DNA of 64,000 bases from Candidatus Latescibacterota bacterium (GCA_965204725.1 OZ242005.1:4128001-4192000); one strand, 5' to 3'; numbered from the stretch's first letter, positions 1 through 64,000 are shown. Notes: a model not told the origin generated them from the letters alone. Translations and numbers: made by a program.

Positions 1-1
1 C

Positions 2-415
2 TTGTCTGAAAAGCTAAACCATGCAGTGATGCTTCCCGATACAGAGCGTGGGGAGGCCATCAGGCAGATTGTTGAGGAACTTCGCGGGAACGCCGTTGAA
101 GAAATAAAGGCGTCCGCTCTCCGTTTCGATGCCAGACCGTTGATGGGTGATGATGCCCCGATGTGGGAGGAAATCTACAACGAGGATACCCCCGTAGATG
201 TCTGGCTAAACCGCGCGGCGTGGCGGCTAGAGCCTTTCCCTCCATATCCCTACGGCACAATCTGGCTCCTCAAAGACGCTTCGTCGGACAAAATTTACGA
301 CGATATAGGAGCTGCTTGGGCGAAACAACGAGGAATAGCGAAGGATAATCGTCCCCTTAGTGAAGTGGGTATTAGGGGCGGTATGAACTTTGAAGTGATT
401 GAGAAACGGGCGTGA
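2..415 (+). CDS. Hypothetical protein, probably 5'-truncated by the window edge
   Basis: Open frame from the window start to TGA at 415; no recognisable motif. Confidence 0.5.
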   Translation: MSEKLNHAVMLPDTERGEAIRQIVEELRGNAVEEIKASALRFDARPLMGDDAPMWEEIYNEDTPVDVWLNRAAWRLEPFPPYPYGTIWLLKDASSDKIYDDIGAAWAKQRGIAKDNRPLSEVGIRGGMNFEVIEKRA

Positions 416-521
416 CGATCAGTGCCGCCTCGGTTGACCAAGCAGGCGGTAATCTTGTTAATTCCCTGCCCTGCTGGCACTACAGCACAACGGTCGTCAA
501 AACCAACCAAACGGGGGCAAC

Positions 522-2462
522 ATGGACCTAGACGCACTGCTGAGCGATGTGGACCTAGACGAAATGCTGCGCCTCTACGACGAGGCGGCTGAAGAGCTGA
601 TGCAAGTCGCCATCAGCGACGGGCACTTTGCCGACCGCGATCCAAGCGAGATCATCTGGCCGGTGGGCGGCGACCTCGACGCGCTCACGCGCCGCGCCGA
701 CCTGATCGGCACCATTCACGAGGGCATCCCCCCGCTCCGCGACAAGCGCCTGCAAGAGGCGTACGACCACTACGAGCGCGTCGGCCCCGCCTATCACCAA
801 GCGAACCGTCTCTACCTAGCAACGCGCGAGCTCTTCGTCGAGCGCGGGCGCGGCGACGCACTCGATTTCCACGCGCTCTACCAATCGGTCTATCTACACG
901 CCCTAGGCCGCGACAACCCCTACACCCTTGACGAAGGAGAAGCCGCCCTCGTCAAGCTGCGGGTCGCCCGCGTACCGCTGTCTCACGCCCACGCCGTCGC
1001 CGAAAAGCTGCAAGCCGGTGCTGAGCAAAAAGAGCCTGCGGCCGACTCGGCCGACGATCCGCGCTTGGCCGAGCATTATGCCTGCGAGATCAACGGGGAT
1101 CACCACGCCGGGACGTTGCGCGACCTGCTCAGCGAGGTTGCCGAGCGCGTCGTCGATTACCTCGCCGCTGGCGAGCACCTCGCCATCCGCTTCAACGCCT
1201 ATAGCAACTTTATCTATCTCGGGATATCGGTGTGGAAGGCCATCACGGACGCCGATTTGCTCTTGGCCCGCCTTGAGGGGCGGGTGCGCCCCCAATGGCA
1301 TCAAAAGCTGTGCAAGTTGGTCCTGCTCGGTAAGGGCATGTTACTCAAGTTCCTCCAAGCCCACTCCGAAGACCCCGCCCAAATCAAGCCGCGGGAATTT
1401 TGGTACGGCCAAGAGTATAGCTACCTGACCCGCGACATGATTGACCTGACGCGCCGCTTAGTCGGCTACGTCAACCGACTAGCGGGCCGAGTGCCGGGGG
1501 AAGTCGATCCGGTGGTCCTGCCCCCACTGCTCAATAGCAAGGCCAAAGGGCGCTTTCTCGAATACCAGCACGTCGGGCGACGCCAGACCCTCGGCCCATG
1601 GCGTCGCCGAGCGCGCCTGTTGCGGTGGGCTTTGCTCTATTACCGCACCGGGCGCAAAAAAATGAGCCTCTTAGCGGAGCAGCTCCCAGAAGCGGACCGC
1701 CTCAAAGCGGCCAGCGCACAAAGCGGCGAATGGGGGCGGAAGTCGCTGGACATTTTCGACATTGAACTGACCATCAGTGCCGATCCGCTCTTCGCCGCTA
1801 CCGCCCGCGACCTCGACCTCGCCAATAAGCAGGCGAAGGTTCTTTTTCTTCCCACTCACCGCAGCCTCTTTGACCATCCGGTGATGAGCAGCCTGCTCCA
1901 CGACCCCCGCTTTCTCGAGCTGATGGGCTGGCGCGAACCTCCCACGCCTGTGATTCTCGCCCGCGCCCGCCTCACCGCACCCGCAACCCTGCGCATTGGT
2001 GGCCGCTCTTTTTCCCTGATTGGCTTTACCACTGAGGAAGTAGATACCATGATGGAGGCCGTTGACGGGCACGTCATTATGACCCGCTCGGCCGACACGA
2101 GCAACCCCACGCGCCGCTTTGCCAAACTCCTCGCAGAGCGGCCGGGCATCGTCTATGGCGAGGGCACCACCGCCGCCTTTGAGCATCAGTGCCTACCCAT
2201 GCAGCACGCGCTCTTTGCGTACCTACCGCCCGACGTGATCATCGTGCCGCTGGCTTTGCGCGGCATCCACTCGCTGTGGCCCAAGTGCCCTCGCGGCAAC
2301 CTCGACATCGGCAGCGGCCGGGTCGAAGTGGTGGTCTGCCCACCAATGCTCGGCGAAACCACGCTCCTGCCGCGCAAGCGCGCCCTGCGGACGCAGCTAG
2401 AGCCGGCTACGCTCTTTCAAGCCGTACACATCGCACGGCTTTTTAATCCAGAGCCGGGCTAG
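522..2462 (+). CDS. PlsC-type (lysophospholipid) acyltransferase domain protein with a long N-terminal helical region
   Basis: C-terminal HxxxxD motif (THRSLFDH), EGT motif (YGEGTT) and IVPLAL block; about 430 aa of unassigned N-terminus. Confidence 0.7.
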   Translation: MDLDALLSDVDLDEMLRLYDEAAEELMQVAISDGHFADRDPSEIIWPVGGDLDALTRRADLIGTIHEGIPPLRDKRLQEAYDHYERVGPAYHQANRLYLATRELFVERGRGDALDFHALYQSVYLHALGRDNPYTLDEGEAALVKLRVARVPLSHAHAVAEKLQAGAEQKEPAADSADDPRLAEHYACEINGDHHAGTLRDLLSEVAERVVDYLAAGEHLAIRFNAYSNFIYLGISVWKAITDADLLLARLEGRVRPQWHQKLCKLVLLGKGMLLKFLQAHSEDPAQIKPREFWYGQEYSYLTRDMIDLTRRLVGYVNRLAGRVPGEVDPVVLPPLLNSKAKGRFLEYQHVGRRQTLGPWRRRARLLRWALLYYRTGRKKMSLLAEQLPEADRLKAASAQSGEWGRKSLDIFDIELTISADPLFAATARDLDLANKQAKVLFLPTHRSLFDHPVMSSLLHDPRFLELMGWREPPTPVILARARLTAPATLRIGGRSFSLIGFTTEEVDTMMEAVDGHVIMTRSADTSNPTRRFAKLLAERPGIVYGEGTTAAFEHQCLPMQHALFAYLPPDVIIVPLALRGIHSLWPKCPRGNLDIGSGRVEVVVCPPMLGETTLLPRKRALRTQLEPATLFQAVHIARLFNPEPG

Positions 2463-2480
2463 GATGAGAACAAGGAAATC

Positions 2481-2660
2481 GTGCCGTGCTCCGAACCAAC
2501 GCTCGCCTTTTGGTGGATTGGGACCCACCAGCAGCAGGGCCGGGCGTGTCTGACGATCACTCAACTGCCCCGCCTGACGGTCTTGGACCCGCGCTCCCTC
2601 AGCCAAGAGCAGCTAGCCCAAGCCGAGGCGATATTTGAGCGATTCAACTATAGCAAATAC
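2481..2660 (+). pseudogene. Remnant resembling the C-terminal region of a type IIG R-M / N6 DNA methylase
   Basis: Peptide AFWWIGTHQQQGRACLTITQLPRLTVLDPRSLSQEQLAQAEAIFERF recalled as typical of such C-termini; ends at the switch to AT-rich DNA. Confidence 0.4.
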
Positions 2661-2683
2661 CAAAAGCCGAAAGGAATCAGGCG

Positions 2684-4045
2684 ATGCAATCTGCCAAATT
2701 TGTTTTCAAAAAAATCGGCCCGATAAAAGAGGCTGAACTGGAATTAGGCGACATCACGATCATTGCCGGGCGCAATAATACCGGCAAGACGTATCTGGCG
2801 TACACGCTCTACGGCTTTCTGAAACAGTGGAATTGGAAAATGTGGAATATGTCGTCGGAAATAAAAAAAATAATCGAAGAATTGATAGAGAAGGGTCGCT
2901 TCAAGCGCACCGTAGATAGAGAAACGCTCGGTCAAGAGCGAAAAAAAATAATCCGCGGCTTGACCCGTTCCTTCTCGCAAGAAAAGTTGGCCGGTGCGTT
3001 CAGTTCGCCAAGCAGTACTTTCCCGGGATCTTCTATTGAAGTCGAACTTCCCGGTGAATTTCCCAAAGACGTACAGACTGACATCTCTCTCCAAACGGAT
3101 GGCTTCCTTTCAATCCAATACGATGGAACTGATATTATCATAACAAGAAAAAACATAAAGTGGTCTTATCACATTTCTGAGTTACTCTCGTATCATTACT
3201 GCCAGTTTCTGTTTCCAGAACTGCCTTTTGATCCATTCATTCTTTCCGCCGAACGCTTTGGTATTTCGCTTTTCTACAGAGAACTCGATTTTAACAAGAA
3301 CCAATTGGTAGATTATTTGCAGAAAATGGGCGACGATAAAGATAGAGGTGGCATTTCTCCATATATCCTCATAGACAAAACGACCAGCCGCTACGCGCTT
3401 CCCATAAAAGACAACATTGACTACACCAGAGACATACCCATTCTGAAAGGAGATAGAAGCGAGCTTTACGACGACAAATTGTTTGATCAAATCAAGGACA
3501 TGATGGAGGGCTATTATAGCAGTTCCAGCGACGGTATCGCATTTATCTCCAAGCGCAAAGGACGCAGCTTTAATCTACCGTTGCACATCGCGTCCTCCTC
3601 AGCACGTGGACTGTCCGACTTGTATTTCTACCTGCGTCACGCAGCAAAAGAAAATCAACTCGTCATCATCGACGAGCCAGAGAGCCATCTCGATACGGCC
3701 AACCAAATACTACTGGCGAGATTGTTGGCGCGGATGATACAGTCTAACCTGAAGGTTCTGATAACCACCCACAGCGACTACATCATCAAGGAAATCAACA
3801 ATCTCATTATGCTCAGTAGGCCATTTAAGGAAAAAAAGAAGGTCATTCAGGATCTGGGGTACAAAAAAGACGATGTTATCAGACCAGATTCAGTCCGGGC
3901 GTATGTCGCAGAGGGGGACAGCTTGACCAAGTGTGGAATTGATGAATTTGGTATCGACATGCCCGTCTTTGACAAAACTATTGATAAAATCAATCGGACT
4001 TCAAATGAACTTGCCTCGCGTCTCATAGAAGAAAGAGATGCGTAA
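2684..4045 (+). CDS. ABC/AAA_15-AAA_21-type ATPase (putative defence ATPase)
   Basis: N-terminal IGPIKEAELEL, Walker A GRNNTGKT, signature-like ASSSARG, Walker B IIDEPESHL, H-loop ITTHS; AT-richer than flanks. Confidence 0.85.
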   Translation: MQSAKFVFKKIGPIKEAELELGDITIIAGRNNTGKTYLAYTLYGFLKQWNWKMWNMSSEIKKIIEELIEKGRFKRTVDRETLGQERKKIIRGLTRSFSQEKLAGAFSSPSSTFPGSSIEVELPGEFPKDVQTDISLQTDGFLSIQYDGTDIIITRKNIKWSYHISELLSYHYCQFLFPELPFDPFILSAERFGISLFYRELDFNKNQLVDYLQKMGDDKDRGGISPYILIDKTTSRYALPIKDNIDYTRDIPILKGDRSELYDDKLFDQIKDMMEGYYSSSSDGIAFISKRKGRSFNLPLHIASSSARGLSDLYFYLRHAAKENQLVIIDEPESHLDTANQILLARLLARMIQSNLKVLITTHSDYIIKEINNLIMLSRPFKEKKKVIQDLGYKKDDVIRPDSVRAYVAEGDSLTKCGIDEFGIDMPVFDKTIDKINRTSNELASRLIEERDA

Positions 4046-4610
4046 AATGGCGATAAATTCGGTATTGGAAAGAGTTCTGCAAGAAGATGTTGTGGAGACA
4101 TCAAGTAAGGATAAAACCATCACCCTTCAGGAAAGGAATGAGAATGTCGATATGGAAGTGGAAATAGTTACACAGTCCGCGTCCGTCATCGCGATACGAA
4201 TGAGTGCTAGGAGTCACTTATCAACTATGCAAGATGGTCCGTGGAAGCAGGTATGTGACTACCTGTTAGTCGTTGAATCAGCCAATGAAATTCACGCCGT
4301 TTTCATTGAACTGAAGAGAACTCTTACAAAAGAGGAAAAGCCAAGAGAACAACTACGGCGATCCCCACCATTTTTGGAGTATCTTCTTTCCGTCTGCAAA
4401 ATTGAGAATAATAGCATTAAAACAACGCGAATAAACACCAACTATTTCATTATAGGGGAAAAATTGAACGAAAATATCGACAAGGAGTCGGTGAGAATCA
4501 ATCCTAATAGAATGATTGAAAAGGAGCAGTACAAGGAGATCGAAATTGCGACATCGACCAAGAAAAGGTTCACGCTTAGTGAATTGACAAACCCAAATGA
4601 GGTAGCATGA
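4038..4610 (+). CDS. Hypothetical protein, putative PD-(D/E)xK-like nuclease partner of the ATPase (alternative start 4047)
   Basis: Overlaps the ATPase stop; CDYLLV...FIELKR...EQL pattern resembles a D...ExK active site. Confidence 0.6.
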   Translation: MRKMAINSVLERVLQEDVVETSSKDKTITLQERNENVDMEVEIVTQSASVIAIRMSARSHLSTMQDGPWKQVCDYLLVVESANEIHAVFIELKRTLTKEEKPREQLRRSPPFLEYLLSVCKIENNSIKTTRINTNYFIIGEKLNENIDKESVRINPNRMIEKEQYKEIEIATSTKKRFTLSELTNPNEVA

Positions 4611-4807
4611 TGAAAACTGTACCAGACCCGGGATTAGAGCTTACCTCTCCTAGTGGCACGGCAGCTTCAGGGTATCACCTGTCGGAGTCGTTGGATTGGT
4701 CGAGCCTGTCAACGCAGATGAAAAACCGAGTAGTTCTCGTTCCCGTCCATACGCAAACACTGACGATCCTCGAATGTATTCACCCGTTGAGCGCAGGGAC
4801 TAACGGG

Positions 4808-7800
4808 CTAAAAGAGCGATAGCTGTTCAGTCCCGCGTCGGCGCGGCATGGCCACCTCCTCGCGCACGAGCAACCGAGCGGGAATCTCATCTACAAACGG
4901 CGATAGCGCCCCTTGCACCCGCTCGCCATAACGCTGGCGGCTGCGCGCCCGCAGTAAAATCAACTCCTCCTCCGCTCGCGTCATGCCCACGTAAAAGAGC
5001 CGCCGCTCCTCGGCGAGGTCGGCGTCCCGCTCGCGGAAGGGGACGAGTCCGTCCTCCACCCCGCAGACAAATACCACTGGAAACTCCAAGCCCTTGGCCG
5101 CATGCAAGGTCATCAGCGCGACGGCCTCCGGGCCTTGGGGGCCGCCCCGCTCCTCGTAGTCGGCCTCCGCGCCTAGGAGCACGGTCTCCAAAAGCTGCGC
5201 GAGCGTGCCGGCCGCGTCCGCTACGCGGGCCAAGTGCTCCAAGTCCTCGTCCTCCGGGTCGCCAAACTCGGCCTGCCAGCGGCGCACCCAAGCACCCGCC
5301 CCCTCCTGAGCGGCCCATTGCCTGTACTCTGCTACCCGCGCCTCTAGTGCCTCAACCCGGCTTTGTGCCGCAGACGACAGCTCGCCTCGCCGCACTTGGC
5401 GCAAAATGTGCGGCTCCGCGCCCATGGCCTCTAGTGCCTGCCAGCGACGCACATCCTCTTGCGAGATCGAGGCGTAGCGGGCAAACGCCAAAGCGTCCCG
5501 CACCGACGGTGCTTGGAGAAAGCCCTTCTGCCCGACGAGCCGGTAGGGCAGGCCCTCCTTGTGGAAGCACTCTTCGAGCACTTGGCCCTGTCGGCCAGTG
5601 CGGAAGAGCACGGCAAAGTCGGCGAAGCTGCGGGTGCCCTCTTCGCCGGCATCGGCCTGTACCATATCGATGCCGCCGACCATGCGGGCAATCTCTCGCA
5701 CTACCGCAATGCCCTCGGCCATCTCGCTCGGCACCTCAATTAGGCGGATCCGCTCCTTTGCTGGGCGCATGGCTGCGAGTTCAATGGCCTCGCGCCCCGG
5801 ATTGTGGCCGACGACGGCAGCCGCAGCCTCGACAATATGTCCCTGTGAGCGGTAATTCGCGCCTAAATGGAATAGCTGCATACCCGAGAAGTGGTCGCGC
5901 AAACGGGCGAAGTACGCGGGCGAAGCTCCGCGAAAGCTGTAAATTGCTTGATCTGGGTCGCCGATGGCCATCAGGCCCGCACCTGCACCCGCCAACTGGA
6001 GGACCAAGCTATACTGCGCGGCGTTGAGGTCTTGGAACTCGTCTATCAGCAGATAGGGAAAACGCACCCGCACCTGTTCCCGCATAGCTGCGTCTGCTTC
6101 TAAGAGACGCAGCAAATCCAAGAGGATGTCGTCGTAGTCGCAGGCTCCAGACGCATGGAGGACGGCCTGATAGGCGCTGTAGTGCGGTCGCCACGCTTCG
6201 GCCACCTCATCCGGCCCCTGCGCCGCGGCCTTGGCCAGCGAGATGGCTTGACTAACAGCGGCGACCGAGCCCGGCAAATCGGCATCGGCCAGTGCCCCTT
6301 CGAGCAACCGACGCGCTTCCACCTCGTCGAGCACCAGCTTTGGCTCGCAGCCTAGCTGGCGCAAGAGCGACAACGCCAAGCGGTGGAAGGTCCCCACCTG
6401 CATCGCGCCCAGCCCGGACTCACCGCCCAACAATGCGCTCAGCCGCTGCCGCATCTGTCCAGCCGCTCGCCGGGTAAAGGTAATGGCCATGATCTGCCCC
6501 GGGTCCACGCCGCTTGCGACCAGCCGCGCAATGCGTCGCGTCAACACCCGGGTCTTGCCCGACCCTGGGCCAGCTACGACCACTAAAGGCCCGCCGCCGG
6601 CCTCTTCGATTTGCCGCTGGGCCGCGTCGGGCGCGTCCGTGGTCGGTGCCGCTTGTGAGGTGCTATCGGGCTTTGGCCGCGGCACCGGCACCCCGGCCTC
6701 AGCCGCCTTCGCATCCGCCGACCCCAAGTCGAACAACGCCCCCTGCCCTTGTAAGCGCGCCCGCTCCTCCTCGCTGAACACGCTGATTACGCCATACTCC
6801 CCATCGTGGCCGGGATAGATTTCGACTTCGCCGCAACGCATCCGGCGCACCCCCTCGGCCACCAGCGGCCCGCCGCAGCTTTCAATCGCTTGGAGTCCGG
6901 CGCGGCGCAAGACTTCGAGTTCCGGGCCGATCTCGGCCAAGAGGCGGTCGTACACAGCACGGACTTTTTTAGTCTTTGGTCCAGCACCAATCGCAGCGCC
7001 GATTACTTCGTCAAGCGGGATCAAGTACTCGTAGGATGGAGCGACGTCCGGGCGGAACCCCTCCGGGCGGTCGGCCAGCAGCTCCACCCGATGCAAAACC
7101 CCCACCGTCAGCTTGCGCCCGCACACCGGGCAGATTCCCTCAGCGGCTAGCGTTTGCGCTGGCTTGTAGCACACCGCGCACTTGCGGTGCCCGTCGTAGT
7201 GGTATTTGCCTTCTTCGGGATAGAACTCCAAGGTGCCCAAAAAGCGCGCTGGATCGCGGTCTTTGAGTGCAGCGTAGATGCCCGGATACGAGCACTCCGT
7301 ATCAAAGCACGTGGCTTCGCGGGCCAGTTTTTGCGGCGAGTGCGCGTCGGAATTGGATATGATCGCATAGCGGTCGAGGGCCGACAGTCGCCAGTTCATC
7401 GGCGGGTCCGACGACAGGCCGGTCTCGACCGCGAAGATGTGCGGCAGCAGATCCTCGTAGCACTCCTCCAACGAGTCAAAGCCCGAAGAGGCTCCCAAGG
7501 CGGCAAAGTGCGGCGTCCATATATGGGCCGGGACGAAGAGCACGTTTTCGTCGGCTTCGAGGCAGATCTCTAAAAGGTCGCGGCTGTCCAGCCCCAAGAT
7601 GGGCCGACCGTCGGACTGCAAGTTGCCAATGGCGCCGAGGCGGCGGTTGAGCCGGGCTACGGATTCGAGGGAAGGCAGGATGACGACGTGATGGATCTTG
7701 CGGGTCTTGTCGCCCTTCTTGTAGATGGTGCTGATTTCCACCGAGAGCATGAAGCGCACGGCGCGGCGGCAGTGCTCGGGCAGTTCTTGTTCCACGGCGG

Positions 7801-8014
7801 CGCGGCGGCCGGGTTCGAGTTGGTACAGCCCTTCTTCGGCCGGTTCAAGTTGGTCCGACAGTTCGGCAAACCACGCTGGATGCGTGTAATCGCCGGTGCC
7901 GACGACGTCAACGCCCTTGAGTGCCGACCACTTGTGCAAATTGGAGGGGTTGAGTGCGCGACTGGTCGCTCGCGCAAAACGCGAGTGCAGGTGTACGTCG
8001 ATTATGAACTGCAT
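4808..8014 (-). CDS. Endonuclease Q-like PHP domain fused to a UvrD/REP helicase
   Basis: N-terminal DVHLHS, PAHIWTP, SNSDAHS and CxxC...CPVC zinc motifs; helicase motifs AGPGSGKT, IDEFQD, GDPDQAIYSFRGA, TLHAAKGLEF, EERRLFYVGMTRA. Confidence 0.9.
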   Translation of the reverse strand: MQFIIDVHLHSRFARATSRALNPSNLHKWSALKGVDVVGTGDYTHPAWFAELSDQLEPAEEGLYQLEPGRRAAVEQELPEHCRRAVRFMLSVEISTIYKKGDKTRKIHHVVILPSLESVARLNRRLGAIGNLQSDGRPILGLDSRDLLEICLEADENVLFVPAHIWTPHFAALGASSGFDSLEECYEDLLPHIFAVETGLSSDPPMNWRLSALDRYAIISNSDAHSPQKLAREATCFDTECSYPGIYAALKDRDPARFLGTLEFYPEEGKYHYDGHRKCAVCYKPAQTLAAEGICPVCGRKLTVGVLHRVELLADRPEGFRPDVAPSYEYLIPLDEVIGAAIGAGPKTKKVRAVYDRLLAEIGPELEVLRRAGLQAIESCGGPLVAEGVRRMRCGEVEIYPGHDGEYGVISVFSEEERARLQGQGALFDLGSADAKAAEAGVPVPRPKPDSTSQAAPTTDAPDAAQRQIEEAGGGPLVVVAGPGSGKTRVLTRRIARLVASGVDPGQIMAITFTRRAAGQMRQRLSALLGGESGLGAMQVGTFHRLALSLLRQLGCEPKLVLDEVEARRLLEGALADADLPGSVAAVSQAISLAKAAAQGPDEVAEAWRPHYSAYQAVLHASGACDYDDILLDLLRLLEADAAMREQVRVRFPYLLIDEFQDLNAAQYSLVLQLAGAGAGLMAIGDPDQAIYSFRGASPAYFARLRDHFSGMQLFHLGANYRSQGHIVEAAAAVVGHNPGREAIELAAMRPAKERIRLIEVPSEMAEGIAVVREIARMVGGIDMVQADAGEEGTRSFADFAVLFRTGRQGQVLEECFHKEGLPYRLVGQKGFLQAPSVRDALAFARYASISQEDVRRWQALEAMGAEPHILRQVRRGELSSAAQSRVEALEARVAEYRQWAAQEGAGAWVRRWQAEFGDPEDEDLEHLARVADAAGTLAQLLETVLLGAEADYEERGGPQGPEAVALMTLHAAKGLEFPVVFVCGVEDGLVPFRERDADLAEERRLFYVGMTRAEEELILLRARSRQRYGERVQGALSPFVDEIPARLLVREEVAMPRRRGTEQLSLF

Positions 8015-8044
8015 ATTGGATCCCCGTTGACTTGTAGGGTTGCC

Positions 8045-8941
8045 CTAATCCCTCCCGACCCAGTTGGCGACCACAATGCCCAAAGCCACCAACCCCATGC
8101 TGGCCAGCAGGTAAGGCGATATGGCCTCGCCCAACAGCGCGGCACTCAACAGCACACCCACCACCGGCGTCACAAAGCTGAAGCCCCCTAATCGCCCCGG
8201 CGAGTGGTGCCGGAGCAGAAAGACTAGGATGATAAAGCACAGCCCGGCGACAGCGATGCCTTGGTAGAGTACGCCAGCGACGACCGGGCCGGTTAGGGCG
8301 TATTCGGCCTCGGATTCCAAGAGCGCGCTCCAAGCGGCGAACAACGGCAGACTCAGCACGGCCTGCCAGAACAATACTTGATAGGGGTTAAGCCCCTGCA
8401 CCAGCCGCTTGATCACCACCTGTCGCAAACCCAACAACAAGCCGCTGGCGGCCACCATCGCGTCGCCGAGCAGGTATTGGGTGTCGGCCAGTGCCAGCGA
8501 CTCCCAAAACAACAGCACCACGCCGACAAACGAAATGGCCAAGCCGAGCCACCGCCCCAAGCCCAAGCGGTCGCCGACGAGCAAGTGCGCGAAAAGTGCC
8601 GTGGAGAAGGGGTAGATATTGACCACCACCCCTGAGCGGCTGGCCGTGGTGTATTGAGTGCCGGCGTTCAAAAGCCATATTTGCAGCGCGAAAAGCAGTG
8701 CCAAGCCGCCCAGCCCCTTCCATTCGCTGGGGGGTGTACGCAGCCGAATACCAGCAAAAAGTGCCCCGACCCATACGGTCAGAGCACCTAGCGCGAAGCG
8801 CAAGCCAGCCATGGCCGCGGGCGGCACCCCGTCGAGTCCCATCTTGATCGCCACCGGATTGCCGCCCCACAGCACGGCGGTCACCAGGGCTAGGGCACCG
8901 GCCTGTAGCCCGACGGCCTCGTTGCGGATTTCAGCGGCCAA
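8045..8941 (-). CDS. DMT/EamA family transporter
   Basis: About 10 hydrophobic segments, LWGGN and RF motifs; likely TTG start at 8941 just after the upstream stop. Confidence 0.85.
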   Translation of the reverse strand: MAAEIRNEAVGLQAGALALVTAVLWGGNPVAIKMGLDGVPPAAMAGLRFALGALTVWVGALFAGIRLRTPPSEWKGLGGLALLFALQIWLLNAGTQYTTASRSGVVVNIYPFSTALFAHLLVGDRLGLGRWLGLAISFVGVVLLFWESLALADTQYLLGDAMVAASGLLLGLRQVVIKRLVQGLNPYQVLFWQAVLSLPLFAAWSALLESEAEYALTGPVVAGVLYQGIAVAGLCFIILVFLLRHHSPGRLGGFSFVTPVVGVLLSAALLGEAISPYLLASMGLVALGIVVANWVGRD

Positions 8942-8942
8942 T

Positions 8943-9587
8943 TTAGTCGATGATCTCGGCCTTGGTGATGTAATCGAGGTTGGGAAAGTTTTCTTCGAGA
9001 TAGGCATTGCCGTTCATGGCGATCTGCCCTTGGTTCGGCTGCTGGCCGTACTCGGCGTTGATCTGGTCAACCACCTCCATGCCTTCTACCACCTCACCAA
9101 AGGGCGCAAAGTTCTGGCCATCAAGTTGGCTGTTGTCTCCCAAGTTGATAAAGAGTTGGGTCGTGCGCGTATTGGGTCGGTTGGTTTTGGCGTACGTGAT
9201 TCGTCCGCGCGTATTGCCCTGCTTGACCGGGTCGTCGAGGATATTGGCTTGGCGCCAAGCCATGTTCAGCTTTGGATTGCCGCTCAAGCCCCACTGCACC
9301 ACAAAGCCGGGCACCACGCGGAAGAAACGCTGCTCGTCGTAGAAACCGTTGCGGACCAAGTGGTAGAAGCGGTCGGCACCGTGCGGTGACCAGTCGCGCA
9401 TCACTTGGATGACGACCGGGCCGGCACTGGTCTCCAAACGCACGGAGAATTCGTCGGGGGCCTGCTCGTTGAAGGCGTCGCTCGTAGGCTCCATTAAGAT
9501 CTCCTTGTTTGCTTCCCCGCCTTGACCGCCGGTTCCACAACCGAAAGCCCAGAGGGCGATGATGATTAGTAGTGCGCTCCGCTTCAT
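8943..9587 (-). CDS. Cyclophilin-type peptidyl-prolyl isomerase, lipoprotein
   Basis: FFRVVPGFVVQWG, TTQLFINL and FGEVVEGM motifs; lipobox-like AFGC. Confidence 0.9.
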   Translation of the reverse strand: MKRSALLIIIALWAFGCGTGGQGGEANKEILMEPTSDAFNEQAPDEFSVRLETSAGPVVIQVMRDWSPHGADRFYHLVRNGFYDEQRFFRVVPGFVVQWGLSGNPKLNMAWRQANILDDPVKQGNTRGRITYAKTNRPNTRTTQLFINLGDNSQLDGQNFAPFGEVVEGMEVVDQINAEYGQQPNQGQIAMNGNAYLEENFPNLDYITKAEIID

Positions 9588-9678
9588 TTTTGATGCCTCT
9601 TTGATGGGTGTATCTGCATGGTTGTTCCTCCGGTGGTGATGCCCCGACCAGCGCGAACCGGCCGAGGCGGATTAGTCG

Positions 9679-9900
9679 TTATCCGGGTAGCTTGCTCAGG
9701 ATGCTCAACAATAAGCTACCTATGGCTATCAGCGTTGTGATTTGGATGCCGATAACCCAACGCAACGTCACGCGCACATCGGCAACGGCGCGTTCAATGG
9801 CGTCCAGCCGGTAATTGAGTTGCTCGGCAATCCCTTCTAATCGTCCAATCCGCCGATCGTGGTCTTGAGCTTGGGTTAAGGGCTGGGGTTGCTCGGTCAT
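9679..9900 (-). CDS. Small coiled-coil protein with a C-terminal TM helix
   Basis: GAGGAG RBS; heptad-like RIGRLEGIAEQL...LDAIE followed by hydrophobic WVIGIQITTLIAIGSLLL. Confidence 0.65.
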   Translation of the reverse strand: MTEQPQPLTQAQDHDRRIGRLEGIAEQLNYRLDAIERAVADVRVTLRWVIGIQITTLIAIGSLLLSILSKLPG

Positions 9901-9954
9901 GGCGTTTCTCCTCGTTGGGGTGTGTTACCCGGCCAACCTGTTTGTTAATCTCCG

Positions 9955-12192
9955 CTACAGCCCTCTCGCCGCTGCGACGAGTGCTTCGGTCGTAATGCCG
10001 AAGTGCGCCCACGTCGCTAGATGGCCTTCGGACGGGGCTGTCGTCGGGTCGGTAATGCCGATGTGCGCCGCCGAAATCCCGAGGTCGCTGGCGACGCCCG
10101 CCACCAGCCCGGCGAAACCGCGCAAGCCAACATTGGCTGCGCCGATCAGGCCATCTTCTATAGTTACTACGCCTTGGGGATAGCGGCTTACGAGCTTTTC
10201 GAGGCTGCCGTCAGGCAGCGGTAGGCCGTTGATGATGTGGGCATCCACCGCGCCTTCGAGCTGTGCAGCCGCCTCGCCAGCGAGAAAAGCCGGGGCACCA
10301 AAAGCCAAAATCGCCCGCTCGGCTCCGGCGTAGGTGCGATAGGCCGTCAGCGGCTCCCAAGCGTCGCCCGCTTCCCACAGCGGCCCGGAGCCATCTTGCT
10401 TTTCGAGGATGGGCAGGGAGTCGCGTGGGATGCCGATGATATGCCCTCCGTAGTGCGCCGCCATATCGCAGACCGCCAAAAACGCCGCCCGCGCATCGGC
10501 TGGCCCGTAGAAGCGGTGCAGATAGGGCAGATAGCTCAAGCCGACATTGATCCACTCCAAACCCCAACCTGAAAAGTGATCGCGGCCGGTGCAGGCCCCC
10601 ACGTGCGAGACGTGGAAGGCTACGTTGAGGCCCTCGTTGACGCCGGTGAGGTTGCGCTGATAACGCCAGACGTCAAAGCCCTCGCGGGCAATGCCCTCGT
10701 AAAAGGCCGCAAACGTCGATACCACATTGAACTGCGGACCCGGCCCGCGCATCGCTAGCCCGTCGGTAATCAGACAAGCGGCTTGCTCCTCAATGCTCAT
10801 CTCAAACTGGTGATCAGCGGCCAAGAACCCGCGCGCCTTTGCCAATTTGGTCGAGGGGTCGAGGTCGCAGCTAACGACGAAGACATCGTCGGGAAAATGC
10901 GCGGCTACGGCCGCGTACGCAGCTTCGGACCCGGCGCGTGGGCTTTCGCTCGTGCCCACCGCCGGCAGGCTGACCTCCTGCTTGATGCTGGCGGGCAGGA
11001 CCAAGTTGCGGCTGCCGGGAGCGGGCCTAGCTCGGGTTTCGACGGGGCGCTTCTGCCCTCGGCGCAGCGTCGCTAGGGCTTGGCGCACGGCCGCTGTTTT
11101 TTTGAACATCGGGTTGCTCAGCACTTGCGCGGCGTCGCGGCCCTTCATGTGGCCGTCGTGATGCCCTTCGCCGCCGGGTAGCTTGTTGACCAAGAAGAGG
11201 CACTCTAGCATTGGCACTAGGTCGCGGTAGCTCATCAGCGAGCCGGGAACCCAGACGCGGGTGTTCAGCTCAACGCCGTGCTCGGCCGCGAACGTTGCGA
11301 CTTCGGAACCAATGCCCAAGCGCTCGCCAAAGTCGCCGAGGCACTCGTGCGTTCCCGTGGGATAGATCAGCGACGGCTGGCCCTGCCGCGCCAGTTCGTG
11401 GCCCTTGCGGTAGGCTTTGTAGAGCGTCGGAGCGTCGTGCAGGGTCTCGATCTCAATGACTTCCACGCCCAGTGCCGCGACGATTGGGCGCGGGTCCTTG
11501 TCCATGATGCCCTCGGTAGTGCCCGAAAGCTGGATGCCGTTGCGGTGCATGACAAAGGTGATGGGTGCTCCGTGTACGGCTGCGCCGTTGAAGCCGTTGA
11601 GGGCTTGGCCCGAAATGTAGCCAGCGTCGCCACAGTGGCAGACGACCCAGCTATCCTCGCCGAGCTTGGCCCGCTTGCCGAGGGCTTGGCCCACCGCCAC
11701 CGGGATCATCACCCCCAGCCGCCCGCCGTTTAGCTGAGTCCCGCCCGGCAGCCAAGACACGTGCCCGGGAGCGTCGAGCCCGCGGCGAAAACCCTCGACG
11801 ACGATCTCCTCATCGATAAAGCCCAGTGCCGCCAATGCCGCGTAGTAGCCTACGGAGGTGTGGGCGTGCTCAATGGTGTATTCGATGCGCTCGTAGTCGG
11901 TGATAGCCAAGGTCAGCAAGAGCGGCGGAATCAGCTCTAGACCGCCGCCGAGGTGATCCAACTCGCCGATTTCGGCCAGCGAGGCCAGCGAGCGAATCGC
12001 CATCTCGGCGGCTTCGATCTGCAAGCCCTCCAGAGCGGCGATTTGCTCTGGGTGCAACGCTTGTTGTTCGCCGATATTTACTGTGAGCGGCAAGACCTCG
12101 GAATGCACCTGCTCGCCTAGGTAGCGCACTCCGCTCAGCAGCGCTTTGTTCCGCTGCCGCTGGCCTGCTTGTGCCGCTTCAATCCCCCGCAT
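9955..12192 (-). CDS. Transketolase-like TPP-dependent enzyme (single chain)
   Basis: GH motif (APGHVS), TPP-binding CGDAG...N region, DLDPST and SIEEQ motifs. Confidence 0.75.
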   Translation of the reverse strand: MRGIEAAQAGQRQRNKALLSGVRYLGEQVHSEVLPLTVNIGEQQALHPEQIAALEGLQIEAAEMAIRSLASLAEIGELDHLGGGLELIPPLLLTLAITDYERIEYTIEHAHTSVGYYAALAALGFIDEEIVVEGFRRGLDAPGHVSWLPGGTQLNGGRLGVMIPVAVGQALGKRAKLGEDSWVVCHCGDAGYISGQALNGFNGAAVHGAPITFVMHRNGIQLSGTTEGIMDKDPRPIVAALGVEVIEIETLHDAPTLYKAYRKGHELARQGQPSLIYPTGTHECLGDFGERLGIGSEVATFAAEHGVELNTRVWVPGSLMSYRDLVPMLECLFLVNKLPGGEGHHDGHMKGRDAAQVLSNPMFKKTAAVRQALATLRRGQKRPVETRARPAPGSRNLVLPASIKQEVSLPAVGTSESPRAGSEAAYAAVAAHFPDDVFVVSCDLDPSTKLAKARGFLAADHQFEMSIEEQAACLITDGLAMRGPGPQFNVVSTFAAFYEGIAREGFDVWRYQRNLTGVNEGLNVAFHVSHVGACTGRDHFSGWGLEWINVGLSYLPYLHRFYGPADARAAFLAVCDMAAHYGGHIIGIPRDSLPILEKQDGSGPLWEAGDAWEPLTAYRTYAGAERAILAFGAPAFLAGEAAAQLEGAVDAHIINGLPLPDGSLEKLVSRYPQGVVTIEDGLIGAANVGLRGFAGLVAGVASDLGISAAHIGITDPTTAPSEGHLATWAHFGITTEALVAAARGL

Positions 12193-12269
12193 GTAAAGCT
12201 CCCTAAGTGGGTATTTTCAGTTGAGTAAAGAACCGCAAAAAGTATAAACCGAGCACCGAGCGCGAGCAA

Positions 12270-13280
12270 TTAACGCGGCTTGAACTGCACCGCCAATTTC
12301 TCGGCCCACGCCTTGTTCGCGTCGATCGTGCGCCCGGCATTGTGCGGCGTATGCACCACGTTGTGCCGCCCCAGCAGCGGATCGTCCAACGGCAGCGGCT
12401 CTTGGTCCCACACATCCGCCGCTAGGCTCAACTCGTCGGCCAGCACTCGTCGCCGGATGGCGTCGGTATCGCAGATTTTGGCTCTGGTCACCAGCACGAC
12501 TAGACAGCCCTTAGGCAGCGCGTCAATGTGCCCAGCCTCAACTAAGCCGCACGTCGATTCCGTCAGCGGCACCATGGGTGCGAACACTTCGGCATCGGCG
12601 ACTAGCTGCTCCAGATGGTACACGCGGCACGACCCGGCCCGGTGGAAGCACGGCTCGGTGGCAAACGGGTCCCAAGCCGCCACCTCAGCGCCGAGCATGG
12701 CGGCGAAACTGGCGTAGCGGCTGGCGATGTTGCCGGCCCCTACAATTCGCACCCGCTTGCCGCCCAGCGTGCCATTGGCAAAGGCAGGGTCGTCGCCAAA
12801 TTGGTGCCCCCGCGCCCCGGGCCGTCCCACGCCTTCGGGCGGCTCGTAGTCCCAAGGCGCTTGGTTTTGGATGATCGCTCGGTGCAACTGCGGAATCCGC
12901 CGCAGCCCGCACAGCGTCAATGCCAAGCCAAATTCCGCCACAGTTTGCGACCAAAACCCCTCGCTCGGATGGTCGTACACCGCGACGCCGGCCTCGGATA
13001 GGTACTCGCTACAGCCCTCGCCGAGCCGCCGGCCATAAGACCCCTGAAAGGTCGCCTCCTGCAAGGCGCTGAATCGCTGTAGGCAGGTCAGGCGCACCGG
13101 CACTCCGAGCGTGGCCAATCGCGTCACTTGGCGCGGCTCCTCGACGAGCTCGCCCAAGGGCCGCTCGTCGCCATGCGCTAGACGCACAAAGCCTGCTGCG
13201 GGCCACAAGGTGCGGAAGTGGTCGGCGGCAAAGGGCCAAACTCCGTCAAAACTTGGATGAACTACGATCAAATCGCCCAT
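12270..13280 (-). CDS. D-isomer-specific 2-hydroxyacid dehydrogenase family protein
   Basis: GAGNIA Rossmann motif, PLTEST, DVWDQEPL and TPHNAG; start taken at MGDLIVV. Confidence 0.85.
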   Translation of the reverse strand: MGDLIVVHPSFDGVWPFAADHFRTLWPAAGFVRLAHGDERPLGELVEEPRQVTRLATLGVPVRLTCLQRFSALQEATFQGSYGRRLGEGCSEYLSEAGVAVYDHPSEGFWSQTVAEFGLALTLCGLRRIPQLHRAIIQNQAPWDYEPPEGVGRPGARGHQFGDDPAFANGTLGGKRVRIVGAGNIASRYASFAAMLGAEVAAWDPFATEPCFHRAGSCRVYHLEQLVADAEVFAPMVPLTESTCGLVEAGHIDALPKGCLVVLVTRAKICDTDAIRRRVLADELSLAADVWDQEPLPLDDPLLGRHNVVHTPHNAGRTIDANKAWAEKLAVQFKPR

Positions 13281-13281
13281 G

Positions 13282-14163
13282 TTACTCGCGCTCTCCCCCA
13301 AAAAATGGCTGCGTCCAAGCAAATGCCTCGCCAGCCCCCCAACATTCAAAGCGCACGTAGGCCGCCCGCGCCGGCACTTCCACCTCGATTTCCCGTCCAT
13401 CGGCCACGGCGATTCGCTTCGCGCCCGCGCACAAAGCCACGATCCGCGCCGCATTCTCCGTCTCAATCCAGATCCGGTTCCCCTCAACTTGGATATGGTT
13501 GATCTCGACGCCCGTCGAGGCGTAAAAGCGACCGGCGCGCAGGGCCTCTATCACGCCGTCGGCGGTCGCCTCTTCCACGTAGGCCACATTCCACCCCAAC
13601 CCCACATCGCCTTCGGCCGCGTGGCTGTCGTCGTTGGCAAACCCCCACAGGCGTCTTCCCGCACTCAGCAGCATGTCCCAGCGGTTCGTCGCGTAGGGGC
13701 TGCCCTCCAAGCGGCTGATCACGCCGTTGTAGATCTCCAAGCCCGCATAGCCTTCGCAGGCCTGCAAAAGCTCCTGCGGGCAGTGGTTGAAATGGCCGCG
13801 CCAGTTGGGGTGGTTAAAAAGAACAAACCCACCGCCCGATTCGTTGGCCTCGTCGATTACCTGCTGCCGGTCTGCATGGGGTGCGACCCACGCTGTGGCC
13901 CCTACGTGCAAAACGTGCGGGCCGTTGGCTGTAATCTCATTGCCCGGCACCAAGACCATCCCTTGGGCGTCGTACTGTTCGTAGTCTGCCAAGGACGTAT
14001 AGAGGTCGTGGTCGGTAATCGCCAAGAAGCCATAGCCACGGCTCGCGTAGTCGTCAATTACCGCTTGGTGACCGCGCTCGCCATCGCTGGCGGTGGTGTG
14101 CGCGTGCAGGTTGCCGGCTAGCCAGCGTCCTCCGCTCAAATTCTGATAGGGATGTTCGATCAT
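13282..14163 (-). CDS. PHP-domain metallohydrolase (CehA/McbA-like)
   Basis: GNLHAHTTASDG, ITDHD, NHP and NDDSH motifs. Confidence 0.85.
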   Translation of the reverse strand: MIEHPYQNLSGGRWLAGNLHAHTTASDGERGHQAVIDDYASRGYGFLAITDHDLYTSLADYEQYDAQGMVLVPGNEITANGPHVLHVGATAWVAPHADRQQVIDEANESGGGFVLFNHPNWRGHFNHCPQELLQACEGYAGLEIYNGVISRLEGSPYATNRWDMLLSAGRRLWGFANDDSHAAEGDVGLGWNVAYVEEATADGVIEALRAGRFYASTGVEINHIQVEGNRIWIETENAARIVALCAGAKRIAVADGREIEVEVPARAAYVRFECWGAGEAFAWTQPFFGGERE

Positions 14164-14319
14164 TATGATTCTCCTTTGGTTAGGAAGCGGCCTCAAAATA
14201 CGGGAGCACCCTGCAAGCGACAAGGGAAGGCCCGCCGAAGCGGTGTTGACGCGAAAAGCAAGTGGCCCTTTAATTCCGTTCAGACACGGACGTCACGCAT
14301 CGAACCTCATTGAATTTTG

Positions 14320-14418
14320 GCCCGAGGAGCCCCGGGCTTCGGCGTCGAGCTGGCCGACGACCTCGAAGCGCGCTTCCCGTACATCCCCGGCTCTTGGAGC
14401 AACCCCGTACAACGCTGA
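14320..14418 (+). pseudogene. 3' remnant of a mandelate racemase/enolase-superfamily gene
   Basis: Frame reads APGFGVELADDLEARFPYIPGSWSNPVQR-stop; PGxGVE is the typical C-terminal MR/MLE motif and the rest of the gene is absent. Confidence 0.5.
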
Positions 14419-14425
14419 GGACCTA

Positions 14426-15259
14426 ATGGTCACTGACCTCGAAAATTATCTCTTCGACCTGCGCGGCTACCTGCACTTAGAGGGAGCACTTACCGCCGAC
14501 GAAATCAAAGCACTCAACGATTGCCTCGACGCCATCCCCCCGCTAGAGCCGGGCGACTGGTACGGCCATGTCCACGCCCATACCTATGGCACGGTGGACG
14601 GCCTCAACTTGCAGCAAATCTACGAGGCGGGCGAACCTTTTGAGCGAATGATCGACCATCCCGCTTGGATCGAGAAAGTGCAGCACTTCGTCGGCGGCGA
14701 GGGCACATTCGACCACGCCCACGGGCCGCTTTTCATCGACGAAAACTTTGCCAACTTCCGCCAACGAGGAGAGGCCATTGGCCTGCATTCCGGCGGCTAC
14801 CCGCCCATCATGCGCAACCAATTCCGCTACCACGGCGGGCGCTATATGTGCGGCCAAATCAACATCCTCGTAGCGCTCACGGACATCGGCCCAGGCGACG
14901 GCGGCACCATGCTAATCCCCGGCAGCCACAAGTCCAATTTCGCGCACCCCGACTTAGAGCGGCATCGCATGCGGCCCGGCGGCGCTACGGTCGAGGGCAT
15001 CGCCGGCGCGGTCGAATGCCTCATGGCCCGCGGCGACGCCCTGCTCTTCGTCGATGGGCTCTCGCACGGCTCGGCCCGGCGCAAAAACGAAGGGACCCGC
15101 CGGATTTTCGTCTATCGCTACGGGCCCTCTTGGGGCAACTTTCGCCACGGCTACCACCCCTCGGACGAGCTGTTGGCGCGCTTGACGCCCGAGCGGCGGC
15201 AGATCGTCTGGCCGCAGCGGCCCCGTCCCCAAGGACCGCAAAAAAAGGCCATTGAGTAG
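14426..15259 (+). CDS. Phytanoyl-CoA dioxygenase (PhyH) family protein
   Basis: YLFDLRGYL start, LHSG, GGTMLIPGSHK, GDALLF...HGS...RR; GAGG RBS before ATG 14426. Confidence 0.85.
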   Translation: MVTDLENYLFDLRGYLHLEGALTADEIKALNDCLDAIPPLEPGDWYGHVHAHTYGTVDGLNLQQIYEAGEPFERMIDHPAWIEKVQHFVGGEGTFDHAHGPLFIDENFANFRQRGEAIGLHSGGYPPIMRNQFRYHGGRYMCGQINILVALTDIGPGDGGTMLIPGSHKSNFAHPDLERHRMRPGGATVEGIAGAVECLMARGDALLFVDGLSHGSARRKNEGTRRIFVYRYGPSWGNFRHGYHPSDELLARLTPERRQIVWPQRPRPQGPQKKAIE

Positions 15260-15262
15260 TCC

Positions 15263-16144
15263 ATGAAGGGCATCATTCTCGCTGGCGGCGCCGGCACGCG
15301 CCTTTACCCTTTGACCGTATCGGTCTCCAAACAGATTCTGCCGATCTTCGACAAGCCGATGATTTACTATCCGCTCTCGGTGTTCATGCTGGCCGATATC
15401 CGCGAGATCCTCATCATCTCCAGCCCAGAGCACACCGATCTCTACCGCCAGCTCTTCGGCGATGGCGAGCGGCTGGGGCTGAGCATTGAATACGCAGTCC
15501 AGCCGCGGCCCGAGGGCGTGGCTCACGCCTTTGTCGTGGGGGCTGATTTTGCTGGCCGCGACCCCTGTGCCTTGATATTCGGCGACAACTTCCTCTACGG
15601 GCACGGGCTGACGGCGATTTTACAGCGCGCCAGCCAACTGCGGGAGGGCGGCTTGGTTTTCGCTTACTACGTGAGCGATCCCACGCGCTACGGGATCGTC
15701 GAATTCGACCGAGCGGGCCACCCCATCATCATCAAAGAGAAGCCGCAAAACCCCCAGTCCAACTACGCGGTCATCGGCCTTTATTTTTACGACGGAGCAG
15801 TCGTTGACATCGTCCGCGGCCTCGAGCCTTCGGCCCGCGGCGAGTTGGAAATTACCGATGTCAACAACGAGTACCTGCGCCGCCAGCAGCTCAGGGTCGA
15901 GGTGTTGGGACGGGGCTTCGCTTGGTTCGACACCGGTACGCACGAGAGCCTCCTAGAGGCCAGTGATTTCGTCCAAACCATTGAGCACCGGCAAGGGCTC
16001 AAAGTGGGCTGCATCGAGGAAATAGCGTACCGCAAGGGCTACATTGGCGCGGAACAACTCCTCCGCATCGCCCATTACTCCAAAGACAATGCGTATTGTC
16101 TCTATCTGAAGGCCCTCGTCGAACAGCCCGGGCCGACGTTCTAA
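15263..16144 (+). CDS. rfbA: Glucose-1-phosphate thymidylyltransferase
   Basis: MKGIILAGGAGTRLYP, SKQILPIFDKPMIYYPL, SARGELEITD, GRGFAWFDTGT. Confidence 0.95.
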   Translation: MKGIILAGGAGTRLYPLTVSVSKQILPIFDKPMIYYPLSVFMLADIREILIISSPEHTDLYRQLFGDGERLGLSIEYAVQPRPEGVAHAFVVGADFAGRDPCALIFGDNFLYGHGLTAILQRASQLREGGLVFAYYVSDPTRYGIVEFDRAGHPIIIKEKPQNPQSNYAVIGLYFYDGAVVDIVRGLEPSARGELEITDVNNEYLRRQQLRVEVLGRGFAWFDTGTHESLLEASDFVQTIEHRQGLKVGCIEEIAYRKGYIGAEQLLRIAHYSKDNAYCLYLKALVEQPGPTF

Positions 16145-16150
16145 CGCCTT

Positions 16151-16178
16151 TTGACTTATCGGCCCATCGCCATACTTT
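16151..16178 (+). promoter_or_regulatory. Possible sigma70 promoter for the oad genes
   Basis: TTGACT-N16-TACTTT upstream of the oadG-like ORF. Confidence 0.3.
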
Positions 16179-16211
16179 AATGTTTTTCACTTTCCGCCCA
16201 GCCACTCAGAC

Positions 16212-16460
16212 ATGAAGCAACTCGCACTCGACAATCCAGTCGTACAGGGGTTAGACCTAGCCTTTGTGGGCATGAGCATCGTCTTTACCGCCCTCGTATT
16301 GGTTAGCGTCTTTATCGCCGTTTTGCCGCGGCTCCTCGCCGCGATCAACCCGCATATTCCCCCAGCCCAACTCCACACGCAGAGCCAGAGCAAAGAAACC
16401 AACGCAGCCGCCATCGCGGCCATCAGCTTTGCCTTGCACACGCGCCGACAAAACGACTAA
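16212..16460 (+). CDS. oadG: OadG-family (gamma/delta) subunit of a Na+-translocating decarboxylase
   Basis: GMSIVFTAL TM segment and AAIAAIS C-terminal motif, directly upstream of the beta subunit. Confidence 0.8.
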   Translation: MKQLALDNPVVQGLDLAFVGMSIVFTALVLVSVFIAVLPRLLAAINPHIPPAQLHTQSQSKETNAAAIAAISFALHTRRQND

Positions 16461-16465
16461 CGGCC

Positions 16466-17593
16466 ATGGAGATTCTCCTCGAATTCCTCACCACCACGGC
16501 CGTGGCCAACATGTCGGGCGGCAACCTGCTGATGATCGTTATCGGCGCGGTCTTCATCCTCCTCGCCATTCGCAAAGACTACGAGCCGCTGCTGCTGTTG
16601 CCGATCGGCTTCGGCTGCATCGTCGGCAATATCCCGTCTATCACCAGCATGGCCATCGGCGTGTACGACGAAGGCAGCGTGCTCTACTACATCTACTTCG
16701 GCGTCAGCCAAGGGATCTTTCCACCGCTGATTTTTCTCGGCATCGGCGCGATGACCGACTTCTCGACCATGCTCTCCAGCCCCCGGTTGGTGCTGCTCGG
16801 AGCCGCCGCGCAGACGGGCATTTTCCTCACCTTGATCGGCGCATTGCACCTAGGCTTCACTCCGGCCGAGGCCGGGGCCATTGGCATTATCGGCGGCGCC
16901 GACGGGCCAACGGCGATCTTCCTCGCGGCCAAGCTGGCGCCCCACCTGTTGGGGGCCATCGCCATCGCCGCGTATTCCTACATGGCCCTCGTGCCCGTAA
17001 TCCAGCCGCCGGTGATGAAGCTGTTGACCACTCGCCGCGAGCGGCTGATTCGCATGAAGCCCCCGCGCCAAGTCTCGCAGCGCGAAAAGATCATCTTTCC
17101 CATCGCCGCCTTTCTCATCTGCGCGCTCCTCGCCCCGGGCGCGATTGGCCTGATCGGGATGCTGTTTTTCGGCAATCTGCTCAAGGAAAGCGGCGTCACC
17201 GAGCGCTTGGCCCAGACCGCCCGCACCTCAATGGTCGATATCGTCACCATTCTCCTCGGATTCTCGGTCGGCTGCTCGACCCAAGCCCAGACCTTTCTCA
17301 CGCCGCAGTCGGTACTCATTTTCAGCCTCGGTGCTCTGTCCTTTGCAATCGCCACGGCGACCGGCGTACTCTTCGCCAAGTTTTTGAACCTCTTCACCAA
17401 AGACAAAATCAACCCCCTCGTCGGCGCGGCCGGGGTCTCGGCTGTGCCCGACTCGGCCCGCGTAGTGCAGATGATGGGCCAGCAGGAAGACCCCAATAAC
17501 TACCTCCTGATGCACGCGATGGCCCCCAACATCGCCGGCGTCATCGGCTCGGCGGTCGGTGCCGGCGTCTTGTGGTCGGTGCTGGTGGGATAG
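16466..17593 (+). CDS. oadB: Sodium ion-translocating decarboxylase beta subunit
   Basis: YEPLLLLPIGFG, IGIIGGADGPTAIF, AAYSYMALVP, AGVSAVP, HAMAPNIAGVIGS. Confidence 0.95.
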   Translation: MEILLEFLTTTAVANMSGGNLLMIVIGAVFILLAIRKDYEPLLLLPIGFGCIVGNIPSITSMAIGVYDEGSVLYYIYFGVSQGIFPPLIFLGIGAMTDFSTMLSSPRLVLLGAAAQTGIFLTLIGALHLGFTPAEAGAIGIIGGADGPTAIFLAAKLAPHLLGAIAIAAYSYMALVPVIQPPVMKLLTTRRERLIRMKPPRQVSQREKIIFPIAAFLICALLAPGAIGLIGMLFFGNLLKESGVTERLAQTARTSMVDIVTILLGFSVGCSTQAQTFLTPQSVLIFSLGALSFAIATATGVLFAKFLNLFTKDKINPLVGAAGVSAVPDSARVVQMMGQQEDPNNYLLMHAMAPNIAGVIGSAVGAGVLWSVLVG

Positions 17594-17610
17594 ACAACGA
17601 GGATGCAACT

Positions 17611-19410
17611 GTGAGCAAGAAGAAAATTCGCTTTATGTGTACCGCCTTCCGCGACGGCTTCCAATCGGTTTATGGCGCGCGCGTTTTCACGTCCGATTTT
17701 CTGCCGGCCGTCGCCGCGGCCAAGGAAGCTGGCATCCACTACTTCGAGGCCGGCGGCGGCGCTTGTTTCCAGTCGTTCTACTTCTACTGCGGCGAAGACG
17801 CCTTTGCCGCGATGGACGCCTTTCGCGCAACGGCCGGCCCAGACGCCGAACTCCAGACCTTGGCGCGGGGAGTCAACGTGGTCGGCCTCGAATCGCAGCC
17901 GAGCGACATCATCAAGCTCCACGCCGAGCTCTTCAAAAAGCACGGCATCACGACCATCCGCAATTTCGACGCGCTCAACGACGTCGATAACCTCATCTAT
18001 TCGGGGCAGTGCATTGTGGATGCCGGGCTCAAACACCAAGTCTGCATCACCCTGATGGAACTGCCGCCGGGCTGCTCCGGTGCCCACGACGCGGCCTTCT
18101 ACACCCATACCTTGCGCCAGATACTAGACGCCGGCATCCCGTATGACTCGGTCTGCTTCAAGGATGCCTCGGGCACGGCCGTGCCCTCCAAAGTCTATGA
18201 GACCATCTCCCAAGCGCGGCTCATGCTGCCCGAGGGCACCTTCATCCACTTCCACACCCACGAGACGGCCGGCATTGGCGTCAGCGCCAACATGGCCGCC
18301 CTCGACGCGGGTGCCGACGCCATCGACCTGTCCATGGCGCCCTGCTCCGGCGGCACCTGCCAACCCGACATCATCGTCATGTGGCACGCGCTGCGCGGCT
18401 CTGCCTACGACCTCGACCTAGACATCGACAAAATCCGCGAGGCCGAGGAAGTCTTTAAGGAGTGCATGGGCTCCTACTTCCTGCCTCCCGAAGCGGTGGC
18501 GGTCGAGCCGATGATTCCTTGGAGCCCCATGCCCGGCGGCGCACTGACGGCCAACACCCAAATGCTGCGCGACAACGGCATCATGGACAAGTACCCAGAC
18601 ATGATCAAGGCCATGCGCGAGGTCGTCGAAAAGGGCGGGTTCGGCACCTCGGTGACGCCGGTTTCGCAATTTTACTTTCAGCAGGCTTTCAACAACGTCA
18701 TGTTCGGCCCTTGGGAGCGGATCGCCGCGCCCTACGGCCAAATGGTCTTGGGCTACTTCGGCAAGACGCCCGTCGCGCCCGACCCCTCAGTCGTGGAGAT
18801 CGCCGCCGAGCAACTCGGTCTAGAGCCAACGACCCAAAAGCCGCTCGAACGCAACGACGCCGACCCGAACAAAGGCGTCGAACCGGCCCGCAAACAACTA
18901 CGGGAAGCCGGCCTCGCCGAGACGGACGAAAACATTTTCATCGTCGCCACCTGCCAAGACAAGGGCCTCGCCTTCCTCAAGGGAGAAGGCGAGATCGGCG
19001 TACGCAAAGTGGAAAAAGAGCCAAAAGAAGAGGCCCCGGCCGACGGCCCGGCGCACTATGAGGTCACCGTGGATGGTCGCCGCTACGCCGTAGCCATTGA
19101 CGGCGACACGGCCACCGTGGATGGCCGCCGCTTCCAAGTCAGCTTAGACGCAGCCACAGACGCGGCCGCTCTCCCACCGGCCTCCAAGGCCAAAGACGGT
19201 ACGCCGGTACAAGCCCAGATGCCCGGGAAAGTAATCCGCCACCTCGTCCAAGTCGGCGACCCCGTACAAACGGGCGACGGAATCATAGTGCTCGAAGCCA
19301 TGAAGATGGAAATGCCGGTAACGGCTCCCGTCGGCGGCACGGTCGCCGATATTTTGGTCCATGCCGGGGATCAGGTGGCCGACGGACAGGTGCTGGCGCA
19401 CATACACTAA
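17611..19410 (+). CDS. oadA: Oxaloacetate decarboxylase alpha / pyruvate carboxylase B-type carboxyltransferase with biotinyl domain
   Basis: RDGFQS, FDALND, KDASG, HTHET, PGGAL and VTPVSQ motifs; biotin site EAMKM; GTG start 17611. Confidence 0.85.
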   Translation: MSKKKIRFMCTAFRDGFQSVYGARVFTSDFLPAVAAAKEAGIHYFEAGGGACFQSFYFYCGEDAFAAMDAFRATAGPDAELQTLARGVNVVGLESQPSDIIKLHAELFKKHGITTIRNFDALNDVDNLIYSGQCIVDAGLKHQVCITLMELPPGCSGAHDAAFYTHTLRQILDAGIPYDSVCFKDASGTAVPSKVYETISQARLMLPEGTFIHFHTHETAGIGVSANMAALDAGADAIDLSMAPCSGGTCQPDIIVMWHALRGSAYDLDLDIDKIREAEEVFKECMGSYFLPPEAVAVEPMIPWSPMPGGALTANTQMLRDNGIMDKYPDMIKAMREVVEKGGFGTSVTPVSQFYFQQAFNNVMFGPWERIAAPYGQMVLGYFGKTPVAPDPSVVEIAAEQLGLEPTTQKPLERNDADPNKGVEPARKQLREAGLAETDENIFIVATCQDKGLAFLKGEGEIGVRKVEKEPKEEAPADGPAHYEVTVDGRRYAVAIDGDTATVDGRRFQVSLDAATDAAALPPASKAKDGTPVQAQMPGKVIRHLVQVGDPVQTGDGIIVLEAMKMEMPVTAPVGGTVADILVHAGDQVADGQVLAHIH

Positions 19411-20111
19411 GCCACATCTCCGGTCCACACCTCGCGCCGCGTCCCGTCGTCTTCGCGCAACAGCAGTTGCCCGGCCGGGCCAAAGCCCAGCACCACGCCT
19501 GTGCGCCCGCCGACAGCGACGTACTGGCCCAAGTTGGCGCAACGAGATTCCCACGCCCCACTCAGCGCAGCAAAGCCGCCTTTTTCCCAGCGCTCGATCC
19601 ACACCTGCAAATGCGCCAGTAGCTCGTCCAATGCCCCCTCCACCTCGCGCTCGGCTCCGGTCTCGATCCTCAGCGAGGTGGCGGGCTGGGCGATGGACGC
19701 GGCCTCGTCGGCATCCATGTTGACGTTGAGGCCGATTCCGAGGACGACCCCTGTACAGCGCTCGGCTAAAATGCCGCAAATTTTGCGCCCCCCCACGAGC
19801 ACATCGTTGGGCCACTTGGTCTGAGCCACCAAGCCATTTTCTTCGAGATAGGCAGCCACGCCCAAAGCAGCGGCTTGGGGCAGCGACAGGAACTGCAACG
19901 GCGACGCATCGCTCCGCAACAGCACGGAAAAGGTCAAGTTGCGGCCGGGCCGAGCGAGCCACCGTCGCTCATAGCGGCCCCGGCCAGCGGTCTGGGAACG
20001 GGCAGCCAACACGAAGCCAGCGGGCAGGTTGCGGCCCGTGCGCAGCCACTGGACCAAGGTCGTATTGGTCGAGGGCAATTCGTCGTGCCACTGGGGTTTT
20101 TGGAATCGCAT
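19407..20111 (-). CDS. birA: Biotin--protein ligase (no N-terminal HTH)
   Basis: STN, QTAGRGR, KWPNDV, KICGIL and GIGLNV motifs. Confidence 0.92.
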   Translation of the reverse strand: MRFQKPQWHDELPSTNTTLVQWLRTGRNLPAGFVLAARSQTAGRGRYERRWLARPGRNLTFSVLLRSDASPLQFLSLPQAAALGVAAYLEENGLVAQTKWPNDVLVGGRKICGILAERCTGVVLGIGLNVNMDADEAASIAQPATSLRIETGAEREVEGALDELLAHLQVWIERWEKGGFAALSGAWESRCANLGQYVAVGGRTGVVLGFGPAGQLLLREDDGTRREVWTGDVA

Positions 20112-20164
20112 CGTTTTATAAAAATAACGTACAGGACGAAGGCCAAGTGCTGGGACGCTCGCCA

Positions 20165-20192
20165 TTGACCATTAGATGCGCCTTGGTATCTT
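20165..20192 (+). promoter_or_regulatory. Possible extended -10 sigma70 promoter for phoX
   Basis: TTGACC-N16-TATCTT with TG just upstream of the -10 box. Confidence 0.35.
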
Positions 20193-20246
20193 TGTACAAG
20201 TCCCTTCCAGCCGGTCTCACGCCTTTTAGCTATCGGAGCCAATCCC

Positions 20247-21611
20247 ATGCCTGTTTCTAGACGCCAATTCCTCAAAAGTGCCGCCGCCGTTTCCATCGGC
20301 TTTGCCGGCCTCCATCGCCACCTTGCTTGGGGCGATTCAGCGCTCGAAAACCGCTTTGGGCCGCTCGTGCGCGACCCCGAAGGCATCCTCGACCTGCCCG
20401 AGGGATTTAGCTATCGGATTCTCTCGCGCATCGGCGACGCCATGGACGACGGCCTGCGGGTGCCGGGCAAAGCCGACGGGATGGCCGCTTTTCCCGGGGC
20501 CGAGGGCCGCGTCGTTTTGGTGCGCAACCACGAGCTGGGCAGCGGGGAGCGGGAGGCCGGTGCCTTTGGCGACGCCAACGAGGCGTTGGACAAACTGCCC
20601 AAAGAAGACCTGTACGACTGGGGGCACGGCGAGATGCCGGGCTTGGGCGGCACCACAACCGTCGTGTACAACCCGCAAACCGGCAAAGTGGAGCGGGAAT
20701 TTCTCAGCTTGGCCGGCACGGCGGTCAACTGCGCTGGCGGGCCGACCCCGTGGCATAGCTGGGTTAGCTGCGAAGAGACGACCCAGCGGATGGACGAGCC
20801 GATCGCAAAAGACCACGGCTACAACTTCGAGGTCCCCGCGACCGCAGCAATCCGCCGCGCCGCGCCGGTGCCGCTCAAGGCCATGGGGCGCTTCAAGCAC
20901 GAGGCCATCGCCGTTGATCCCCGCTCGGGCATCGTCTATCAGACCGAAGATACCGAAGATGGCTTGATCTACCGCTACATCCCCGACGCCCCGGGCAACC
21001 TAACGGCTGGGCGGCTGCAAGCCTTGGCCGTAATCGACCATCCGAGCTTGGATACCCGCAACTGGGAAAAAGAGCGGGTGCGCCGAGGCGAGCCGCTCGC
21101 CGTGCGCTGGGTCGATATAGAAAACGTCGAGTCGCCGGACGACGATTTGCGCCTTCAGGGCTTTGACGGCAAGGGCTGTGCCCGCTTTGCCCGCGGCGAG
21201 GGCATGTGGTATGGACGCGAGGCGATTTACTTTGCTTGCACTAGCGGCGGCCGCCAAAAGAAAGGGCAGATCTTCCGCTACCAGCCTAGCCCTGATGAGA
21301 GCGAGGCACCAGGGACGCTCGAACTGTTCGTCGAGCCAAACGACGGCGACCTAGTCGACAACGCCGACAACCTCACGGTCTCGCCTTTTGGCGATTTAAT
21401 CGTCTGCGAGGACGGCGGCGGGGACAACAACTTGGTCGGCGTAACGCCCGCCGGCCAAATCTACCGCTTCGGGCACAATCGCATGAACAAATCCGAATTC
21501 GCCGGCGCGACCTTCTCCCCCGACGGGCAAGTGCTCTTCGTCAATATCCAGCACCCCGGAACCACACTAGCCATCTACGGGCCTTGGGATCAGCGGCGGT
21601 CCGACGGTTAG
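20247..21611 (+). CDS. phoX: PhoX-family alkaline phosphatase (DUF839) with Tat signal
   Basis: SRRQFLK Tat motif, RNHE, NCAGGPTPW...CEE, MGRFKHEA, DNL...CED, FVNIQHPG. Confidence 0.88.
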   Translation: MPVSRRQFLKSAAAVSIGFAGLHRHLAWGDSALENRFGPLVRDPEGILDLPEGFSYRILSRIGDAMDDGLRVPGKADGMAAFPGAEGRVVLVRNHELGSGEREAGAFGDANEALDKLPKEDLYDWGHGEMPGLGGTTTVVYNPQTGKVEREFLSLAGTAVNCAGGPTPWHSWVSCEETTQRMDEPIAKDHGYNFEVPATAAIRRAAPVPLKAMGRFKHEAIAVDPRSGIVYQTEDTEDGLIYRYIPDAPGNLTAGRLQALAVIDHPSLDTRNWEKERVRRGEPLAVRWVDIENVESPDDDLRLQGFDGKGCARFARGEGMWYGREAIYFACTSGGRQKKGQIFRYQPSPDESEAPGTLELFVEPNDGDLVDNADNLTVSPFGDLIVCEDGGGDNNLVGVTPAGQIYRFGHNRMNKSEFAGATFSPDGQVLFVNIQHPGTTLAIYGPWDQRRSDG

Positions 21612-21836
21612 CTCTTCACCGAGTCCGGCAGGCGATACAGCGCTGTGTAGTATTCGGCACAGCGTCTTCTTTCAGCACAAGCGGGTCCTCTCTGAAAATT
21701 TGGCTTGCGAAGCGCTGGTACGCCAATTGCAAGAGTTTTGGACCGGCTGCCTCGGCGAGTTATATTTTTTCGTGCGAGGGGAAGATCGACAAATGCTGGT
21801 AAATCCAAAACCTCTAATGCGAAGGGATTTATATAA

Positions 21837-24431
21837 TTGACGACCCTGTTTGACGATCTAAAGCAATCCGCTCTCGACTGGCGCAAGGGCGGATATACTT
21901 GTGATGAACATCCACTTATAGGCGAAATCCTCGCCTACCAGATGGAGGTGCAGGAAGGTGCGCCTGTCCTCAAGTTTCTGCGCGAACCCCAGTTTCTCGC
22001 CCTTGAGGTGTACTGGTATGTCCGGCTCAAACTGAAAACTCCCCGTATCATAGCTCTTTACAAGCATTACTACGGGGGAGATAAAAAGACCTTTTTTGAT
22101 ACGCTTGGCGTTCCAATGTCAAGGGATGCTTTGGAGTGGGCAGAAATAGATGGGGTCATTGAGAAAGTCAAAAGCGATCCAGACTTTGTCGCTGAAAAGA
22201 AAATTCAGGCATTGCACGAGGCGGCGATGCTGGACTATCCGAGTTACATTCTCGCCTTGGCCATGGGTGCCGGAAAAACCGTGCTAATCGGAACGATTAT
22301 CGCCACTGAGTTTGCCATGTCCCTGCGCTATCCCAACGGCCATTTTATGAAAAACGCCCTTGTGTTTGCGCCCGGCACGACGATTATAGAATCCTTGCGC
22401 GAACTTAGCGATATGCCTTATGAAAACATTCTGCCGCCCGATCTCTATCGAGATTTTGCCGCCAATTTGAAAATTGAGTATCCGAGCAACGAAAAGGACA
22501 TACAGGCTCAGACCAGCAGTAGTTACAACCTGATCATCACCAACACCGAAAAAATCAGTCTGCGAGCGAGGCGGAGAAGCAATCAGACCGAACTGGATTT
22601 CAAGGAAAAGGAACTGCAAGCGAACTTGAGGTTGCAAAAAATCGCCAGCCTGCCGAACCTCGGCGTCTTCTCCGATGAGGCGCACCACACTTATGGCAAC
22701 ACCTTCAACAAGCTAAAGCGGGTGCGGGAAACCATCAACTACATCCACGAGCAAACTTCTATCGTAGCCGTAGTCAATACCACCGGAACGCCTTATTACA
22801 AAAAACAGTATCTGAAAGAGGTCATTGTCTGGTACGGACTTGGAGACGGTATCAAGGATAACATTCTCAAAAACCTCAACGACGGGATTCACCAATACAA
22901 CATTGGCAAGCAGTCGGAACAGAGCGTGTTCAACGACATCATCCGAGAGTTTTTCAATCAGTATGGCAATGTCTCGCTTCCCAATGGGGCAAAGGCGAAA
23001 GTTGCCTTTTACTTTAAGACACAGGATCACTTAGACGATTCGCGTCCTTGGATTGAGCAGGCCATGACGGGAATGGGCGAAAGCGTCTCTCAGATATTGG
23101 TCAATACCCAGCAATCAAGCTCGAAGGAAGTGGATGAGTTTAAGCGTCTCAACAACCCGACTAACCAGAAGCGCGTGATTCTTCTGATTGGCAAAGGCGT
23201 CGAAGGATGGAACTGTCCGAGCCTGTTTGCCTGTGCGCTCATCAAAGAGCAGACGACGAGCAACAATTATGTTTTGCAGGCGGCGACCCGGTGCCTGCGA
23301 CAAGTGCCGGGAAACGGGCACTCGGCAAAGGTATTTCTCGATTACGGCAATGTGCGGACCCTAGACAAAGAACTGAAAGACAATTTTGGTACCGACCTCG
23401 ATCTGCTTAGCGCGGCATCGGGAGATAAAGAGACCGTAACACTGCGTATTGTAAAAACGGAACTGCCCAAACTGGAAATCACTCGGACGATTAAGCGGGC
23501 TATCCGCACTGAAAAACCAAGCGACAATCTTACCTTGAACAAACCAGAGCCGCAAGAAGCTCCTGTAGTACTCCGCAGCATTCTGACGCCGGATTTCAGC
23601 GGGCCGCGGGAAATTCTAATGCCAACTGGAGACACCAAGGAACTGCCGGCCGTAGCGGAAATGACAGGTTGCCATGCTGCCGCTTGGAAAATCGCCTCGC
23701 GCTACCATCTGCCGGTGATACCAATTCTGAAGAAGCTCAACAGCTTATATCCCGAAGGTGAAATGCCGAATACTCATTTATACGGGCTGTTTCAGCAGGT
23801 TGAAGAGCAGCAGGCGAACTACGAGACTGTGGAAGAAAAAGTTACTGAGGCGATGGCCTTAATTCGGGTTCAGGATGAGAACGGAATGGATCTCTTTGAA
23901 AAGGACGAGGACGGCGTTTACGTCCACCACTTGCGTCTGCTCAGGCGAACTTATGACCGGATGAGAAACGGCGGGCTGTTTGCTGACTGCGATGAGTATG
24001 CAGACGATCACGACTTGAGCTTCCACTACATGCCGTACAACTTCGACAGTGAACCGGAGCGTTCCTTCTTCCGGCAGATTTTGTCCGTGCTCAATACAGA
24101 CTCCGGCGATGTGAGGGCGTTTCTGTTCACGGGTGGCTTGACCGATCCTAAAAAGACCGACTTTCATTTTGAATACATGGGTGAGGACAAGCGATACCAC
24201 CGCTATTTCCCCGACTTTGTCATTGTCAAGAAGACGGGCGAATTTTATATTGTCGAGGTCAAGGCTGAGAGTGAGCGCGGCGACAGGACGGTGGAAGCAA
24301 AGAGAAAGGCCGTGGAGCGGTTACAGAATATGCAGCCGGATAAATTCAAATATAACGTCGTTTATACTCAGGCTGCTGCGATAAGCGCGGAGCAAATCAA
24401 ACCAATTGCCGATTGGATAAACTCACAATAA
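21837..24431 (+). CDS. Type III restriction enzyme Res subunit (SF2 helicase + PD-(D/E)xK nuclease)
   Basis: AMGAGKT, DEAH, EGWN and QAATRCLR motifs; C-terminal YFPDFVI...VEVKA; co-oriented with a Mod gene. Confidence 0.85.
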   Translation: MTTLFDDLKQSALDWRKGGYTCDEHPLIGEILAYQMEVQEGAPVLKFLREPQFLALEVYWYVRLKLKTPRIIALYKHYYGGDKKTFFDTLGVPMSRDALEWAEIDGVIEKVKSDPDFVAEKKIQALHEAAMLDYPSYILALAMGAGKTVLIGTIIATEFAMSLRYPNGHFMKNALVFAPGTTIIESLRELSDMPYENILPPDLYRDFAANLKIEYPSNEKDIQAQTSSSYNLIITNTEKISLRARRRSNQTELDFKEKELQANLRLQKIASLPNLGVFSDEAHHTYGNTFNKLKRVRETINYIHEQTSIVAVVNTTGTPYYKKQYLKEVIVWYGLGDGIKDNILKNLNDGIHQYNIGKQSEQSVFNDIIREFFNQYGNVSLPNGAKAKVAFYFKTQDHLDDSRPWIEQAMTGMGESVSQILVNTQQSSSKEVDEFKRLNNPTNQKRVILLIGKGVEGWNCPSLFACALIKEQTTSNNYVLQAATRCLRQVPGNGHSAKVFLDYGNVRTLDKELKDNFGTDLDLLSAASGDKETVTLRIVKTELPKLEITRTIKRAIRTEKPSDNLTLNKPEPQEAPVVLRSILTPDFSGPREILMPTGDTKELPAVAEMTGCHAAAWKIASRYHLPVIPILKKLNSLYPEGEMPNTHLYGLFQQVEEQQANYETVEEKVTEAMALIRVQDENGMDLFEKDEDGVYVHHLRLLRRTYDRMRNGGLFADCDEYADDHDLSFHYMPYNFDSEPERSFFRQILSVLNTDSGDVRAFLFTGGLTDPKKTDFHFEYMGEDKRYHRYFPDFVIVKKTGEFYIVEVKAESERGDRTVEAKRKAVERLQNMQPDKFKYNVVYTQAAAISAEQIKPIADWINSQ
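24395..24427 (+). repeat. Direct repeat copy 1 (3' end of res)
   Basis: aatcaaaccaattgccgattggataaactcaca; 32/33 identical to 25521-25553. Confidence 0.9.
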
Positions 24432-24437
24432 GGAGGT

Positions 24438-24851
24438 ATGAACGTGAAAATCTATCATTTATTTATTAGCCATTCTTGGGCACATGCTGACGCATACAAC
24501 AATTTGGTCAACCTATTGGATCAAGCCAGTAGGTTCCGTTATCATAACTACTCTATCCCCAAATATGATCCAGTGCATGTTGGCACAGACAAAGAGCTGT
24601 CCAAGGCAATCCATGATCAAATGCAGCCGTGTGGCATCGTCATCGTTCTAGCGGGTGTATATGCCAGTTACAGCAAATGGATAGACAAGGAGATTAAAAT
24701 TGCTAGAAGTAGCTTTTCGAGACCAAAACCTATTCTAGCCATAGAACCTTGGGGGAGCGAGAAAACCTCTTCGGTCGTCAAGGAAAGTGCAAACCAGATC
24801 GTTGGATGGAATACCAGAAGCATCGTCTCGGCAATAAGGGAGCTAGCGTAA
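24438..24851 (+). CDS. Thoeris ThsB-like (MTH538/DUF1863) TIR-domain protein 1
   Basis: LFISHSW, VIVLAGVYASYSKWIDKEI with the putative catalytic Glu, KPILAI, VGWNT; AGGAGG RBS. Confidence 0.88.
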   Translation: MNVKIYHLFISHSWAHADAYNNLVNLLDQASRFRYHNYSIPKYDPVHVGTDKELSKAIHDQMQPCGIVIVLAGVYASYSKWIDKEIKIARSSFSRPKPILAIEPWGSEKTSSVVKESANQIVGWNTRSIVSAIRELA

Positions 24852-24919
24852 TGGACGAAAGAAGCAGTAATTCCCTAGCAGCAATAGGGCACACTCTGAC
24901 AACATAGATAGATTGAGAT

Positions 24920-25450
24920 ATGGGTGAGAGTACAACAACATCGTCTGGTGACTCCTATATCAAAGATAGGGTCGAAGATCAGATTCAGTACTTTGACCAG
25001 AAAGCGAGCAAGAACCAGAAATGGTATCGCTTCCTAAAGAAGACGGCCGTCGTCTCCAATATCCTCACGACAATGACCATCGCTGTCGCGTTTACCGTGC
25101 CTGACGACTACAAGGTTTGGATGGGGATCGGTGCTCTTGTTCTATCGACGCTCGTCCTAGCAACGTATCAATGGGAAGAATTTGCGAACTACGGAGCGAA
25201 GTGGGAGAGATTCCGTCTTGTCGCTGAGCTACTCAAGTCAGAAAAGTTCCTGTACAAGCATCAAGCAGGCCCCTACGCATCCGGCGATGAAAAGGGTCGT
25301 CACCGTTATCTTGTTGAAACCGTAGAGGCTATTATCCGTGGGACCGATATTTCCTACTTCTCTCTTATGGTTGACCCTGGGCGCAGGATTGAGCAACGAC
25401 TTGGACAAGGTAGCAATATCCGAGAAGCTGCTGAATCGACCGATGCTTAA
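24920..25450 (+). CDS. SLATT/DUF4231 two-TM membrane effector
   Basis: YIKDRVEDQIQYFDQKASKNQKWY, two TM helices, W..FR..AE.LKSEKFLY...AGPY. Confidence 0.82.
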   Translation: MGESTTTSSGDSYIKDRVEDQIQYFDQKASKNQKWYRFLKKTAVVSNILTTMTIAVAFTVPDDYKVWMGIGALVLSTLVLATYQWEEFANYGAKWERFRLVAELLKSEKFLYKHQAGPYASGDEKGRHRYLVETVEAIIRGTDISYFSLMVDPGRRIEQRLGQGSNIREAAESTDA

Positions 25451-25520
25451 CATAGCTCGGGCACCGGGGGTTTTCAGACAGCTTCTATAGAGTAATTAGG
25501 AGACAGATATTTTCCAAAAG

Positions 25521-25553
25521 AATCAAACCAATTGCTGATTGGATAAACTCACA
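25521..25553 (+). repeat. Direct repeat copy 2 (duplicate of the res 3' end, intergenic)
   Basis: aatcaaaccaattgctgattggataaactcaca, followed like copy 1 by GGAGGT and a TIR start. Confidence 0.9.
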
Positions 25554-25567
25554 GAGAGGAGGTAGCC

Positions 25568-25936
25568 ATGAACCTATTTATTAGCCATTCTTGGAACTAC
25601 TCAGGCGACTATTGGAGGTTAAAATCACTATTGGAAAACAGAGGATATTTTAATTTCAGAAACTACTCTGTGGAAAGTGATGAACCCAAAAATAATTGGG
25701 CAGAGATAGAGAACAATATTAAATGGTGTAGCACTGTTATTGTTATTGCAGGTGTGTATGCCAGTTATAGCCCATCTATAAAAAAAGAGATACGGCTAGC
25801 CAAAAGACATTTCAAGCCTACACTCGCCATAATTCCTTGGGGAAGTGGTAGAGCATCAGACTTAAGGAATGAATGTGACCGTGTTGTGGGATGGAACACC
25901 GAAAGCATTGTCTCAGCAATAAGGGAGTTGACCTAA
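25568..25936 (+). CDS. Thoeris ThsB-like TIR-domain protein 2
   Basis: LFISHSW, VIAGVYASYSPSIKKEI, KPTLAI, VGWNTESIVSAIREL; clear paralog of TIR 1. Confidence 0.85.
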   Translation: MNLFISHSWNYSGDYWRLKSLLENRGYFNFRNYSVESDEPKNNWAEIENNIKWCSTVIVIAGVYASYSPSIKKEIRLAKRHFKPTLAIIPWGSGRASDLRNECDRVVGWNTESIVSAIRELT

Positions 25937-26394
25937 TGGACAAAAATAGACAGGAACTTTTAGAAATTTATAAACTCCATGCCGAACTTGCGGACAGGGT
26001 GAGTCAAAGACGGGAAGGAGCAAACAGACTCTTTGTAAGCCTACTGACGGGCACACTAATTTTTCTCGCCGCTTTTTTGAGATACGGCACCGAGACCATG
26101 CCTGTAGGTGCAATTTTGACCGCCGTTAGTATTTTTGGAATTTTTCTTTCCGCAGCATGGTATATCGCTATCCGATCCTATCGTCAACTTAACTCAGGAA
26201 AGTTTGCTGCTTTACACGAATTAGAAGAAAAACTCGCCTATCCCTTTTTTAGGCGTGAATGGGAATTATTAGAAGAAGGCAAGAAGCGAAGTAGTTACTG
26301 GAAGCTTACCATTGTTGAAACCTTCCTTCCCATTGCCTTTTTTATCTTTCATATCGCTCTAATTATCGTCTCTGTTATTTTCTACCATCTGTAG
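25936..26394 (+). CDS. Small 3-TM membrane protein (resembles RipA-family octameric membrane proteins), putative effector
   Basis: TAATG overlap with TIR 2; YKL..E.ADRVSQRR..AN, W...I.SYRQLNSGKF...E..L...PF..EW; three hydrophobic helices. Family name recalled from memory. Confidence 0.7.
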   Translation: MDKNRQELLEIYKLHAELADRVSQRREGANRLFVSLLTGTLIFLAAFLRYGTETMPVGAILTAVSIFGIFLSAAWYIAIRSYRQLNSGKFAALHELEEKLAYPFFRREWELLEEGKKRSSYWKLTIVETFLPIAFFIFHIALIIVSVIFYHL

Positions 26395-26411
26395 ATAAGG
26401 GTAAAAATCAA

Positions 26412-28148
26412 ATGAAAACCTCGCTCAAAGTCGCCCCGCTCAAAGGTCGCCCGATGCTCCATTGGGTCGGCAAGAAACCGCTAGACGTCGTGCGGCATTT
26501 TCCAGCGCAGTTGTGTGAGACGGTGGAAGTTGACGATCCGCCGGCTGAACCATCCTACAAGGAATTTGCCAAGAGCAGTTACAACCTGCTGTTTCACGGC
26601 GATAACAAGGAGATTCTCTCTTCGCTGTTGATTGCCGGGTTCCGGGGCAAGATTGATCTGATTTATATCGACCCGCCGTTTGATTCCGCCGCGGATTACG
26701 TCCGCAAAGTCAGGTTGCGCGGGCAATCCAAAACGCTCAAAGGCGAGGGACATACTTCTATCGAGCAGACGCAATACGAGGATATTTGGGCGAATGACAA
26801 TTACTTGCAGTTCGTGTATGAACGGTTGATTCTACTGCGGGAATTACTGAGCGACAAGGGGGTTCTCTATCTGCATTGTGACTGGCACAAAAGCCATCAC
26901 CTACGGTTTTTGTTGGACGAGGTATTCGGCGTAGAGAATTTCGGAAATGAGATAATATGGAGCTACCGAAGATGGCCTTCTAAAACCAATAACTTCCAAT
27001 CTATGCACGATACCTTGCTTTGCTACTCAAAAGAATTGAAGCGTCACATTTTTAACCAAATGTATGAAGATCCTTCCGATAGCTACATACAGAGATTTGG
27101 AGGGAAAACGCAAATACTAGATGAGAAGACTGGCACTAGAAAAATAACGATGGAAGAGGATACAAAAGGTATGCCAATGCGCGACGTCTGGGATATTCCG
27201 ATAATCGCCGGATTCAAAAATGAACGAACCGACTTCCCAACCCAAAAACCCGAGGCCCTGTTAGAGCGCATCATCAAAGCCTCCAGTAATGAAGGCTCCA
27301 TCGTCCTTGACTGCTTTTGCGGCTCCGGCACCACCGCCGCTGTTGCAGAAAAGCTAGGCCGTCGCTGGATCGTGGCAGATTTGAACAAGGGCGCGATTCA
27401 GACTACCATCAAGCGGCTACAGAAAATCATCAACCAAAAAAACGGCGACTTGATAGAGAACGGCCGCGGCTTCATTCACTACCGGGTCAACAACTACGAC
27501 TTCGCCAAACAAAACGGACTCAAGAAAATTATCATCTCTAAGTACGGCATCCAAAAAGACAATGGCGACCTGTTTTTCGACGGCATAGTCGGCGGCAAGT
27601 TGGCGAAAATCATTGACCTGAACAGGCCGTTGAACCGGATGGATATCCAGATTATCAAAGATGAAATTGCCCACAATCGCCTGGACGAAACGCGGGATAT
27701 TGCCGTTTTCTGCAACGGCTCTGAAATGGACATCATTGACGAAATCGCCCAAGAGAGAAGCCCGATCAACAAAATCACGATCTGCGACATTCAGCAGGAC
27801 GGCGTGACAACAGACCAGCCCGCTGAGGCCGATGTGCAAATCGCTAAGAAAGGCAAAAAAGCGACGATAAAAATTGCCGACTACATTAGCCCTGCCATTC
27901 TGGCGAGAATGGAAATCGACAGAACGTTCTTTAACGAACAAATTGGCGACTTCCGAGCGCAGATCGACTACATTCTGATTGACACCGACTACAACGGCGA
28001 GAATTTCAACATCGTGAAAAACGATCTGCCGCAGCGGCGATCTGGTTTTATCGAAGGGGAATACGAACTGACGCTCCCCCGCGCCGGCGCAAAAGTCGCG
28101 GTCAAGATCGTAGATATGCTGGGCGAGGAAGTTATTGTGGTCGAGTAG
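26412..28148 (+). CDS. Type III R-M Mod subunit, N6-adenine DNA methyltransferase
   Basis: IYIDPPF catalytic motif, FPTQKPEALLERII, SAM-binding LDCFCGSGTT, C-terminal VKIVDMLGEE. Confidence 0.92.
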   Translation: MKTSLKVAPLKGRPMLHWVGKKPLDVVRHFPAQLCETVEVDDPPAEPSYKEFAKSSYNLLFHGDNKEILSSLLIAGFRGKIDLIYIDPPFDSAADYVRKVRLRGQSKTLKGEGHTSIEQTQYEDIWANDNYLQFVYERLILLRELLSDKGVLYLHCDWHKSHHLRFLLDEVFGVENFGNEIIWSYRRWPSKTNNFQSMHDTLLCYSKELKRHIFNQMYEDPSDSYIQRFGGKTQILDEKTGTRKITMEEDTKGMPMRDVWDIPIIAGFKNERTDFPTQKPEALLERIIKASSNEGSIVLDCFCGSGTTAAVAEKLGRRWIVADLNKGAIQTTIKRLQKIINQKNGDLIENGRGFIHYRVNNYDFAKQNGLKKIIISKYGIQKDNGDLFFDGIVGGKLAKIIDLNRPLNRMDIQIIKDEIAHNRLDETRDIAVFCNGSEMDIIDEIAQERSPINKITICDIQQDGVTTDQPAEADVQIAKKGKKATIKIADYISPAILARMEIDRTFFNEQIGDFRAQIDYILIDTDYNGENFNIVKNDLPQRRSGFIEGEYELTLPRAGAKVAVKIVDMLGEEVIVVE

Positions 28149-28208
28149 CTGTGTGAAGCGGTCCGAAAGGTCTTTAAGGTGAGAAAGTTTCTGGTAGATT
28201 GACCTCTT

Positions 28209-30188
28209 ATGAGCCAGCCCTGTATCCATGACGCGGCCTCCCTCAAGCCGCCCCCAGCCGTTCTCGACGCCGCGCTGGCCCGGCTCGGGTTTGAGCGTTT
28301 TCTGTCCGGTCAACGCGAAGCCATCGAAACCCTGCTCGCCGGCGGTCGCCTGCTTTTGGTCGCCCCCACCGGCGGCGGCAAGAGCTTGACCTACCAGTTG
28401 CCCGCGGCCCTCCTGCCGGGCACGGCCTTAGTCGTCTCGCCGCTCATAGCCCTGATGCACGATCAAGTCCAAGCCCTAACGCGACGCGGCCTCGCCGCTA
28501 CGTACCTATCCTCAACCCTCGATGGCGATGAGTTGCGCCGCCGCATGTCCGGGGTGGCCCAAGGCCAGTACAAGCTGGTCTATGCCGCGCCCGAGCGGCT
28601 GACCTTCTCCGGCTTTCGCGCCCTCCTGAGCCAGATCAGGTGCCCGCTTATTGCCGTGGACGAGGCCCACTGCATCAGCGAGTGGGGCCACGACTTCCGA
28701 CCCGAGTACTTGCAGATTGGCGAGTTGATACGCGCACTGCCCGACTGTCGGGTCCTCGCCTGCACCGCCACGGCCACGCCGGTGGTGCGCGACGAAATTC
28801 TCGAACGCCTCGGGCTACCCAGCGACACGCCCCAGCTAGTGCATGGCTTTGCCCGGCCCAACCTCTCGTTGCGAGTCGCCGAAATCAACAGCGCGGCCGA
28901 GCGGCGGCGGCAAATCGACGCCCTGCTGTCCAAAGCCCTCGGCCCCTCCGGCCAGCAGCCGGGGACCGCCATCGTCTATGCCCCCACCCGCAAGAGCACC
29001 GAGGAAGAGGCCGCCCGCCTGCAAGGGGCCGGCTGGCGGGTCGCCGCCTATCACGCGGGCATGACCGGGCCAGACCGCGACGCCGTTCAGTGCGCCTTTA
29101 TGCAAGACCAAATCCAAATCGTGGTGGCTACCAATGCCTTTGGCATGGGCATTGACCGCGCCGATGTGCGTGCCATCGCCCATCTGGCCCCGCCCAGCTC
29201 AATTGAAGCGTACTATCAGGAAGTAGGCCGCGCCGGGCGCGACGGACAAGACGCATACTGCCTACTGCTGATCTCCCCCGGCGACATGGCCCTGCGACGG
29301 CACCTAATCGAAAGCGATGCCAACGGACGCGCCCCCGACCAAGCGGTGGTCCAGCACAAGTGGAATCTCTTTTTGGAACTAATGCGCTGGAGCGAGGGCG
29401 GGTCCTGTCGCCACGACGCGATCTTGCGCTACTTCGGCGACGAAGCAGAAACGCTCTCGGGCTGCGGCCGCTGCGATGTCTGTCGCAGTCTCTCCCACGC
29501 CGCGGCGAGCAACGCCACCGAGGTCGCTACCACCGTGCGCAAAGCCCTTTGCGCGGTCGCCCGCCTGCACGGACGCTACGGCATCCTAATGGCGGCCAAG
29601 CTCTTGCGCGGCACCAAGGACGCCCGCCTTGCACGCGATGGCCTAGATCGGGCTCCGACCTTTGGCATCCTCAAGGAACATTCTGAGCGGTGGCTTTTAC
29701 AGCTTTTGCGCCGGCTGGTCACGGCGGGTTGGGTCGATTTTTTTGGCGGCGAGCGGCCAGTCGTAGTCCTCACGGAAGAAGGACGCCAAGTCATTCACGC
29801 CGAGCGACCCGCACGCCTGCTCTTGCCGCCTAAGTCGGCCTCGCTCCCGGCAGCCCGCACCCGCCCGCGCACCTCTGACCCAGAAGCCCACCAAGCCCGA
29901 CCCGAAGCTGGGCGCACCGCCCGCGCACATCCGCGCCCCCCCGACCCCAGCGGGGAATTCGACGAAAACGCCCAAGCCCTCTTTGAAGCATTGCGCCACT
30001 ACCGCATGACGCTGGCCCGCGAAGAAAAGGTTCCTCCCTACGTCATCGCCAGCGATCGCACCCTCCGCGACATCGTCCTGCTGCGGCCTGCCAGCCTCGA
30101 AGAGCTCAAGCTGGCGCACGGCATCGGTCCGGCCAAGGCTGAAAAATACGGCGACGACTTGCTATCTATCGTCCGACAGGCCGCCTAA
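28209..30188 (+). CDS. recQ: RecQ-family ATP-dependent DNA helicase (RQC + HRDC)
   Basis: PTGGGKS, DEAHCISEWGHDFRP, ATNAFGMGID, YYQEVGRAGRDG, Zn-binding CR...CGRCDVC and HRDC PPYVI. Confidence 0.92.
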   Translation: MSQPCIHDAASLKPPPAVLDAALARLGFERFLSGQREAIETLLAGGRLLLVAPTGGGKSLTYQLPAALLPGTALVVSPLIALMHDQVQALTRRGLAATYLSSTLDGDELRRRMSGVAQGQYKLVYAAPERLTFSGFRALLSQIRCPLIAVDEAHCISEWGHDFRPEYLQIGELIRALPDCRVLACTATATPVVRDEILERLGLPSDTPQLVHGFARPNLSLRVAEINSAAERRRQIDALLSKALGPSGQQPGTAIVYAPTRKSTEEEAARLQGAGWRVAAYHAGMTGPDRDAVQCAFMQDQIQIVVATNAFGMGIDRADVRAIAHLAPPSSIEAYYQEVGRAGRDGQDAYCLLLISPGDMALRRHLIESDANGRAPDQAVVQHKWNLFLELMRWSEGGSCRHDAILRYFGDEAETLSGCGRCDVCRSLSHAAASNATEVATTVRKALCAVARLHGRYGILMAAKLLRGTKDARLARDGLDRAPTFGILKEHSERWLLQLLRRLVTAGWVDFFGGERPVVVLTEEGRQVIHAERPARLLLPPKSASLPAARTRPRTSDPEAHQARPEAGRTARAHPRPPDPSGEFDENAQALFEALRHYRMTLAREEKVPPYVIASDRTLRDIVLLRPASLEELKLAHGIGPAKAEKYGDDLLSIVRQAA

Positions 30189-30209
30189 CTCGCTCACAGG
30201 AGAACATTC

Positions 30210-31223
30210 ATGGCTACAATTCGTTGGGGTATCATTGGCTGCGGCGACGTCACCGAAGTAAAGAGTGGCCCCGCTCTGTACAAGGCGCGCAATTCCGCGC
30301 TGGTGGCGGTCATGCGCCGCAACCCGGACAAGGCCCGCGATTATGCCGAGCGCCACGGCGTACCCAAATGGTACCACCGATCCGAGTTACTCATCAACGA
30401 CCCGAACGTCGATGCGGTCTATATCGCGACGCCTCCCGACACCCACGCTTACTACACAATCCAAGCCGCCCAAGCCGGCAAACCTGTTTACGTCGAAAAA
30501 CCAATGGCGCGCAATTACGGCGAGTGTTTGGCGATGAGAAACGCCTGCCTCCAGGCCGAGGTGCGGCTTTTTGTCGCCTATTACCGCCGCGCCTTGCCCG
30601 CTTTTCTCAAGATCAAGTCGCTAGTTGAGGAAGGGGCCATCGGCGCGGTGCGCTTCGTCTCCATCGCGCTCTGCCGACCCGCATCGGAGGACTCCTACGA
30701 CCTGCCTTGGCGCGTCGTCTCAGCGATCTCGGGCGGCGGCTATTTCTTCGACCTAGCCTCGCACCAGCTCGACTTCCTCGATTTTGTGCTCGGCCCTATC
30801 ATCCAAGCCTCGGGCTACGCGACCAATCAAGCCGGGCTCTATCGGGCCGAAGATGCGGTTACCGCCAGCTTCGTCTTTGAATCCGGCGTTCTCGGCGTCG
30901 GAGTCTGGAACTTCGCCGCCGACCAGTCCCGCGATCAGATCGAAATCGTCGGCGACAAGGGCCGGATCACCTTTTCCACGTTTGCCTTCACCCCGGTCGA
31001 ATTGGAGACGGACGCCGGTACTGAAACCTTTGCCTTCGACCCGCCTGAACACGTACAGCAGCCACTCATCCAAACCGTCGTCGATGCCCTGTTGGCCCGG
31101 GACACTTGCCTCAGCACCGGCCTAACTGCCGCCCGCACTAACCGCATCATGGATATGATCATCAGCGACCATAGCCTTGTGCGACCTCTCACTCACCATC
31201 GGGTGCGGTGGGGGCGGATCTAG
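30210..31223 (+). CDS. Gfo/Idh/MocA family oxidoreductase
   Basis: WGIIGCG, YIATPP and YVEKP motifs. Confidence 0.9.
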   Translation: MATIRWGIIGCGDVTEVKSGPALYKARNSALVAVMRRNPDKARDYAERHGVPKWYHRSELLINDPNVDAVYIATPPDTHAYYTIQAAQAGKPVYVEKPMARNYGECLAMRNACLQAEVRLFVAYYRRALPAFLKIKSLVEEGAIGAVRFVSIALCRPASEDSYDLPWRVVSAISGGGYFFDLASHQLDFLDFVLGPIIQASGYATNQAGLYRAEDAVTASFVFESGVLGVGVWNFAADQSRDQIEIVGDKGRITFSTFAFTPVELETDAGTETFAFDPPEHVQQPLIQTVVDALLARDTCLSTGLTAARTNRIMDMIISDHSLVRPLTHHRVRWGRI

Positions 31224-32026
31224 TAGCCGGTCAGTAACTGCAACGCGGTCTCGCGGTTCAATAGTGCCGCATCTTCTGCCCGTTCCAAAAACGGACGCAC
31301 ATCAGCCGCCACCTGATCCCACGCCAGCGTACGCAGCCGGTTGCCGACCGCTTCCCGCCAAGTCCGCGCTGTCAGGGCCTCGCCGGGCCAATGGGTCTGC
31401 TGCAACGCCGCGTTGAGTAGGGACAGGTTGGGCGCAGGCCACATCCGATCGCTCAAGTACCATATTAAGTCGTACAGATCCCGCCCTTTGGTATAAGGGC
31501 GTTGTAGAATCGCATGCAGTTTGCCAGCCAGCAGGGAAGCCCGGTCGTGGTGCTGGAGCCGCAGTGTCACGTGTCGGCGCACCAAACGGGTTTCCAGCAC
31601 GGCACCGGCTGGCGGATTCGCATCGACCTCAATTTGTACGGCGAGGACTTCGTTTTGATGCGGCGAGAGACCGGCCTCGTACAGCAGGCCCCTAAAGCGC
31701 ACGAACGCACGGTGGACGGTCCTCTGATCGTTCAAGCCGAGCCCGACTTCATACCCCTCGCGAGCAAGTTCCGAGCGAATGGCCGCTAAATAGGCCCGCA
31801 AGTCGTAGGAGCTCGAGGCGCCTTCGAGTGTAAAGTCGAGGTCTTCGGAGTAGCGCGGCAGCGCAAAGAGGAAGCGCAGGCTAGTGCCCCCTTGGAACGC
31901 CAGCGGCACCATCGCCCCTGCACGCTGTAGAACATCCAAAATGCGGGCCTGCAAGTATTCGCGCAGGACGTTGCGTCCCTGCACAGGATCGGCCGCCTGC
32001 ACGAGTTGGAGGAGGTGATCCTTCAT
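31220..32026 (-). CDS. AbiEii/AbiGii-family nucleotidyltransferase toxin (type IV TA)
   Basis: FQGGTSL, RYSEDLDF, KLHA and KGRDLYD motifs. Confidence 0.9.
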   Translation of the reverse strand: MKDHLLQLVQAADPVQGRNVLREYLQARILDVLQRAGAMVPLAFQGGTSLRFLFALPRYSEDLDFTLEGASSSYDLRAYLAAIRSELAREGYEVGLGLNDQRTVHRAFVRFRGLLYEAGLSPHQNEVLAVQIEVDANPPAGAVLETRLVRRHVTLRLQHHDRASLLAGKLHAILQRPYTKGRDLYDLIWYLSDRMWPAPNLSLLNAALQQTHWPGEALTARTWREAVGNRLRTLAWDQVAADVRPFLERAEDAALLNRETALQLLTGY

Positions 32027-32661
32027 AGCGTCTCATAGCCCAACATCGCGTCTCGGGCCAGTGCGCGAATGCGCCGGGCGGCCCGCAGCAGTTTGGGACG
32101 AGCGGCGATGGCCGCTAGGCGATCCAGCTCCTTTAGGTCAAAGGCCCCCAAGTCGAGGCGCAGTTCGTTGATATAAGCCGGTGCATCGCCCTGCGGCTGT
32201 AGATAGATCAAATCGAGCAGGGCCTTTTCCGGCGCGGCGACAAAAGCCGACTGGCCCCGAGCCAACTCTACCTGTTGGTACCCGTAGAGCAGATCGGTCT
32301 TGAGATGGCGAAAGGAAAAGCGCCCTAGCGGCGTCTGGCGGAGTTGGGGACGCTCGGCTGTCGCGCTGGTCACTTCCGGCACGTACTCGGGAATCATACC
32401 GGCGTGTGCCAACGCCGACAAACCACTGACATAAGAGCCGCGCACTAGGCGATTGGCAACGAGGAAGGGATGGGGCGCGACTTGGCGATAGGGAGGAGCT
32501 AGCGCATAAAGCCCGCGCCGCAGTTGGTACAGCTGTCCGGCTTGGGTCCAGCGCACGAGTTGTCGCCGCATAGCACTCGGGTTTACGGCCCCGGCCAAGA
32601 GCAGGCCGGTTTCAAATAGCGGCTCATCAGCGACAATGGCGAGTAACTGATCGAATTTCAC
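32023..32661 (-). CDS. AbiEi-family antitoxin
   Basis: N-terminal wHTH with LRRGLY, SYVSGLSAL...IPE, PEKALLD; 4-bp overlap with the toxin. Confidence 0.85.
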   Translation of the reverse strand: MKFDQLLAIVADEPLFETGLLLAGAVNPSAMRRQLVRWTQAGQLYQLRRGLYALAPPYRQVAPHPFLVANRLVRGSYVSGLSALAHAGMIPEYVPEVTSATAERPQLRQTPLGRFSFRHLKTDLLYGYQQVELARGQSAFVAAPEKALLDLIYLQPQGDAPAYINELRLDLGAFDLKELDRLAAIAARPKLLRAARRIRALARDAMLGYETL

Positions 32662-32828
32662 AACAACAATAGACCTTTAATGGCAACTTATTGTAATAAA
32701 ATGCCGCCACGGCGAGTGCTTGGCAACGAGCACCCCGCCGCTTTTTAACAGTAATGTTGGGCAGTAGCCAGAATTTTCGTATATACCAAGCAAAAGGGAA
32801 ATGGCCCGCCGCTTAGATGGGAACTTCC

Positions 32829-32936
32829 ATGGATTCTTCTTGTTTGCAGTACGCGCTGACCGAGGCTGAAAGCCTAGAATTCACACGGCGCGGCGTCGGC
32901 CCCCGCGCTCGGCTGATCCGCGAGGCCGCGGCCTAA
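32829..32936 (+). pseudogene. 35-aa remnant of a PhyH-like gene with a large internal deletion
   Basis: MDSSCLQYALTEAESLEF resembles PhyH N-termini; runs straight into a stop overlapping the next ATG. Confidence 0.4.
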
Positions 32937-33934
32937 TGCGGGCTTTGGTAACTGGCGGCACCGGCTTTGTCGGCGGAGCTTTGGTCCGCGCCCTCGTGGC
33001 TGATGGCGCACAAATCCGGGTGCTGGCGCGGCCCACCAGTCAGACTAAGGCACTGGAGAGTTTGGGCGTCGAGATCGTCCGCGGCGACATTCTCGTCCGT
33101 GCGAGCATTGAAGCCGCGCTCGAAGGGTGCGATACTCTCTTCCACGCCGCGGCACTCTACGACTTATGGGGGTTGGACGAGGCCGAACTTTTGGCCACGG
33201 AAACCGAGGGGACCCGCAATGCCATGGCCGCGGCGTTGGCGGCCGGCGTCGCCAAGGTCGTCTATACCAGCACTGCCGTCTGTATTGGCGAGGCCAAAGG
33301 CCAAGTCGCCACCGAGGCAACGGCTCATCGCGGCTACTTTCTCTCCAGTTATGAAAAAGCCAAACGCGCTGCCGAGCAGGTGGCGTTCGCGTATGCGGAA
33401 AAAGGGGTGCCGCTCATCTGCGTCCAGCCCGCTGCCATCTACGGTCCAGGCGATCGCAAGCCCACCGGGCGCTTTATCCTCAACCTACTCAACGGTCGGG
33501 TCCCCGCGCTCTTTCCCGGCAGGGTGAGCTTAGTGTACATCGACGACGCGGCTCGGGGGCACGTGCTGGCGGCTGAAAAGGGCCGGGTGGGGGAACGCTA
33601 TATACTCGCGGGCACGGTTGGCAAATTGACCGAACTCGGCCGACTGGTCTGTCGGTTAGCTGGGCGCTGGGTGCCGCCGACCATTCCCACTCCGCTGGCC
33701 GCACCCTACGCGCTCGGCGGCGAGGCCCTTTCGCGCCTGACCCGCCGACCGCCGGTCCTGTCTTGGGAAACCTACCGCCTCATCGCCCACGGCTTCTGCG
33801 CCGACGGAAGCCGGGCCACTGCTGAGTTGGGTCTGGCCTATACGCCCCAAGAGGAAGGGTTGACGCGGACGATCCATTGGTGCTGGGAGCAGGGCTTGCT
33901 TAGACGCCGACCAGCCTGCATCCGCGATCCGTAG
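32936..33934 (+). CDS. NAD-dependent epimerase/dehydratase (dihydroflavonol reductase/HpnA-like)
   Basis: TGGTGFVG, FHAAA, YTST, YEKAK (YxxxK), YGPGD. Confidence 0.88.
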   Translation: MRALVTGGTGFVGGALVRALVADGAQIRVLARPTSQTKALESLGVEIVRGDILVRASIEAALEGCDTLFHAAALYDLWGLDEAELLATETEGTRNAMAAALAAGVAKVVYTSTAVCIGEAKGQVATEATAHRGYFLSSYEKAKRAAEQVAFAYAEKGVPLICVQPAAIYGPGDRKPTGRFILNLLNGRVPALFPGRVSLVYIDDAARGHVLAAEKGRVGERYILAGTVGKLTELGRLVCRLAGRWVPPTIPTPLAAPYALGGEALSRLTRRPPVLSWETYRLIAHGFCADGSRATAELGLAYTPQEEGLTRTIHWCWEQGLLRRRPACIRDP

Positions 33935-33954
33935 TTGGGTTTCTCGCTCGTCCA

Positions 33955-34827
33955 TTAGGTACTCCCTCCGACACCCTCTCGTTCGACAATGCTTTTGATT
34001 GTTGGGAAGGGGGCCACTTCGATCAGTTCGAGCGTCTCGGGCGACAGCCGCGCCTTTACGCCCTCGGGCAAAGGATTGGAAGAGGGAATGTGCTGGCTGC
34101 AATAGCGCAGGGTCAAAAAGCGGCGCTGGCGGTCTTTGGGCTGCCAAGAAAGGGCACCGTGGACGACCAACTCGGAAATGACGACCACGTCCCCAGCCTT
34201 GGGGTTGAAATTGGCCACGCCCTCGGGGACCTCGGTCGAGTTGTAGGAGTCGTTGTACGTGCCATCCTTATAGCTGCCCGGGTAGAACATTTCCAGCGGG
34301 CGGGAGAAGTTGGCCTTGTGCGAGCCGGGCAGGACGATGAGACCGCCGTCGCCCGGCTGTACATCCGTTAGGTAAAAGAAAAAGACCAAGTCGTTGCAGG
34401 AAATGCGGCCGTTGTGGACTTGGTAGCGACGCCAGCCCGGCACGGCAGCCCGCAGCGAACTCTCGTGGCCGGAGTGCAGGGGGTGAAAGGGTTTGCCGTG
34501 GAAATCGACCATCATATTGCCGCCGCTGAGCCGCGGCCGATCATCGAGCAATTCTTTGATGATCGGCCAAGTCACCGGGTGCATGGTCAGGGCTTCAAGG
34601 GCTTTGTCAAAGGCAAAGGCGTGCAAATACCAGTTGAAGTGGCCGCGCTCAAGGTTGATCGCAAAGCCGTCGGGCACTTGCTCGGGGGGTGTGTCGATAT
34701 AGCGCTGCGCCGCCTCTTGGGCCTTTTGTAACGCTGCGCCTTGGAGTACTCCTTCGAGGTGCAGGTAGCCGGTCAAATCGAAGAAGTAGCGCTGTTCGGG
34801 GGTCATAAGTGCGTTCATTGCAGACAT
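33955..34827 (-). CDS. Phytanoyl-CoA dioxygenase (PhyH) family protein
   Basis: YFFDLTGYL, LHSG, GGLIVLPGSHK, GDVVV...HG...RR. Confidence 0.85.
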   Translation of the reverse strand: MSAMNALMTPEQRYFFDLTGYLHLEGVLQGAALQKAQEAAQRYIDTPPEQVPDGFAINLERGHFNWYLHAFAFDKALEALTMHPVTWPIIKELLDDRPRLSGGNMMVDFHGKPFHPLHSGHESSLRAAVPGWRRYQVHNGRISCNDLVFFFYLTDVQPGDGGLIVLPGSHKANFSRPLEMFYPGSYKDGTYNDSYNSTEVPEGVANFNPKAGDVVVISELVVHGALSWQPKDRQRRFLTLRYCSQHIPSSNPLPEGVKARLSPETLELIEVAPFPTIKSIVEREGVGGST

Positions 34828-34837
34828 CTCCTAACGT

Positions 34838-35127
34838 TTAGATGAACCTAGACGTGATTTGCCCCACGAGTGCCTCGCCCCGCACGTAGCGGTCGAGGTT
34901 GGCGGCGGCCAAGTGCGCCCGCTTGCGCGAGGTGCCGTCGCGCCTCTCCGTAGCGGTGGGCGCACATGAGGATGAACATCATGGCACTCTGGGTCAACGC
35001 CACGCTGCCGAGCCGCCCGGGGCAATGGGCGAGCAACAGCCCGGCGTTGAGAGTCCCCTCGACATCGACGTGGTCGAGGCCGGTGGTCTGGACTTGGAGG
35101 AATTTGGTCCTTGATGCGGTTGTGCAT
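34838..35127 (-). pseudogene. Internally deleted, frameshifted D-2-hydroxyacid dehydrogenase remnant
   Basis: Start MHNRIK with GGAG RBS; second frame LQVQTTGLDHVDV...LAHCPG...SAMMFILM; third frame C-terminus AAANLDRYVRGEAL. The NAD-binding domain is missing. Confidence 0.6.
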
Positions 35128-35135
35128 GTCGTCTC

Positions 35136-37028
35136 CTAACTCCACGGCCGGGCATAAGAGGGCTTGTTGACGAAACGCTCCATTCCCAAGTCGAGCCGAA
35201 TTGCCGCGCCCGCTTGGAGGCAGACGGTGAAGTGGCGATCCTGTACGGCGACCGTTTTGTCCACTAGCTGCCCCTGCACGGTCTGCTGATATTGGGCGGC
35301 GTGTGCATGCCCCAAGCCGGCCTCTTCAGCCGCGATGGCCCGGCGCTGCTGGTAGGCAACGCGGGTGAAGCGGTGCTCGCCAAAAGCACCGGCCTGTAGC
35401 AAGACCTCGCGCCCCTGAGTCGGGTGCAGGTTGACCAAGTGCAGGACGGCCCGCTCGGCGGCGAGCGACTCCACCAAGGCGGCCACGTCTGGCGGCAAGC
35501 CCGGCCGGCCGCGTTGCGGGTCGAAGTAGCGCAGGCGGGCCATGAGCAGGCCGCCGTTGTACATAAAGAGCGGGGCACCCATCGTCAACTGCACCAAGCC
35601 CTCAACGGTGATGGGGTTGCGGACTTGCAAATATGCGTCGCTGTACGTAGAAGGGTCTTGCTGGTCGTCGCGCATAAAGGCCAAGCGCTGATATACTTGC
35701 GCGTGGTTGTGTCGCAGGATATCTACCGGATATTCCGGGTATTCGCCTGCGAGATATGCGGTCCAAGCGGCTTCGTGGCCGCCGCCGTGCTTGGAAAAGT
35801 GCGAGCGCACCTGCCGCCAGTTGTCGGGGTCGCGCTGCTGTTTGAGCCGCTCCCAGTCCTCTTGCTCCATGCTCATGCACCAGAGGTGGGTTGTGGGCTG
35901 GGCCTGCATGGGGCTGTAGCCATCCCAGCCTTTGTCGTGGTAGAAGTGCGGCGCGTACAGCGTCTGTCCCCTCATTTCCCCTTGCTGCATCAGCACGTCA
36001 ATTTGGGAGCGCGGAAAGTCCATGTAGCGCGCGTCGCCGGAGAGCAAGGTCGCGTTTTCAGCGGCCGCAATGCAGGCGTCGCTCAGGTGGTGCCAGCCGT
36101 GCGGCCAAGTCCAGCCATAGTAGCCGCCGTACCACTTGCCGTCGATGTACTCGCCGATTTGCCCCGAAAGGCCGACGTTGTCGGGCAGGATGCCGTTGTT
36201 TTGCCGGGTGCGCTCGACCCAAGCATGGGTGTATTCCTCGACCCAAGCTCGGTACTTGTCGTCGCCGCTGCACAGATAGGCGTTGGTCACCATGCTGGTA
36301 GCGGCGAGGTTGCAGGCCACATCGCCGCGGCTCATCCGCTCGACGAGGATTTGGCCCATCTTCTCTTCCATGCCCGGCTTTTGCAAATCCTCGACCATCT
36401 CAATGCCGGGAACGTCGTGAAACGGCAAGGGCCAAGGCTTCCACTGGGCGTAGCGATAGGCCGTGTAGTGCTTTGCAAAATTGCGGTGCGCCGGCCCCAT
36501 ACTGCCGTTGTGGGCGCAGCGGATGAGCTTTTTCTCCGCGTCGTAATTGGGGGCCGCTGGGTCTTCGTTGAGATAGAAACCCGCATAGCGCTGAGCGCGC
36601 TCGACGTTCTTTTCGTGCGTTGGATCGGCGAGGCATAGCAAATAAAAAAACAAGTACCCCTCGCCTTGGTGCATCCAGTCGTACCCTTGCTCGTATTCTT
36701 TGACGACCATGGGGTGGCCGTGGCCGGTGTCGTACCGAGAAAACTGCCGGGTGATCCCCTCCCAAGCGCGATGGGAGTATTCTAGAATGTGATCGCCGCC
36801 GCCGAGCAAATAAAAGAGCGGCCAGTTGTGAAAACTCTCGTACGCGTCGTCGAGGCCGTCAATGCCACTGAAGTCCTCGCTGGGCGGCCACATCACCGAG
36901 CCGTCTGGACGCACGTAGCGCTCCCAGAGCGGATGGACAGCGTCGTCCATTAGGTCGATTAGGCTGCGCTCGAGAACGGCCCATTGGGGCGGCTCGACAA
37001 AAGGTATGTTCCCTTCAACTCTTATCAT
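35136..37028 (-). CDS. Conserved-looking hypothetical protein (aromatic/acidic-rich, possible carbohydrate-active alpha/alpha barrel)
   Basis: About 630 aa ORF with GAGG RBS; motifs DGLDDAYESFHNWP, GYDWMHQGEG, WYGGYYGWTWPHG. Confidence 0.75.
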   Translation of the reverse strand: MIRVEGNIPFVEPPQWAVLERSLIDLMDDAVHPLWERYVRPDGSVMWPPSEDFSGIDGLDDAYESFHNWPLFYLLGGGDHILEYSHRAWEGITRQFSRYDTGHGHPMVVKEYEQGYDWMHQGEGYLFFYLLCLADPTHEKNVERAQRYAGFYLNEDPAAPNYDAEKKLIRCAHNGSMGPAHRNFAKHYTAYRYAQWKPWPLPFHDVPGIEMVEDLQKPGMEEKMGQILVERMSRGDVACNLAATSMVTNAYLCSGDDKYRAWVEEYTHAWVERTRQNNGILPDNVGLSGQIGEYIDGKWYGGYYGWTWPHGWHHLSDACIAAAENATLLSGDARYMDFPRSQIDVLMQQGEMRGQTLYAPHFYHDKGWDGYSPMQAQPTTHLWCMSMEQEDWERLKQQRDPDNWRQVRSHFSKHGGGHEAAWTAYLAGEYPEYPVDILRHNHAQVYQRLAFMRDDQQDPSTYSDAYLQVRNPITVEGLVQLTMGAPLFMYNGGLLMARLRYFDPQRGRPGLPPDVAALVESLAAERAVLHLVNLHPTQGREVLLQAGAFGEHRFTRVAYQQRRAIAAEEAGLGHAHAAQYQQTVQGQLVDKTVAVQDRHFTVCLQAGAAIRLDLGMERFVNKPSYARPWS

Positions 37029-37038
37029 TTCAGCCTCC

Positions 37039-38718
37039 TCATGTTTGGCGGACGAGGGCCTCCACCTGTGTGCGGAAGACCTCAATTTGCGCCGCGTATT
37101 GGTGGCGCAATTGGATGATGAACTGCCCAAAGAGCCGCTCCTGCTTTTGGCGGCGAACCAACGCCCGGGCGCGGTGCTCGGCTTGCGCGAAGGGCCTCGG
37201 GGCGGCGTCGATCGTCGAATCGAGCAAGCGGAAAATGGCGTAGTACGGGCCGCTAATCGGCTCGGGGCTTAGCACCTCGGCCGCAGCGACCTCCAAGGCA
37301 ATAGGACCGATGAGGGCACCGATTTTTTGCCCTTGCGCCGCCTCAAAGAGCGGGACGAACTGTTGCTTCTCCCAAGGATGCAGGTGAAACTCGCCTTGGT
37401 TCGCTCGGCCGCGCCGGCGCAGGGTGTGCTCGGCCGCGAGTGCGCCCAAGTTGCCGCCGCGCTCCACTTCCTCGCGCAACGCGAGTGCCTCCTCCTCGGT
37501 GCGGAGCAAAACCTCCTGCACGGTGATCGATTCGAGGGGGCGGAAAAGGTCTGGGTGGCGGTCGTAGAACGCACGAGCTTCTTCGCGGCTGGCGAAGACG
37601 CCATCAACCACGTCCCGACGCATGGCCACCAGCAGGTTGGACAGCCACCGCCTTTGAAACCAAGCCACCACTTCTTCTTCGCGGTCAATGCCTGCGGTAT
37701 GTGCGCCGGCCAAGAGCAGGGCGCGCGGCTCGACGATGTCATTGACGAACCAGTCGAACCGCTCGGGCGCGTCTGCTGGGAAGCCGACGCCTAGCGCACG
37801 GGCAAAATCGAGCAGGTCGCCGATGGTAAAGACGCCGCTCGCGTGCTCGTAGATAGGCTGCTCGCGCTCGGCCGCAGAAAACGCCTTCGCACCCTGCCCG
37901 ACGCGCCCGCGCACTCGCTCCAAGGCTTGCGCGTGAATCGCAAAATCGAGTTCCTGCCGCAAGCGGGCCGACAGTGCCTGCACGGCTGGCGGCAGCTTCT
38001 CCTTGAGCAACTCGGCCTCAATGACCGACTGTACAACCGAGAGCGCGACCGGTCTTTCGGCTGTCACCTCGTACACGCCGAATTGGTCGTTGAAGAACAC
38101 CGGCTCCGAGAACTGACCCGGTTCCAGCGGAAAGACTTCCTCCTGCAAGATGCGTGGATACAACTCGTCCTTGAGTAGGGAGCGCCCCCTCTCTAGCCGG
38201 GTCTCGGCGAGCAAGTTGCGGTCGGCATAGAGGTCAAAGTCGGCACCGCGCTCCAAGGCCGCCTTGATTGCGTACGCCTCTTGTCGCGTAGCTACGACGA
38301 TGCGCCGCACCTGCACGGCGCGATCTCGCCCTGTCTTTTGCTGGTGGGCCAGCATTTCCTCTTGCGTGTGGACGATCTTGTCGTGGACCTCTAGCTGCAA
38401 AAAACGGCGCAAGACGCGATCGCTATGTAGTTTGTCCATCTTGCGGCGGAAGTCGGCGCGCTGGTCGAGGCCCCGCTTTTTGGCCTCTAAGACCATGAGC
38501 TCCTTGTCGATCATGGTCTGCAAGTAGTCGAAATAGGCGTCAGCACCCGTCTTTTTGCTCCGCAGATCGGGGTGTAGCCTTTCTTCAAACTCCAGCAGTT
38601 GGGGAACGTCAATTTCCACCTCGCCGACTCGGGCCACCACCAAATCCTCGGTGGGTGGCCCGCAGGTCCATAAAACGAGGAGCCACAGCCAATATGCCGC
38701 CTGTTTCGCTCTACTCAC
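37039..38718 (-). CDS. Parvulin (PpiC/PrsA/SurA-like) foldase lipoprotein with two PPIase modules
   Basis: Signal ending in WTC, VVARVG..EI, EAKKRGLD, two repeats of I.V.T.EEA...G..F/L..A; GTG start overlapping the upstream stop. Confidence 0.75.
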   Translation of the reverse strand: MSRAKQAAYWLWLLVLWTCGPPTEDLVVARVGEVEIDVPQLLEFEERLHPDLRSKKTGADAYFDYLQTMIDKELMVLEAKKRGLDQRADFRRKMDKLHSDRVLRRFLQLEVHDKIVHTQEEMLAHQQKTGRDRAVQVRRIVVATRQEAYAIKAALERGADFDLYADRNLLAETRLERGRSLLKDELYPRILQEEVFPLEPGQFSEPVFFNDQFGVYEVTAERPVALSVVQSVIEAELLKEKLPPAVQALSARLRQELDFAIHAQALERVRGRVGQGAKAFSAAEREQPIYEHASGVFTIGDLLDFARALGVGFPADAPERFDWFVNDIVEPRALLLAGAHTAGIDREEEVVAWFQRRWLSNLLVAMRRDVVDGVFASREEARAFYDRHPDLFRPLESITVQEVLLRTEEEALALREEVERGGNLGALAAEHTLRRRGRANQGEFHLHPWEKQQFVPLFEAAQGQKIGALIGPIALEVAAAEVLSPEPISGPYYAIFRLLDSTIDAAPRPFAQAEHRARALVRRQKQERLFGQFIIQLRHQYAAQIEVFRTQVEALVRQT

Positions 38719-41566
38719 TAAGCCCTGCTTGTATGGTGACAAACGTCAAACCACTGGTTTCGGTCCTGGCCCTCTGCGCGGCGCGCTCGATCTGCCGCTT
38801 GTCGATGCGAAGCCCCACTTGCGACATCAGCTTATAGCCCAAGTACGAGGTCGTATTGGACAATTGCACGGCCAAGGACGTCTCGTCGTAGTCCCCGGTG
38901 GGATCGTCCGGGGTGACGGCACTCTCGTCCACGACCAAGTCGCGGAAGCGCAAGTACTCCGCGCCGAGTTGTATGACCGAGCGTTTCATAAAGGGCACCT
39001 TGACCAGTACCGAGGCCAGTACGCTCCAATCGCGCCGCTCGGCCATGGGAGCCCCGAGCTGCCGCTCGACATTGAACGGGGTGTCGTCCATGAACAGCTC
39101 TTGCTTGAGGCGCGGCAACGCGGTTATGCGGCCCAGATGCACTGGGTACTCGGCCTTGTTGATCAGCCCCAAGCGCCGCGCATTGCGTTGCAAGGGGCGG
39201 CCATCGCGGTCAACGGCATCTTCTCGCCGCTGCTGTATGAATTCGTACAGCAGCTTGCCCTCGCCGGCAAAGCCAGCGCGGCGACCCTCAGCCCCTATCC
39301 ACAGCTTGTTGACCAAGGCGTCGCCCATGCCCAGCGGATCGCGAATGGCGATCATGTTGCCCGAGGAATTGCTCGGGCGACCGAGCACGGGGCGCGGTTG
39401 AATCCACTGGACCAAGTCTTCGGCGATCGCGTCGGCCACCCACTTGAACGAATTATACGCCGTCAGTGTGCCCAATCCGGCAAAGCTCTGCTCGTACGCA
39501 AGCAAGGCATAGTACGTGCGGTTGCACGCCCCGGTCGTCGGCTCGCGCTCCCACACCTGCCCAGTCGTCAGCTTGAGCTCGGGCCGGAGGTCCGCGCTCA
39601 GATAGGCGTTGTACCCGCGCCGGTCGCGCTTGTAGGGGTAGTCGGGCTCATCGTCGTTTTCAAAGCGGTCGCCCCAGCCATTGTTGTTCAAGTCGAGGGC
39701 AAAAAGGTACTCGGGCCGATCGACATTGTAGCGGAGAAAAGGCTCTTCGTAGTCGGGCAGGAAATTGGGACGCTCGCGCAGATCGTTTTGATTGAAGTCG
39801 GAAATGAAGTCGTTGTTCTCGTCGAGACCCGGAAAGACCGCGTCGTCGGCAAAGCCCTCAAAGGTGCGGGCGCGGAGGCCGCGCTGGTCGGCGGTGCGCC
39901 CGTCGTCGAAGCGGCGCTTTTGGTCGTTGATGCGGTCGTTGTCGTCGTTGTCATCGACAAAGTCGTACCCGTGCCGCGACCGCGCTTCGGCGTCGTTGGA
40001 CCAATCCACCCGGCCGCTGCTATCGACAAAGCGCGGGCTCGTGTTGTACTCGGCATCTAGGCCGAATGCCTCGCCAAAAAAGAAAAACGGGGCAAAGCGA
40101 CGCGAGACATTGAGCATCCAGCCGAGGGCCGCGCGATCGCCGCCAATGCCCGAGGACGCCTTGTGCGTATCCCGCGTCCGCGTCGGGTACTGGGTGAATT
40201 GGTGGTTGACGTTGAATTCGCCATACACGCGGAAGCCAGCCCAATCGTCGGCCTGTAGCGTCAGCCCGGCCACCTGCGTCGCCGTCGGCAGCCCGTAGTC
40301 AAAGACGACCGTGCGCTGGTTGGAGTTGTCCCAGACGTTGCCCTCGGCTCGGGCGACGGTGCGAAACTGCGGCTGCTCGCCGCTGGGGTTGTTGTCGGTC
40401 TGGCGGTTGGACGTGACTTCTACCTTGTAGTCGTTGCCCAACACCAAGCGGAAGCGCACCCGGCTGATTTGGTTGACCAAGTCCGCGCTCGGCACTGCCG
40501 CCTCTAGGTCCAAGACCGCTGGATCGTCGTCGGAAAACACGTATTCGAGCAAGATCTGGCTCGCCTCGCCCCGGCCCTCGGCCGTCAGAAAACCACCCCG
40601 CTCAATGCCGCCGACGATGCGCGGCGCGAAGCCAATCTGGCTGCCAATCAGCAGGGTGTCGCGCTCGCCGATCCGCGTTTCAATTTCAATGTCGCTGCTA
40701 AACAGCACGGCCCCACCGCCCCCGTCTGCGGGCGAGTCGTCGGTCAGCCGCACCACGATGCGGTCGATGCGTCCGTCTAGCTGGCCGCTGGTCAGCTTGC
40801 CCTTGAGCGGGTGGCCTTCAAAGCGGTCGGAGGCGGTCCGGCCGTTGTGCGCGTTGAGAAAGGTGCCGCCGATCCTCGTCGTAGCACCCAAGTCCCAGAC
40901 CACGCGCCCGCCGACGAGGTTGGTGAAGTTGTCCTCTGTCACGGGAAAAGGGTCCGTGCGGAAAAGCGGCAGGTTGATCCGCGACATGAGCACGGTAGCC
41001 GTCAGGCGATCGGCCGCGTAGTTGAACATAACTCCATTATACGCGGTCTTGCGAAAGGTCATGGGCGTTAGCATGGCGAAGATCTCGTCGCCGATGAGCA
41101 CTGAGAAGTAGTGCTGGCCCTTGGCGTCGCCGGCAATGACCAAGTTGTTGAACCACGAACCGTATTGGCCAGCCTGCAAAATGCCCGAGCCGCCCGAGCC
41201 GATCGGCTGGACCTGACGCCAGTCGTAAATCAACCACCCCTTGTTCAAGAAGCGCCCGTAGAGGTCGTAGAAGTACCCGCCCTCCAAGGCGGGATCGAGG
41301 TAGCGCCGGTAGGGGTCGCGTGCGTAGTTGGTATAGCCCCACTGCCGGCGGTACTCGCCGGCAACTTCCGACGGCAGATACCACTTTTGCAATGAGGGAT
41401 AGACGGCCTCCATGCGGAGTCCCGTGCCGGCCGAATAGTAAATCGGCTGCCCCGCTTCGATGCGGCCCAAGCGGTGGCCGTAGTCCTCGCGTTGGGCGTT
41501 GAGCGGCGCGGCCCAGAGTAGCGCGACCGAGCAGAGCGCACCGACGCGGCGCAAGCGGGCGTTCAT
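38711..41566 (-). CDS. Large secreted/outer-membrane protein, paralog B (acidic Dx[DN]xD loops, amphipathic beta strands)
   Basis: Sec signal; DDNDDNDR, DENNDFISD and DLNNNGWGD motifs; collinear with 41571-44327. Confidence 0.8.
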   Translation of the reverse strand: MNARLRRVGALCSVALLWAAPLNAQREDYGHRLGRIEAGQPIYYSAGTGLRMEAVYPSLQKWYLPSEVAGEYRRQWGYTNYARDPYRRYLDPALEGGYFYDLYGRFLNKGWLIYDWRQVQPIGSGGSGILQAGQYGSWFNNLVIAGDAKGQHYFSVLIGDEIFAMLTPMTFRKTAYNGVMFNYAADRLTATVLMSRINLPLFRTDPFPVTEDNFTNLVGGRVVWDLGATTRIGGTFLNAHNGRTASDRFEGHPLKGKLTSGQLDGRIDRIVVRLTDDSPADGGGGAVLFSSDIEIETRIGERDTLLIGSQIGFAPRIVGGIERGGFLTAEGRGEASQILLEYVFSDDDPAVLDLEAAVPSADLVNQISRVRFRLVLGNDYKVEVTSNRQTDNNPSGEQPQFRTVARAEGNVWDNSNQRTVVFDYGLPTATQVAGLTLQADDWAGFRVYGEFNVNHQFTQYPTRTRDTHKASSGIGGDRAALGWMLNVSRRFAPFFFFGEAFGLDAEYNTSPRFVDSSGRVDWSNDAEARSRHGYDFVDDNDDNDRINDQKRRFDDGRTADQRGLRARTFEGFADDAVFPGLDENNDFISDFNQNDLRERPNFLPDYEEPFLRYNVDRPEYLFALDLNNNGWGDRFENDDEPDYPYKRDRRGYNAYLSADLRPELKLTTGQVWEREPTTGACNRTYYALLAYEQSFAGLGTLTAYNSFKWVADAIAEDLVQWIQPRPVLGRPSNSSGNMIAIRDPLGMGDALVNKLWIGAEGRRAGFAGEGKLLYEFIQQRREDAVDRDGRPLQRNARRLGLINKAEYPVHLGRITALPRLKQELFMDDTPFNVERQLGAPMAERRDWSVLASVLVKVPFMKRSVIQLGAEYLRFRDLVVDESAVTPDDPTGDYDETSLAVQLSNTTSYLGYKLMSQVGLRIDKRQIERAAQRARTETSGLTFVTIQAGLSE

Positions 41567-41570
41567 GCCG

Positions 41571-44327
41571 CTACTCCAGCCCCGCGTACACGGTTATGAA
41601 ACTGGTGCTAAAGGCACTGATTTCACTGGCCCGCTCCAAGCCTTCATTCCCGACAATCACCCGCTCCTCCCACAGGCGCGTGTAACTAAAGCCAAACTGC
41701 GTCGTCAGCCGGTAGCCCAAGTAGGAGCTGGCACTGGACCATTGCAGGGCCAGCACCAAGTTGCGGAAGTCGCCCGTAGGCCCGGCCGGGCCGTTGGCGA
41801 GCTGGTCGTCCTCGTTGAGACCCAAGTCCCGGAATAGGGAAAATTCAACGCCCCCTTCTATCAGCGACTGGCTCAACAGCGGATGGCTCAGCAGCACGAT
41901 GCCCGTGCCAACCCACTCCTCGCGGTCCTCGGCGCGCGCTTCGAGCGCAGTCTGGTTGAGATACTCGCTCTTGACCTTGGGCTGCAACCTAAAGCCAGCC
42001 AAGCCACAGGTGTAATCCGCCTTATTGATCAACCCAATTAAGTGGCTGCCTCGGTTGAGCACCGGCCCTTTGACGCGGCTTTTGAACGCCTCGCCCTGCT
42101 GCCAAAAACGCTCGTACTTGAACTTGTTGCTCGCGTTTAGGTTGGCGAGCGGCTGATAATCGAGCTGTAAATAGGTCGTGTTGATCCACGTGTCCCGCGC
42201 CGGCAGAATGTCGCGCACCAGCGCGAGCGAGTTGACTTCGAGGTGGGGCGTCATCTCGCGCCGGTCGTCGGCGATATCGTCGGCCACGCGCCGCAGCATC
42301 TCAAAGGCTCGCAACCGGCCCCAAGTGAAGTCGCGGTCATAGGTCAGCAGACTATATGTGGCGCGGTTGCGCCGATCGGAGGCCATGCTCTTTTCGCTCA
42401 ACCTGCCCAACGTCAGCCGGGTGTGCGGGTTGAGGAAGACCCCGGCATACAGGTTGTAGCCCCGGCGATCGGCCTTGTAGGGGTAGTCGGGCAAGTCGTC
42501 GTTTTCAAAGCGGTCGATCCAACCATTGTTGTTTAGGTCGATGCCGAACAAAAACTCCGGGCGATCGGCCGCGTAGCGGAAGAACGGTTCTTCGTAGTCT
42601 GGGATGCGGTTGTTGAGAATGCGGTTGTCGTTTTGGTTGAAGTCGGAGACAAAGTCGTTGTTTTCGTCCCACCCCGGGAAGACGGCCACATCGCCGCCGC
42701 CCTGCGAGAAGCGGAACCAATCGGCCGAGCGGTCTTGGTCGTCGTTGTCGTCAACCAACTCGTACAGGGACGTGCGCGGATTGTCGTAGGTAATGCCCCC
42801 GTTGTCATCTACGATAAACGAACTCGTCGAGTACTCGGGGTCCATGCTGTACGCCTCGCCAAAAAAGTAAAACGGGGCGGCCACTTTTGCGGCGTTGATC
42901 ATCCAAGCCTCGGCGTCGCGGGCATGCGTGGCCAGCGAGCGGTCGGCGGCTTGTCGCGCCGGGTTGGGGTACTGGCTGTACGCACGGCTGACATCGAATT
43001 CCGCATATAGGTCAACGCCCTTAATATCCGCGGCGTCCAAGGTAAAGCCGTATATCAAGCGAGACGACGGCAGCCCGTAGTCGAAGACGACCCGCTGCTG
43101 ATTGGAATTGTCCTGCACATTGCCCTCCGCGCTGAGGACGTCGAACAACGCCGGGGATTGATCCTCAACGTCTTGGCCCGTCAGCGGCAAGACCGGCAGG
43201 GCGTACGTGCCCGTCTGCCGGTCGGACCAAACCTGCACCTTGTAGTCATTCGCCAAGACCAAGTCGAATTGTACCGCGACGATCTCCGAGGGGCGCGGGC
43301 CGGTGTAGGCAATATCCGCGAAGTCGTAGTTGATGACGATCTTTTCGTCGCCGTCGGCCGCTAAGGCCCCTTCCTTGGGCGCCCCGCCCGAGACCACGGG
43401 CCACCGCGCCGGATCGGCGACCACGTCGCGGAGCCTAAACTGCTCGCGCTCGCCCGTCTCTGGATCCTCGCTCGTCAATACGATGTCGTGCGAAAACAAG
43501 GTTGCCCCACCCCGCCCATCCTCGGGCGAGTCGTCGCTGAGGACGAGGGCAATGCCCGATATGGGCAGGCTGCCCTGATTGGCCGCGAGGGTCCCGACGA
43601 AGGGGTTGCGCTCAAACGCATCGGCCACGGTGGTAGAGTTGCGCGCATTGACCAAATTGGCCCCCACGGCCACGAAATCGCCGATCTGGACCACGGCGCG
43701 GCCAGCCATCAGGTTGGTCGCGTTGGAGACCGCACTGGGGTCGTCGGGCGTACTGCCGATGACCGGGCGGCTCACCCGCGAAAAGAGCAGCGTGCCCTCG
43801 TACTTGTCCGCAGCAAAGTCCATCTGCACGCCGCTGAAGGCCGGCTTGGAAAAGGTGAGCGGGGTTAGGGTCGTGCGGATGCGCTCGCCCACCGTGATCG
43901 CATAGTAGAACTGCCCCTGCGAGTCCGAGCTAATGGTGACCGCGTTGAACCAGTTGTTAAAGCGCTGATCTTTGAAGATGGACGAACCAAACTGGACGGG
44001 CTGGTTCTGGCTCCAGTCATAGATGAGCCAGCCGCGCGTCAAATAGTTGCCATACAGGTCGTAAAACGGCGAGCCTTCAATGGTAGTGCTGACGTAGCGT
44101 TCGTACGCGTCGCGGGCGTAGTTGGTGTACTGCCACTGCTGCCAACCATAGTCGGCAAACAGCTCCTGCGGCACGTACCAGCGCTTGACCGTTGGGTCCA
44201 AAGCGTCGAAAAGCACCCCCGGCCCGCGCGGTTCGTAGGTAATCTCCGCTCCCCAGCGCCGGCCTTGGGCATCGGCGCTCAGGGCCGCGCCGAGCAAGGC
44301 GGCGAGTATCCACCGTAGGTCTCTCAT
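41571..44327 (-). CDS. Large secreted/outer-membrane protein, paralog A
   Basis: Sec signal; shares WY.P...YTNYARD, GWLIYDW, VVFDYGLP, PDYEEPF and DRFENDD.PDYPYK with paralog B. Confidence 0.8.
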   Translation of the reverse strand: MRDLRWILAALLGAALSADAQGRRWGAEITYEPRGPGVLFDALDPTVKRWYVPQELFADYGWQQWQYTNYARDAYERYVSTTIEGSPFYDLYGNYLTRGWLIYDWSQNQPVQFGSSIFKDQRFNNWFNAVTISSDSQGQFYYAITVGERIRTTLTPLTFSKPAFSGVQMDFAADKYEGTLLFSRVSRPVIGSTPDDPSAVSNATNLMAGRAVVQIGDFVAVGANLVNARNSTTVADAFERNPFVGTLAANQGSLPISGIALVLSDDSPEDGRGGATLFSHDIVLTSEDPETGEREQFRLRDVVADPARWPVVSGGAPKEGALAADGDEKIVINYDFADIAYTGPRPSEIVAVQFDLVLANDYKVQVWSDRQTGTYALPVLPLTGQDVEDQSPALFDVLSAEGNVQDNSNQQRVVFDYGLPSSRLIYGFTLDAADIKGVDLYAEFDVSRAYSQYPNPARQAADRSLATHARDAEAWMINAAKVAAPFYFFGEAYSMDPEYSTSSFIVDDNGGITYDNPRTSLYELVDDNDDQDRSADWFRFSQGGGDVAVFPGWDENNDFVSDFNQNDNRILNNRIPDYEEPFFRYAADRPEFLFGIDLNNNGWIDRFENDDLPDYPYKADRRGYNLYAGVFLNPHTRLTLGRLSEKSMASDRRNRATYSLLTYDRDFTWGRLRAFEMLRRVADDIADDRREMTPHLEVNSLALVRDILPARDTWINTTYLQLDYQPLANLNASNKFKYERFWQQGEAFKSRVKGPVLNRGSHLIGLINKADYTCGLAGFRLQPKVKSEYLNQTALEARAEDREEWVGTGIVLLSHPLLSQSLIEGGVEFSLFRDLGLNEDDQLANGPAGPTGDFRNLVLALQWSSASSYLGYRLTTQFGFSYTRLWEERVIVGNEGLERASEISAFSTSFITVYAGLE

Positions 44328-44342
44328 TAAGGCCCTCCCTAA

Positions 44343-46508
44343 TCAGTACACCAACTCGACGACGCGGACCGCGCTCTCGCCGCCCGCATCGCTGGCCAAC
44401 GTCACGCGCACCAAGTAAATGCCCGGCGGCAGCGCGGCCCCACGCCCATCCGCACCGTCCCAAGGCATGGCGTACGAACCGCCGCCTTGGAGGCCGGAGA
44501 ATAGTTGGCGCACCCGGCGTCCGGCCAAATCGACGATTTCCACGTCAACCGGGGCCGGGCTGACCAACCGGCTCAGATCGTAGTACACGTGCGTCGCGTC
44601 GTTGATTCCATCGCCGTTGGGGCTAAAGGGCCGGGGCTCGGAGCGCACGTTGATCAGCAGGGGACTGCGGCCAGCCAGCGGCACATCGACCGAAAGGCCC
44701 CGGCTCGTCGCCGCGCCCACAGCCACAATATCGTCGTCGCCGGGCGCCAACGCGGCCACGTTGCCGGCGACGACCTCCTGCCCCACCTCTCCCTCGGCCC
44801 TGTTGAAGGCAAAACCGGCGAACTTGGTGCCGTAGCGCAACACGCGGCTGCGAAAGCGAATTCTGAGCTGGGCCGTCCGTCCGGTCGCCAGTTCGCTCTC
44901 GGCAATCAGGGGAAAGCGCACGCGAAAGCGACGCGCACCAACCGACTCAATGGCAAAGCGTCCGCTCTCGTCGGTCACCGGCAGCGCAGAAAGATCGGCC
45001 CTTGAAAAGTCTGCGGCCTCGACCCGACCATCGGCCGCTTCTACTTCGATGGACTCAATGGCCTCGACCTGCACCGGCGTGGCGATCTCAAAGCCGTCAA
45101 AGCCCGTATCTACGCCCGACCGAATGGAGGTTGGCATCACTGCATAGATGAAATCCACCGGCTTGCCCAAATCGACCTGCCGCGGAAAAATTTCTCCGAG
45201 AATCTGCGCGGCCGGCGGCGGCGTAGCCACGGTGAAGGCCAGCGGGCCGATGCCTGTGGCCCCGTCTAAGTCCTCGCTGAGAAAGTCGATGCGGAACTGT
45301 ATGTACCGCCTAGGCCCAGGCGAAACAATCGGCACGCCCAACTGGCCATCCTCAATTTCTGCCTCGGTCAACGCGGCCCCCAAATCGTAGGGTGAGGACC
45401 ACGGACTCCAAGCGTCTAGGTCGGCGACCACATTGCCCCGCTCGGCCCCCAAGCCCTTGTAGTCGTCCAGCGACAGCGAGATGGCGTTGCGCTCCGCCAG
45501 CGGCAGCGCACCAAAGAGCGCCCGCGCCCTCTCCAGATCGACTTGGTCGAGATTGACCTCGCCGCCCTCGGTCTCAACCGCGGCATTCTTTTGCCACGGC
45601 ACCTCGACTTGGGTCCCTTGAAAAAAGAAGCGCCGGGTATAGACCAAGGGATTGTCGTCCAAGCCCGTGCGGGTGCGGATGCGCGCACTGGAGAAACCAG
45701 CCGGGCCGACGCTTTCCTCCACCCAGCGAATGGTCCCCCACAAGCCCAAATCTGGGCCGAGGTCGAAGATGTTGGATAGGTATTCGGCCGTGGGCACGAA
45801 GCCGGTGCCAAAGACGCGGAACTCGGCGATCTCAAAACCGCTGCTGGTGCGCGACTGCAAGCGAATGAAGCGCACAAATTGCGGGGGAATGCTCAGACTG
45901 ACCAGCGCGTCTTGGTTGGCAGCATCCAACCGAAACGAGCGCCATTCCGGGCCGCCCGCGCCCTGCGTCTGTTCGCTGCCATCGTTGAAAAACAGTTCGT
46001 AGCCGCGGATGAAGTCCTCTTGGAAAGGCGCGGCGGGAAAGTCTGGGTGGCCGTTGCGCGGGAAAAACTGGACGCGCTGGACCCCAAAGCGAGCACCGAG
46101 GTCGAAGTCCATGGCCATGCCGCGGATGACAGCCACGTTCTTGCGCTCCAAGGCCGTTTCACCGTCGCCGTCAATCATCGTCTCTAGCTGCGACTCAATC
46201 CCCGCTTCGAGAACCGTCGGCGAGGTGACCGAGCCGCCGCGCCCGAGTATGCCGAGGGCTAGATTGGTGCCTTTGACGACGTTTTGCGGAAAAATCCAAC
46301 CCGCCCGTCCCTCGGGGTCAAAGTCGATCACTCCGCCCGGGGTGTTGCCGCGCTCGACGTCTCTGGCCCCGGTCGGGAAAATCGCCGGTATCTGGCCGCC
46401 GCCATCTTGCCAAGACGATCCGCTCGCGCCGCCGATGACAATGCTTTGCGTCTCGGCCATGCCTTGCAGGGCCGCTAGCAACAGCAGCGCGATCGGCAAC
46501 CCGTACAT
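44343..46508 (-). CDS. Secreted discoidin-like / FlgD-Ig C-terminal domain protein (paralog 3)
   Basis: Signal peptide; MIDGD, DLG and WSPWSSPY motifs; C-terminal FSPNGDGIND...DLAGRRVR...WDG...PGIY. Confidence 0.82.
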   Translation of the reverse strand: MYGLPIALLLLAALQGMAETQSIVIGGASGSSWQDGGGQIPAIFPTGARDVERGNTPGGVIDFDPEGRAGWIFPQNVVKGTNLALGILGRGGSVTSPTVLEAGIESQLETMIDGDGETALERKNVAVIRGMAMDFDLGARFGVQRVQFFPRNGHPDFPAAPFQEDFIRGYELFFNDGSEQTQGAGGPEWRSFRLDAANQDALVSLSIPPQFVRFIRLQSRTSSGFEIAEFRVFGTGFVPTAEYLSNIFDLGPDLGLWGTIRWVEESVGPAGFSSARIRTRTGLDDNPLVYTRRFFFQGTQVEVPWQKNAAVETEGGEVNLDQVDLERARALFGALPLAERNAISLSLDDYKGLGAERGNVVADLDAWSPWSSPYDLGAALTEAEIEDGQLGVPIVSPGPRRYIQFRIDFLSEDLDGATGIGPLAFTVATPPPAAQILGEIFPRQVDLGKPVDFIYAVMPTSIRSGVDTGFDGFEIATPVQVEAIESIEVEAADGRVEAADFSRADLSALPVTDESGRFAIESVGARRFRVRFPLIAESELATGRTAQLRIRFRSRVLRYGTKFAGFAFNRAEGEVGQEVVAGNVAALAPGDDDIVAVGAATSRGLSVDVPLAGRSPLLINVRSEPRPFSPNGDGINDATHVYYDLSRLVSPAPVDVEIVDLAGRRVRQLFSGLQGGGSYAMPWDGADGRGAALPPGIYLVRVTLASDAGGESAVRVVELVY

Positions 46509-46519
46509 CGCAACCTCCC

Positions 46520-49012
46520 TCAATACGCCACGTGAACGAGGCGGTGCCTCGCCGTGCGTTCCACGTGCGAGTCGTCGTTGGGCACCACTCCCACCTCTAA
46601 TAGGTACAATCCGGGGGCGACCAACGCGCCGGATTGATCCTCGCACGACCAGCGCAGGGCGTACTCGCCGCTGACCAAGGGCCGCGTCTCCCGCCAGTGC
46701 CGAATCAGTCGGCCGGCTAGGTCGTAAATCCGCACGTGGAGCGGCTGAGTGCCGGTCAGCTTAGTGACCGCGAATGAGAACGCCAACTCGTCGTTGATCC
46801 CATCCCCATTCGGCGTCGCGATCCCACGGCCAATCCTCAGATCGCCCAGCACGTGCCGCCCGCCTTCCGGCCCTACCAACAGCATCCCCTGCCCGGTCGC
46901 CAACTCCGTTGCATCCGCTGGGTCAACCCGCTGCCAAGAATTTTCAAGGGCCGAATGTCCCAACGACGCCTTGAACACGGCACCGGGCAAAAAGAGGGCG
47001 GTGGTGAATTGCACCTCAATCAGGTCGGCTGAGGACGGACCGACGATCTCGTTTAAGCGCACCCACAAAGTGTCTGGAGCGGTCGCGACTACTTCGGCTG
47101 CGGTCGCTAGTTCCGCGCTCTCCCATTGGGCTTCGCGCCCCAAGCGCAGCCCGCCAAACTCCAACGCCATGTTGTCCGGTGCCCGTATCTGCACTTCGTC
47201 AAACCCCATGCTCTGGGGCGCGAAGCTCGGTTTGATGAAAAGCGAAAGCTCCTGCTTCTCGCCCAACGCGCCGACGACGCTCGGTTCGATCTCACCCAAC
47301 AGCCGGCGGGCCAGCGGCTCGACGAAGTGGAGCCGAATGGAGCGCAGCACGGCGGCGCGGTGTGGATCGCCCGAGAGCAAGCGGGCCTTGAGCAGCAGAA
47401 ATTGGCGCGGGCTTGGCGAAGTGATCGCCGCTCCCGACGCCTCGTAGGGCAAGCTCCACGCGCTCCAGTCGGCGCCGGGGGCTTCTGTCGTGTCGATCCG
47501 CCCTTTGCTGAAAAAGCCCAAGCCGGCGTATGCCTCAGCCGAAACTTCGCCGCCGCCGCTGTTGAAATAGCGGTACTCTTCGACCAACTCGCTGCCGGTG
47601 CGCGTCTGAATTTCGATAAAGGTCCCCAAGTCGGCGTCGCCATCCCACTCAAGCGAGACCAAGTTTTTCGAGCGGCCCAAGCGGATGAGCGGCGAAACCA
47701 GCTCGACCTCCGGCTGAAAGCCCTCGCCGTAGAACTGCACCTCGCGCGGTTTGAACTGTCCCCCGCCCCAGAACAAAATCCGCGCAAAGCGCGTGTGCGC
47801 CGGCGCGAACGCATCCACGTCGTACACGTCGCCGGTAAAGTGGCCAGAAGTGGCGCGATTGCGCCGCGAGACCTGCGTCGTCCACACCAGCGAGCCGTCC
47901 GCGGCCAGCGAACCGTCGGAAGTCTGCAAATCGTAATTGGGAAAGCGGCTGCGCTGGCGGTCGTAGTAAATCTGGTGCCGATCGATCCAGAAGGAAGAGC
48001 CTAAGTCGAAGAATAACTCCCGCACCTCGTCGGTGCTGGTAAAGGCCAAGGACGTCTCAAAGAGGCCGTCGAAGAAGGCCGTTGCCGGCGCGTTGTCCAA
48101 GAAGGTCAGCAGCGCGACGCCTTTGCGCTTGGCCAAGCCCAGCGAGATGTTTTCCCCAAGAGTCTGGACCTCTAATTCGGCCAGTCGCGGCCGCTCGCGG
48201 CGGTAGCGGCGGATCGCACCGCGCAACGCGGGGTCAACCACCTCGTACGTGGCCTCGCTGACCTGCACTTGGCCCGCGCCGGCCTTTTTGTAAAAATCCA
48301 CCGCGCCCCGGTCCACAGCCCCTAGCTGGTCGTATTGTTCAGCCGACACCTCGGCCGCGCGCGTACTATCCGTGCCGGTGATCGTCACGCGCACGAAGCG
48401 GATGTAGTCGCCCACCATGCGCCCTTCGCGGTCAAAGCGCGTGGGGCGCAGCTCAACTTCAAATTCTCGTTGGTCCTTGTTCGACTTCAAGGTGCGGAAG
48501 ACCGGGTTGAATCGGCGCTGACCTTTTGTTACCTCCCCGCCATCCGAGGTCAAAACCGCGAATTGCAAGAAGGGATCGCCCAGTTCCTCGTCGACGAATT
48601 TGAGCCGGATGTGGGTGGCCGCGACCAGCCGTCCCAAATCGACCTCAAACCACCATTGGCGCACTGGGCTGGCCGGATCGGGCTCCCAATAGGTGCTCAA
48701 GTCCCCGTCGAAAAGATGGACTAGATCCGCGGCCCGAGTGCCCGCGCTGAGGGCGTCGAGCAGGGTCGCGTCCTCCGAGCCTTTGCCGCGCTTGATAAAC
48801 GCCGCGATGTCTGACGTGGCCAGTATGTTCTTGGCCACAAAGTGCGGACGCACGGCCCCGGTTTCGTCTAGGTCGAGCGCACCGGCGGGAAAAGCCCACT
48901 GCTGCCAGTGCGCCTGCCGCTCAACGACGACCTCGTTCCCGGCAATGGTATGGCCCTGCCCCCAAGCGGCGACAACGCCCAAGATGCTCAGCAACAACGC
49001 AGCATTCAACAA
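46520..49012 (-). CDS. Secreted discoidin-like / FlgD-Ig C-terminal domain protein (paralog 2)
   Basis: Signal peptide; LFDGDLSTYW, VDLG and WSAWSLPY motifs; C-terminal TPNGDGIND...YDLAGRLIR...PGLY. Confidence 0.82.
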   Translation of the reverse strand: MLNAALLLSILGVVAAWGQGHTIAGNEVVVERQAHWQQWAFPAGALDLDETGAVRPHFVAKNILATSDIAAFIKRGKGSEDATLLDALSAGTRAADLVHLFDGDLSTYWEPDPASPVRQWWFEVDLGRLVAATHIRLKFVDEELGDPFLQFAVLTSDGGEVTKGQRRFNPVFRTLKSNKDQREFEVELRPTRFDREGRMVGDYIRFVRVTITGTDSTRAAEVSAEQYDQLGAVDRGAVDFYKKAGAGQVQVSEATYEVVDPALRGAIRRYRRERPRLAELEVQTLGENISLGLAKRKGVALLTFLDNAPATAFFDGLFETSLAFTSTDEVRELFFDLGSSFWIDRHQIYYDRQRSRFPNYDLQTSDGSLAADGSLVWTTQVSRRNRATSGHFTGDVYDVDAFAPAHTRFARILFWGGGQFKPREVQFYGEGFQPEVELVSPLIRLGRSKNLVSLEWDGDADLGTFIEIQTRTGSELVEEYRYFNSGGGEVSAEAYAGLGFFSKGRIDTTEAPGADWSAWSLPYEASGAAITSPSPRQFLLLKARLLSGDPHRAAVLRSIRLHFVEPLARRLLGEIEPSVVGALGEKQELSLFIKPSFAPQSMGFDEVQIRAPDNMALEFGGLRLGREAQWESAELATAAEVVATAPDTLWVRLNEIVGPSSADLIEVQFTTALFLPGAVFKASLGHSALENSWQRVDPADATELATGQGMLLVGPEGGRHVLGDLRIGRGIATPNGDGINDELAFSFAVTKLTGTQPLHVRIYDLAGRLIRHWRETRPLVSGEYALRWSCEDQSGALVAPGLYLLEVGVVPNDDSHVERTARHRLVHVAY

Positions 49013-49024
49013 GGCTCCTACTCC

Positions 49025-50974
49025 TCAATAAGCGACGGCAATGGGCCGGATATGCACTTGGCGTTCCCCGCCGCTTTCGACCTCGACTTGGCAGATATAC
49101 AGACCGGGGGCCACCGGCTGGCCGGCTTCGTCTCGCCCATCCCAGCGGCGCGGATGCCGCCCCGCGCCATCGGCCCCGGCATGTACGCGCCGCACCAAGC
49201 GACCGCTCAAATCCCGCACCAGCACCCGCACGGGCACCGGCTCGGTCACTTTGAGCAGCTCGTAGGCGATCTCCACCTGATCGTTGATTTGGTCGCCGTT
49301 GGGTGTAAACGCCGCGGCGCTCAGCGACACGGCCCCCAAGACCTTATCGTCTAGGGTCATTGCCTGAACCGAAAGTTGGTTGCCATCTACCAGCTCGTCG
49401 GCCTCGCCAGCGGCCACGAGTTGCCCGATCTCCTCTGGCTCTGTGCTGTCGATCACCCGGCCGGCAAAAATGGCCCCGTAGCGGAAAATTTCAGCGCGCA
49501 CATCCACTTCGAGCAGCTCTCGGCTGCGCGCAACGTCCAGCCGCGGGAACCCCAAAACGACGCCGGCATCCTCCGCTACGGCCCTGAAATCCGCCACCGG
49601 GACCCCGCTGAGGCGCACGGCCTCCACACCGGCGATCCGGCCGCCGACCAAGCGCAGGTCCAAACCGTCAAATCCTTTGTCGCCGGGTTCAATCGTCGGG
49701 CGCAAGGCATAGGTGAAAGTGCGTTCCTCAGCCACTGCGGCCCGCCAAGGATTGACCTCGCCCACTAAGCCGGTCACCAAGCGCGGAGAAACGGCGAATT
49801 CGAGATAGTCGAGCTGGCCGCCCGCTCGGCCAAAAGATTTGAATTCTATTCCGAACTGCACGTAGCGGTGGGAGCGCGTCGCCCGCAGGGCTACGCCCGC
49901 GCTGTCGGCGAATTCGTACGGCGACGACCACAGTTCCCATTGAGCGGTGTCGTCGGTGATGGCACCGCGTGCGATCGGCCCCAAGCGACCGTAGCTTTTG
50001 CGGGTCAGCAGCTTGCCGTCCTCGCCAAAGGGCACCTGCTCGTCGCCGCGGAAAGTCTTGCGCCAGTACACCAGCGGCGTCTCGTCGGCCCCAGCGCGCG
50101 AGCGGATCTCCACTCGCGCCCCTTCGTCCTGCCGCCCTCCCCAGCGCACCCAGCCCAAGTTGGCGAATTCGCCTAGGTCGAGAACATTGGACTGGTACGA
50201 GGCCGAGCCTTGGAAACCGCCGCCGTACACCTCCAATTCGGCCAAGTCCCAGATCTCGTCTTGCGGCATCACGTGGATCATCAAATAGCGGATGGGCGTT
50301 CCGTCTAGCTCGATGTCGAGTTGGGGGTTTTTGTTTTCCCGGATTTCCTCGACCACCTGTAGCTCAATGCCCTTTTTTTCGTCGGCCTCTCCCAGCGACC
50401 GATTCAGCGCACTCGCTCCGACGAATTCAATCTCGTCAATGCCGCCGCCGGCCTCGGTCTGCGCGGCAACGATGACGTGGGCGACCGAGCGCTCGCTGCC
50501 TGCCGGTGGGACGAAGCGGATCAACCGCGTCGCAAAATCGCCGCCGAGATCAAAGAAAAAAGCCGTGCCGCGGAAGGTATGGGCGTGTTCTCGCGGGCGG
50601 GTCTCTAAGAAAAACGTCGTCGGGTCCCCGTCGGTCACCACGCGCAGCTCGTCGCCGACATCTTCAAAGCCATTGTACGCGCCGTGCTGGAAATTGCCGC
50701 CGACCCCGCTCAAGCTGGTCGCCATATTATCGCGCTCGTTGTAGAAAAACGGCGTGATTTGCTCACTGAGCGAAAGCCCAAAGCTCTCGCCGCCCAAATT
50801 CTTGTCTAAGCCGGCCCAACTCAACTGGCGGAACTCGGCACCGGCCTCCACCTCGGCCGGCGGCGGCAGACTCTCGCCGCCGATGCGATAGACGACCAAG
50901 GCCGCGCTTGGCTGACCGCCGAGCAAGGCCAACAGGGCCGCGATGAGCCGCGTCGTGCGCTGCAATTTTTTCAC
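49025..50974 (-). CDS. Secreted discoidin-like / FlgD-Ig C-terminal domain protein (paralog 1)
   Basis: Signal peptide; DGDPTT, FDLG and WELWSSPY motifs; C-terminal FTPNGDQIND...DLSGRLVR...WDGRD...PGLY. Confidence 0.82.
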   Translation of the reverse strand: MKKLQRTTRLIAALLALLGGQPSAALVVYRIGGESLPPPAEVEAGAEFRQLSWAGLDKNLGGESFGLSLSEQITPFFYNERDNMATSLSGVGGNFQHGAYNGFEDVGDELRVVTDGDPTTFFLETRPREHAHTFRGTAFFFDLGGDFATRLIRFVPPAGSERSVAHVIVAAQTEAGGGIDEIEFVGASALNRSLGEADEKKGIELQVVEEIRENKNPQLDIELDGTPIRYLMIHVMPQDEIWDLAELEVYGGGFQGSASYQSNVLDLGEFANLGWVRWGGRQDEGARVEIRSRAGADETPLVYWRKTFRGDEQVPFGEDGKLLTRKSYGRLGPIARGAITDDTAQWELWSSPYEFADSAGVALRATRSHRYVQFGIEFKSFGRAGGQLDYLEFAVSPRLVTGLVGEVNPWRAAVAEERTFTYALRPTIEPGDKGFDGLDLRLVGGRIAGVEAVRLSGVPVADFRAVAEDAGVVLGFPRLDVARSRELLEVDVRAEIFRYGAIFAGRVIDSTEPEEIGQLVAAGEADELVDGNQLSVQAMTLDDKVLGAVSLSAAAFTPNGDQINDQVEIAYELLKVTEPVPVRVLVRDLSGRLVRRVHAGADGAGRHPRRWDGRDEAGQPVAPGLYICQVEVESGGERQVHIRPIAVAY

Positions 50975-50993
50975 GTAACACCTCCAAGAAGAA

Positions 50994-51022
50994 GAGGGGA
51001 TGGAACCAGCCCATCCCCCCTC
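50994..51022 (-). terminator. Stem-loop after the CBM9-like gene (terminator or mRNA-stabilising hairpin)
   Basis: gaggggatgg / ccatcccccctc inverted repeat followed on the minus strand by TTCTTCTT. Confidence 0.5.
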
Positions 51023-51049
51023 GTCCTTGCATCCTGCGATCCGGCCCGC

Positions 51050-52000
51050 TTACTGGACGTAAGCAGACTTGATGCGACCCCAGCTATTCGCCTCAACCGA
51101 GCTCTCAATCGCGCTGAAATCGACGCGGGGATCAACGGGTGCCAGCAGGAAATCCGTGGCCGAAGCCGTGGTTTTCCACACGTCGCTGGCGCCGGAAAGC
51201 GACCACTGGCCGGAGTGCTCGGCGTCTTGCCCAACGCCGCCGTCGGCCCCGGCTACATCGCTGTCGAAGACCGCCCAGCCCAAGCCGGTGATGTCGCCCT
51301 CGTTGTAGTCGTGGATGACGCTGCCTTCCGGGTCGTTAAAGAGAAAGTCGTCCCACGCCTGACGCCGCACCTCGATAAAGGCCGTGGCCTCGCCGCTGCC
51401 AATTTCGCCGTCCAAGCGAAAGCCGTGGTCGGCGTAGGGCAGTTCGTCGTGCCACTGCGCTTGGGTCATCCAAAACCACGACCAACTCTCTTGGCCATCG
51501 GGGCCGAGGTTCGGGAAGCGGGTGTGGTAGGACTGCGCCCAGCGGCCTTGGGCCAAGGTGCGCTCCTCTTCGTCCTCAATGTCGGCCGCGCCAAAGCGCA
51601 TCTGCTCGCCGCCGTGGTCGCCGTCAACGTGCATTTCCCAGCTATCGTCGCCGCCGGCCACGCCGCCCATGGCGTCGCGATCGTAGAAGTCGTCAAAGCG
51701 CTCCATCATAAAGTAGAGGCTGTTGGCCGCCTCGCTCCAACCGACGATGACGCGGAAGTTCAAGTCGCCGAAATCGGCCGGCTTTTCGCCGTTGAACGCG
51801 GTGTGATCGGCAAAGGAAATCAAGTAGTCCTCGGGCACGATCGACCATTCGGACAAGTCGCCATCCAGCGTTGGCTCAAGGCCCGCCGGCCACTGGAAGG
51901 CCGTGCGCACAGTCCCCTCGGGCACGTGCGCCGTAGCCGTGGCGACGACGCCCATGCACAGGGCCAGTGCGAGCAAAACAGTGATTCTCTTCAAAATCAT
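51050..52000 (-). CDS. Secreted CBM9/DOMON-like acidic protein with a C-terminal SWGRIK motif
   Basis: AGGAGG RBS, signal peptide, PTLDGDLSEW, D.WEMHVDGD; ends SSVEANSWGRIKSAYVQ. Confidence 0.75.
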   Translation of the reverse strand: MILKRITVLLALALCMGVVATATAHVPEGTVRTAFQWPAGLEPTLDGDLSEWSIVPEDYLISFADHTAFNGEKPADFGDLNFRVIVGWSEAANSLYFMMERFDDFYDRDAMGGVAGGDDSWEMHVDGDHGGEQMRFGAADIEDEEERTLAQGRWAQSYHTRFPNLGPDGQESWSWFWMTQAQWHDELPYADHGFRLDGEIGSGEATAFIEVRRQAWDDFLFNDPEGSVIHDYNEGDITGLGWAVFDSDVAGADGGVGQDAEHSGQWSLSGASDVWKTTASATDFLLAPVDPRVDFSAIESSVEANSWGRIKSAYVQ

Positions 52001-52144
52001 CCTCCTTGGTTTAGTAAAAACGCCCGCCACAGCGGGTCCTCTCTGAATTAAAACATAATGCTTTCGTTGCACGACCTAACGGCCGCGAATGGGACGTTTC
52101 ACTGCAACTGCATTCAGGTAACGACCTCCTTTCTTGGTTGTAAT

Positions 52145-53668
52145 CTACTGAAGTGTTTGCAAGTGCGCGATGCGGCTCTGAGCCGCCGCCAGTGCCTTCT
52201 CGTCGCCGCGCCAGTGCCGGACAAAGGCCCCGTAGGCGAGGTGCGCCGCGGCGACCGCGCCCTGTTGCTCGTAGGCTTGGCCTAGCGCGTAGTGGGAGCG
52301 CGCATGCGTGGAATCGCGCCGCACGACCTCCTCAAACTGGGCGATGGCCTCGGCCAAGGACTCGCGCCGGGCCAAGGCCATGCCCAACCCGTAGTACGCG
52401 TCGCGCAATTCGGCGTCGCAAGCGAGAGCGGCTCGATAGGCGTCAATGGCTTTTTCCAAGTCGCCCCGCAGGGCATAGACATTGCCCAAGGCATTGTGCG
52501 CCTTGGCGTAGCAGGCGTCGATGTCGAGGGCGCGGGAAAACGCAGCCTCGGCCTCGCCCCAACGCTGTTTTTGAGCGTGGGCAAAGCCCATGGTAAAATG
52601 CGCTTCGGGCGCGTGCCGGCCCCGCGGCTCGTGCGCCGCGATTGTGCCGGCCAAGTGCGCGGCGCGCTCCACATCGCCCTGCCGCAAGTGGAGCTGGACC
52701 ACCGCGGCCAGCGCGTCAACGTGCTCAGGCTCGCGGCTGAGTACCTCCTGGTACGTGCTCAGCGCGTCGGCGTAGTGCCCCAAGCGCGCCTGCGCCCGGC
52801 CCAATCCCAACCGCGCTTCCACATTGCCGGGTTCTCTCTCCAGCACCTTTTCCAAGGTCTCCTCTCGGTCCGCCAAGTCGAGCAAGCCCTCTAGGCGCGT
52901 GAGCATGGCTTCGGCTTCGTCGTAGCGGCCTTGGGCCGAATACAAATTCGCCAAGTCGTGGTACGCCGCGCCGTAGTTGGCGTCGAGTGCCACGGCCCGG
53001 TTGAGCGCTTGCGCTGCTTCTTCGTACCGCTTCTCGTTCAAGTAGAGCCGGCCCATGTCTCGCCAGATTTCTTTGCGCTCCGGTGCCAACTCGGCCGCTT
53101 CCGTCAACACCTCTTCCGCTCGCGCATTGCGGCCCTGCTGGCTGTAGAGCAAAGCGAGGGCCTGCCGCGCTTCCACGTCTTTGGGGGCGATGTACAGTGC
53201 CCTCAGCAGGGCCTCTTCGGCGCGCTCGTATTGCCCTTGCTCCTTTGCGAGAAAGGCCAACAAGCGATAGGAGCTAGGCGATTGGGGATCGAAGCGCAGC
53301 GCGGCTTCTACCGCCTCTACGGCCTGCGGGTAGCGGCCTGCTTCGAGGTCGGCAATGGCCAAGTTGTGATAGGAGGGGATATACGTCGAATCCAGCGCAA
53401 TGGCCCGCGCAAAGTGCGGGGCGGCGGCCGTACTCTTGCGCTGCAGATGCGCCAAGCCCAAGTAAAAGTGCGCGTCGCGGGACAGGGAATCGCGGCGCAC
53501 GGCCTCTTGGTACACGGCCGCGGCTTGGTCGTAGCGGCCCTGATCCAAATACGTCCTCCCCACCGCGAGCAAGGGATCGTCCGTTGGCAACTCTTGCCGC
53601 GCTTGGTCGCATCCCCCCAGCGAGAGAAGGGCGAGAAGGGCGAGGCGATCCACGGGCGAAAAGGACAT
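52145..53668 (-). CDS. Tetratricopeptide repeat lipoprotein
   Basis: Lipobox LGGC; more than 10 TPR-like repeats (AH..LG..Y...G...A...Y..AL..DP). Confidence 0.9.
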   Translation of the reverse strand: MSFSPVDRLALLALLSLGGCDQARQELPTDDPLLAVGRTYLDQGRYDQAAAVYQEAVRRDSLSRDAHFYLGLAHLQRKSTAAAPHFARAIALDSTYIPSYHNLAIADLEAGRYPQAVEAVEAALRFDPQSPSSYRLLAFLAKEQGQYERAEEALLRALYIAPKDVEARQALALLYSQQGRNARAEEVLTEAAELAPERKEIWRDMGRLYLNEKRYEEAAQALNRAVALDANYGAAYHDLANLYSAQGRYDEAEAMLTRLEGLLDLADREETLEKVLEREPGNVEARLGLGRAQARLGHYADALSTYQEVLSREPEHVDALAAVVQLHLRQGDVERAAHLAGTIAAHEPRGRHAPEAHFTMGFAHAQKQRWGEAEAAFSRALDIDACYAKAHNALGNVYALRGDLEKAIDAYRAALACDAELRDAYYGLGMALARRESLAEAIAQFEEVVRRDSTHARSHYALGQAYEQQGAVAAAHLAYGAFVRHWRGDEKALAAAQSRIAHLQTLQ

Positions 53669-53737
53669 GTCGTAGATTCCAGAGTGGCGAGTACAAGTAC
53701 AAACGTTGCAAGTGTTTGTCGGGCAGGTAGTATATAT

Positions 53738-54946
53738 ATGTACCTACCAAAAACTAAGTCAAGAAAGAAAGTGCCTCGCAATTTGGCGTTTTTCGACCGG
53801 GCGGCGGTCTGTTTCCTCGCGCTCTTTTCTCTTTTTGCCGGCTGCGATCCTCCGCTCCCGCAACCTCAAGCGGACGCCGCGTACCACGTCTATCCGGGCG
53901 ACGACATCCAAGCGGCCCTCGAAGCGGCCGCCCGCGACCCAATCCACAAGACCGTCAAGGTACACGCGGGAACCTATCGGCCGCAGCGGCCCGGCCAAGC
54001 GCTGATCTTCTTCGCGGCCCGCCACGATGGCATCGCGCTCGAAGCGGTGGGGCGCGTGGTGCTGACGGCTGCCCATGCCGAGCGAGCCGACCCCAACGCG
54101 GCCAGTTACCCGGCCATCGTCAACCACGTGGTCTTTTTTGGCGATGGCATCTCCCGGCGCACCGTCCTACGCGGTTTCACCATCACCGGTGCCAACAACT
54201 TTGCCAGCCGCAACGAAGGCCCTGAGCCAATTCAGCCCGACTCCTCCAACGGCGTGCGCTGGGAAAAGGGACTGTTCTTTTACGCCGATGGCGGCGGCAT
54301 CAAGGTCTTTGGCCGCTCCTATCCAACCCTCAAAGACCTAGCAATCCACGACAACTACGCCAGCCCCTGCGGCGGCGGCATCTCCATCGAGCATCGCGGG
54401 TTCGACGCCGAGGCCGTGCGGATCGAGAACTCGGTTTTTCGCAACAATCGCTGCCAAATCACTGGCGCGGCCGTCGATGTGCTGCCCGGCAGCGCGGCCG
54501 TGCTCAACAACTGCCTCTTCGTCGGCAATGTCGCCAATCTCGGCCCCGACTACGTGGGCCGCGGCGGTGGAGGCGAATACAACAAGGCGCATGGCTCAGG
54601 GGCGTTGACGGTCTTTCCCGGAGCGCACGTCGAAGTGCGCGACTGCACCTTTACGGACAACTGGAACGGCGTTGACGACAAGGGCCGGGGCAGCGCGTAC
54701 CGCAATACCATTTTCTGGATGAACGTGCGCGCTGGGGGCATCGCCCCCGGCAGCCGCTACGAGGTCGATCTGCTCGACAGCCGCCGCTTCAGCGGCTGCT
54801 TCGTCCGCGGCCAGATTGACGACCTGCGCGGCACCTTGGACCCCAAGCGCAATGTGCTCCAAGCCCCCAACCCGCAATTCGACGAAAACTATCGGCCTCA
54901 AGCTCCCGCCTACGCCGGGGTGGGCTATCGGCCAGCGGAGGAATGA
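53738..54946 (+). CDS. Right-handed parallel beta-helix (pectin lyase-like) lipoprotein
   Basis: Lipobox FAGC, IQAAL, GFTITG and repeated N...GGG/F..N rungs; the longer ORF start overlaps the TPR gene and was not used. Confidence 0.78.
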   Translation: MYLPKTKSRKKVPRNLAFFDRAAVCFLALFSLFAGCDPPLPQPQADAAYHVYPGDDIQAALEAAARDPIHKTVKVHAGTYRPQRPGQALIFFAARHDGIALEAVGRVVLTAAHAERADPNAASYPAIVNHVVFFGDGISRRTVLRGFTITGANNFASRNEGPEPIQPDSSNGVRWEKGLFFYADGGGIKVFGRSYPTLKDLAIHDNYASPCGGGISIEHRGFDAEAVRIENSVFRNNRCQITGAAVDVLPGSAAVLNNCLFVGNVANLGPDYVGRGGGGEYNKAHGSGALTVFPGAHVEVRDCTFTDNWNGVDDKGRGSAYRNTIFWMNVRAGGIAPGSRYEVDLLDSRRFSGCFVRGQIDDLRGTLDPKRNVLQAPNPQFDENYRPQAPAYAGVGYRPAEE

Positions 54947-55074
54947 TTACCCACCGGCAACCGGCTCGAACGGCAGGGGTTTGAGAAGCGCGTCAAAGAG
55001 TCGCATCGTATATTCACTAAGAAGCGGTCTGAAAACCCACCTTGGGGCCGTAGAGACGGTCTCCGTTCTTCCAA

Positions 55075-55121
55075 GGATCGAGGGCATCTTGCCCTCGTCG
55101 AGGGCGGGACGCCCTCGATCC
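55075..55121. repeat. REP-like composite palindrome (two adjacent hairpins)
   Basis: ggatcgagggcatcttgccctcg-tcgagggcgggacgccctcgatcc: two GAGGGC..GCCCTC hairpins within outer inverted repeats. Confidence 0.65.
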
Positions 55122-55205
55122 CGGACGCAGTGGGAGCAGCAGAAAATGCGTACACAAAGCAAGTGTCGCGTACTTGTAAGATCTCTACGACTTGGGAGAG
55201 CAGTT

Positions 55206-57482
55206 ATGAAGAAAGACCATGTAGCTGACGATGACGCCTCTATCGTCGCGTCGCGGCCGATGGTCAAGCTCCATCGTCGGCTGAAACTGCTCTCGACCCT
55301 CGCCATCCTCTCGCTGGCGGCGTCGCACCACACCGGGGCACAGGGCACGGCTGCTATCCGCCAACAGCGGCTCGAATTGGACCGCACGGTCTGGTCGGAT
55401 GAGCGCCGCGCCCAGCAGTACGAGGCTGTCTTTGTCGCCTTATGGGATCGACTGCGTGCGGCCGAGGCAGCGCGGCCGGTGCTGGCCGCTTTTCCCTTTG
55501 ATCAACTGCTGCTCGGCACCCCACAGGACCGCGTCGAGCACGACTGGGACATCACCGAAACACACTATGGCGGCCCGCCGCGCACGCTCGACCCCGGACA
55601 GTGGTCGGCCCTGCTCAAACAGTGGGAAGACGAGGGCTTCGTTCTCGAACAATCCGAGTGGCACCACAAGCGGTTCACCCCGGCCGCGGACGGCCCGGCC
55701 CGCTCTTTAATAGAACTGAAACTACACGTCAAAAACCTAGCTAGGCGTCTAATCGTCAGCGGCGACCTGTCCGTCACTTGGAGCGAGCAGCAAGACGAGA
55801 CTGGGGACTACATCCCCGCCACCATCGACGCCTCGAATCTGACGCTGACCAAACGCCGCGGCGCACCCGCTTTTACCACCTCGGCCGTCTTGGCCGACGA
55901 CACCGCGCTCTCGCCCCTCATCGCCGCCGATCTCGACCGCGACGGGCGCGACGACTTGCTCACGCTGGGAGCCAACCTGCTCTACCGCAACCAAGGTGGA
56001 CGCTTTGCGCCCGAGCCGCTTTTGACGCATCCGCCCCGGGGTGGTCGCATCGAAGTCGCGCTCTTGGCCGATTTCACTGGCGACGACGCACCCGACCTAA
56101 TCGTCGGCGGTCCTGAGCAGCTATTGGGCCTCTACGAGGGCGGCAAGAGCTTTGACCAACCCGGTTTGGCCATTGCGACCCGGCCCCTGCAGTACCCAGA
56201 AGCCATGAGTGCGGGCGACATAGATTCCGATGGCGACCTCGATCTATGGGTCGGCCAGTACCGGCCGCCCTACCGCGAGGGCCAGATGCCCACGCCGTAC
56301 TACGACGCCAACGACGGCTATCCCGCGTACCTGCTGAGCAACGATGGGCGCGGGCGTTTCACCGACATCACGACCCGTGCGGGCCTCGAAACCAAGCGCG
56401 AGCGGCGCACCTACAGCGGCTCCTTGGCCGATCTCGACGGCGACGGCGACCTCGACCTGCTAGTCGTCAGCGACTTCGCTGGCATCGACCTGTACTACAA
56501 CGATGGCACCGGCACCTTTGCCGATGTCACCGCTCAGGCCGTCAGCGAGGCATCGACCTTTGGCATGTCCCACGTCTTTGGCGACTACAACGCCGATGGC
56601 CGCCTCGACATGTACGTGGTGGGCATGAGCTCGACCACGGCGCGCCGCCTCGACTACCTCGGCCTCGGGCGGGCGGAGTACCCCGAGCACCACCACCAGC
56701 GCCGGGCTATGGGCTTTGGCAACCGGCTTTACCTCGGGCGCGAGGACGCTCGGTTCAGCATGGCCCCGGGCACGGAGCGAGTGGCGCGCACCGGGTGGTC
56801 TTGGGGCGTGGCCTCTGCGGACTTCGACAACGATGGCGACGACGAAATCTACGTGGCCAACGGCCACCTCAGCGGCGAGACCGCCCAAGACTACTGCACT
56901 ACTTTCTGGACGCACGACATCTACACAGGTGGCTCGGAACCCAACCCGCAAATAGCCGAATTTTTCGACGAGATGATTGCGGATTGGAACAACGCGGGCA
57001 TCTCGTGGAACGGCTTTGAACACAACAAGCTCTACCTGAGCGGAGGAGGGCACTCCTTCGTCGAGATCGGCTATCTGATGGGCGTGGCTTTTGAATTCGA
57101 TGCGCGCACCGTGCTCGACATGGACATCGATGGCGACGGGCGCGTGGACTTGTTGGTCAGCGAGTGGGCCGGGACCCCGCGCCGCGAGCGGGTTCACGTC
57201 TTGCGCAATGTTTGGCCCGGCGACAACAACTGGCTCGGCGTGCGCCTGCGCGGGACGGGAGGCTCCCCTATCGGCGCACGCATCACCCTGCACACGCCTC
57301 AAGGCAACCAGACCGCGTGGATTTACACCGGGGAGTCCTTCGACGCTCAACGCCCGCCCGTCCGCCATTTTGGCCTCGGCGGCAACGAGCAGGTTGACGC
57401 AATCGAAGTGCGGTGGGCCGACGGACACGTGACGACCCTCGCCCATCCGGCAATCAACCGCTATCACGAACTGGAACCTTAG
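55206..57482 (+). CDS. CRTAC1-like FG-GAP repeat protein with ASPIC/UnbV domain
   Basis: Many DxDxDGxxDL repeats; C-terminal IGARI...HFGLG...IEVRW.DG; start uncertain (55206 or 55260). Confidence 0.88.
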   Translation: MKKDHVADDDASIVASRPMVKLHRRLKLLSTLAILSLAASHHTGAQGTAAIRQQRLELDRTVWSDERRAQQYEAVFVALWDRLRAAEAARPVLAAFPFDQLLLGTPQDRVEHDWDITETHYGGPPRTLDPGQWSALLKQWEDEGFVLEQSEWHHKRFTPAADGPARSLIELKLHVKNLARRLIVSGDLSVTWSEQQDETGDYIPATIDASNLTLTKRRGAPAFTTSAVLADDTALSPLIAADLDRDGRDDLLTLGANLLYRNQGGRFAPEPLLTHPPRGGRIEVALLADFTGDDAPDLIVGGPEQLLGLYEGGKSFDQPGLAIATRPLQYPEAMSAGDIDSDGDLDLWVGQYRPPYREGQMPTPYYDANDGYPAYLLSNDGRGRFTDITTRAGLETKRERRTYSGSLADLDGDGDLDLLVVSDFAGIDLYYNDGTGTFADVTAQAVSEASTFGMSHVFGDYNADGRLDMYVVGMSSTTARRLDYLGLGRAEYPEHHHQRRAMGFGNRLYLGREDARFSMAPGTERVARTGWSWGVASADFDNDGDDEIYVANGHLSGETAQDYCTTFWTHDIYTGGSEPNPQIAEFFDEMIADWNNAGISWNGFEHNKLYLSGGGHSFVEIGYLMGVAFEFDARTVLDMDIDGDGRVDLLVSEWAGTPRRERVHVLRNVWPGDNNWLGVRLRGTGGSPIGARITLHTPQGNQTAWIYTGESFDAQRPPVRHFGLGGNEQVDAIEVRWADGHVTTLAHPAINRYHELEP

Positions 57483-57490
57483 TCCGTCCA

Positions 57491-59449
57491 ATGCGCCCAT
57501 CCATCGCGCAAAACGCCCGCCCCCTCCGCGTTTATGCGATCGCCCTCTTGCCATTTCTTATTTGCGCCGCCATGGCCGATGCACAACAAGCACCGCCCAT
57601 CGTAGGCGTCCCCCCGGAAGTTTTGGACCCGCCTTGGCTGCAAAGCCGTCGCCAGAGCCAGCTCGCCGCGGCGAAGGGCTACGCAGTCTTTTGCGATTTT
57701 AGCTTCACCGACCGCCAGCCCACAAGCGGCATTGCCTTCCGCCACCGCATCGTCGATGACTCGGGGCGGCACTACCGGCCCAATCACTACGACCACGGCA
57801 ATGGGATTGCCTTGGCGGATGTCGATGGCGACGGGCGCACAGACCTCTACTTTGTCAACCAAGCGGGAGGCAATGGGCTGTGGCGCAACGTGGGCAGCGG
57901 CCAATTCGCCGACATCACTGAGCGGGGCGGCGTGGCACTTGCCGACCGCATTGGCGTGACCGCTTCCTTCGCCGACCTAGACAACGACGGAGCACCCGAC
58001 CTGTACGTCACCAACGTGCGCGTGGGCAATGTTCTCTTTCGCAATCAAGGCGACGGGTGCTTTGCGAACATTTCCCAAGGGTCTGGCCTCAATCACAAAG
58101 GGCATTCTTCGGCGGCCCTCTTCTTCGACTATGACCTCGACGGGCAGCTCGACCTCTTTTTAACCAATGTTGGGCAGTACACCGAGCGCGGCGAGCCGGT
58201 GGCGGTTGTTGGCTCTGCGCCCGAGGAGCAAACGGATCAGTACCGCTACTACGTCGGCTTTAAGGACGCCTTTGCCGGGCACCTCAAGCCCGAGCGCACC
58301 GAGCCGAGCCTGCTCTTTCGCAATGCGGGCGAAAACCGCTTTGTCGATGTGACCGAAGAAGTGGGCATCAGGGCACGCGGTTGGTCCGGCGACGCGGTGC
58401 CGCTCGACGCCAACGAAGATGGCTGGCCAGACCTGTACGTGCTAAACATGCAGGGGCACGACCAATACTACGAAAACGACCAAGGCCAGTGCTTTATCGA
58501 CAAGAGCCTAGCGGTCTTCCCGCGCACGCCGTGGGGGGCGATGTCGGCCCAGATCATCGACTTTGACAACGACGGCCACCAAGACCTCTACATCACCGAC
58601 ATGCACTCGGACATGAGCGAGGACATTGGGCCGGAGCGCGAAAAGAGCAAGTCGCGCATGCAGTGGAGCGAGAGTTTTCTCCGCTCGGGCGGGCGCAGCA
58701 TCTACGGCAACGCCTTTTACCACCGCCAAGCCGACGGCACCTACGCCGAGATCTCCGACTCCATCGGCGCGGAGAACTACTGGCCTTGGGGGCTGAGCGC
58801 GGGCGACCTCAACGCCGATGGATACGAAGATGTCTTTATCACCGCGAGCATGAACTACGCCTTCCGCTACGCAGTCAACGCCCTGTTGCTCAACGACCGC
58901 GGCCGAGGCTTCCTCGACGCCGAATTTGTTCTTGGGGCTGAGCCGCGCCGCGAAGGCCGCACGGCCATGCCTTGGTTTGCCTTAGATTGCGCTGGGGAAT
59001 ATGCAGCCCATCCCGACTGCGAGGGGCGCAGTGGCCCACACGTCTTCTGGGGGGCGTTAGGATCGCGTGCGTCGGCGCTGGCGGACTTGGACGACGACGG
59101 CGACTTAGACATCGTCACCAATGAATTCAATGCGCCGCCGCTGTTGCTGATTAGCGATCTGAGCGACCAAAAAGCGGACCTCAACTTCCTCAAGGTCCGC
59201 CTGATCGGCACCCGCTCCAACCGCAATGGCCTCGGCGCGGTGGTCGAGGTTCACACCCGCACTCAAACCTACACCCGAGCACACGACGGCAAGTCCGGCT
59301 ATCTTTCCCAGAGCCTCTTGCCGCTCTACTTCGGACTTGGCCCGGCCCGCACCGTCGAGCGCATCCAAGTGCAGTGGCCTTCTGGCGTCGCGCAAACCGT
59401 CGCTGGCCCCATCGAGAGCAACCAACTCCTCGAAATTAGGGAGCCGTAA
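57491..59449 (+). CDS. CRTAC1-like FG-GAP repeat protein with ASPIC/UnbV domain
   Basis: Signal peptide; DxDxDG repeats; NRNGLGA...SGYLSQS...YFGLG...VQWPSG. Confidence 0.9.
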   Translation: MRPSIAQNARPLRVYAIALLPFLICAAMADAQQAPPIVGVPPEVLDPPWLQSRRQSQLAAAKGYAVFCDFSFTDRQPTSGIAFRHRIVDDSGRHYRPNHYDHGNGIALADVDGDGRTDLYFVNQAGGNGLWRNVGSGQFADITERGGVALADRIGVTASFADLDNDGAPDLYVTNVRVGNVLFRNQGDGCFANISQGSGLNHKGHSSAALFFDYDLDGQLDLFLTNVGQYTERGEPVAVVGSAPEEQTDQYRYYVGFKDAFAGHLKPERTEPSLLFRNAGENRFVDVTEEVGIRARGWSGDAVPLDANEDGWPDLYVLNMQGHDQYYENDQGQCFIDKSLAVFPRTPWGAMSAQIIDFDNDGHQDLYITDMHSDMSEDIGPEREKSKSRMQWSESFLRSGGRSIYGNAFYHRQADGTYAEISDSIGAENYWPWGLSAGDLNADGYEDVFITASMNYAFRYAVNALLLNDRGRGFLDAEFVLGAEPRREGRTAMPWFALDCAGEYAAHPDCEGRSGPHVFWGALGSRASALADLDDDGDLDIVTNEFNAPPLLLISDLSDQKADLNFLKVRLIGTRSNRNGLGAVVEVHTRTQTYTRAHDGKSGYLSQSLLPLYFGLGPARTVERIQVQWPSGVAQTVAGPIESNQLLEIREP

Positions 59450-59966
59450 GGCTGAGAACTCTTTGCAGGGATTTAGTAGCGAGGTCTTGGATTGCTATGG
59501 CGAGATTAACTTCCATGTTTGTTTTTGCAACATCTATTAACGCTTCATCGATTTCGTATTTTCTATTTTTGTTCATCCAGACCAGAATCTGAGATAGGTG
59601 CCACATTGTCGGTTTGCCAGTGCGTACTGGTGCGGGAAAGGTTGCACCAGCGCGAATCATGAGTTGGCGCATGTTCTGTCGAGTGAAACCCAACAGATCG
59701 GCAGTCTCTGTTAGCCCGACAAGGTCGGGAGCGGCTTCTATCAGCCTCGCATTGGGGAGCACCTTGCGAATATCTTCTATGGCACTTGAGACCGCTTCAT
59801 AAGCAGATGTCGATTCTCGGATAAAGCTGAACCCAATACGCCCGCATTGACCAGTGCCGATCAGTGCATCGTCGCATCCATTCCTACCCAATAATTCGAC
59901 GTATTCCTGCGGATCAGCTTGTGCGTTTTGCAGGGTGAATTTCAAGGTAAACTCGTACTCGGCCAT
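59436..59966 (-). CDS. Putative antitoxin / DNA-binding protein (ferredoxin-like N-terminus + HTH)
   Basis: GCDDALIG, C-terminal PDLVGLTETADLLGFTRQNMRQL HTH and FPAP; AT-richer DNA. Confidence 0.75.
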   Translation of the reverse strand: MAEYEFTLKFTLQNAQADPQEYVELLGRNGCDDALIGTGQCGRIGFSFIRESTSAYEAVSSAIEDIRKVLPNARLIEAAPDLVGLTETADLLGFTRQNMRQLMIRAGATFPAPVRTGKPTMWHLSQILVWMNKNRKYEIDEALIDVAKTNMEVNLAIAIQDLATKSLQRVLSLTAP

Positions 59967-59968
59967 TT

Positions 59969-60232
59969 TCAGTTCTCGTCGTTTTCAGTCATTATGCGAG
60001 CAGTGCAATTGTTGACGACTCGGCGAATCTGTTTGGCATGGTTTTCCGGGTTGCGCGGGGTGCTCCAAATACTGGATATGCAGAATTCTCCACATCTACA
60101 CTCGCTGTCATTATAGGGACAGTAGATTTTACCCCATGCGTGACCACCCCCTACTTCGACTCTCCAGCCGTGTGTTTCTGCATACTTGAGAGCAGCCTCT
60201 ATTTCTCGTTTGGGATGAGCTCTTCTCGACAC
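59969..60232 (-). CDS. Putative HicA-like toxin with Cys motifs
   Basis: HPKREIEAAL..A...GW.V..GGGHAWG.IYCP...C.CG.FC...IWSTP; GTG start; directly upstream of the HTH gene. Confidence 0.65.
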   Translation of the reverse strand: MSRRAHPKREIEAALKYAETHGWRVEVGGGHAWGKIYCPYNDSECRCGEFCISSIWSTPRNPENHAKQIRRVVNNCTARIMTENDEN

Positions 60233-60332
60233 TGGGATGCACTTTTTATAAAAAATGGCAGAGAGTCTATCGGTTGTCAAATGACAACCTGCGTTCGCCT
60301 AGTTCGTTGGGACCTGCAAGCCACCGCTACCA

Positions 60333-62870
60333 TCAACGTCCATTGGTCCCACCCATTCGCCTAATCCCGCGTAGCGCACCGCGCTCTTCAGGGTCTATCT
60401 CCCGCGCTCGTGCGAAGGCCGCCGCGGCTCGCTCTTCATCTTTTTCGAGCAGGGCAATCGTTCCGAGCACGGTGTGCCGCCGGGCGGCAAAGCGCCGTTC
60501 GAGGGCTTGGACGACCTCCGTAGGCGTGTTGGCCGGTAGATAGGGCCGGGGGTTGGCCACTAGGTGCTCGGCCAAGCTCTTGAGCACGGGGAGGCCACCG
60601 CTGGTGCCGCGGCGGCGGCGGTCGGTAAAGCTGATGTACGGGCGGTCGTCTGTGTTGATCGACCCGCTGCCCGCGTAGGCGGCTAGCTCCTTTTCGCCCA
60701 AGACCAAGGCACTCAAAAAAGAGGGCGGATCGCCCAGATCCACCGAGCGCAAACTCACCCGCACCCCTAGCGGCTCTAGCTTGCGTTCGAGCGCAGCGTA
60801 GTCTATGTGCAATGCGCCCGGCGTGCCCAGCAGGATCGAGTACTGGTGGGTCAGCCACAGCGAAGCGTGCGGATACACGGCCCGGAAAGTCCGCAGAATC
60901 ATCTTGTAGTCCTCCACCGCCAGCCCGTGCAGCGGCAGCCACTGCGCGACCAGTCCGTCCGCGCCGACGCGCCCGCGGCAGAGCCGGTAGAACTCCTCCG
61001 TATAGAGTACCCAGCTATCGGCCGTGCCCGGATGCGTGGCGTCGCAGATGATGGCGTCGTATTGCCGCTGCGTCCGCAGTACGTGGTTGCGGCCGTCCTC
61101 GGCGACCAGTTCGATGGGGGCTTGGTCGAGGCGGGTCGCGATCTGGCGGTTGTAGCGGGCAAAGTAGGGCGCGGCTCGCGGGACGCCCGGCACCAACTCG
61201 GCGCAATCGAGTCGCACTGGCTGGTGCAATTCGGCGGCGGACAGCGTGATACCACCGCCAAAAGCAATGACCAGCACTTGGGCTGGATCGGGGTGCAAAA
61301 CCAGCGGCAAGTGCCCCAGCAAGCGGAAGGTCTGTAGCGAGGCGTAGTCCGTGGGGACCTCACCGCCCCCGTTGACCTTGAGGATCCGCACACCGTCTTG
61401 TTTCTGGTGGACCGAGACCGTGGCACCAGCCCCCTCGTCCCAGTAGAGCAAGCGGCTGTTTGGCTCGGACCAGTGGAACAGCTCGACGAAGAGGCCAGCC
61501 GGCAAGAGCAGCGTCAGGGCCAAGCCTAGGGCCAAGCCGCAGGTCGTGCGCACGGCCTTTTTGCGCGGCGGTGCCGCTGGGTCCAGCGCCAAAACCACCG
61601 CACCGATGGCGATATTGACCCACGCCAACACCCCGATGCTCCGGTAAGTGCCCAGCAGCGGCAGCAGCACAAACCCGGCGACCAGTGCGCCGCCAATGGC
61701 CCCCAGCGTATTGGCGGCGTACACCGTGCCGACGCCGCGCCCCAGCTGTTCAATCCGCCGGATGCACACCTTGGCCGCAATGGGGAAGAGCAGCCCCATC
61801 AGCAGGGTCGCCGGGAGCATTACGACGAAGGCCGCGACGAACAGCTTGGACAGATGGCCTTCCCACGAGAGGGCACTACCCCACGCCTCGACGATATAGG
61901 GTATGCTACCAAAGGCGGCAATCGAGCTTAGGCCGCACAGCCCGATGAGCAGCTCTACCGCGCCAAAGGCCGCAAGCGGCGCACGCCAGCGATCGATCCA
62001 GCGCGCTCCGAGCGCGGCTCCACCAGCCAAGCCGAGTAGGAAGGCGACGAGGATCGTGCTCAGGCTTTGGGCGGTGGCACTTTGCAGGAGCATCGCCAAA
62101 AGCCGCGTCCACAGCACCTCGTATCCGAGGGCCACAAATCCCGAAAGCGCAAATCCCCCCAAGACCAGCCGCCCCTCTAAGGTGGCTGGGGCGGCATCCC
62201 GCTCTACGCCCGTTTGCTCTGGCTGGCCGTCGCGGCTCCAGCTCCAGCCATAGGCGACTACGGCGATGAGCAGGTTGCCGGCCGCCGCCGCGTAGGTGGT
62301 GCCCCTGACTCCGAGGTGTTCGAGCGCGAAAAAGGCGGCCACCGCGCATCCTGTGGCCGCGCCTAGGGTATTGGCTGCATATAGGCGTCCCATATCCTCG
62401 CCGACGCGCCCTAGACGATGCGCCACGGCTTTGCTCAGCGTCGGCAGAGTGGCCCCCATGAGGGTAGTCGGCACCAAGAGCAGCGCGAACGCGAGCAGCA
62501 AGCGGACTAGCACAAAAGCCCCGTCTATACCTTGCAGAGAGCCGTATAGTGCCGTGTATATCTCATCTAAGCCCGCAAGCAAAAGCGGGAATATCAGAGC
62601 GAAGACGCCTATGCCCAGTTCCAACAGCGCGTAGAGCCGCAAGCCGTTGCTCCGGCGGTCGGCAACCCGTCCGCACCAGTAGCTGCCCAAGGCGAGACCG
62701 GCCATGAAGGCGGCTAGGACCGTGCTGACGGCAAAGGTGCTGACGCCGAACACGGGCATCAACATACGCACCCAGACGACTTGATAGACGAGGGAGCTGG
62801 CTCCAGAAAAAAAGAACAGGATCAGCGGGGCTAGGGGGAGTTTGCTCATAGCCGACTCTTTGTATGGCAA
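60333..62870 (-). CDS. Fused MFS-like membrane domain / spermidine synthase-like methyltransferase
   Basis: SG...L.YQVVW.R, FG.S, PT.LMG..P and Y.ANTLG repeated twice; VLVIAFGGG, EL, EDGRN, YDAI, QWLP. Confidence 0.88.
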   Translation of the reverse strand: MPYKESAMSKLPLAPLILFFFSGASSLVYQVVWVRMLMPVFGVSTFAVSTVLAAFMAGLALGSYWCGRVADRRSNGLRLYALLELGIGVFALIFPLLLAGLDEIYTALYGSLQGIDGAFVLVRLLLAFALLLVPTTLMGATLPTLSKAVAHRLGRVGEDMGRLYAANTLGAATGCAVAAFFALEHLGVRGTTYAAAAGNLLIAVVAYGWSWSRDGQPEQTGVERDAAPATLEGRLVLGGFALSGFVALGYEVLWTRLLAMLLQSATAQSLSTILVAFLLGLAGGAALGARWIDRWRAPLAAFGAVELLIGLCGLSSIAAFGSIPYIVEAWGSALSWEGHLSKLFVAAFVVMLPATLLMGLLFPIAAKVCIRRIEQLGRGVGTVYAANTLGAIGGALVAGFVLLPLLGTYRSIGVLAWVNIAIGAVVLALDPAAPPRKKAVRTTCGLALGLALTLLLPAGLFVELFHWSEPNSRLLYWDEGAGATVSVHQKQDGVRILKVNGGGEVPTDYASLQTFRLLGHLPLVLHPDPAQVLVIAFGGGITLSAAELHQPVRLDCAELVPGVPRAAPYFARYNRQIATRLDQAPIELVAEDGRNHVLRTQRQYDAIICDATHPGTADSWVLYTEEFYRLCRGRVGADGLVAQWLPLHGLAVEDYKMILRTFRAVYPHASLWLTHQYSILLGTPGALHIDYAALERKLEPLGVRVSLRSVDLGDPPSFLSALVLGEKELAAYAGSGSINTDDRPYISFTDRRRRGTSGGLPVLKSLAEHLVANPRPYLPANTPTEVVQALERRFAARRHTVLGTIALLEKDEERAAAAFARAREIDPEERGALRGIRRMGGTNGR

Positions 62871-63271
62871 TCCGCAGTCATTTATAAATGATAAGCATGG
62901 GTTGATTCCCCAACACGTTCAAAAAGTCATTCTGGCGCGATCCAGAATTCAGGGGGACGGTCTAAGTTGCGATTTTTGAACCAAGTTCGCACCGAGCAAT
63001 TTCGCGCTATTTACGCTCTTGAGTAAAATTACTCAGTCTTGGCGCGCTATCTCGATTTGCTCGCGAGCGCCGACTTGCTTGCCGATCATCGTTTTCAATC
63101 GGCTGGTGGAGTCGTTGACCGCAAACACTTGACAGGGTGCCGGTGATACGACACGTTAGGCACGACTAGCTTCTTGTGTCCCCCTTAGAAGCGAACGTTT
63201 CTTAGATCGGGTTCGCATCAGCCAAAGCTCTTGCTCGCTGGAAATACGGACGCGAAACTGCAAGGACAACG

Positions 63272-64000
63272 ATGGCATACGAAACACAAAGTTTCAAAAT
63301 TCCCAATCAGTCCGATGATTACTCGGAGTGCTCGAGTTTCGTCACGACCACTATTGAAGCGATCATCAAAGAAGCGATTGAACAGAGAAAAAACAAAATT
63401 TTTATTAATACAAATTTGAAGCGAGGTCTCCCGATGGAGAATATCAATAAAATCGCTGGGCCGTTTATTGAAGCATGGGCTGCCCAAACGTTTTATGATG
63501 CTCTTGAAGATAATAACAATAAATATCAACTGATTAATGTGGAAGCAGTTGAACGCCTACATATAGCGGATATCATATTACAGTTCCAGAAACAGAGAAA
63601 AATTGAAAGTGGAGTGACAGCAGAGATCGATGTTAAGGCAACAGCGGAAGACATAGAATCTAGCGGCAAGTCACCGAATATCACTTCATACGCTCGTATT
63701 CGTACCGCCTATATCGAAGACCCCGATTATATATTCGTCATCCTGTCTTTGAAACACCGTGTGTATTCAAAGCGCAGCAAAACCACAGGGTTAATGGACG
63801 GAATTATGGAGGTTGTTGCGTATAACGCTTACGATCTAAAATATCTTTCTTCAAGCGACATTAGCTATAACCCTGCACTTGGAACGGGACAAATCCAAGT
63901 ACGGGATATTCACTATGTTGAACTTGAAGAAAGAACCACATGGGAATTTTGTCAGTTACTCGATCGGAAATACCTTCAGTCTGCCCGGAGGTCATTTGAT
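63272..64000 (+). CDS. Putative type II restriction endonuclease (3'-truncated by the window end)
   Basis: Manually translated open frame MAYETQSF...; PD-(D/E)xK-like E...ADII...IDVKAT...SPN; AT-rich; absent from the ORF track because it has no stop. Confidence 0.65.
   Translation, partial: MAYETQSFKIPNQSDDYSECSSFVTTTIEAIIKEAIEQRKNKIFINTNLKRGLPMENINKIAGPFIEAWAAQTFYDALEDNNNKYQLINVEAVERLHIADIILQFQKQRKIESGVTAEIDVKATAEDIESSGKSPNITSYARIRTAYIEDPDYIFVILSLKHRVYSKRSKTTGLMDGIMEVVAYNAYDLKYLSSSDISYNPALGTGQIQVRDIHYVELEERTTWEFCQLLDRKYLQSARRSFD

Follow-up and report, generated by a model that had tools for sequence, protein, structure and literature searches.

Two TIR Genes and Two Membrane-Protein Genes Lie Between res and mod in a Low-GC Island of a Sponge-Symbiont Latescibacterota Bacterium

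The Island and Its Genes

The genome of a sponge-symbiont Candidatus Latescibacterota bacterium contains a low-GC island of 6,428 bp, found here in a window of 64,000 nucleotides (the whole stretch that was analyzed, GCA_965204725.1 OZ242005.1:4128001-4192000). The island comprises six plus-strand ORFs in the order res, TIR1, SLATT/DUF4231, TIR2, a three-transmembrane (3-TM) 8xMP protein, and mod, all of which are intact. Its G+C content is 0.39–0.50, compared to 0.62–0.63 in the flanks. The successive intergenic gaps are 6, 68, 117, −1, and 17 nt, the fourth being −46 if the 8xMP gene starts at 25891 rather than 25936. The coordinates agree with an earlier sequence-only reading, which had described six tightly packed or overlapping genes on one strand. 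The features, by position in the window, are as follows.

21779..28206, no strand assigned: whole low-GC island, between a DUF839-like gene and recQ
21837..24431, plus strand: res, SF2 helicase with a C-terminal PD-(D/E)XK nuclease, 864 aa (Pfam ResIII 1.5e-6; motifs)
24438..24851, plus strand: TIR1, ThsB-type TIR, 137 aa (Pfam PF08937, ThsB_TIR, 5.3e-17; PADLOC ThsB 1.7e-8)
24849..24868, plus strand: vestigial 8xMP gene start, immediately following the TIR1 stop codon (direct repeat D2; junction alignment)
24920..25450, plus strand: SLATT/DUF4231 membrane protein, 176 aa (DUF4231 5.5e-17, SLATT_1 2.1e-8, SLATT_3 6.9e-7)
25521..25564, plus strand: duplicate of the res end (final ~35 nt) and ribosome-binding site, immediately preceding TIR2 (direct repeat D3)
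25568..25936, plus strand: TIR2, divergent ThsB-type TIR, 122 aa (PF08937 9.9e-10; G+C 0.39)
25936..26394, plus strand: 8xMP/RipA-like 3-TM membrane protein, 152 aa, its ATG overlapping the TIR2 stop (PF24838 1.2e-35; 167 aa with the start at 25891)
26412..28148, plus strand: mod, N6-adenine DNA methyltransferase of the type III Mod kind, 578 aa (N6_N4_Mtase 6.8e-51)

The Restriction-Modification Genes

The res product carries the motifs GAGKT (144), DEAH (280), QAATRCLR (481), and PDF...EVK (792), and its C-terminus (778–831) gives a TnsA-like nuclease match that falls below the Pfam cut-off. It matched none of the PADLOC REase models, the curated type III models included, and no PDB sequence; in NCBIfam, the only match is weak and partial, to the BPTD_3080 restriction endonuclease family. 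A search returned 2,954 res homologs, the best 120 of these 2,954 being at least 64% identical. The mod product matches PADLOC MTase_III (2e-64), shows the motif order DPPF (at 87) then FCGSG (at 302), and has its best PDB sequence match in EcoP15I Mod (4zcf, 4.3e-19). The pair thus resembles EcoP15I-type type III restriction-modification (R-M) in its beta-class N6-adenine methylase, closest in the PDB to EcoP15I Mod, and in its helicase with a C-terminal PD-(D/E)XK nuclease. It differs in that res precedes mod, and in that Res has neither a PADLOC type III REase match nor a PDB sequence match. The res-first order is found in all 11 loci of this res family, and the usual type III order (mod then res) in none of them.

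The TIR Genes and the SLATT Gene

Both TIRs keep Glu85 (in WIDKEI/SIKKEI), as had been claimed from the sequence; the residue does not vary among 27 aligned TIRs adjoining 8xMP or SLATT genes and aligns with a Glu of the solved bacterial TIR 8fz9. It is the putative catalytic residue of TIR1 and TIR2. In the same alignment, TIR2 lacks the nearly invariant Trp81 and about six residues are deleted, and a TIR so divergent may be impaired. Neither TIR has a hydrophobic segment by hydropathy.

Thoeris types I and II are set apart by ThsA (SIR2-SLOG or Macro-TM), and no such effector lies beside the TIRs here. Pfam found no SIR2, SLOG, or Macro domain in any of the six ORFs, and there is no SIR2 in the window; the genome's two SIR2_2 ORFs (C1:1.91 Mb and 4.61 Mb) are separated by over 140 kb from the closest of its six ThsB_TIR matches. 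The absence of ThsA noted in the sequence-only reading therefore stands, but it is not a mark of novelty, since TIR plus SLATT is type VII Thoeris.

In the preprint by Yirmiya et al. (December 2025, bioRxiv 10.64898/2025.12.03.692087), the TIR plus SLATT combination is validated as type VII Thoeris (ThsB plus ThsH) with cADPR as its signal. ThsH, like the membrane effectors of other Thoeris types, is predicted there to bind the signal between protomers. The SLATT ORF matches NCBIfam SLATT_1 at 2.3e-24, and 214 homologs were found. By sequence, TIR1 and SLATT have the type VII architecture: a ThsB-type TIR adjoins a small SLATT membrane protein on the same strand (here across a 68-nt gap), with no SIR2-SLOG or Macro domain. 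The putative kinship to the tested ThsH effectors is read only from the common SLATT annotation. The locus departs from type VII in lying within an R-M operon, and in that SLATT follows TIR1 only secondarily, with the remnant of an 8xMP start in between.

The 8xMP Protein and Its TIR Partners

The fifth ORF scores 122.7 bits against PF24838 (curated cut-off 30), and its ESM Atlas neighbors carry the name 8xMP/RipA family. It has three hydrophobic segments by hydropathy, its AlphaFold2 model consists of four helices (pLDDT 92.7), and neither a fold nor a sequence match was found in the PDB. A four-copy model passed, with a median ipSAE of 0.47 compared to 0.00 for the best of three controls; the runs share at least 90% of contacts, and partner pLDDT is at least 72. 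Of the solved pairs, 20 of 30 reach the pass mark, compared to 1 of 23 single chains. In the model, the interface involves the conserved cytosolic residues of the family. The SLATT and 8xMP proteins are both small and have no separate ligand-binding domain, which agrees with the earlier remark that neither effector shows one.

TIR2 and 8xMP resemble type V Thoeris (ThsB plus ThsF, a DUF2270 3-TM ring) as a TIR with a 3-TM protein modeled as a homo-oligomer. The effector here, however, belongs to PF24838 (8xMP/RipA-like) and has no match to DUF2270 (PF10028), a profile absent from the six ORFs at E ≤ 0.1 and from all 168 genomes of the phylum, the organism's own included. PF24838 likewise shows no similarity to the SLATT profiles (hhalign probability 0.3%). 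Membership of the 8xMP effector in SLATT or DUF2270 is excluded on these two grounds.

TIR plus 8xMP is a widespread, separately conserved pair. From 534 metagenomic relatives, 80 loci were kept, which comprise 67 distinct sequences; 69 of the loci reach at least 450 nt upstream. A neighbor matching the TIR HMM was present in 52 of the 80, upstream in 47 and downstream in 5. Pfam ThsB_TIR confirmed 45 of the 52, i.e., 45 of the 80 loci. Within the phylum, a TIR lies at most 1.5 kb from 8xMP in 17 of 24 above-cut-off loci, and an annotated TIR is directly upstream of 8xMP in seven of nine plasmid loci examined, from cyanobacteria, clostridia, proteobacteria, actinobacteria, and haloarchaea. A second island, with the order TIR-8xMP-TIR-TIR and no R-M genes, is present in the same genome. 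Overlapping TIR1-like TIR and SLATT genes are also paired in locus L146 and in TIRp-SLATTb of Poribacteria. These data show that both pairs are conserved elsewhere.

Recombination Footprints and Variation of the Island

The four-gene cassette is a mosaic, as its recombination footprints show. Direct repeat D2 (24801-24860 vs 25886-25945, 82%) extends beyond the TIR1 stop into TAATGGACGAAA; when the stop is aligned with the junctions of L012, L027, and L028, homology ends about 20 nt past it. Since the 68 nt between TIR1 and SLATT include this remnant of an 8xMP start, the adjacency of the two genes is secondary. Direct repeat D3 (24395-24438 vs 25521-25564, 44 nt, 91%) holds up when aligned against the 3′ ends of res in L011 and L012. 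The four-gene arrangement would have come about when res-TIR-8xMP-mod loci recombined and a SLATT gene was captured. The proposed pairing of TIR1 with SLATT and TIR2 with the 3-TM protein is reasonable but not the sole option: TIR1-type TIRs directly precede 8xMP in L012, where the TIR is 86% identical to TIR1, and SLATT sits at a recombination junction.

Three species of the same genus have an island at the same chromosomal site, and the presence of the island described here varies within the sampled population. In three sponge-metagenome runs (X3, X4, and X5), contigs join 21778 to 28207 and skip the whole island; depth is 23–39 in the flanks compared to about 5–8 over the island. A contig from run X7 joins 24742 to 25892, so that SLATT is missing and 8xMP follows the only TIR. 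The TIR1-SLATT-TIR2-8xMP stretch was also found in the samples of another study, on a 1,679-nt X4 contig (21 differences, ~98.7% identity).

The Gap Between res and mod

In the relatives L010 (122-nt gap) and L015, res and mod are adjacent, so the cassette is an insertion between them, in keeping with the earlier description of a cassette nested in an R-M operon. This res family is represented by 11 loci: nothing lies in the gap in two of them, 8xMP does in seven, and other cargo does in the remaining two. The seven 8xMP-bearing gaps include 8xMP alone (one), TIR plus 8xMP (two, one of them decayed), TIR plus DUF2281/PIN/IS (plus TIR) plus 8xMP (three), and the four-gene form (one). Unrelated cargo in such gaps includes DUF2281/PIN, an IS element, an FRG-TPR protein, HicA, and ParA-like genes. 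A second res/mod family, res2/mod2 in Poribacteria, carries SLATT with or without a TIR, toxin-antitoxin genes, or ParA-like genes at the same position, and the window SLATT is 49–58% identical to the SLATT proteins between res2 and mod2 and belongs to their clade.

Proposed Mechanism and Alternatives

The explanation favored here, considered probable as a whole though well short of certain, is that the island, a type III-like R-M module with res first, was acquired horizontally, that its res-mod gap serves as a cargo bay, and that it carries two autonomous Thoeris-type abortive-infection modules. By analogy with the validated Thoeris types V and VII, the modules would have enzymatic activity, a signal, pore formation, and a role in phage defense. 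Phage infection would activate the TIR, which would convert NAD+ into a cyclic-ADPR-type signal. The signal would bind the oligomeric membrane protein on the cytosolic side, where its protomers meet, and the protein would then breach the membrane and abort the infection. Restriction would be the first layer of defense, and the TIR modules, probably co-transcribed with the R-M genes and co-transferred with the restriction genes, would be autonomous second layers. Several observations weigh against this reading: in Poribacteria, the clade of the window SLATT often occupies the res2-mod2 gap without a TIR (six of nine intact loci, all found through SLATT), L025 has 8xMP but no TIR between res and mod, TIR1 and SLATT became neighbors only secondarily, TIR2 is divergent, and L026 has decayed throughout. 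TIR plus SLATT without ThsA is already known, the parts of the cassette belong to now largely known defense families, and the same layout is seen in related bacteria.

PrrC is an anticodon nuclease that lies within the EcoprrI type I R-M locus and is kept in check by the R-M enzyme. With this precedent, one could consider that the modules watch over the R-M enzyme and are triggered once a phage blocks or escapes Res/Mod, in which case their position between the genes would be required. The island shares with PrrC/EcoprrI an abortive-infection gene between the genes of an R-M system, although that system is type III-like rather than type I. The frequency of 8xMP in the gap (7 of 11 loci, from two families of the phylum), the very tight spacing of the cassette to res and mod (6 nt and 17 nt), and SLATT with or without a TIR between another res/mod pair in Poribacteria would all fit such a coupling. 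So would contig L067, a metagenomic contig with the same gene order and a res tail only 45% identical, and L077, in which a third, unrelated ResIII plus RE_endonuc gene lies directly upstream of TIR-8xMP. However, the related loci are non-independent samples, the gap also holds unrelated cargo, and TIR plus 8xMP mostly occurs without R-M genes: this res or mod is near 8xMP in none of 25 metagenomic loci that reach 2 kb or more upstream and 1.5 kb or more downstream, the second island in the genome has none, and the plasmid pairs mostly have no R-M neighbors. The guard of the type III enzyme that the sequence-only reading had suggested is unsupported, and this coupling appears unlikely. It is distinctly unlikely that the cassette is instead the scar of repeated hot-spot recombination that has left one module or both non-functional, TIR2 or the secondarily placed SLATT above all. 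The truncated genes marked by D2 and D3, the remnants and pseudogenes in sister loci (L026, which is pseudogenized throughout, L027, L028, L178, L181, and L183), the loss of the Trp from TIR2, and the absence of the island from most members of the sampled population are consistent with decay, but none of the six ORFs is broken, both TIRs retain the Glu, and the four-gene stretch recurs nearly identical in the other study.

Another source of the signal could be the methyltransferase instead of the TIR, with one or both membrane proteins responding to methylated mononucleotides from phage-degraded, Mod-methylated DNA, as in Metis. In the preprint by Osterman et al. (November 2025, bioRxiv 10.1101/2025.11.05.686725), the type II Metis effector MisC is a 3-TM protein without an annotated domain, predicted to form an octameric ring and triggered by m6dAMP, a nucleotide from DNA adenine methylation, and Metis forms with their own methylase are predicted. 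The 8xMP protein, likened to MisC by description only, also has three TM helices and passed as a four-copy model; locus L025 has 8xMP between res and mod without a TIR; and in six of nine intact Poribacteria loci, SLATT adjoins mod2 and the gap yields no match to the TIR HMM. These nine loci were found through SLATT itself, so this constancy is partly circular, and res2 is in 72 of 176 genomes compared to only 19 for SLATT. Furthermore, the partner of MisC is a HAD phosphatase rather than a TIR; Pfam found no phosphatase domain among the six ORFs, and no MisB-like HAD phosphatase is present in the window or in the nine plasmid loci examined. Together with the TIR linkage of 8xMP in most of the loci without a neighboring methylase, this makes a methylated-nucleotide trigger highly improbable.

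Against the favored cargo-bay reading, one could also consider the bay itself as functional, with SLATT and 8xMP wired to the R-M system, either sensing methylated nucleotides derived from Mod (as in a Metis form with its own methylase) or with the TIRs firing when restriction is blocked. This is unlikely; if it were true, the island would be an integrated two-layer unit of R-M and abortive infection, common to two sponge-symbiont phyla.

The operon and its genes

Six open reading frames lie head to tail on the forward strand, at exactly the coordinates that had been proposed from the sequence alone. Pfam, PADLOC and NCBIfam describe them as follows.

21837-24431, +, res: ResIII helicase with a PD-(D/E)XK-like C-terminal end
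24438-24851, +, TIR1: ThsB-type TIR
24920-25450, +, SLATT: SLATT/DUF4231 membrane protein
25568-25936, +, TIR2: second ThsB-type TIR, shorter
25936-26394, +, 8xMP: member of PF24838, "octameric membrane protein family 8xMP"
26412-28148, +, mod: beta-class N6-adenine DNA methyltransferase

The intergenic spacing from res to mod is 6, 68, 117, -1 and 17 nt; the most probable start codon of the 8xMP gene is the ATG at 25936, which shares one base with the TIR2 stop codon. For mod, the top PADLOC model is MTase_III and the closest PDB relative is EcoP15I Mod. A scan of the sequence for promoters and terminators gave counts not above those of shuffled controls.

The sequence-only reading saw here two modules, each a TIR with a membrane pore, nested in a type III restriction-modification (R-M) operon, Thoeris-like and lacking ThsA. 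In agreement with this, Pfam finds SIR2, SLOG and Macro domains in none of the six frames. The Glu that it proposed as catalytic is kept in both TIRs and is invariant across 27 TIRs that adjoin 8xMP or SLATT genes; compared to these, TIR2 lacks about six residues and a Trp that is almost invariant. The ThsB-type TIRs, the nesting and the RipA-like nature of the 8xMP protein also stand. What does not is the main argument for novelty, a TIR with a membrane effector and no ThsA, since the combination of ThsB and SLATT has already been validated as type VII Thoeris. That report (Yirmiya et al., bioRxiv 10.64898/2025.12.03.692087) counts 29 putative and 11 named Thoeris types. It describes type VII as ThsB with the SLATT effector ThsH, phage-validated and driven by canonical cADPR, and the type V effector as a ring of the 3-TM protein DUF2270. 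The signal is predicted to be bound in positively charged pockets between effector protomers, and ThsJ is named as the type IX effector. Within the limited literature searched, no paper was found that describes Thoeris-type genes within a type III R-M operon.

Cargo between res and mod

A comparison of 11 loci with a res of this family, one of them the window's own, indicates that res followed by mod is the basic unit, so that the remaining genes are indeed nested within it.

Content of the res-mod gap in 11 loci of this res family
L010: empty; res and mod adjacent, 122-nt gap
L015 (archaeal): empty; res and mod adjacent
L025: 8xMP only
L012: TIR (86% identical to TIR1), then 8xMP
L026: TIR, then 8xMP; entire locus decayed
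L011, L027, L028: TIR and, further on, 8xMP; between them either another TIR or a DUF2281 antitoxin-like gene, alone or with a PIN gene that is split by a DDE transposase (Pfam)
Window: TIR1-SLATT-TIR2-8xMP
L013, L014 (Poribacteria): cargo of another kind, a 356-aa protein that matches no Pfam family and an FRG-TPR protein

A TIR with 8xMP is the commonest res-mod cargo in this phylum. The same gene order is found on a metagenomic contig (L067) whose res tail is just 45% identical. In the related genome G082, the DUF2281/PIN toxin-antitoxin pair between TIR and 8xMP (L027 8059-9768) is interrupted by the DDE transposase, and DUF2281 remnants lie at the equivalent place in L011 and L028. Other R-M genes also neighbor TIR-8xMP pairs: a type I hsdR gene directly precedes one on the Polaromonas plasmid pH8NP2 (L142), an unrelated ResIII+RE_endonuc gene directly precedes another (L077), and in L099 an N6_N4 methylase lies upstream, while a PIN gene and a serine recombinase come next downstream.

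Within the phylum, a homologue of the SLATT gene was found in only 3 of 168 genomes; in L145 (SLATT 66% identical) a different ThsB_TIR overlaps the SLATT start, and in L146 (34%) a TIR1-like TIR does so. Among Poribacteria, 19 of 176 genomes carry a homologue at 49-58% identity. In 9 of 15 poribacterial loci read, it stands between the genes of a second res-first pair, res2 (ResIII+nuclease) and mod2 (N6_N4 methylase); just 3 of these 9 have a TIR and another SLATT behind it. A search of plasmids for SLATT gave one weak match, without an adjoining TIR.

Because the poribacterial set had been chosen via SLATT, res2 was also searched on its own, and it was found in 72 of 176 Poribacteria genomes. 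In the first 1.5 kb downstream of res2, among the 30 loci listed, the cargo is mostly a ParA/MinD-like ATPase, the rest including membrane and CPBP-like proteins, HicA/HicB-like genes and SLATT, alone or beside a TIR; mod2 follows after about 1 kb in 3 of the 30. In loci L169-L218, res2 has 900 aa and mod2 730-875 aa, the gap is always at least about 1 kb, with variable cargo that includes CPBP/Rce1-like and HicA-type genes, and the pair is followed by a DUF4325 STAS-like gene and often also an AAA_21 ATPase. A cargo bay thus characterizes at least two res-first R-M families, from two sponge-symbiont phyla, and what it holds is diverse.

Pairing of TIR and 8xMP

The proposed pairing of a TIR with the 3-TM protein is conserved well beyond this operon. 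Metagenomic 8xMP loci were taken as the best 80 of 534 relatives (67 distinct sequences; 69 with at least 450 nt upstream), and neighbors were called with a 7-seed TIR HMM. Such a neighbor was present in 52 of these 80 loci, 47 times directly upstream and 5 times downstream, and Pfam ThsB_TIR confirmed 45 of the 52. The other 28 include loci that are short of upstream sequence and loci with DUF4062-like neighbors, as judged by eye. In the phylum, a TIR lies within 1.5 kb in 17 of 24 8xMP loci over the cut-off. On plasmids (34 matching records), an annotated TIR is directly upstream of 8xMP in 7 of 9 loci read; one of the remaining two has an NB-ARC protein and the other is without annotation. 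The phage collection yielded one record, identical to a plasmid match.

The organism's own genome holds a second low-GC islet (L007 8322-10189; G000:C1:4756321-4758188, minus strand; G+C 0.45-0.52), from which R-M genes are absent. Its genes, all on the minus strand, are TIR (138 aa), 8xMP (165 aa), TIR_2 (148 aa) and TIR_2 (137 aa), and this four-gene form recurs in related genomes (L029, L031-L033). Near the islet, at L007 2600-4800, BMC-shell-like repeat genes lie next to an aldolase-type gene, by eye. The genome has two more ThsB_TIR matches, L001 (G000:C1:3010215-3010508) and L006 (C1:67032-67280), one of them inside a 488-aa open frame. A caspase-family gene adjoins TIR-8xMP(-TIR) on the Clostridium perfringens plasmid NZ_CP065633.1 (L141) and a Paenarthrobacter plasmid (L188), suggesting a single TIR cluster common to type IV-like and 8xMP effectors.

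The 8xMP family

The 8xMP protein has 1,507 word-sharing homologues and, at E<=0.001, 2,262 cluster representatives at 50% identity, in bacteria and archaea. RipA is a Francisella inner-membrane protein, and the earlier remark that 8xMP is RipA-like fits because the nearest ESM Atlas clusters are automatically named "8xMP" and "RipA family octameric membrane protein." Literature searches, limited in extent, for 8xMP, PF24838, octameric membrane protein or DUF4231, for the RipA octamer in Francisella, and for RipA with Thoeris returned no relevant paper. A profile comparison with SLATT was negative, and the protein gave no match to the profile of DUF2270, the type V effector. Judged by its sequence, the family is distinct from the known Thoeris membrane effectors with which it was compared, SLATT and DUF2270.

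The predicted structure has a pLDDT of 92.7; a PDB sequence search found no solved counterpart, nor did Foldseek at E<=0.001. A four-copy model passed, with a median ipSAE of 0.47 compared to 0.00 for the best of 3 controls, by a mark that 20 of 30 solved pairs and 1 of 23 single chains reach and that is calibrated on two copies, not four. At least 90% of contacts agree between runs, and partner pLDDT is at least 72. In this model, the interface would be formed by conserved cytosolic residues of the family.

Recombination and spread of the island

The last ~35 nt of res and the ribosome-binding site are duplicated directly upstream of TIR2 (44 nt, 91%), and about 20 nt of an 8xMP gene start follow the TIR1 stop codon before homology ends. 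Therefore, two res-TIR-8xMP-mod loci have contributed one piece each, res-TIR1-(8xMP start) and (res tail)-TIR2-8xMP-mod, and the SLATT gene lies where the two meet. A contig of metagenomic run X7 joins 24742 to 25892, giving one TIR directly before 8xMP without SLATT; at 24919 and 25507, loose ends carry different sequence where the SLATT gene stands; and a contig of run X4, from another study, spans TIR1-SLATT-TIR2-8xMP over 1,679 nt with 21 differences. Given these footprints and variants, the cassette is a recent, polymorphic mosaic, yet it is present in more than one sample. Equal-sized contigs with close SLATT, 8xMP and res homologues hint at the same four-gene form elsewhere.

The island (21779-28206) has a G+C of 0.39-0.50 compared to 0.62-0.63 in its flanks, and at least part of it occurs in 20 public runs, those named being sponge or marine metagenomes; no RNA data set is listed as holding it. 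A single study contributes three runs whose contigs join 21778 straight to 28207, and depth there is 23-39 on the flanks versus about 5-8 on island contigs. The empty-site allele thus dominates in those runs, on evidence that is good but not perfect because the joint depends on 30-nt contig overlaps. This res is present in 9 of 168 genomes of the phylum, the own genome counted; of the 30 further species of the genus, only 3 have it. Three other species of the genus have an island at this chromosomal position too, with the DUF839-like gene and recQ on its two sides as here. At the ends, 21778/21779 and 28206/28207, neither a target-site duplication nor a repeat was seen.

Independent cargo or coupled partners

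PrrC-EcoprrI is a precedent for nesting, and swapped internal cargo is known for some type I loci. The most likely reading, and a fairly probable one, is that a mobile, res-first, type III-like R-M island carries, as cargo between its res and mod, two Thoeris-type modules that act autonomously in abortive infection; recombination would have put this cassette together. Alternatively, and less probably, the TIR and effector genes may be coupled to the R-M enzyme, either as its guard, one of two options in the sequence-only reading, or in a Metis-like manner. The tight gene spacing speaks for such coupling, as do the loci in which 8xMP or SLATT stands between res and mod without a TIR and the recurrence of one gene order, res-TIR-8xMP, in three places whose res genes are unrelated (window, L067, L077). 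Metis offers a lead here: its description (Osterman et al., bioRxiv 10.1101/2025.11.05.686725) presents the 3-TM protein MisC, which m6dAMP triggers and which is predicted to assemble into an octameric ring, and predicts Metis forms with their own methylase. The 8xMP protein, too, has three TM segments.

If autonomous cargo is the correct account, PF24838 would rank among the major families of TIR-linked membrane effectors, which would extend the list of Thoeris effectors or give a sequence-level identity to an unnamed type of 10.64898/2025.12.03.692087. One chromosomal site offers a natural series (empty, res-mod, res-8xMP-mod, res-TIR-8xMP-mod and res-TIR-SLATT-TIR-8xMP-mod), and these would be ready-made constructs for telling nested abortive-infection modules that are independent of restriction from those coupled to it. 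Res-first, type III-like operons would have an internal bay that swaps defense and toxin-antitoxin genes, as some type I loci do, and the bay between res and mod would be a practical place to seek new defense genes.
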